A stretch of DNA of 32,000 nt, taken from Wolbachia endosymbiont of Dirofilaria (Dirofilaria) immitis (GTDB taxonomy: Bacteria > Pseudomonadota > Alphaproteobacteria > Rickettsiales > Anaplasmataceae). The DNA is taken from positions 780,001 to 812,000 of the forward strand of contig NZ_CP046578.1 of NCBI RefSeq assembly GCF_013365455.1, written 5' to 3'. This document shows, piece after piece, positions 1-32,000 of this stretch. Every line of letters begins with the position of its first letter. Position 1 is the stretch's first letter. Position numbers and translations under genes: made by a program. The notes beneath the pieces were generated by a model. That model was given only the letters and a program-made list of their open reading frames with translations, did not search any database and had not been told where the DNA came from.

Positions 1-386
1 ATATAAATATACCAAATTGTTTAAAATACTTCTACTTAGTGCTAATAGAAAAAGATCATCTTGGAGATTTATTAAATAAATCGATGATAGACACTCTGAT
101 TTTAGGTGATCTGAGAAAGCAAAAACGTCAATTTGAAACAGCTTCTCTAATTAAAAAGAAATAACATAAACCTAGATCATTTTGAAGTTGTTAAACCATC
201 CACAAATTTCAGTACCGTTTACTGTTTTCTGGATAGTTTTCAAAAAGCAAAAGAACCATTTAAATGAGACTTACCTATTCTCAAAAAGCATCATATAGCT
301 AACCACCCAGGAAGTCATTAAACTATTGATAAAACTAGATGACATTTAGTTTTTTAGCAATAATGAATTAACAAGAACTCATTGTA

Positions 387-1541
387 TTATACTCCTAAAA
401 TTAATCTATTAGGATCTTCTATATAATTTTTTATTTTAACAAGAAAAGTTACTGCTCCTTTACCGTCAACTATTTTGTGATCGTAAGAAAGAGCAATATA
501 CATTGTAGGCCTAATTTCAATTGAGTTGCCTACAGCAACTGGCTTGTTCTGTATCGAATGCATTCCAAGTATTCCAGATTGTGGAGGATTTATTATTGGA
601 GTGGAAAAAAGAGAACCGTACACTCCACCGTTTGAGATGGTGAATGTTGCACCTTCCATCTCCGATACTTGCAACTTACCTTCTCTGGCTCTTTTGCTAA
701 GAGCAGCCAAAGCTAATTCGATTTCCGCAAATGATATCTGATCAGCACTTCGAATAACTGGCACAACAAGACCCTTATCAGTGCCAACAGCAACGCCTAT
801 GTCATAGTAATGTTTATATACAATTTCATCACCTGAAATTTCAGCGTTAACTTCAGGAATTTCTTTTAAAGCTTGTACTGCTGCTTTTATAAAAAAGGGC
901 ATAAAACCTAACTTTATTCCATATTTCTTTTCGAAAGTTTCCTTATATTTTGCTCTCAGATTTACTACACTTTGCATATCAACCTCATTAAATGTAGTCA
1001 GTATCGCAGCAGTGTTTTGTGAAGCCTTTAAACGAGCAGCAATTATTTGCCTTATTCTACTCATTTTTACTCGTTTTTCTCTTTGCTTTTCACTTGCTAA
1101 ACTTTTTGGCAGTTCATACATTACAGGCTGTTTTATTTTGCTCATATAGTCATCCACATCTGCTTTCGTTATTCTGCCTCCCATTCCAGTCCCTTTGATA
1201 CTCCCAGTACTGATTGCATTCTCTCCCATAATTTTATAAGCTGATGGAGCGTCTTTTCTAATAGAGGTTTTACCTTGATCTTCTTGTTGTACCTCTATCA
1301 CAGAAAGCTTCGCTAACAATTGACCTGGACTTATTACATCATCTTCTTTTACAAGAAATTCAGTTATTTGCCCTGAAGCTTCTGCAGTTAATTCAAGTGC
1401 TGCTTTGTCAGTTTCAACTTCAAAGATTAAGTCATCTACCTCTACTGTTTCACCAATACCTTTCTTTATTTTGACTATACCTTCCGTGACCGATTCGCCA
1501 CCAAGAGTTTCCGGCGCTCTGATTTCTATAATTTTACCCAT
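387..1541 (-). CDS. sucB: Dihydrolipoyllysine-residue succinyltransferase, the E2 component of 2-oxoglutarate dehydrogenase
   Basis: N-terminal lipoyl domain ([10 protein letters not shown]). Subunit-binding segment ([13 protein letters not shown]). C-terminal acyltransferase catalytic motif ([12 protein letters not shown]). The ORF track begins at a GTG at 1556; I prefer the ATG at 1541 ([11 protein letters not shown]...). Confidence 0.9.
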
Positions 1542-2309
1542 AAAACAACCTTCCACAAAAACTTGCTATAATTTTATACATAAAAAGAAGCATACAATAA
1601 ACTAATAAATTTATTTAAGATTAAAAAGAAGCCTATTACAACTTGCTTTTTACTAGTTTAGCCCATGTATGTCAATCTCACTTACAAAGACTACTCTCGG
1701 AAGAAAAAAGATCCTCTACAACTTTTAAGCAAACTTCTTCACTCAGAATTGACAATTCTACCCTTACTCACCGCCAACATTAAACACTGAGTTTTGTAAG
1801 CTTTCCTAAGTAACATATATAAAAAACATTACCTCTTGCATAGTCCAACCATATGTTATAGATCCATTGATTTGCACTAAGACATAACAAAACTCTTCTT
1901 CAAAATCAGCTATTAAATGGATAAATATAAAAAGATCTTTGATCTCCAAAGCGCCAATAGACAAGTACATACACAGTTACTCGTTCCAGGTAAGATAAAA
2001 ATCCAATGAGTGCAGACTAGTTTCTTTTACCTAGCTCTTTGTTAATAACATAATTCTTAGCTAAGACCTTCTGAAAGCCCATAGTAAACTCATACTCCCA
2101 GCTTAAAATTAGGTGAATTAGAGGAAAGAAGCTATTACTTTTTAGTAAAGAATCTACTGCTATATAATCTACAAGGGCTACACAGAATGTATTTCTCCAA
2201 ATTATACAATATCTTAACCGTAAAAATAATTTTACTATATAATGTTTTAAATGTTTTAAAGCTTAAGCTTTATGTTACTATAAATATAGATTTTAAAATT
2301 ACAGATAAT

Positions 2310-2936
2310 ATGATAAACATTAACACGAAGAAACAAATAACAGGAGTTTTCATATATATTACTGGTCTTTTAGGTAGTGGAAGGCTTTCTACAGCAATAG
2401 AATTATCTAACACAATAGACGCACTGATTGTAAACAACAACCTCTCTAATAGTACTCAAGTTCATTCCATATACAATAATATCTTTGAATACGACCAAGT
2501 CCCTGAAAAAGTACAAGATAAAATATACAATATTGTACAAATTATGCTTCAGGTAATAGAAGCTTATCCAATTCATTCAAAAAATTATATATTTATTGAT
2601 GAATTGATGGAAAATAGTGAATACAACACAAGAATATATAACTCAGTAGTAGAACTTAGTAAAAAAATAAACACAAGAATTCTTCCTGTAGTACTTAAGT
2701 GTGATTTACATACACTACAAAAGCGCATTAGATCAAAAAGGCAAAGGGAAAATAAAAAAGTAATCAACATAAACATAAGTAATATTATAAAAAAATTTAG
2801 AACTCATAATTTGTTTATACCACCTAATGCTATAGAGATAGAGAATTCAAATATGAGTATAAAAGAAGTAACTAAGGAAATAACATGTCAGGTATACAAA
2901 CTTAGCCAAATTGATAGGATTTACGTCAAAGGCTAA
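2310..2936 (+). CDS. P-loop kinase-fold protein (AAA_33 / small-molecule kinase-like) with a degenerate Walker A
   Basis: P-loop-like GLLGSGRLST sits about 20 aa from the internal Met at 2310. A Walker B-like hhhhDE follows (NYIFIDEL). There is also a lid-like basic helix (LHTLQKRIRSKRQRENKK). The ORF-track start at 2187 adds 41 low-complexity AT-driven codons and is probably not used. Confidence 0.5.
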   Translation: MININTKKQITGVFIYITGLLGSGRLSTAIELSNTIDALIVNNNLSNSTQVHSIYNNIFEYDQVPEKVQDKIYNIVQIMLQVIEAYPIHSKNYIFIDELMENSEYNTRIYNSVVELSKKINTRILPVVLKCDLHTLQKRIRSKRQRENKKVININISNIIKKFRTHNLFIPPNAIEIENSNMSIKEVTKEITCQVYKLSQIDRIYVKG

Positions 2937-2970
2937 CTTATAATAAATGCATTACATATCAAAGCTCATT

Positions 2971-3570
2971 TTAATAGATAGCCTTAACTTCACCTAATTT
3001 CTGTTTATTTTCTAGTCTGTAATGGGCTAATAGCCCTGCATGACTAGCATTTAATACAGGTAAATTGCAATCCATACACGTAATGCAGTCATCGTTTACC
3101 ATCCCAGCACCTTGATCTAAATATTGGAATTTAGCAATATCATGTACTACAATTGGGTATGACAGTGGCAATAGATTGAAACTAAATAATTGTGTATAAA
3201 CCCCTTGAGCATTTTTAATTATAGCTCTAATGTTTTTTTTGCTATTTGCACAAAGCAATGATATTGCGTATGCCTGAACTTCCAGTGTACTAACTCCATA
3301 TAATGGTTTATCTGTAACGAGATTTATGCCTTTCGCAGCTGATATACCAACTCTAATTCCAGTAAAACTTCCAGGCCCAACCACTACTACTAAATGATCT
3401 ATCTTATCGTAGTTATAGTTATGTTTACTGAATAGAGAATCTAAAACTTGAAAAAACGACTCTGCGTGATTGTTGCTAGTGGAATTGTGTTCTACTAAAC
3501 ACTTACCATTATGATCAATTATCGCTATCGAACTATCAGAACCTACAGTATCGATTGCTAAAATAGACAT
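2971..3570 (-). CDS. tsaB: tRNA threonylcarbamoyladenosine (t6A) biosynthesis protein TsaB (YeaZ family)
   Basis: MSILAIDTVGSDSSIAI start and the VVVVGPGSFTGIRVGISAAKGI motif typical of TsaB/YeaZ; length 199 aa. Confidence 0.85.
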   Translation of the reverse strand: MSILAIDTVGSDSSIAIIDHNGKCLVEHNSTSNNHAESFFQVLDSLFSKHNYNYDKIDHLVVVVGPGSFTGIRVGISAAKGINLVTDKPLYGVSTLEVQAYAISLLCANSKKNIRAIIKNAQGVYTQLFSFNLLPLSYPIVVHDIAKFQYLDQGAGMVNDDCITCMDCNLPVLNASHAGLLAHYRLENKQKLGEVKAIY

Positions 3571-3788
3571 TATTTAAGTTTACCATAGAGCTTCATAAAT
3601 ATCAAAGTAAAGGCACAGTTACCTATAACATAAGCTAAAGTTAACATTAAATCAAACGTTACATATAATGCAGTGATTAATGAGAGCATTTCTTGGGAGT
3701 ATTCAAAACTCTTCTCAAGAATAGATAACATTACTATATTCCTCCTGCCGTAGCTGCAAAATAGTGAACTTAAACAATAAAAAAGCAA
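3570..3788 (-). CDS. Hypothetical 72-aa hydrophobic ORF, possibly translationally coupled to tsaB
   Basis: Its TAA stop overlaps the tsaB ATG (TAATG on the minus strand at 3570). Hydrophobic composition. No recognisable family; it could equally be a relic of a decayed membrane-protein gene. Confidence 0.2.
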   Translation of the reverse strand: MLFYCLSSLFCSYGRRNIVMLSILEKSFEYSQEMLSLITALYVTFDLMLTLAYVIGNCAFTLIFMKLYGKLK

Positions 3789-4443
3789 CTATCCCACCAG
3801 GTAAAAACAGTAGTCGTCAGTATAACAGATAATACTATATTAGGCTGCTTTACGTCTTTTACTTCCTGTAGAGGTAAGTAGTACAGCTACATTACTAAAT
3901 ACCATACTCATTAAATAATAAATGCCTGGCATCATATTGCCTATACTAGTTACCTAACTTATAATCTTGAATGAAGCTGCTGTTTCATACAAGAAAAAAT
4001 ATAGAAATAAGTCACAGATGTTATAATAAAAAAAATTATCAAGTAATCCTTGAATGTTATAGGTAAAGTCTGATCACGCTACCTTTTAAAGGAGCAATGT
4101 TTTTTATACAGCACATTCTATATTAAATAAGCATTCTAGAGGATAAAAACACTCAATCAAACAAGCTATTAAACTTAAAGCTAGATTTAATAAGAAAATC
4201 GTTATAACAAGTAACAACATGAACCTTATAGCCGACTGCCTAAGACAGACTATCAGCACTACAAACATCAACGTAAAAGCAACAAAAATTATAAACAGCA
4301 AGACTAACCATTATAATATTCTCTGATATAACAATATTTTCAAAAGTATAATACAGTTAGCCAACCACTAAGTAAAAAAATATCTAAACCGCTATAATGC
4401 ATTCATTAAAGGCTTAACTTCAACCCAGCCAAAACCATATAAT

Positions 4444-4740
4444 TTAGATCAGTTTTAGACTTTTGATGGTCTCTTCAGCATTAGATTTTACAATATCGAA
4501 TAGCACGAAGTGCCCACAAGAAAAAGAGTTTTTAATGCTCAGAGAAGCATATAATACCAATTTATTCATACTTTTATCTGCAATATCACGATAACTATCG
4601 AAACATGTTAAGCTTAATTTGTGAGAATCAGAACAATAAGTAGTACCTACATTCGTGTAATACATGCTTACTTTACAATCATACTTTTCTCCAAACTTAC
4701 TACCACTAACATATAAAAAAATGCAGTTATAATCGGACAC
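4444..4740 (-). CDS. Hypothetical 98-aa ORF (GTG start) inside the non-coding tract; possibly a gene relic
   Basis: It is the longest open frame in the 3.2-kb tract. Moderately Cys-rich, with no motif I recognise. At this AT content a 98-codon open frame is uncommon but not impossible by chance. Confidence 0.2.
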   Translation of the reverse strand: MSDYNCIFLYVSGSKFGEKYDCKVSMYYTNVGTTYCSDSHKLSLTCFDSYRDIADKSMNKLVLYASLSIKNSFSCGHFVLFDIVKSNAEETIKSLKLI

Positions 4741-6985
4741 TCTTCAGAAGTTTTATCTGCACAATCAGCTGGATTTTCCCTACAAACTCACCAGTTAAAG
4801 CAGCATCTGACAGACCATTTTATAGAAAAGACTAGAAGCAACTAGATTGCCACACTGTAAGTTATTTTTCCCTGACACATAACTGAGCCCTCATTGAAAG
4901 TTAAATCACAAGAGAGATAATAGCTTATTACCTTACTGCTTTAACTTGAGCTTAAGTCTACTATAAGTACTATGAATACTTGATTTAATCTAAAGACCAT
5001 ATTTTTTCATATCTAATAATATCATTCTTTTTCTCATCATCATATAAATCTGCACAGTTTATCCAGTAATTATTTACCACGCAAGCATCAGTATAAATCT
5101 TTAAAGTGCTGATCAACATACTCTGGCTAACTAACTTTTTTTTACCAAACCAATCGATCCAAATTTCTGATTTTTAATGATGAAATACCATCTCCCACAT
5201 TTAACCTTCCATATGGCCTAACACTCTTAGAGTTTATAGCATTAGAGCTCCTACTTTAACACAAAAGCTCTTTAGGTATGTAGATAAACTTACCGTAGAC
5301 AAAAAAGTACAAGTACAAACAACTTAAAATTTTATCTTTAATCTAAATATTAAAAGAATTTTTATTAAAAAGTATAATCAAAATCTGAAATCTATTTTCC
5401 CGTCCAGTTTTGCATAAAATATTTCTTTATCCATCTTTATCCAGAATTACTCTAGCACTACACCATTTTGTAAAAACAATACTAAAAGCAGTGTGATGGA
5501 TAGTAGCTTAACTTCACGAATAAATTAAAACTTTTATGCAAAAAACATAAGTTTAAACTCAACATAAACATAAAGACAACTTTCCAGAAGGCTACTTTAA
5601 CTAAGCGTTGAACTCTATCGCTAGTTTTTAAGCCAATCTTCATAAGCTGTTGATATATCAGATAATTTTTGCTTCAGTTACTGCTCACTGACAGTAAAAT
5701 ATACATGATTAACCACTTTAGATATTCTTTTTGCATCATAATTAACCCCAAAATAAAAGGAAACCTTATTTTGCCAATACACTTAAAAGAATCATCACTG
5801 TAGCAATTTCATAAGAACACTCTATATCAATTTTTATCACACTATCTATCTCATCAAAGTAACTGCCAGATCTAATAACCCCTATAAAACCTTAACTTGA
5901 TGCAGCAAGCGAAGTCTAATATAACACATAGCTCCCAGAAAAGAATTCATATCTTATATATGAAATAAGTCATGATTTTATATTTTTGCTATTAGATACT
6001 TATCCCTAAACACTTCCAATTTATAAAGTGCTAATAATATCACGTATCAATAGCTCATTCATAATCAGCTGTTTCTACACTTATAACACTGACTAGTATC
6101 TTATTAAATACTCTTATTCTTATATTCAATAAACCTCTCGCATCTTGATTAGACCTTTAAATTGATAAAGTTTTTTCCTTATCCTGATAAATAGATGTCA
6201 TGATATCATTTTACAGTCATAAAATCTTCTATACTTCGTTCTATGCAGCGGACCTATAAGTACAATAGATCATAGCTAAATGTTAAAATTTATTACATAA
6301 GAAACATAAACTATAAATCTACTGCCGCTATCTTTTAATAGGAATAAAGCCTTCCAGGTTTCTATATTCTACTCAATTTACTTGACGCTCTATCAACATG
6401 AAAATCACTAATGTATAATAAATGCAACAGCTCAGATAAAAGTAGTGCAAACATAATTTAAACTAAGTTAACAAATCCAGTTATTTTATAATTTTATTGT
6501 CTTCCGCTCTACTGATAACACTTCCGAACAGAGTATTGTATTAATGAGCTTGCATAATATCTTAAGTAACAGCTGCTTATAATTCTCACTAGTCTTTTTG
6601 CCGTTTAGCATGATAAATATAAAAATTTAAAATATAAGATTATAGAACTGTAAAAGCTAGTAATCAGTTCGTTATAAGACATGTAAATATACTTTTCATC
6701 GCCTTTAAAACTGTGATGAGATACTAAAAAGCACATTTCTCATTCTGAACCCATGACACTATTAATATAGTGAATTAATTTATAGAAATAATCTTATAGC
6801 ACTTTGCTATTATTTCACAGATAAATATTTCTACATTTAGTATCTTTCGAAAACTCTCATAAATTTTTAGACGTCCTCACTCTCAAAAAAACATACAATT
6901 ATTATCATTACACAATTTAAAATTGTATCAACTACATGTTGCACAAAAATATACATTACAATATTATTGCAGTAAGTTAAGAATA

Positions 6986-6991
6986 AAGAGG
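6986..6991 (+). promoter_or_regulatory. Shine-Dalgarno-like AAGAGG, 5 nt upstream of the sodB ATG
   Basis: Read directly: aataAAGAGGttagtATG. A possible sigma70-like pair, TTGCAC (6939-6944), a 17-nt spacer, then TATTAT (6962-6967), lies upstream. Such hexamers are common in AT-rich DNA. Confidence 0.4.
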
Positions 6992-6996
6992 TTAGT

Positions 6997-7629
6997 ATGA
7001 CTTTTACTCTACCTGAGTTACCATATAGCAAAACAGCTTTAGAGCCTTACATATCTGCAAGGACATTAAGTTTTCACTACGACAAGCACCACAGAGGATA
7101 TTTAGATAAGCTCAACGAGCTAGTCGAAAATACAAACATAAAAATTGAGGAACTAATAATGAAAGTTCATGAGGATAGTAATAAAGTTAATATATTTAAT
7201 AATGCAGCACAAGTTTGGAACCACACTTTCTACTGGAACTCAATGAAAAAAAATGGCGGCAGTAAGCCTAAAGATAACAGCCTTCTCACAAAAAAAATTC
7301 AAGACGATATTGGCAGTTTTGATAGATTTTATGAAGAATTTTTGAGTTACGGAGTAAGCCAGTTTGGCAGTGGATGGGTATGGTTAGTGCTCGAAAAAGG
7401 AAAGCTTAAAATCACCAAAACTTCAAATTCTAACTTGCCACTAATCTATGGCCAAGTGCCATTGCTTACTATGGATGTTTGGGAACACTCATACTATTTA
7501 GATTGTCAAAATCGTAGAGTCGACTACATAAAAGTTTTCCTTGATCATTTAATTAATTGGGACTTTGCAGAAGAAAATTTAAAAAAAAATATACAAGATG
7601 AGTGCACCACAGGTAACAAAACTAGATAA
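6997..7629 (+). CDS. sodB: Iron superoxide dismutase
   Basis: PELPY, FHYDKHH, AAQVWNHTFYW and DVWEHSYY motifs (Fe/Mn-SOD metal ligands, Fe-type AQxWNH context). About 14 extra C-terminal residues overlap the next gene. Confidence 0.92.
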   Translation: MTFTLPELPYSKTALEPYISARTLSFHYDKHHRGYLDKLNELVENTNIKIEELIMKVHEDSNKVNIFNNAAQVWNHTFYWNSMKKNGGSKPKDNSLLTKKIQDDIGSFDRFYEEFLSYGVSQFGSGWVWLVLEKGKLKITKTSNSNLPLIYGQVPLLTMDVWEHSYYLDCQNRRVDYIKVFLDHLINWDFAEENLKKNIQDECTTGNKTR

Positions 7630-8872
7630 TGGTCTACGCATAATAACTGAGCAGGCATGTGATGCCGATACCATAGCTTTTAACGTACGAGTTGGCGTCG
7701 GAAGCAGAGCTGAGAGCGCGAGTCAAAATGGTATATCTCATTTTCTAGAACACATGGCTTTTAAAGGAACAAAGACCAGGACTGCATTTGAAATTGCAAA
7801 AGTTTTTGATAACATAGGCGGAGTTTTTAATGCTATCACTAGCAGAGAAAGCACTAGTTACTACGCAAAAATTCTCAAGAAAGACATAAAGACTGGCATT
7901 AGCATATTAATAGATATATTAATGAATTCCACGTTTCCAGAAGACGAATTAGAGCGCGAAAAGGGTGTTGTAATACAAGAGATTTTTCAAACTAATGACT
8001 CACCAAGCGACATTATTTTTGATAGGTATTTCGAAGCAGCTTATAAAAATCAGCCATTTGGTAGGTCAATTTTAGGTACGCAGGATACTGTAAAGTCCTT
8101 TAGTCAGGAAGATCTAAATAACTATATAAACGAGCATTACTTTGGTGAGAATATACTATTTGCCGCTGTAGGAAATATTGAGCATAAGGAAATTTCTCAA
8201 TTAACTAAAGACTTTCTCTCAAAGATCCACCACCTAAAGGAGATAAAGAAAAAACAAAATGCAAGCTACACCGGTGGTGAGTATTTAGAATATCGTAAAT
8301 TAGATCAGATATATTTACTAATAGGTTTTCCCAGTGTTTCCCAACATGATGATAGACATCATACATTTCAAGTACTTGATTCTATACTAGGAAGTGGAAT
8401 GTCATCACGACTATTCCAGGAAATAAGAGAAAAACAAGGATTAGCTTACTCAGTCTATTCTTTTAATTCTAGCTACACTGATACAGGAATGTTTTCTATC
8501 TTTGCTGGCACAGATAGCAAAAACTCAGGCAAACTCCTAAAATCCATAGCGACGGAGTTGAAAAAGTTGTCTACAGGCAACTTGAAGGAAGAAGAAGTGA
8601 ATAGAGCAAAAGAGCGAGTAAAATCACAAATTTTGATGTCACGTGAGAGTGTTAGCTCTCGTGCTGAAGCGTTAGGGTACTATTATGGCAATTTTAATAG
8701 ATATATCAGTAAAAATGAACTAATAGAAAAAATTAGCGCAGTTACTACTTCTGACATAAAAAAAGTGGCAAAAGAACTATTATCTCAGCATGAGAAAACC
8801 ACTTTAGCTGCAACTGGAGAAATTAAGTCATTGCCAAACTACGATAAGGTAGTTTCTATGTTTAGAGCTTAG
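7598..8872 (+). CDS. M16-family zinc metallopeptidase (pitrilysin / mitochondrial-processing-peptidase-like)
   Basis: Inverted zinc-binding motif HFLEHMAFKGT (HxxEH) with a downstream Glu region (EREKGVVIQEI). Typical N-terminus VTKLDNGLRIIT. 424 aa. The ATG lies 32 nt inside the sodB 3' end. Confidence 0.9.
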   Translation: MSAPQVTKLDNGLRIITEQACDADTIAFNVRVGVGSRAESASQNGISHFLEHMAFKGTKTRTAFEIAKVFDNIGGVFNAITSRESTSYYAKILKKDIKTGISILIDILMNSTFPEDELEREKGVVIQEIFQTNDSPSDIIFDRYFEAAYKNQPFGRSILGTQDTVKSFSQEDLNNYINEHYFGENILFAAVGNIEHKEISQLTKDFLSKIHHLKEIKKKQNASYTGGEYLEYRKLDQIYLLIGFPSVSQHDDRHHTFQVLDSILGSGMSSRLFQEIREKQGLAYSVYSFNSSYTDTGMFSIFAGTDSKNSGKLLKSIATELKKLSTGNLKEEEVNRAKERVKSQILMSRESVSSRAEALGYYYGNFNRYISKNELIEKISAVTTSDIKKVAKELLSQHEKTTLAATGEIKSLPNYDKVVSMFRA

Positions 8873-9057
8873 GCATCAAAGTATAGACGGTCTTTTTCTG
8901 CGGAGGTTACTTTCAAATCATAATATTTTTATAACTCTATGCTATATACAATAATTATGCAAATGTTAATTAATACAGTAAGTGAATAATTTTGATTGAA
9001 AAATAGTTTTTCTACTATATAAATGCTACTTTGAGGCAATCAAGTTGAGCAGTCAAA

Positions 9058-9579
9058 GTGGGAAATAATAAATATAGCTTAGGTTTAAGGATTATCCATT
9101 GGTTAATGGCTGCTTTCATTATCGGCATGCTTTGCTGTGGGTTTTATATGAAAAGCTTACCGGTTAGTAATGAAATTAAATTCAGTATATACACTGTTCA
9201 TAAAGCTTGTGGGATTACTATCCTCGGATTAGTTGTAATACGCATGTTTTTCCGTGCCTTTAGTCATGTTTCACCACTTTCAGCAAATTTTTCTCGATTC
9301 GAAGTCAATACAAGCAAAGCAGTACATTTTGTTTTATATTTCCTAATGGTAATGACTCCATTATCTGGTTATGTTATGTCTTCTGCTTCTGACATAGAGA
9401 TTAAATACTTCTTTTATATTCCTTTATTAATTAGTAAAAACAAAGAGCTAAGCAATGTAGCCAATAAGCTACATTCAATGTTTGCATACTTTATGATATT
9501 TTTTATAGCATTGCATATATTTGGTGCTCTAAAGCACACATTTGTAGACAAACAAAACATTTTTAAACGCATAATATAG
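9058..9579 (+). CDS. Cytochrome b561 family protein (CybB-like)
   Basis: Four predicted TM helices with conserved His positions (IIHWLMA, TVHKACG, KLHSMF, ALHIFGALKH). 173 aa. GTG start. Confidence 0.8.
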   Translation: MGNNKYSLGLRIIHWLMAAFIIGMLCCGFYMKSLPVSNEIKFSIYTVHKACGITILGLVVIRMFFRAFSHVSPLSANFSRFEVNTSKAVHFVLYFLMVMTPLSGYVMSSASDIEIKYFFYIPLLISKNKELSNVANKLHSMFAYFMIFFIALHIFGALKHTFVDKQNIFKRII

Positions 9580-9584
9580 ATCAT

Positions 9585-10625
9585 ATGTTAAGCAATCTAT
9601 GGAAAAAAGGAGCAAATTTTCTCGGTAGCGATTTTGCAATAATGGGCGGCGCTATGAGCTGGGTTTCAGAGAGAAGTCTAGTTTCAGCAATCTCAAACGC
9701 TGGTGGTTTCGGTATAATCGCATGTGGTGCAATGTCCCCTGATTTACTGAAAAAAGAAATCATGGAGACACAAAAATTAACTAATAAGCCATTTGGCGTA
9801 AACTTGATTACTATGCACCCAAATTTGAGTGAGCTAATAGACATATGCATTGAAACAAAAGTAAGTCACATAGTTCTTGCCGGTGGACTGCCAATGAAGT
9901 CCAGTATAGAAAAAATCAAGAACGTAGGCATAAAGGTAATATGCTTTGCGTCATCACTAAATCTTGCAAAGAGACTAGTAAAAATGGGTGTAGATGCATT
10001 AATAATAGAAGGAATGGAAGCAGGTGGACATATAGGTCCCGTCAGCACTTCTGTTCTTGCACAAGAGATATTACCTCATTTTAAAAATAAGCAAACACCA
10101 GTGTTTGTTGCAGGTGGGATAGGAAGAGGCGAAATGATAGTTAATTACCTGGAAGTAGGAGCAAGCGGCTGCCAAATAGGTACATTATTTGTCTGCACAA
10201 ATGAGTCAATTGCTCATAAAAATTTTAAAGAAGTGTTTATAAAATCAGCTGCACGTAATGCAGTATCTTCTATACAAATAAGTGCTGATTTTCCTGTAAT
10301 TCCAGTAAGAGCTATAGCTAACAAAGCAAGTGATGATTTTATAAAGCATCAAAGAGAAATCATTGATAAATACCAAAAAGGACAGATCTCAAAAGAAGAT
10401 GGACAGCTTGAGATAGAAAAATTCTGGGCTGGAGCTCTAAGAAGGGCAGTGATTGAAGGAGATGTTGAAACTGGGTCTTTAATGGCTGGTCAAAGTGTTG
10501 GCATGGTTGATAGAGAAAAGCCCGTAAAAGAAGTAGTGAATATGTTAATTCAACAAGCAGATAGTTATATTGAAAGCAAATCTGTGGAAGTAGAAAGTCC
10601 AGTAATTAGCAAAGCAAACAGCTAA
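9585..10625 (+). CDS. Nitronate monooxygenase family flavoprotein / FabK-like enoyl-ACP reductase II
   Basis: NMO/FabK hallmarks: AIMGGAMSWVS, ISNAGGFGII, GVDALIIEGMEAGGHIG, VFVAGGIGRG. 346 aa. Starts 5 nt after the cytochrome b561 stop. Confidence 0.85.
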   Translation: MLSNLWKKGANFLGSDFAIMGGAMSWVSERSLVSAISNAGGFGIIACGAMSPDLLKKEIMETQKLTNKPFGVNLITMHPNLSELIDICIETKVSHIVLAGGLPMKSSIEKIKNVGIKVICFASSLNLAKRLVKMGVDALIIEGMEAGGHIGPVSTSVLAQEILPHFKNKQTPVFVAGGIGRGEMIVNYLEVGASGCQIGTLFVCTNESIAHKNFKEVFIKSAARNAVSSIQISADFPVIPVRAIANKASDDFIKHQREIIDKYQKGQISKEDGQLEIEKFWAGALRRAVIEGDVETGSLMAGQSVGMVDREKPVKEVVNMLIQQADSYIESKSVEVESPVISKANS

Positions 10626-11515
10626 TCAATAGATCTATATCTTTAGCCATAAAAATAGAACTAAAACTGCTAATAAATTTTACCAGCTTTCCAAGCACGA
10701 AAATAAAGATATATAATCATCTTCAGTTTTATTACAAATTAAAACGACAAAAGTATTATGTAATCGGCATTTCATGCTTAATTTTTCACATTATATATAC
10801 CTTCATGTCTCTACGAACTTCTAGGTTTTTTACCTATATCAGCCATAGCATTTAAGATAGCATAGAACACTAATCTGTAAGATAAAACATAATTATCTAT
10901 CACAAGGTTACTTTTGCCTTTTTTACTCGACAAATTCCTTAGATATTAAAGTAACTTATATACAAACACTTGTTTTACAATAAATGGTATCACTCCAAAA
11001 TGCATGGACGCTGTGGAACCTATATTTTTTCTTCTCTAGATTTCAGTGTCAAGTACTGGATTATAGATAGTCTGTAGTAATCCATTATAACTTGAAGAAA
11101 AAAAAAGAACAAAAAGTATGCTTTCACTATGAAAAAAACTCACATAAAAAAACAATAATAAAGGCATATCACCTGAAAAATAACCAAATAATAAAAACAT
11201 TCATATTGTACTTGCAGTAGGTTATATTCTCTCAAAATAGAGTACATCTTTACAAGAGTAAAATAACATCGAGATTGGTGGTAGGAGCCAGGGTTATTTA
11301 CTTCACTTTGTTATAGCAATTGCTGAATTGCATTTAGACTTTCTATTAAGCATAGTTACTACTCATTAATGTGAATCCCATATTAATATGAGCATATTAA
11401 ACAAATGACGGTAAAAATTAAATATGCAGTACTTACAGTGAACAAGTGAATACAGCTCTTGCTCATTAAGGTGAAAGTTATTATAATTAAAAATTGTTTA
11501 AGAAGTATTTAGTTG

Positions 11516-11893
11516 ATGTATACTCAATTGAGTAGAGTTTTGATTTTTGTAGCTTTGCTGAGCCTTAGCTTTACATCATATTCTAGCAAGGCAAGTTCAG
11601 TAGATGCCGAATTACAAGATATACAAGAAACGGTAAAAAACTTTATTTCTTCATTCTCAGTCAAAGATGCTGTAGAGAGTATGAGTCCATCAACAATCAT
11701 AGGGTTATGCATAACCCTAGTAATATTTGCAATAGTGTTCAGGAGCTTAATCTTTTTCATGATAATGTTTGGTGTGTTGATTATGATACTTGGTAGCACA
11801 GAAAAAGCAACTGATTACCTGAAAGAGAAATTCACCTTTTCAAAAGGTACAAGCTTGCAACCTGATAGCAAGAAAAAAGACAAAGATCATTAA
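11516..11893 (+). CDS. Small exported membrane protein with VirB2/TrbC-pilin-like topology (candidate only)
   Basis: Signal-peptide-like N-terminus (MYTQLSRVLIFVALLSLSFTSYSSKASS). About 40 hydrophilic residues follow. Then a hydrophobic hairpin of two helices split by FRS (TIIGLCITLVIFAIVF-RS-LIFFMIMFGVLIMILG), and a Lys-rich tail. It lies 50 nt upstream of virB4. It lacks the VirB3 signature. I take the ATG at 11516 rather than the TTG at 11513. The confidence value refers to the functional call; as a CDS it is more likely real. Confidence 0.4.
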   Translation: MYTQLSRVLIFVALLSLSFTSYSSKASSVDAELQDIQETVKNFISSFSVKDAVESMSPSTIIGLCITLVIFAIVFRSLIFFMIMFGVLIMILGSTEKATDYLKEKFTFSKGTSLQPDSKKKDKDH

Positions 11894-11943
11894 ATATCAC
11901 TTATAGCATTTTAGTTACCTTTATTAAATACAAATAGTGTCGT

Positions 11944-14304
11944 ATGCAACCAAAAATACTAACAATTAACCCTAAGCTTGGAGGAAAAAATAAGCTAAGC
12001 TTAGCATTATTAAAAAATATTGATTTAGATTTTATTCCTTATTCCTGCCATTATAATGAAGAAACCATACTAACAAAACAGGGAGAATTGTTAAAAATAA
12101 TCAAGTTAGAAGGTTACTTCTCTGCTGATAATTATAGTGACCTTAGAACCGAGATTAGAAAAAGCATATTAAAAAACATCAATAGCTTACATTTTACTGC
12201 CTGGATTCATACTGTTAGAAAGCGTAATAAACTCCGCTTAAAATGGAACAAAACTGGAGACTTTTCTGATAAGCTACACTCAGCCTGGTTTAACAAACTC
12301 ACTAGTAGTAAATTACAGTATATAAATGAGCTATATATTGTACTAGTATTTAGCAATTTTGGCAAGCATGTAAATAATGCATTTTTTCTCAGCAGAATAA
12401 AGAACAAACATAAGCTATCTTTAAGAGAAAATCATCACGAATTAAAGAAGGTAACTGACTTAATTCAAAATGATCTAGAACCTTTTGGGGCTAAAAAGCT
12501 CGGTCTTAGGTTTAGTGATGGTAAAGTATATTCTGAAATGACAGAATTTCTTCATTACATTGCTACACTAACACGTAAAGATTACCCAATATGCGAAACA
12601 GATTTATCGCAATATATTAAAGATTTAAGAATAGCTTTTGGCTTTAATACATTTCAAACAATATTTGAAAATCAACAAAAGTTTGGCTCTATCTTTTGCA
12701 TAAAAGAATACCGAGAAGTTCCATTAGAAAATATAGATAGATGCTTACAGCTTGACTCTGAGTTTATTATCACGGAAATAATAATATTTATTAGTAACAA
12801 TAAAGCAATCAAAGAGTTTAAAAACCAAATCAATATGCTGCAAATCAGCGAGGATAATACCCTACTTCAAAATTCAGGAATAAATGAAATAATGGAACTT
12901 GAACAAACTTCTGCTATTGACTTTTGTCAACAGAAAATTATTTTTACAATTTTTGCAGATAACAGAAATAGATTAGCTGAAAATATTACTAGCCTATCCT
13001 CAGTAATGTCATCAATTGGTTTAATGATGTTCAGAACTGATTTGCATATGGAAAATCATTTTTGGGCACAACTTCCGTGCAATTTTACCTTTGTCACACA
13101 ACCGAAAAGCATATTAGCAAAATATGCTTGTAGCTTTGCTATGTTACATGACTTTACATCAGGCACACTAAAAGGAGGAAGGTGGAAAGAAGCAGTAACG
13201 ATCTTTTTTTCAAAAAAAGGAAGCCCTTATTTTTTTAATTTTCATGGAAAGAAAAACAATGGCCACACTACAATACTTGGAGCTCCAAATTCAGGTAGAA
13301 CTTCACTAATTAATTTCTTACTATCAGAGTCAAGAAAATTTGATCCTAGGATTATTATATTGGACAACACTGGAAAATCAATAATCTTCACTAAAGCAAT
13401 GAGTGGTAAATACTACATAATCGATCCAAAATATAAAGATAAAAGCTTAAAATTTAACCCATTAAATATCGAAGATAGCGTTTCTAATCGCAATATGCTG
13501 ATTGAGTTAATCAAAAGAATGGTAGACAATACAAGCCTAATAGACATAGAAGAAAAGATAAAAAAAATCGTAGATTTTATATTCACTATACCAAAAGAAT
13601 CCCGCTCTATTTCTCAAATTTCTGAGGCGCTTTTACTTCTTGGTGGTCAAATAAGCAAATGGTGTGGTGATGGTGAGTTTGCTTATTTACTTCAAGACGG
13701 TAGTGAATCTTACATTGATTGGAAAACAAAAATTATATCTCTCAACACTGCAAACCTAACAAAACGAAAGGAATGTATGTCTGTAATATTTTACTATTTT
13801 TTACACTCTTTTGAAGCAAAATGTGATGGCTCACCTGTAATACTTGTTTTGGATGAAGCATGGGAAATAAGCAATATTTTCTCCACAGAGAAAGAGTTTG
13901 ACAACTGGATACAAAAAATGACAAAATTAAATGTCGTAGTAATTTCAAGTACTGAAAACCTAAATCTAGCATTTGCTAGCAAATTTACTCAATATTTAGA
14001 CAAACACGTTGATACAAGAATTCTTATGCCAAATTTTAATGCAAATAGATTATACATGAAAGCATTTTCTCTATCAAAAGAGGAACTAAATACAATTCTG
14101 CAAACTCCAACACAGGAAGGCTTATTCTTAATAAAGCAACATAAGGGGTTAGTAACTTTAAATTTAGATTTAAAAAATATGCAAGAAATGCACGTGCTTT
14201 CAGCCAATAAAAAGACTATAAAGTATATGTACGAAGCAATAAGAGAAAAAGGCGAAGAAGTTAATAAATGGCTACCAGTGTTTTATGAAAAGTGCAAGGT
14301 TTAA
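11944..14304 (+). CDS. virB4: Type IV secretion ATPase VirB4 (CagE/TrbE family), apparently a divergent second paralogue (VirB4-2 / RvhB4-II-like)
   Basis: 786 aa, typical VirB4 length. N-terminal domain IPYSCHYNEETILTKQGELLKIIKLEGY. Walker A position reads GAPNSGRT (13279-13302), Arg where Lys is expected. Walker B is VILVLDEAWE (DE at 13852-13857). The neighbours are not virB3 or virB6. Confidence 0.9.
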   Translation: MQPKILTINPKLGGKNKLSLALLKNIDLDFIPYSCHYNEETILTKQGELLKIIKLEGYFSADNYSDLRTEIRKSILKNINSLHFTAWIHTVRKRNKLRLKWNKTGDFSDKLHSAWFNKLTSSKLQYINELYIVLVFSNFGKHVNNAFFLSRIKNKHKLSLRENHHELKKVTDLIQNDLEPFGAKKLGLRFSDGKVYSEMTEFLHYIATLTRKDYPICETDLSQYIKDLRIAFGFNTFQTIFENQQKFGSIFCIKEYREVPLENIDRCLQLDSEFIITEIIIFISNNKAIKEFKNQINMLQISEDNTLLQNSGINEIMELEQTSAIDFCQQKIIFTIFADNRNRLAENITSLSSVMSSIGLMMFRTDLHMENHFWAQLPCNFTFVTQPKSILAKYACSFAMLHDFTSGTLKGGRWKEAVTIFFSKKGSPYFFNFHGKKNNGHTTILGAPNSGRTSLINFLLSESRKFDPRIIILDNTGKSIIFTKAMSGKYYIIDPKYKDKSLKFNPLNIEDSVSNRNMLIELIKRMVDNTSLIDIEEKIKKIVDFIFTIPKESRSISQISEALLLLGGQISKWCGDGEFAYLLQDGSESYIDWKTKIISLNTANLTKRKECMSVIFYYFLHSFEAKCDGSPVILVLDEAWEISNIFSTEKEFDNWIQKMTKLNVVVISSTENLNLAFASKFTQYLDKHVDTRILMPNFNANRLYMKAFSLSKEELNTILQTPTQEGLFLIKQHKGLVTLNLDLKNMQEMHVLSANKKTIKYMYEAIREKGEEVNKWLPVFYEKCKV

Positions 14305-17131
14305 TTTTTCATTGATATTTTTTTTGATATTTGGCCTGTCATATCAAGGATGTGCTGATTGTCCGCCTCTTGTAAAGAGCAATACTTGGTTTGAGGCAAT
14401 ACTTGGAGATAATTGGGTAAAAGAAATTAAGGTAATAGCAATAAAAGATCAGGGGATAAACGGTTACTTTAATCCTAAAATTAGAGTATGTGCTTATGAT
14501 GGAAAAAGTTACTGTTATGACTTACAAAGTGGAGAATTTTGCCGTCAAATATATGGAACACAAAGTACAGGTGCTGGAGTGTCAGCAGCAGCTTTTATTG
14601 ATTGGGAAGGAGATAAGACATTCGTTGGAGCAAAAATGGGGGAAGGCCTTGAATGGGAATGGGCAGAAGGTGTGATTAGTAGTGATATGTCTGATGAAGA
14701 AAAAAAGAGACTTGCTAGACTTCCCAAAATATGTGCTTGTAGTCAAAAGGGGGCTTGTAGATCCGGATTTGCAAAACTTTGGGATTTTAACATTACAGAT
14801 TATAGTAACCTTTGCGACACTTGTTATCAAACAAAAGTAAAATGTGCTCCTGTACCACCTGCTCCTAGTCCGCCTCCATTTTGTGAACAATTTACGATGT
14901 CACCTCCCAAGGTCAAAATTGTCCCTATAACGAATAAAGATAATGATTACTTCGACCCTAAGGTTAAGGTAATAGTTAGCAATCTAACAATAGAAAATGG
15001 AAAAATTGAAAAAGAGTTAGATTTTCCAAAAAAGTACAAAGTAGACAAGGACGAGGAGCTCCCTACTACAGATAAAGTCAAGAAGCATTCTGTTTTAGAT
15101 AAAGATGGCACCACATATTATTTCACAACATACAGAGAAAAAGGCAAACTCTGCGCTGAGTATTATGGAACTCAAGGTATAAATAAGAAAAATCTGCAGT
15201 TCGCACGTTGCTTTCCAGCACCACTAGCTCCAGAACCTGAGGTAGTAGAGATAGTACAAAGCAACATGCAAGGAGAACAGAATAACACGTTAAAGATAAG
15301 AATAAAGATGGGCAAAAAAAATTGCATGAGGCAAGTAAACAAAAAGTACGAAGATGGTTTTTGCACTTTTGATGTTAACACTAACTCTACTACAAACATT
15401 GGCCCTCTGTCTTTAACAGTAATAAAGCCGGCAATAGCAGCGAAAACAACTAGTAGTAATCACAATAAAAGCAATATTGACAATATTATAGAAGGTATAC
15501 TAGAAAGTAATTCACAACAATTTAAAGTTCTGAAAAAATATAGCTATGTTCCTGATACTAAAGAAGAATGTGAAGAACTTAATGCAGAAGGTAAGTGCAA
15601 ATTAGATAATTTAGGGCACCCAAAAGTAAAAGTAGAGTATAAAAAAAATATCAAAAGCAAAATGCTCTGTCTTTCCGGCTGGAAGCCAGAACCAGAGGAA
15701 TACATACTTAAAAGAGAAAATGAAATAATACCACTAAAGCTCATGGAGGCAAGATATATTAAATACGATACTGTTTATTCAAAAGAATCAAATCAGTTCT
15801 ATTACCTTCCAAGCAAGGAAAAGAAAATAGTTAATCTTCTACAAAAGCCTCAAGAAAAGTTGGACAGAATAATATTTAACAGGCAAGGATATATTTTCTT
15901 TCCTGATAAAAATAAGCAAAAGAAGGGAGAATGCAGCTACTGTGTAAATCAAAATAATAAGATAGACGAGGCATTTGTATCTGGTAAAGGGCTGAAAGCA
16001 GCATATAAATTAATGGATGAAAAGCATGAAGAAAAAAATTGTAATCAGGATGATTATGGTTGCATTTGCATTAATGGAATGTGTAGTCGTTCAACACAAT
16101 ATTTAAATAAAAAAGACAATAATCCATTCTACTTGAAGTATGAAGAAGCGGATTGTAAAGACGAGAGTACTAATGAAATACAAAAGTGCATACGATTAAA
16201 AGATCAACCGGTCAAAGTAGATAGAGCAGAGGTTTTTTATGCTGATAAGTTATGTAAGCTTGATTTGGAAGGTTTAAAAAAAAGATTAGAGGAAATAACT
16301 AAGAAACAACTGAAGCAAGAACTTGAAAAAAAGAGCGAAAAATTATATGACTCTAAAAATAGAGATATTTATACAGATGATTTATCAATAATATTTGATT
16401 ATGTTGAAATAGAAGCATGGGGGAGTGGTGAAGCAGGTCATATAGCAGGTAAATCTGTTAACTGTAAACCTCATGTATGTTCTACTAAGAGTAGAGCAGG
16501 AATGCCAGGAGATTATATTAAGGCTAAACTAAGAATTGATCCCGACTATCCTCTAATTAAGATTAGAGCTACAGAGGAAGAAAGTAATAACGAAAATCGC
16601 ATCTCAAGTAAAGATGCAGGGTCTACCTTCATAGAAATGTGTAGTTTAGATAAACAAGATTGTAAGAAATTAATCACCGTTGCAGGTGGAGGTAAACATA
16701 GAATATATAATTCTGAAGATACAAGTTATAAGAAAACAGCAATTGATAAAGAGCATTTAAGACTAGAAGGAAAGGTAATAACAGTAAATATATTGGAATC
16801 TATACAAGACAATCAAATTACATATATAGAAAATGGTGAAATCAAGCACAAAACGGTAAGCTGTACCGGTAGTTTCAGAAGCAGTATACCTGGTGCAGGT
16901 GGTTGTATTGACAAAAGCAGAGGAATTTATAGCAAAGGCTCTTCAGGATATGTGAAGATCAAGCCTATTATCGAGAAATTCGATAAAAAAGAAATAAATG
17001 ATGCCATTGAAAAAGTGATAAAAGATCTTTATACCCTCAAGGCCATGACTAATTTTTCAGTGGGTAGCTTTAATATAAATATAAGAGAGAAAATCGAAGA
17101 GGAATTCAGAAAAGAACTGCTAGGGTTATAA
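14285..17131 (+). CDS. 948-aa exported cysteine-rich protein with internal repeats and a C-terminal glycine-rich domain; family unknown
   Basis: The ATG lies 20 nt inside the virB4 3' end. Signal peptide MKSARFNFSLIFFLIFGLSYQG followed by Cys. 34 Cys by my count. No further TM helix. Two Pro-rich linkers. Repeated YFxPKxxV...YYGTQ modules. Coiled-coil-like stretch at aa 661-688. Gly-rich motifs at aa 703-895. Confidence 0.85.
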   Translation: MKSARFNFSLIFFLIFGLSYQGCADCPPLVKSNTWFEAILGDNWVKEIKVIAIKDQGINGYFNPKIRVCAYDGKSYCYDLQSGEFCRQIYGTQSTGAGVSAAAFIDWEGDKTFVGAKMGEGLEWEWAEGVISSDMSDEEKKRLARLPKICACSQKGACRSGFAKLWDFNITDYSNLCDTCYQTKVKCAPVPPAPSPPPFCEQFTMSPPKVKIVPITNKDNDYFDPKVKVIVSNLTIENGKIEKELDFPKKYKVDKDEELPTTDKVKKHSVLDKDGTTYYFTTYREKGKLCAEYYGTQGINKKNLQFARCFPAPLAPEPEVVEIVQSNMQGEQNNTLKIRIKMGKKNCMRQVNKKYEDGFCTFDVNTNSTTNIGPLSLTVIKPAIAAKTTSSNHNKSNIDNIIEGILESNSQQFKVLKKYSYVPDTKEECEELNAEGKCKLDNLGHPKVKVEYKKNIKSKMLCLSGWKPEPEEYILKRENEIIPLKLMEARYIKYDTVYSKESNQFYYLPSKEKKIVNLLQKPQEKLDRIIFNRQGYIFFPDKNKQKKGECSYCVNQNNKIDEAFVSGKGLKAAYKLMDEKHEEKNCNQDDYGCICINGMCSRSTQYLNKKDNNPFYLKYEEADCKDESTNEIQKCIRLKDQPVKVDRAEVFYADKLCKLDLEGLKKRLEEITKKQLKQELEKKSEKLYDSKNRDIYTDDLSIIFDYVEIEAWGSGEAGHIAGKSVNCKPHVCSTKSRAGMPGDYIKAKLRIDPDYPLIKIRATEEESNNENRISSKDAGSTFIEMCSLDKQDCKKLITVAGGGKHRIYNSEDTSYKKTAIDKEHLRLEGKVITVNILESIQDNQITYIENGEIKHKTVSCTGSFRSSIPGAGGCIDKSRGIYSKGSSGYVKIKPIIEKFDKKEINDAIEKVIKDLYTLKAMTNFSVGSFNINIREKIEEEFRKELLGL

Positions 17132-17803
17132 CATAAACCATAGTAACTTTAACTGTTACTTAGAATAGCTAAAATTCAGGCCTTGTCAATAGAGAGGGCA
17201 GCTTAATGTTTAAGTACCATGTATTACTTAGCTTAGGCTATACATAAGCGTGCTACAAGTTAAATATCCAATTTAATCATTCTTTGTTGTATCACTGATA
17301 GTGTCAATTAGAAGACTCAAATATCAAGGTATTATAAACTAATTGAACATAACAAAAAGAGGAAATTTATTATGGTAACATGATATGCATAAAAAGTAAA
17401 ACAAAAAATGAAGCCAAAAAAGAAAGCAGCAAGCTTTTCAAGTTAATTACTAAGATGAATGACCGCTAAGAGAACAAAGAAATACCATACAGGAACTTTA
17501 AACTTGCCTACTAAAGAGATATCAAGTGGTTTCTATGGACAAAAGCCTAGCTACAAAAGAAAAAGATAATTACAGAAAGCTTAGAAAAATACTATTAATT
17601 CAGACCTTTTATCAATTTAATCAACTCCTCACATAAACTTTTTCTGTATCCATGCTTTGCATTCCGGAAAAGATAGCAAACACTATTCTTCACTACATTT
17701 CTCTATTCCCATCATATATAAACTCATTCATAAAATTTAAGATTAGATTGACATAAGATAAAGAGTAAATTAAAAATTGAACAGATCTTTAAATACAAAG
17801 TCA

Positions 17804-19069
17804 ATGCCCATAGAAATATTAATGCCTGCTCTCTCACCGACAATGAGCAAAACTGGAGGAAAAATCGTAAAATGGCATAAGAAAGAACAAGATAAAATTG
17901 AAGTAGGTGATGTAATTGCCGAAATAGAAACTGACAAAGCCATAATGGACCTTGAATCTGTAGATAAAGGAGTTTTAGCAAAAACTTTAGTGTCAGAAGG
18001 AGTAAGTGGCGTGCCTGTAAATCAACCAATAGCTATAATGCTGAAAGAAGGGGAAGATTGGAACGCACTTGATAACTACGTTTTAGCTTCTATTACCAAC
18101 ATTGAAACCAAAAGGGAAATTGAAACCAATCTTCCAACATCATCCAACTTTTCAATGTCGCCTCAGTCCTTGACACCAAGACCTAGAAAAGAAGAAGGTA
18201 CTAAGATAGTAGTAGAAGGTAGAGTAAAAATAAGCCCATTAGCTAAAAAAATAGCTCAAAGTGAAGGTGTTGATATAACGCAATTAAAAGGTACAGGTCC
18301 ATATGGGCGCATCATTAAAGCTGACATATTGGAATTTTTATATGGTAGTACCCAAACCGAGAGCAACAAAAGGTCAAGCGAAGACATTGTAATCGAAGTA
18401 AGCAACATGCGCCGAGTGATAGCACAGCGTCTGATTGAATCTAAGCAGAATATTCCACATTTTTATTTAACTGTGGACTGCCAGGTTGATAATCTTATAT
18501 CGCTCAAAAACGAGATTAACTCAACAGACGAAAACAATAAAGTGACAATTAATGATTTAATCATTAAGGCTGTAGCTTTTAGCATAAAAAAAATTCCTGA
18601 CATAAACTCTTCGTGGATAGATAACAAGATAGTAAAATATTCAAATATAGATATCTCAGTCGCTGTAGCACTTGAAGATGGGTTAATTACTCCTATAGTG
18701 AAAAATGCTGACAAAAAAAGCATTTTATCTATATCAAAAGAAGTGAAAGCTTTAGTAAACAGAGCAAGATCAGGAAAATTGAGACCCGAAGAATTTCAAG
18801 GAAGAGGGTTCACTATCTCTAACTTAGGGATGTTCGGTATAAAAGCCTTCAGTGCTATCATTAATCCGCCGCAGTCTTGTATCATGGCTGTTGGTGCAGC
18901 CAAAAAGCAGCCAATTGTTATAAATGAAAAAGTAGAGATTGCAAAGACAATGATAGTAACACTCTCTGCTGACCATAGAACAGTGGATGGAGCAATGGGA
19001 GCAAAATTTTTAAACGCCTTTAAGCACTACATAGAGAATCCTCTAGCAATGCTTATTGAAGTTGTATAA
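17804..19069 (+). CDS. pdhC: Dihydrolipoyllysine-residue acetyltransferase, the E2 component of pyruvate dehydrogenase
   Basis: Lipoyl domain (IEILMPALSPTMSKTGGKIVKW, IETDKAIMDLES). E3/E1-binding domain (ISPLAKKIAQSEGVDITQLKGTGPYGRIIKADI). Catalytic LSADHRTVDGAMGA. The ORF track starts at a TTG at 17777; I prefer the ATG at 17804. Confidence 0.9.
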   Translation: MPIEILMPALSPTMSKTGGKIVKWHKKEQDKIEVGDVIAEIETDKAIMDLESVDKGVLAKTLVSEGVSGVPVNQPIAIMLKEGEDWNALDNYVLASITNIETKREIETNLPTSSNFSMSPQSLTPRPRKEEGTKIVVEGRVKISPLAKKIAQSEGVDITQLKGTGPYGRIIKADILEFLYGSTQTESNKRSSEDIVIEVSNMRRVIAQRLIESKQNIPHFYLTVDCQVDNLISLKNEINSTDENNKVTINDLIIKAVAFSIKKIPDINSSWIDNKIVKYSNIDISVAVALEDGLITPIVKNADKKSILSISKEVKALVNRARSGKLRPEEFQGRGFTISNLGMFGIKAFSAIINPPQSCIMAVGAAKKQPIVINEKVEIAKTMIVTLSADHRTVDGAMGAKFLNAFKHYIENPLAMLIEVV

Positions 19070-19945
19070 ATGCTTAATCTGCTTGGCATTATTATTATGA
19101 AATTAGTGCTGCTCCCAAATTTACAATCGTATTTATTAATAGTTTAGAAGTAAAATATGTTGATGTAAAAACATAATAATATTTAGCATACTTTTCATTA
19201 CATATAAAATCAAAATCTTTAGAAAGAATTCTATAAATATGCTCTTCACCTAAAGATAATAATAAACCTCATTCAACAAACAATTCAAGTATTAAGTTTT
19301 CCAGGTGTTTATTTATATAACAGCAAGAAAAATAATGTTAAAGAAAATCCAATAAATCAAATTTAAAGAAGAAGCTAACTCTACTGCTTCAGAACAAATA
19401 CTGTCAAGAAAGCTCTACTTGTATCAATACAAGCAACTATTAACGATATATTATTTGAGAATATGAATAATTTTATTTTACATCTAAAACTACAGAAAAG
19501 TCAAGTATTAATAGCTGCAGGAAGACTAAACTAAATACCAGAAAAAACCTTATATTCAACTAGAATCTAATTAATTGAGGCAAAACTTTCTAAGCGCAGG
19601 CTTAAATCTCATCTATTATATTACTATCCTATTAGCAACATAAATAATATATCTCCGGCAAACAGGACCCTAATTTAGAGAAAGAGGCAGGTACATAAAA
19701 TGGTAGGAAGATTAAATAAGGATCGAGAGAAAACATAAACTACAATCAATAAGCATATAAAAGCTAACACTACAGCATGTTCTATCACTAAAGATACCAT
19801 GTGAAAAAAGGTGCCAAACCTGACGTTTTATACAAATGAAAAAACCTTTATCAAAAATTCTGGTAAAAGCAGATAGCCTAATTGATCACTTTTAATAAAA
19901 TGACCATAGTTACTAATTATTTATCATACTTTCGCTATGCATCTT

Positions 19946-21178
19946 TTAAAATAATATATCTCTTATCTGCTTTACAGCTTTACCTGCCTTTGATTCCTTT
20001 TCTATGAAAGCAGCCTCGAGAAAAATTTCAAGCCTTTCCCATTCTTTCTGACCATTTATATGACTACAAAACTGTAGGCCTGTATTTATTTTTAATTTTT
20101 TCCAATACTTTTTGATATGAAGAACCTAGTTCCTCATATGTATCAATATCCACTGACTGTAGTATCGTCAAAAATGAAAATAAACTTGGAGCAAGTAGTT
20201 CTTCCTTCGCACAATTCAGAAGACACAGTTCTATTTTTTTCATACAGTATTCTATTGTTTCTAATGATAGTAACAGACTTTCTGCATAAAATATGAAACT
20301 GTTTATAAACGGCTCTTTTGACTTTTTCGATAATTTTACATTTTTAAACAGTTCTTGTATAAATTCCTTCACCGACCGTTTCAATAAATGTAAGGAGAGA
20401 TCAATAAAAGATCTAAGGCCAAAATTTTATCCAAGTATTGTACTATAGCCTTATATACATTACTCTTATCTCTACTAATAGAAATAACAAAGACAAGCCC
20501 TTGTACATTAAGTAGATACTTTATGGATTCTAAAAAATCAACGATGAACTTAGGACGGCATATATCAAGGTCATCCACCATTATATAAATGCTTTTACCT
20601 TTTCTAATCTTATTAACTACCTTCATTAATTGTGTTTTAAAATCTTTGGTGTTTTCTTTGCTTTTTTGCAGAACATTCAATTCTCTCAACACAGCACCAA
20701 TATCCTTTTTATCAGCCTCTCTTGTGGCATTAAGCAGCACAGAAAGCATAGCAAGCGGAGACTTATTAATTAACCTTCCGAGTCTAAAGAAAATAGCTCC
20801 TGATTTATGTTCTTGAGCCGTTGTATAACGCTTCTCTTTATCTCATAAGATGAGAATAAATCCTCAAATAAGAAATTTAAAAAAGAAGGCAGAGGTTGGT
20901 CCAATGCACTAATGTCCCACGCACTATAATAAGCTGCTATTTCATTTTGTTGCTTTAATTCCTTCACCCACTCTTTCAAAAAAAAATGTCTTACCCCATC
21001 CATTATATCCATCTAAAGATATTATTGTAAAAGACTGATCAATTGTTTTAATTACAGTGTTAAACTTGCTTGAAAATTGCTTGTAGTTTAAGAGGTCATT
21101 TTCCCAAGCCATTATTTTAAGTAGTGATATCACTTCTTTCTTTCTAAAGGTTATTAGTGATATAAGTTTTTTAAACAC
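19946..21178 (-). pseudogene. Frameshifted KAP-family P-loop NTPase pseudogene (at least 4 frame disruptions)
   Basis: Five consecutive minus-strand pieces in different frames: 21178-20942, 21012-20770, 20749-20381, 20384-20064 and about 20063-19946. KAP-type Walker A LDGYNGWGKTFF (plus 20987-21001). KAP-type Walker B IYIMVDDLDICRP (about 20553-20582). A YLDKI segment typical after Walker B. The first break sits in an A9 run at 20978-20986; removing one base restores GWGKTFFLKEWVKEL. Confidence 0.75.
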
Positions 21179-22213
21179 ATACCTAATTTCAATTCAACTC
21201 ATATTCTTATCTTGAAGTTAAGAACTGCTTTTAGTGCTCCCTCATCTAAGTAATCAATTTCCCCACTATTGGTAGTATAATGCAAGCAAGGTGTGCATTC
21301 TTACATCTAACTTCTTAATAACTTAATTATATATTATACTGTAATCTGACCTTATGATGTTAGATTAATTATAATAATTACCTCTCTAATTTTAGATTCC
21401 GCACTCCTTTAGGAATAGCATTAAGGCTAAGAGCTCTTTCAGTTCAACACCATTCATTGCAGATAATCTACCAGCCAGAACTACAGTACATACTACAAAA
21501 TATATGTCCCCTTCTCAAACGCCCATAGATCACCTAACTCTTCTACTACACACATTAACTTATTGTCATGTTCTAGATCAATATAAATGACAAGGCGATT
21601 TACTACTATCAGATTCCCGTAAACTTCACGCTTTACTATAAGATCGACTAGCTCTTTTAATCAAGAATACAAGTGGCAGCATAACCTTTTCTCTATTCTG
21701 AAGTAAATATATAACCAACCTATGTGATGATGACAGCCATAAACTCAGCAATTTAGAGAAAGCATGAACTAAATTTTTTACATTAATATTCATTCCACAA
21801 ATTTAGAATAGACCATAAAATGGTAATATCAAATCCTTAATAAAAAAAAGCGGTAAGTTTTACTTAACCTTGCTTTGATTAGCTATAGAGAAAAACCACT
21901 CCTGCATACTTATACTATTATCATATTAAAGGTAGAGATATTAAAGAACTCAAAAACAACCACCTCTGCTTGTAGGCTTCTCTCCATTAAACAGCTAAAT
22001 TCAGTAAAACACGTATTCTTTCTGTACACATAAGTGCACACATGTCCTGCTTACAGGTCTACATCTTTTCTTAAACCTTTACCTATAATAGGACCACCAT
22101 ATCTAGCACCCTAAACTACATTTATAATTAGCTTAAGCTTTTGACAGACTTAAGTATTAATACACATAAAAAACAGAATGAACTTATGTTTTTGCACTAA
22201 CCACTTTACTAAC

Positions 22214-23212
22214 CTATTGAACAAGCCCTATAATGTCCTCAATTTCTTTTATGCTATGATCTGCAATCTCTGCTGCTTTTTCCGTACCTCTTTTTAATAT
22301 TTCATATAAATAGAACTGGTCTTTCAAGAGATTATTCATTTTTTCACGTATAGGTGATACAACACTGATAATTAAGTCAGCTAACTCTCTTTTAAAATGC
22401 TTCATATCATATTTATTCATTTCTTCACACACTTTACTTACATCAAAATTACTGAGTGCTGAATAAATGTTTAACAAATTACTTACCTCCGGGCGGCATC
22501 TTAAAGTAGCAAAATCAAAGCCTAGTATTGAGTCTGTTTTTGCCTTTCTTATCTTTTTAATAATTAATCTATCCGTGTCATCAAGGTTAATACATGAACT
22601 CTTTGAAGGATCAGATTTACTCATCTTGCTTGCACCATCCCTTAAGCTCATTATCCTTGATGTGTGATCTAAAACTAGGATCTCAGGCACAATAAAATGA
22701 TCAAGCTTATAGTAATTATTGAAAGCTAACGCAATATCACGTGCAAGCTCTAAATGCTGTTTTTGATCATCACCAACAGGAACATACTTAGTTCGATATA
22801 GCAATATATCTGCAGCCATAAGTACCGGGTAACTATATAACCCTAAAGAGGCTTTTTGTTTACTACTGCCAGCCTTATCTTTAAATTGAGTCATACGGTT
22901 AAGCCAACCAACTGGTGTATAGCAGCCAAGCAGCCAACTCAGCTTAGTATGTCCACTAATTGTAGATTGACTAAAAATAATGGACTTTTCTGGATTTATT
23001 CCACACGCAATGTAAACTGCTGCCGTTTTCAAAATATTACCTTTTAATTCACTTGCAGAAAGCTTATTAGCCGTAATTGCATGTAAATCAACAATACAAA
23101 AAAGAGACTTATATTTATCCTGTAAACCTACCCATTGCTTGATTGCACCAAGATAATTACCCAAGTGTAGTACACCACTCGGTTGAATACCTGAAAAAAC
23201 AATATTACACAC
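22214..23212 (-). CDS. trpS: Tryptophan--tRNA ligase
   Basis: Class I signatures GIQPSGVLHLGNYLG (HIGH-like) and KMSKS. 332 aa. GTG start. Confidence 0.93.
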   Translation of the reverse strand: MCNIVFSGIQPSGVLHLGNYLGAIKQWVGLQDKYKSLFCIVDLHAITANKLSASELKGNILKTAAVYIACGINPEKSIIFSQSTISGHTKLSWLLGCYTPVGWLNRMTQFKDKAGSSKQKASLGLYSYPVLMAADILLYRTKYVPVGDDQKQHLELARDIALAFNNYYKLDHFIVPEILVLDHTSRIMSLRDGASKMSKSDPSKSSCINLDDTDRLIIKKIRKAKTDSILGFDFATLRCRPEVSNLLNIYSALSNFDVSKVCEEMNKYDMKHFKRELADLIISVVSPIREKMNNLLKDQFYLYEILKRGTEKAAEIADHSIKEIEDIIGLVQ

Positions 23213-23224
23213 TATTTTGTTCTG

Positions 23225-23791
23225 CTAATTGTTTTCACAATCAGTAGATCTTTTAGAAATAACAACCATTGCAGGACGAAGTAACCTACTTTTAATAGTA
23301 TAACCAGTTTGTAAAACCTCCATGATAGTACCAACCTCTTTTTCATTATCCTCCTTCTCTATAATAGCTTGATGCAAATTACTATCAAAGAGTTCTCCAA
23401 TTGGATCCATTTCCTTTATTCCGTGTTTTTTGAGATCACTCATAATTTTTTGATGAGCTACTTTAATCCCTTCATGAACAGGATCACCATCTTCCAGATT
23501 TTCCATTACCCTTTTTAAATTATCGCAAGAGTCTATTACGTCACGTGCAAATTGTGTAACTGCATAATCACTTGCATCACTGATTTGTTTTTGCATTATA
23601 CGTTTGACGTTCTCATTGTCTGCAACGGCACGGCGCAAATGATCCTCAAGCTGAGCTGCGCGCTCCTTTAATGTACTAAGATTTTCGTTCAAATCATTAA
23701 TTTGGTTGCTGTCGTCTTGCTGGCCTTCACTTTCCTGCTTATTTAGCATATCAGTAAATTTCTTCCTTTTTTCCCTACTATCACTTGACAT
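23225..23791 (-). CDS. grpE: Nucleotide exchange factor GrpE
   Basis: Acidic N-terminus, long coiled-coil (LKERAAQLEDHLRRAVADNENVKR), and C-terminal beta domain (GTIMEVLQTGYTIKSRLLRPAMVVIS) typical of GrpE. Confidence 0.92.
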   Translation of the reverse strand: MSSDSREKRKKFTDMLNKQESEGQQDDSNQINDLNENLSTLKERAAQLEDHLRRAVADNENVKRIMQKQISDASDYAVTQFARDVIDSCDNLKRVMENLEDGDPVHEGIKVAHQKIMSDLKKHGIKEMDPIGELFDSNLHQAIIEKEDNEKEVGTIMEVLQTGYTIKSRLLRPAMVVISKRSTDCENN

Positions 23792-23801
23792 ATTATTACC
23801 T

Positions 23802-24830
23802 TTAAGAACCTAATAAATATATAGCAATTAATCTAAAAATATCAAGAACCAGCCAAGCTTGCCTTTCTATGCTCGCATTTAAAAAGTTAATCAAAGCAGT
23901 TTTATAAGGAGAATCAGAAAAAGCATCAATATTATTTTGTGCCATGCTAATATAATGCTTCGCTTTTTCTATAGAAAGCTCGACGGCATTATGGTAATTA
24001 ATATAGTACAATGCTTGATTAAAATCACGTTCAGCTGAAGAAAAACATTTTTCCCAAAATTCTCGCTCCACTGTATTGCTTTTTTCATACGCTATAATAG
24101 CAGGTAAAGTTACTTTGCCCTCAAAAAAGTCTTTTCCGACTTGTTTTCCAGAAGTACTCTGACTAGCAGTATAATCAAGCATGTCATCAATTATCTGAAA
24201 TGCCATACCAAAGTTAAACCCAAAACTCTTTAGTCTTTCTATCTCATCACTTGTAGCACCAGATATTACAGATGCAGCTTCACAACACGCAGAAAATAAA
24301 GATGCTGTTTTTTCTCCAATGATATCAAAATAACTTTCCCGAACAGTGTGAGGGTTAAAGTACGTCGTCATCTGCTTTATTTCACCCTTCACAAGTGAAC
24401 GCGATGCCCTAGATAAGATAGAGAGAACATTTAAATTTTTGCATTCTATGAGCCATCCAAACGCCAGAGTTAACAATAGATCACCAACTAAAATACTTGA
24501 TTTATCCCCCCAAATCTTATTTGCCGTCCTCACTCCATGACGCACTTCACTTTCATCAAGTACATCATCATGAAGCAAAGCAGCATTGTGTATAAACTCT
24601 ACCGATGCAGCAACTTTAATCTTATCCTCTCTAGAATAACCTAGCATTTTACATATAACAAAAACAAGTTTGGGCCTAATTTTTTTTCCACCAGACTTAA
24701 TAAGATGAGATATAACATCAGTAGCAAATTTAATATCTTCATTATTAACACTATTAAAGATAAAATCCTTCATAGCCAACAAATCAGAAGATACAACATT
24801 ATCTAATATATCATTATTTGCTGACAGCAT
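23802..24830 (-). CDS. ispB: Polyprenyl (octaprenyl) diphosphate synthase
   Basis: Two Asp-rich motifs of trans-prenyltransferases: LLHDDVLDES and QIIDDMLDY. 342 aa. Confidence 0.88.
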   Translation of the reverse strand: MLSANNDILDNVVSSDLLAMKDFIFNSVNNEDIKFATDVISHLIKSGGKKIRPKLVFVICKMLGYSREDKIKVAASVEFIHNAALLHDDVLDESEVRHGVRTANKIWGDKSSILVGDLLLTLAFGWLIECKNLNVLSILSRASRSLVKGEIKQMTTYFNPHTVRESYFDIIGEKTASLFSACCEAASVISGATSDEIERLKSFGFNFGMAFQIIDDMLDYTASQSTSGKQVGKDFFEGKVTLPAIIAYEKSNTVEREFWEKCFSSAERDFNQALYYINYHNAVELSIEKAKHYISMAQNNIDAFSDSPYKTALINFLNASIERQAWLVLDIFRLIAIYLLGS

Positions 24831-24839
24831 TAAAGAGAC

Positions 24840-25160
24840 TTACGCCTCTTGTTCTTCTACTTTCTTCCTTCCTGCCTCTTTTAGTTCCACCTTTCTTTTT
24901 TCTGCTTCTAAAGTTAGAAGACCATTTTTGATAAACCATAACACTCTTTTAGTTGCTTGCGCACCTATACTTAGCCAATATTTTAACCTATCAGCTCTTA
25001 CCATAACGCGTTTTTTATCATCTTTTGCTAACATTGGATCATACTGTCCTATTCTTTCAATAAAGCGTCCATCTCTTGGTGCACGCGAATCAGCCACAAT
25101 TATTCTGTAAAAAGGGCGTTTCTTTGCACCAAATCTTGCTAACCTTATCTTAACTACCAT
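24840..25160 (-). CDS. rpsP: 30S ribosomal protein S16
   Basis: [42 protein letters not shown] is a canonical S16 N-terminus; basic/acidic C-terminal tail. Confidence 0.95.
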
Positions 25161-26560
25161 GTTAACCTTTATTCATACGTTACTTACAACTTTACACAAT
25201 AAACAGTTCAAGTCAAATAAATTATACAACTTTTACACCTCATAATAATACGCAGAGCATCTAAAGTGTATTATTGCATAATTCACGAAATAACCCTAGA
25301 ATTTCAAAGTTTGTGAGGTTTTAGTATCCAACCTAATTTATCACCTAGCTAGTCTTTTATTTACAGCCACGAAAAGTAACCTTAGCTTTTAGAAAAATTG
25401 ATACATATTTCAGTTTTGCAGACAAAGCACTGGTAGGTGTAGGTAAAAAGATCCATCATATGTAACAGTCAGCATACAATTGCGGAAGAAATAGTAATAA
25501 AACAAAAATAAGCATCATACCTGTATTACTTTTAATAAAGTCATTATCAGTGTCAAAATTATTATCCTCCCTAGTTATTTCTTAATAGAAATAAGAAAGT
25601 CAGATAGAGTTTTTTGTTAAAGATGTAAGCACTTTCAACTGGTAGCGAATCTAGAATTAGAAAGTGTACCCTTTCACTTAGAATCATAGCCAACATTGCA
25701 CAACTTTCTTCTTTCAAGTATCTTTAGCTCATTTAACAACAACAATAAAAAAATAAAAACATAAAATTTTTAATTACTGACTCCATATAAACAATGTACA
25801 ATAACAAAAATTACACTAGCACTAGACACTGCAATACAGGTCCACACCTAAGCTCATAAATTGACTTATTCTCTCTGAAACAGTATGATATTTTTTCTTT
25901 AACAGTTTGCCATATAACCAAGAAATAGATAAATAACACAGACTTAAAACTTTAGAACACATGGCAGATACGATACTGCATCTCAAGTGTTACCTAAAAT
26001 AATTTGGCTCCACCATAATAAAATTGACATTTTTAAAATACTTGAAGCAGGGCTTACACTCATTGGCAACCCATTAACATTATTTCTAGCAGGCAACCTT
26101 TAATAAGGAAGTTGTCGGCAACGCTACATTTGCAGAATTAAGAGTTTTAAACCAACTCTGATAAAAGTCCAAATATTGAATAGTAGGAACAAAATATGAA
26201 AAATCTAAGGAGAGAAGTAGTTGAATGAAGCACGATTGATTAGCTATTATCATTACAGAATATCTTTACACAAAAAAGAAGTGCACCCTGAGCATTATTA
26301 TTAGGAACTAAAAATAAGAATTACCAGTTGATTTTGCTGCTTCTTTAAAGCATAATAAATCCATTATTACCAGCTTCTCCAATAATCTATGGTAGAAGCA
26401 GCACACTTTTAGATGAAGAAAAGTACCCCCATATGCTGACTTTAAGCTTAAGAAGCAAAAAAAATATGGCTCAAAAAGCTATACTAATCTAAAACAGAAA
26501 CTATCTTTTTTACAATATTAATAATTAAGTCTGATCACATAAAAGAGCTGAGAAAAACCT
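25161..26560. other. 1.4-kb ORF-free tract between rpsP and ftsY
   Basis: The track has no ORF of 60 codons or more in any frame. I found no recognisable RNA or protein motif. Confidence 0.7.
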
Positions 26561-27496
26561 TCAATCACAGTTAAACAACGCTTTAGCAAATTCCTTGCTA
26601 GTGAATTCTCTTAGGTCCTCTATATTTTCGCCAATTCCTATAGCATATAACTTCACCTTATAAACTTCTGCAAGTCCAATCACCACTCCACCCTTAGCAG
26701 TGCCATCTAATTTTGTTATGATTAGCCCAGTCACACTCACCATCTTACTAAATGCCTCCAACTGGCTATAAGCATTTTGGCCAGTAGTTGCATCAAGAAT
26801 TAAAATAACATCATGAGGAGCAGTATCATCCAACTTCTTTACCGTTCTATATATTTTTGATAGCTCTCCCATAAGGTTCACATTATTTTGTAACCTACCT
26901 GCTGTATCAATCAGAACAACATCAACGTTATCTTTCATAGCTTGACTTACAGCTTTATATGCTACACTTGCAGAATCACTACCGTATTCTCCAGTCACAA
27001 CAGGACAACCAGAACGTTCTGCCCAAATATTCAACTGTTCACTAGCAGCAGCTCTAAATGTATCACATGCAACTAGTACAACTGACTTTCCCATTTCTTT
27101 ATATTTATACGCAAGTTTACCTATAGTTGTAGTTTTACCATTACCATTTACCCCACATACCATTATTATATGTGGCCTCTTGTTTAAAATTAGCGGTTGT
27201 ATAACAGGGCTTAATATAGCTTCTATTTCATTCATTAATTGCCGTATAACAGTATTATGTTCAACTTCGTTGTCAAACCTGATATTTACAAGCCTATCAA
27301 TAATTGACTTGGAAGCTTTATGACCAATATCCATACTTATTAGAAGATCTTCCAGCTCACTCAAAAGCGACTGATCTAGTCTTTTTTTTCCAGAAAAAAT
27401 ACTTTTTATCCCATTGCTAAAGTGAGAAGAAGTTTTTAACAAGCCTTTATAAAGGTTACTAAATAGACTCAAGCAAATACTCCCCTTAAAATCCAA
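26561..27496 (-). CDS. ftsY: Signal recognition particle receptor FtsY (short form lacking an acidic A domain)
   Basis: SRP-GTPase motifs GVNGNGKTTTIGKLA (G1), DTAGRL (G3) and TKLDGTAKGG (G4). 311 aa. The apparent TTG start is uncertain. Confidence 0.92.
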   Translation of the reverse strand: MDFKGSICLSLFSNLYKGLLKTSSHFSNGIKSIFSGKKRLDQSLLSELEDLLISMDIGHKASKSIIDRLVNIRFDNEVEHNTVIRQLMNEIEAILSPVIQPLILNKRPHIIMVCGVNGNGKTTTIGKLAYKYKEMGKSVVLVACDTFRAAASEQLNIWAERSGCPVVTGEYGSDSASVAYKAVSQAMKDNVDVVLIDTAGRLQNNVNLMGELSKIYRTVKKLDDTAPHDVILILDATTGQNAYSQLEAFSKMVSVTGLIITKLDGTAKGGVVIGLAEVYKVKLYAIGIGENIEDLREFTSKEFAKALFNCD

Positions 27497-27653
27497 ATTT
27501 AATATAAAAATACACGCACTAAGTATGCTTCAAAACAAGTATACTTGCCTATGACATGTTTTGTAAGTAAAATATACTAATCACAAGCGTGTTTTTCTTT
27601 AGTTTCTAAACTAAATGTATTATAATGAAAAATAGTAGTTTATAGGTAATTTT

Positions 27654-28046
27654 ATGAGTTATAACGAGAAAATTTTAGATCACTATGAAAATCCAAGGAA
27701 CGTTGGTTCTCTAGACAAGAATGATCCAAACGTTGGCACTGGTTTAGTAGGGGCACCATCATGCGGTGATGTCATGAAATTACAAATAAAAATTAACAAT
27801 AAAGGCGTTATTGAAGATGCAAAATTTAAAACTTTTGGTTGCGGTTCAGCTATTGCTTCAAGTTCTTTGCTCACAGAGATAATCAAAGGTAAAACCATCG
27901 AAGATGTAGCACAGGTAAAGAATACTCAAATAGTGAAAGAATTATCTTTACCACCAGTCAAGATACACTGTTCAGTGCTTGCTGAAGATGCTATAAAAGC
28001 TGCTATTCATGATTATCAAAGCAAACAAACTAAAATTAATAGCTAA
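27654..28046 (+). CDS. iscU: Fe-S cluster assembly scaffold IscU
   Basis: ILDHYENPRNVG, GAPSCGDVMKL, FGCGSAIASSS and IHCSVLAEDAIKAA, covering the three conserved Cys and the LPPVK HscA-binding motif. Confidence 0.93.
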   Translation: MSYNEKILDHYENPRNVGSLDKNDPNVGTGLVGAPSCGDVMKLQIKINNKGVIEDAKFKTFGCGSAIASSSLLTEIIKGKTIEDVAQVKNTQIVKELSLPPVKIHCSVLAEDAIKAAIHDYQSKQTKINS

Positions 28047-28052
28047 AAAGTT

Positions 28053-28457
28053 ATGGGCGAGTATCAAGGATTAAATTCTGAAAAGAAAGATAAAAAACCT
28101 ATCACCATCACTACAAATGCAGTAAAGAGGATAAGGTATTTACTGGATCAAAAACAGCATAATAACTTAAAAAAAACAGAAAAAGCAATAGGAATAAGAG
28201 TGCTAATTAAACAAAAAGGATGTTCTGGTTTAAAATATGATATTGAATATGCATATAATGCTCGCCCCTTAGAGTCAGTAATTGAAGAAAGATGTAGTAA
28301 TGGCCAAAAAGTCAAAATATTAATCGATCCGAAGTCTATCATGTTTATACTTGGCTCTGAAATGGATTATGTAGAGGAAAAATTCTCATCAGGTTTTATT
28401 TTCAAAAACCCTAATGAAAAAGGAAAATGTGGTTGTGGGAGAAGTTTTTATGTTTAG
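28053..28457 (+). CDS. iscA: Iron-sulfur cluster insertion protein, IscA/HesB (A-type carrier) family
   Basis: Conserved Cys in GCSGLKY and the C-terminal CGCGRSF motif. 134 aa with an N-terminal extension. Confidence 0.88.
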   Translation: MGEYQGLNSEKKDKKPITITTNAVKRIRYLLDQKQHNNLKKTEKAIGIRVLIKQKGCSGLKYDIEYAYNARPLESVIEERCSNGQKVKILIDPKSIMFILGSEMDYVEEKFSSGFIFKNPNEKGKCGCGRSFYV

Positions 28458-28908
28458 CAACCATTTCTTACTGTTTGAAATCGAACCAGCTTTCAATATC
28501 AACTTTGATGAGCTAGAGAAAAAATATATTAAGCTAATCAAGGCTGACATAAACGAAGGAGAGTCCAAAAACATGAAAAGTATAAATAAAGCTTACCAAG
28601 TGCTAAAGTCCCCACTAAAACGGGCTGAGCATTTGTTAGATCTTCTTAGTATGAAAAGCCAAAAGAATTATACAAATTCTGAAATATTAAATGAATCAAT
28701 AGAAATAAGAGAATACTTGCTAGATTGCAATGACCTGCAATTTGCAAACAAGATGATTGATGAAAAGATAAAAGATTGTACTAAAAAACTAATTAATGCT
28801 TTTGCTGCAAAAAATTTTGATGAAGCTATGATGCAAGTTTCAAGATTAAAGTATCTATATAAATCATTTGAGGAGGTAAAGAAAAGTGCAACTAACCCAA
28901 GTTTCTGA
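28450..28908 (+). CDS. hscB: Fe-S co-chaperone HscB (J-type), with a degenerate J-domain
   Basis: Position between iscA and hscA. HscB-like segments INKAYQVLKSPLKRAEHLL and a C-terminal helical domain. ATG at 28450 overlaps the iscA stop (ATGTTTAG). The HPD tripeptide is absent; the sequence reads ...LIKADINEGESK... Confidence 0.8.
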   Translation: MFSNHFLLFEIEPAFNINFDELEKKYIKLIKADINEGESKNMKSINKAYQVLKSPLKRAEHLLDLLSMKSQKNYTNSEILNESIEIREYLLDCNDLQFANKMIDEKIKDCTKKLINAFAAKNFDEAMMQVSRLKYLYKSFEEVKKSATNPSF

Positions 28909-30673
28909 ACCAAATTTAAGTGAAGTAGTTTTTGGTATAGATCTTGGCACTACCAATTCTTTAATTGCTGCAGTTAATAAAGCTGGTAATGTGGAGATAT
29001 TTAAAGATGAGCAGGGAAGAGAGTTACTGCCCTCTGTCATTTCATATAAAAATAATATATTAAAAATAGGCTACGACGCTAGCTCAGATGCAATATATTC
29101 AGTAAAGCGCTTAATGGGCAAAAGTGTTAAAGATTTAAATAAAGGAGGTATCAATTTTGAAATAGATGAGGAAAGTGAAAAAGTTATTAGGATAAAATGC
29201 ACAGAGAATAGGTATCTTACTCCTGTTGAGATTTCTGCTGAGATATTGAAAGCTTTGTGTGAGAGAATAAAAAAGTCTACAGGGATGAAAGTAAAAAAAG
29301 CAGTAATTACTGTACCGGCTTATTTTGATGATTCAGCACGTAATGCAACAAAATATGCAGCAAAGTTAGCTGGTATAGAGGTTCTTCGCCTAATCAATGA
29401 GCCAACTGCTGCTGCGCTTTCTTACTCAATTGAAAAGAATAATACCAGTGGAATATATGCAGTTTATGACCTTGGTGGTGGAACATTTGATATTTCAATA
29501 TTAAAGTTACATCAAGGAGTGTTTCAAGTCCTTGCGGTTAACGGTGATATCGAACTTGGTGGTGATGATTTTGATCATCTACTAAGTTTAATTGTGCTAT
29601 CTAAGTATAGAGAAAAGACAAATTTAAGCGAAGAACGTCCTAATGTTATTACAATACGTGATATTGGGATTTATAATGTACGCATTGCAAAAGAATACCT
29701 AAGTAAAAATGCATCAGGCATTTTTACCTTTAACATCAACGGTGAATTATTTGAATGCAAAATCATCAAAGAAGAATTTGAACAGGCAATTACCCCCTTA
29801 GTTAACAGAACTATCGATATAGTTATTCGTACTATACATGATATAGATCTTAAAATTGATAATATAAAAGGAGTAATTTTAGTTGGTGGTGCAACTAAAG
29901 TGCCATTAGTACAAAATTCACTACTGACACTCTTTGGAAATAAAATACTGAGCAACGTAGATCCAGACAAAGCAGTCGTAATTGGAGCAGCTTTACAGGC
30001 TCACGTTTTAACTTCAGGCTCAAAAGATAAGAGTATTCTTCTCGACGTCCTACCCTTATCACTTGGCGTAGAAACTATAGGAGGAATAGTCGAAAAAATT
30101 ATACCAAGAAATACGCCACTACCAGTTTCAGAGACAAAAGAGTTTACAACTTATGCTCACGGGCAAACAGCAATGAAAATTCATGTTTGTCAGGGAGAAC
30201 GTGAAATGATAGAAGATAATAAGTCTCTAGCGCAGTTTGAGCTAAAAGGCATACCTCCACTACCTGCAGGTTCTGCAAAGGTTGAAATAGAATTTACAGT
30301 TAATGTTGACGGGATATTAGCTGTTACTGCAAGAGAAAAAAGCACTGGCATTGAACAGACAGTTGAAATAAATTCAAGCTTTGGCTTAAGTGAAGCTGAG
30401 ATTCAAGATATGGTTAACCAATCAATAAATAATTTTGATGAAGATATGAAAGCTCGCTCTCTTGCAGAAGCCAAAGTTAATGGAAATAAATTTATACATT
30501 TGATTGAAAGCAATAATAGTCTTTTTATTGACCAAAGATTAAAGAACTTACTACAAAACGCAAAAAATGCCTTACAGGAAAATGATCTAAATAAAATCAA
30601 TAATGCTATCACTGAGTTAGAAAACTTTTCTTTAAAGTTACGTAAATTAACAAATAGACAAAGTTCTACATGA
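28886..30673 (+). CDS. hscA: Fe-S cluster chaperone HscA (Hsp70 family)
   Basis: Hsp70 signatures GIDLGTTNS, AVITVPAYFDD, VYDLGGGTFDIS, ILVGGATKVP. HscA-type short C-terminus. GTG start, overlapping hscB by 23 nt. Confidence 0.92.
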   Translation: MQLTQVSEPNLSEVVFGIDLGTTNSLIAAVNKAGNVEIFKDEQGRELLPSVISYKNNILKIGYDASSDAIYSVKRLMGKSVKDLNKGGINFEIDEESEKVIRIKCTENRYLTPVEISAEILKALCERIKKSTGMKVKKAVITVPAYFDDSARNATKYAAKLAGIEVLRLINEPTAAALSYSIEKNNTSGIYAVYDLGGGTFDISILKLHQGVFQVLAVNGDIELGGDDFDHLLSLIVLSKYREKTNLSEERPNVITIRDIGIYNVRIAKEYLSKNASGIFTFNINGELFECKIIKEEFEQAITPLVNRTIDIVIRTIHDIDLKIDNIKGVILVGGATKVPLVQNSLLTLFGNKILSNVDPDKAVVIGAALQAHVLTSGSKDKSILLDVLPLSLGVETIGGIVEKIIPRNTPLPVSETKEFTTYAHGQTAMKIHVCQGEREMIEDNKSLAQFELKGIPPLPAGSAKVEIEFTVNVDGILAVTAREKSTGIEQTVEINSSFGLSEAEIQDMVNQSINNFDEDMKARSLAEAKVNGNKFIHLIESNNSLFIDQRLKNLLQNAKNALQENDLNKINNAITELENFSLKLRKLTNRQSST

Positions 30674-31421
30674 TGCTATGCAGTATCCTATTTAACCGCA
30701 AAGCAATAGGTATTCTAAAATTAAACGGTAACCAATCAACCTTTCTCAATTTAAACGATAAACCAACTATGCTTACACGCCCAATTATATTTTCCATTGG
30801 TACAAAACTAATTTCAGGAAATCTGCTATCAAAGGAATTATTTCTATTATCTCCTAAAACAAAAAATCGATTATTAGGAACATAATAAGCTGGGCTATTA
30901 TATGATAGTTCATTAGAAATACTATCTATTAAAATCTCATATTCTCTCTCATTTGGAAGTGTTTCTACGTATCTTGGTATGCTACGATTTAACTCATAGT
31001 CAAAGAAGTCTTCAACCCGTTTTCGCTTTACTTTCTGATTATTGAGGTATAGTTCTCCTTCTATCATTTGCACTTTATCACCTGGTATCCCTATTACCCG
31101 CTTAACAAACCTGATGCTGTCGTTTCTTGCAGGTTTAAAAACTATTATATCACCACGCTTTGGAGAAGTATAAAAGATTCTACTGTCAAAAACGTTCGGA
31201 GAAAACGGAAAGGAGTATCTACTGTAACCATATGAATATTTACTAGCAAAAATATAATCCCCCTCAAGCAGAGTGCTTTTCATAGAACCAGAATAGATAT
31301 GAAATGGCTCAAATAAAAAACTACGTACTGATAGCGCAATTAGCAACAAAAAAAATAATGAAGATAAAAACCTTCCTGTTCTCACTACCCAATCTTTCCT
31401 TAATTCCCTCAACTTTTTCAA
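30666..31421 (-). CDS. lepB: Signal peptidase I
   Basis: N-terminal TM anchor. Catalytic Ser box SGSMKSTLLEGD. Lys box FVKRVIGIPGDKV. C-terminal GDNRNNSFDSR. Apparent TTG start. The 3' end overlaps the hscA 3' end by 8 nt (convergent). Confidence 0.9.
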   Translation of the reverse strand: MKKLRELRKDWVVRTGRFLSSLFFLLLIALSVRSFLFEPFHIYSGSMKSTLLEGDYIFASKYSYGYSRYSFPFSPNVFDSRIFYTSPKRGDIIVFKPARNDSIRFVKRVIGIPGDKVQMIEGELYLNNQKVKRKRVEDFFDYELNRSIPRYVETLPNEREYEILIDSISNELSYNSPAYYVPNNRFFVLGDNRNNSFDSRFPEISFVPMENIIGRVSIVGLSFKLRKVDWLPFNFRIPIALRLNRILHSIM

Positions 31422-32000
31422 CTTTGCTTTTCCTATAAATGAAATTTATTATACCATGTAAAAGTGGCAACGCAAAATTTACTCATGGATGTTATTTCCC
31501 TGCTACTAAATCTGAATTACATAAATTAGCTTCACTACTTACACTTTAAAAAGCTTTTGTTACCTGCTTTGAATAATAAATATTTGAAATTAATAAAAGC
31601 TAAAATATTAGCTAAAATTTATAAACTATACTTAATAAATAAGGGAATTCAATATACTTTACCTAATATAGCAAAGATTAAACTTCAGTATGTCGGTCAC
31701 TTTAGGTTGCAGACATTAAAGGAATTATTCGCTTCTACAAAAAACAGAAACATTAAAGAGTTTTTTTTAGGATAACAATAAAATTAACGATAAAAGTGCA
31801 AAAAAAATCAGTTGAACTAACATATTTACTTTGCTTGAGTTAAAGAATAGCAAAATTAGTAAAAATAATAAGCTGTCTATTATAATTGCTTATGCTGGCT
31901 TACTGGTTGAATTTAGATATAACTTCATATGGGGCTGTTGCCTTACCTCCCAGCTATTTTGTGTCACTGGAGTAAAAAAACTTAGGCAAGCTTTCAAACA

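Follow-up and report, generated by a model that had tools for sequence, protein, structure and literature searches.

A conserved Rickettsiales gene module pairs the divergent VirB4 paralogue RvhB4-II with an EtpE-N-family protein in the Wolbachia endosymbiont of Dirofilaria immitis

VirB5-type tip proteins and T4SS adhesins, such as Agrobacterium VirB5 and Helicobacter CagL, are exported proteins encoded together with the pilin and VirB4, and canonical VirB4 is part of a VirB4-VirB8-VirB5-VirB2 pilus assembly route. To our knowledge, the Rickettsiales are devoid of VirB5. The wMel endosymbiont forms a pilus, and the Anaplasmataceae carry, apart from two main T4SS operons, a virB2-virB4-2 cluster (rvhB2/rvhB4-II) in which the gene for a small exported membrane protein lies upstream of a second VirB4 with defective ATPase motifs. 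Published accounts of the Wolbachia of Brugia malayi (wBm) have treated virB4-2, upstream of which wBmxR2 binds, as a single scattered gene, leaving out the large gene downstream of it. Wbm0749 had previously been singled out both as a probable surface protein and as a candidate T4SS effector, and WBM0748, WBM0749, WBM0751 and WBM0752 have all been short-listed as effector candidates on the basis of T4SS co-regulation or adjacency. The WBM0749 protein has been detected in B. malayi proteomes, and its RNA-seq counts are high (about 1,900-2,400).

In the mammalian pathogen Ehrlichia chaffeensis, EtpE (ECH1038; 1,963 aa) is a surface-exposed invasin (PMC3789761) that comprises a strain-variable middle and an entry-triggering C-terminal part, EtpE-C (residues 1658-1963), which binds DNase X. 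Antibody reaches its N-terminal part, EtpE-N, only poorly on live E. chaffeensis, and this part, which is conserved among Ehrlichia species, does not mediate entry. In the literature searched, neither a homology between EtpE and the large protein analyzed here nor a synteny between VirB4-II and EtpE is reported. In this work we analyze a 32-kb window from the genome of the Wolbachia of D. immitis (wDi), a nematode mutualist, in which an initial annotation had singled out a three-gene unit centered on a virB4-like gene.

The unit comprises three ORFs on the forward strand: ORF1 (11516..11893; 125 aa, with an ATG at 11516 and an alternative TTG at 11513), the VirB4 paralogue (11944..14304; 786 aa) and ORF3 (14285..17131; 948 aa), an exported protein with 34 Cys that is the counterpart of Wbm0749. 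The tight arrangement initially described was confirmed at every coordinate, with a gap of 50 nt between ORF1 and the virB4-like ORF and a 20-nt overlap (14285..14304, forward strand) in which the ATG of ORF3 is embedded in the F-Y-E-K-C-K codons at the end of virB4-2. The observation that virB8-11 and virD4 are missing from the window also stands: no other T4SS gene was found among its ORFs of at least 100 aa, the remainder of which are all housekeeping. In arthropod Wolbachia, the trio is preceded by a ~400-aa membrane-anchored gene, probably the counterpart of Wbm0752, and followed by a 113-aa gene that probably corresponds to Wbm0748. A weak tblastn match to the 404-aa protein of locus L001 (34% identity over 80 aa, E 0.021) points to a possible decayed remnant of the former, C-terminally anchored gene at 11187..11399 on the forward strand, and no ORF of at least 60 aa was found between 10625 and 11512. 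The 113-aa gene has left a remnant at 17356..17460, also on the forward strand (tblastn, 46% identity over 35 aa, E 5.5e-5). The 0.92-Mb wDi genome has kept the trio intact, with both neighbouring accessory genes decayed.

Profile searches bear out the assignment of the middle gene to the VirB4/TrbE/CagE family. It matches PF03135 (CagE_TrbE_VirB) at E 1.2e-29, and residues 18-817 of TrwK, a solved VirB4, align end to end with its residues 29-785 (E 1e-53). Since its scores against TIGR00929 (450 bits) and NF010473 (417) lie under the respective cut-offs of 643 bits and 1050, it can be regarded as a divergent VirB4 paralogue; across Wolbachia, it is 73-85% identical. The description of the unit as an orphan does not hold, because its virB4 gene is the known RvhB4-II/virB4-2, the orthologue of wBm0750 in the Brugia Wolbachia, and the trio is conserved across Rickettsiales. 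The Walker A motif of the paralogue is degenerate: the segment GAPNSGRT (13279..13302, forward strand), aligned to TrwK GQSSSGKT, has Arg in place of Lys, and an intact GxxxxGK[ST] motif is absent from the protein. The same K-to-R replacement is seen in all Wolbachia, in Mesenet and in one Anaplasmataceae MAG, and the equivalent positions read SSVT in Ehrlichia and SSMT in Neoehrlichia. The Walker B region (ILVLDEAWE; 13840..13866, forward strand) is retained in the alignment to TrwK, with ILVLDEAW conforming to the hhhhDE pattern. The degenerate Walker A, the divergence of the protein and a window otherwise free of T4SS genes agree with the published description of RvhB4-II as a second VirB4 that is more divergent than RvhB4-I and encoded apart from rvhB3/rvhB6 and from rvhB8-D4, with RvhB4-II proteins devoid of ATPase active sites (PMC4676284).

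ORF1 belongs to a family of 40 homologues, all from Wolbachia and 54-75% identical, that includes the counterpart of Wbm0751. Its signal peptide (residues ~1-26/28) is followed by a periplasmic helix, then by a 33-residue hydrophobic stretch and a Lys-rich tail. The pilin-like topology initially proposed is sustained with regard to the signal peptide, whereas the AlphaFold (AF2) model shows, in place of a two-helix hairpin, a single continuous helix (residues 58-112; pLDDT 83-87 across the hydrophobic stretch). Given that an invariant F75-R76-G77 lies in the middle of this stretch, a hairpin may nonetheless form; a single-span N-out/C-in topology, however, fits the Lys-rich C-terminal tail better. 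ORF1 occupies the slot directly 5' of VirB4-II that is held elsewhere by VirB2 genes, with TrbC genes at L004, L005, L023, L029, L042 and L044 and in Ehrlichia, and this position speaks for the pilin reading, whereas sequence tests for TrbC/VirB2 were negative or weak. None of 26 family members matches PF04956 (TrbC) at E<=1, and hhalign against Rickettsiales VirB2 yields 20%, with the signal peptide alone aligned. A VirB2 HMM matches ORF1 homologues weakly (E 3e-4 to 0.4). The ORF1 of the window scores 7.8 bits against it; block-shuffled sequences score 0.3 +/- 2.6, with 6 out of 200 reaching the value of ORF1, and the same control gives a mean z of 2.5 across 26 related sequences. One UniProt record labels an ORF1 homologue as a TrbC/VirB2 family protein. 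VirB2 homology is unproven, and the pilin reading is one of position and topology only. Relative to the virB2-virB4-2 cluster of other Anaplasmataceae, the upstream gene in Wolbachia differs in not being a recognisable TrbC/VirB2. In two divergent Wolbachia, true TrbC genes are found elsewhere, further downstream in the locus, at about 2 kb and past two housekeeping genes (L017) or at about 0.2 kb (L026).

The N-terminus of ORF3, read from the sequence, constitutes a signal peptide (14285..14356, forward strand) with an n-region MKSAR, an h-region FNFSLIFFLIFGL and a c-region SYQGCA; cleavage is predicted after A24, and the resulting mature start, D25, is invariant in 50 homologues. Of its 34 Cys, 11 are invariant among 25 diverse family members. 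The signal-type h-region is the sole hydrophobic segment, as first reported, and with no transmembrane segment past the signal peptide and no Pfam match ORF3 was rejected as a VirB6. A helical VirB5 was likewise rejected: again there is no Pfam match, and the AF2 model of the full-length protein is mostly beta, at low confidence (mean pLDDT 59.5). VirB5-type proteins bear no sequence or fold likeness to ORF3, which has a beta-rich model and is four times larger.

At the C-terminus of ORF3, residues ~705-895 (16397..16969, forward strand; EAWGSGEAG ... AGGG ... PGAGGC) form a glycine-rich domain modeled at a pLDDT of about 80. Foldseek matches this domain in the PDB to the cyanophage Pam3 fibre (7ypx_A, E 7.6e-4) and the Bxb1 tail tip (9d93), and in BFVD to 26 entries at E<=1e-3, most of which are minor tail proteins or proteins with a glycine-rich domain. 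The phage glycine-rich proteins (PF21722; Pam3 7YPX; Bxb1 9D93; mycobacteriophage minor tail proteins) thus resemble the last ~200 residues of ORF3 in fold, and their motifs EAWGGG, GGG and PGxGGC recur in the ORF3 family. They differ in that a single domain is held in common, in that ORF3 falls below PF21722 and in the lack of a phage context. PF21722 (Gly_rich_2) is matched weakly by 14 of 50 homologues (best 3.5e-6), and the ORF3 of the window matches no Pfam family, PF21722 included.

The large protein had been considered unassignable, a view that profile comparison overturns. Our alignments show that ORF3 is distantly related to EtpE, the Ehrlichia invasin, with homology along its length to the ~800 residues of EtpE-N, a region that Ehrlichia paralogues of EtpE and VirB4-II-linked proteins of other Rickettsiales also have. 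Comparison by hhalign of 50 Wolbachia homologues with eight Ehrlichia/Neoehrlichia EtpE N-termini yields a probability of 99.6% (E 5.5e-25) over 575 columns, aligning ORF3 residues 179-917 (14819..17035, forward strand) to EtpE ~196-808; the aligned region contains the family motif C-x-P-x-P-x-P-x-P-P-P-F-C ... IVP(I/V). BLASTP HSPs against E. canis Ecaj_0838 cover 180-320 and 705-811. An HMM that draws on 31 members from outside Wolbachia matches the ORF3 of the window at 283 bits in one domain (residues 16-892) and, in a 5.8-billion-protein database, matches Wolbachia homologues at 1e-65 to 1e-89. ORF3 itself has no NCBIfam match even at E<=1, and so misses the EtpE model NF049896 (cut-off 1500 bits), against which Ecaj_0838 scores 2590 bits; it also lacks a match at 1e-3 to an Ehrlichia-only HMM. 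The link to EtpE hence depends on profiles or on intermediates such as P0174, which matches both ORF3 (1.5e-25) and NF049896 (2.8e-32).

Beyond this whole-region profile homology, ORF3 shares with EtpE a signal peptide, the PPPFC motif, conserved Cys and a glycine-rich domain, and both genes follow virB2/virB4-2 in the same orientation. It differs in length and in host, and neither the variable middle of EtpE nor its DNase X-binding EtpE-C has a counterpart in ORF3: the alignment stops at ~808, and ORF3 ends ~50 residues past the glycine-rich domain. The ~700 residues outside that domain are specific to Rickettsiales. The idea that the protein is a surface component or adhesin fits its only characterised relative, the surface-exposed EtpE; given the poor accessibility of EtpE-N and its lack of a role in entry, the shared part may serve for anchoring and not for adhesion.

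Among the other Wolbachia loci with an available upstream flank, VirB4-2 is directly followed by ORF3 in 15 of 15, and ORF1 precedes VirB4-2 wherever the contig extends that far. The overlap sequence TTTT-ATG-AAAA...TAA is shared by these 15 loci, Candidatus Mesenet and one Anaplasmataceae MAG, with other overlap forms at L004 (ATGA) and L023 (GTGA). Nine non-Wolbachia loci, from Mesenet and other Rickettsiales, have a VirB4 gene abutting or overlapping an ORF3 homologue amid unrelated flanking genes; six of the nine also have a TrbC gene upstream. Such recurrence across Wolbachia and distant Rickettsiales, in unlike neighbourhoods, identifies the trio as an old conserved module, and the recurring order and overlap sequence rule out a chance origin of the arrangement. 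The proposed functional tie between ORF3 and the VirB4 paralogue is likewise strengthened by a conserved pairing in which the frames usually overlap or abut. Strict adjacency holds for these 15 Wolbachia and nine other loci but not throughout the family. In Ehrlichia, Neoehrlichia and one Anaplasma MAG, EtpE is encoded on the strand of virB2/virB4-2 and 0.55-1.5 kb further downstream (in E. chaffeensis, virB2-4 is ECH1042); whereas ORF3 overlaps virB4-2, the Ehrlichia gene follows at ~0.8 kb, and the tight coupling has given way to a 0.8-1.5 kb spacer in Ehrlichia and Neoehrlichia. Extra ORF3-family paralogues also occur away from any VirB4 (L015, L016, L024/L025, L041 and L045). The closest relative found, L039, has its ORF3 homologue broken up across several reading frames, which reflects either a pseudogene or poor assembly.

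Synteny and overlap might also stem from inherited operon structure alone. ORF3 could then be exported by Sec and reside on its own in the outer membrane or at the surface, self-anchored by its N-terminal part and in no need of RvhB4-II, with which it would share a promoter while RvhB4-II played a separate or merely regulatory role in the rvh T4SS. The spacers and solitary paralogues just described are in keeping with this account, as are the sufficiency of a signal peptide for periplasmic export and the prediction that the N-terminus of EtpE anchors it in the outer membrane, with no T4SS dependence reported in the literature. We nonetheless judge it less likely, since the pairing has been kept in at least 24 loci of very divergent lineages with rearranged surroundings, Wolbachia and Mesenet have both kept the overlap sequence, and every genome examined has one copy beside VirB4-II even where spare paralogues exist; in shuffled, shrinking genomes, such persistence usually denotes a functional link.

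That ORF3 is instead an rvh T4SS effector translocated into the host cell appears improbable. The listing of WBM0748, 0749, 0751 and 0752 as candidates and the presence of WBM0749 protein in worm tissue would suit an effector, but the Sec signal peptide of ORF3 is of the cleavable type and 11 of its 34 Cys are invariant throughout the family, features that point to a protein of an oxidising periplasmic or extracellular setting and away from a substrate delivered into the cytosol. Furthermore, Pfam and NCBIfam profile searches found no eukaryote-like domains in ORF3, the characterised homologue EtpE remains on the bacterial surface, and the text of the screen paper mentions no yeast phenotype for WBM0749. 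Vertical inheritance with VirB4-II across Anaplasmataceae and beyond makes it more improbable still, to the point of being scarcely credible, that ORF3 is the remnant of a prophage tail-fibre gene set beside virB4-2 by accident. The fold of its C-terminal domain and the weak matches of some family members to PHROG minor-tail families and PF21722 would accord with such an origin, but the phage likeness is limited to the last ~200 residues, the remaining ~700 are Rickettsiales-specific, and the flanking genes are housekeeping, none of them phage.

We therefore favor, with a probability of roughly 0.55, the reading of a conserved module whose ORF3 product resides in the envelope or on the surface and is linked to RvhB4-II. 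We are highly confident in the identity and conservation of the module; a location of ORF3 in the envelope or on the surface is probable, and its direct mechanistic dependence on RvhB4-II is a tentative proposal that we regard as somewhat doubtful. The trio is the form that an ancient Rickettsiales module, passed on vertically, takes in Wolbachia. The module has three parts: a small signal-peptide-bearing membrane protein, for which most lineages have a TrbC/VirB2 pilin and Wolbachia the ORF1 family; RvhB4-II, a divergent second VirB4 with a degenerate ATPase site; and a Sec-exported, Cys-rich EtpE-N-family protein with a glycine-rich, phage-fibre-like domain at its C-terminal end. The three genes would be co-transcribed, with translation of ORF3 coupled to that of RvhB4-II. 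ORF3 would pass the inner membrane via Sec, fold oxidatively through its 34 Cys in the periplasm and reach the outer envelope or surface, as EtpE does, with the glycine-rich domain as its putative ligand-binding end. RvhB4-II may bind nucleotide, probably without hydrolysing it, and serve as a platform at the base of the rvh T4SS in the inner membrane. It would there assist the insertion of both the small membrane protein and the EtpE-N-like protein into the envelope, a role modeled on the handling of VirB2 and VirB5 by canonical VirB4 in pilus biogenesis. It is tempting to speculate that a protein of the trio fills the missing VirB5-like role; for ORF3, the equivalence to VirB5 would be functional only.

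The three open reading frames (ORF) lie on the forward strand exactly as the initial annotation had placed them: ORF1 (11516-11893, 125 aa), a VirB4-like ORF starting 50 nt past its end (VirB4-2; 11944-14304, 786 aa) and ORF3 (14285-17131, 948 aa), whose ATG lies inside the VirB4 ORF, 20 nt from its end. The Wolbachia endosymbiont of Dirofilaria immitis (wDi; 0.92-Mb genome) has a protein that matches ORF1 at 100% identity, and database records for the wDi genome also include ORF3 and the VirB4 gene. The middle gene is the known RvhB4-II (virB4-2) paralogue, designated wBm0750 in the Wolbachia of Brugia malayi (wBm). Its proposed membership in the VirB4 family is borne out by a match to PF03135 (E 1.2e-29) and by alignment with the solved VirB4 TrwK over its whole length (E 1e-53); its score lies under the cut-off of the curated VirB4 model (450 vs 643 bits). 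Walker A reads GAPNSGRT where TrwK has GQSSSGKT, and Walker B is retained (ILVLDEAW). In a motif alignment the Lys-to-Arg replacement in Walker A is common to all Wolbachia, Mesenet and one Anaplasmataceae MAG, and the motif is further decayed in Ehrlichia (SSVT), Neoehrlichia (SSMT) and another Rickettsiales MAG. Database records of Wolbachia VirB4-2 are widely mis-named 'type VI secretion protein', and a gene model of the spider Trichonephila clavata, the 'nudix hydrolase domain-containing protein' P0082, consists of VirB4-2 and an ORF3 homologue merged by the eukaryotic gene caller.

ORF3 carries a signal peptide (n-region MKSAR, h-region FNFSLIFFLIFGL) that, judging from its sequence, is probably cut after A24, directly before the invariant D25. 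The protein contains 34 Cys and no hydrophobic segment besides the signal peptide. Its AF2 model is mostly beta, with low overall confidence (mean pLDDT 59.5), residues ~700-900 being modelled at a pLDDT of about 80. In fold searches this C-terminal region resembles the Bxb1 tail tip and the cyanophage Pam3 fibre (7ypx_A, E 7.6e-4); 26 BFVD models also match at E<=1e-3, the majority of them annotated as 'glycine-rich domain-containing' or as minor tail proteins. PF21722 is matched weakly by 14 of 50 ORF3 homologues, and distant family members give weak matches to PHROG minor-tail families. A VirB6 or VirB5 identity was considered and rejected on the basis of the absence of a Pfam match, the lack of any hydrophobic segment past the signal peptide and the mostly-beta model.

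Direct scans of ORF3 against Pfam, NCBIfam and PHROGs returned nothing usable, and a PDB search with the ORF3 family profile found no sequence-related solved structure. Homologues number 215 in a set of 5.8 billion proteins, the best 120 of which are all Wolbachia 'hypothetical proteins' with only 50-64% identity. Searching 1.8 billion cluster representatives exhaustively with HMMER yielded 51 matches, among them about 25 full-length proteins (680-1,100 aa) with 27-43% identity. Alignment of 25 diverse members reveals 11 invariant cysteines, a P-x-x-P-x-P-P-P-F-C motif followed by IVP(V/I), and a C-terminal block of the form EAWGGG ... SGxxGxY ... GxGG ... PGxGGC ... CExW. Several non-Wolbachia members (P0191, P0196, P0176 and P0174) have a 40-60-residue Gly/Ala-rich hydrophobic insertion directly before the PPPFC motif (columns ~300-400 of the family alignment), which may be a membrane hairpin; Wolbachia proteins do not have it.

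The initial annotation had labelled the 948-aa protein unassignable, a description that no longer holds, as several comparisons place it in the family of EtpE-N, the conserved N-terminal part of the Ehrlichia surface invasin EtpE. Searching one genome per GTDB species with a 12-sequence alignment identified relatives in Ehrlichia canis, E. muris, E. ruminantium, E. mineirensis and Neoehrlichia, and further ones in two Anaplasma MAGs, Candidatus Mesenet and MAGs labelled Rickettsiaceae, Anaplasmataceae or Rickettsiales. The relative from E. canis, Ecaj_0838, carries the RefSeq name 'entry-triggering protein EtpE' and scores 2,590 bits with the EtpE model NF049896. Comparison of 50 Wolbachia sequences with eight Ehrlichia/Neoehrlichia EtpE N-termini by hhalign gave a probability of 99.6% (E 5.5e-25) over 575 columns, equating ORF3 179-917 with EtpE ~196-808. 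An HMM built from 31 non-Wolbachia members only recovers ORF3 at 283 bits, in one domain spanning residues 16-892, and, in the full 5.8-billion-protein database, other Wolbachia homologues at 1e-65 to 1e-89; the latter search returned only 28 proteins in all, confirming the Wolbachia link without widening the taxonomic range. The intermediate P0174 matches both ORF3 (1.5e-25) and NF049896 (2.8e-32). In BLASTP, two collinear HSPs join ORF3 to Ecaj_0838, the first in the PPPFC region and the second in the glycine-rich region, so that the link to EtpE is not due to the glycine-rich domain alone.

ORF3 itself falls below detection by NF049896 and has nothing corresponding to EtpE past residue ~810, which places it in a broader EtpE-N family rather than among EtpE orthologues. 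In E. chaffeensis, EtpE-N comprises residues 29-708, the portion conserved among Ehrlichia species, and is thought to anchor the protein; antibodies reach it poorly, and it does not trigger entry. EtpE-C (residues 1658-1963), which is not conserved, binds DNase X (PMC3789761). In E. canis Jake the EtpE region (locus L018, 5347-11216, and locus L025, 1043-8010) is annotated as two pieces, Ecaj_0838 (1,510 aa) and then a 345-aa ORF matching the EtpE-C end of NF049896, and two more EtpE-N paralogues, Ecaj_0835 and Ecaj_0834, lie within 12 kb after EtpE.

The association of the ORF3 family with VirB4-II extends across genomes. VirB4-2 is followed directly by ORF3 in all 15 other Wolbachia loci with upstream flank, and ORF1 precedes VirB4-2 wherever the contig extends far enough. 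The sequence of the VirB4-2/ORF3 junction is conserved in Wolbachia, Mesenet and an Anaplasmataceae MAG. At nine non-Wolbachia loci (L004, L005, L006, L008, L023, L029, L042, L043 and L044) a VirB4 gene overlaps or abuts the ORF3 homologue amid flanking genes that differ per locus, six of them with a TrbC/VirB2 gene just upstream. Ehrlichia, Neoehrlichia and one Anaplasma MAG present virB2 copies, virB4-2, a spacer of 0.55-1.5 kb and EtpE, in that order; the E. chaffeensis locus tags are ECH1042 for virB2-4 and ECH1038 for EtpE. Extra paralogues without an adjoining VirB4 exist (L015, L016, L024/L025, L041 and L045), yet one VirB4-linked copy is kept in every genome seen. Within Wolbachia, ORF3 is the fastest-evolving of these genes, with 43-60% identity to the window (tblastn) versus 73-85% for VirB4-2.

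Three loci present peculiarities. In the Wolbachia of Ctenocephalides orientis (CP116769; L026, 3430-8661), a 1-nt deletion in the conserved overlap places VirB4-2 and the ORF3 homologue in one frame of 1,743 aa; the two partners may be naturally fused, or the assembly may be wrong at this point. In the closest relative of the window, uncultured Wolbachia WOLB0982 (ERR658162; L039, 784-3562; 86-90% nucleotide identity), the ORF3 homologue is broken over frames 1/3/2/1/2 and the visible VirB4-2 end is intact; the gene may have become a pseudogene in this close relative, or the assembly may be of low quality. A metagenome contig with the weakest family match (P0209; L045, 359-6064) carries two tandem family-like genes adjoining genes for a VirD4-like coupling protein and a T3SS-ATPase-like protein, and the 743-aa protein encoded upstream is not VirB4.

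ORF1 has 40 homologues, in Wolbachia only. It consists of a signal peptide followed by a helix, a hydrophobic stretch of 33 residues centred on an invariant F-R-G, and a Lys-rich tail. Of the signal peptide and two-helix hairpin described for it, the former stands; the AF2 model gives a single continuous helix without a hairpin, which the 33-residue stretch with its central F-R-G may nonetheless form. The suggestion of a pilin-like protein is compatible with the signal peptide and hydrophobic stretch, but identity with VirB2 is left unproven: PF04956 (TrbC) matches 0 of 26 family members in a Pfam scan, hhalign of the family against 16 Rickettsiales VirB2 proteins gives 20%, a VirB2 HMM matches ORF1 homologues weakly (E 3e-4 to 0.4), and the real score of the window ORF1 is reached by 6 of 200 block shuffles, a modest excess (mean z 2.5 over 26 related sequences). 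A true TrbC/VirB2 gene occurs alongside ORF1, downstream of the ORF3 homologue, in two divergent Wolbachia (mite, flea): at L017 10744-11070, about 2 kb from the ORF3 homologue and past two housekeeping genes, and at L026 8895-9305. Since a bona fide TrbC coexists with it there, ORF1 may be a strongly diverged VirB2 paralogue or else a replacement gene.

The remaining window ORFs of at least 100 aa are all housekeeping genes (sodB, M16 peptidase, cytochrome b561, NMO, pdhC, trpS, grpE, isc genes and others) and include no T4SS gene, in agreement with the earlier statement that virB8-11 and virD4 are absent from the window. Promoter and terminator scans performed no better than on shuffled sequence, and tRNA and Rfam scans of the whole window gave no matches. 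Two accessory genes flanking the trio in arthropod Wolbachia and wBm persist in wDi only as weak remnants, with the trio intact: one, encoding elsewhere a protein of ~400 aa that is membrane-anchored at its C-terminus, at 11187-11399 (within 10626-11512), and one, encoding elsewhere a 113-aa protein, at 17356-17460 (within 17132-17776). Positions 3570-6997 form a 3.4-kb stretch without an ORF of at least 100 aa, tRNA or Rfam match, probably decayed genes. A KAP-family P-loop NTPase (20064-20749, reverse strand) is interrupted, persisting as short ORFs of 106 and 122 aa, and is a likely pseudogene, because the syntenic supergroup A Wolbachia gene encodes 406 aa. The trio, described initially as an orphan, is instead a real, ancient and conserved module.

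Accession order and gene order identify the wBm counterparts as Wbm0749 (ORF3, 931 aa), Wbm0750 (virB4-2) and Wbm0751 (ORF1). A wBmxR2 binding site lies upstream of virB4-2. Detection of WBM0749 in B. malayi tissue had been noted by Carpinone et al. (2018), and RNA-seq normalised counts are about 1,900-2,400 for WBM0749 and about 360-740 for WBM0751.

In our working model, ORF3 most likely encodes a Sec-exported, disulfide-bonded envelope or surface protein with a fibre-like binding domain. Its synthesis would be tied in fixed register to that of a probably non-hydrolysing VirB4 paralogue, RvhB4-II, which may serve as an assembly platform for the ORF3 protein and the small membrane protein, a role that, by analogy with work on Agrobacterium, would parallel the handling of VirB2 and VirB5 by VirB4. 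The main rival to this platform model takes the linkage as merely an inherited operon, with the ORF3 protein installing itself. That ORF3 encodes a translocated effector is unlikely; its Brugia counterpart figures both among candidate T4SS effectors (WBM0748, 0749, 0751 and 0752; Carpinone et al. 2018) and among likely surface proteins (Foster et al. 2005). Similarly unlikely is a prophage origin, which could be invoked for the phage fibre and tail-tip fold matches and which we rejected given the housekeeping genes that surround ORF3 in the window.

Taken further, the platform model would turn the trio into a self-contained sub-system of the Rickettsiales T4SS devoted to display, in which a dead VirB4 paralogue docks an EtpE-N protein onto the pilus or outer-membrane complex as the missing VirB5-like tip adhesin, later extended by Ehrlichia into EtpE. 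We assign this reading a probability of roughly 0.15. An rvh pilus has lately been observed on wMel. If true, the display sub-system would explain the universal keeping of Rvh-II paralogues, the host-contacting pilus of a VirB5-less system and the route of EtpE to the surface.

EtpE is a leading Ehrlichia invasin and vaccine antigen. Its conserved N-terminal two-fifths belong to a Rickettsiales-wide family tied to virB2 and virB4-2, which suggests a route for its installation and splits the ancestral part of the protein from the part added for mammalian cell entry. EtpE is treated as unique to Ehrlichia in the Ehrlichia literature consulted (PMC8834651 among others), and we found no report of EtpE-N/Wolbachia homology or VirB4-II/EtpE synteny in the open-access literature; two known pieces, virB4-2 and EtpE, are here joined into a previously unremarked conserved module. 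The role of RvhB4-II has been an acknowledged puzzle since 2009; with a conserved partner it acquires a specific task that can be examined, and both this role and the installation of EtpE become directly testable. Wbm0749, in turn, is an abundantly expressed, functionally unassigned protein of a symbiont that is a drug target in filarial worms, and placing it in the envelope or at the surface would aid diagnostics and the study of the interface between worm and bacterium.
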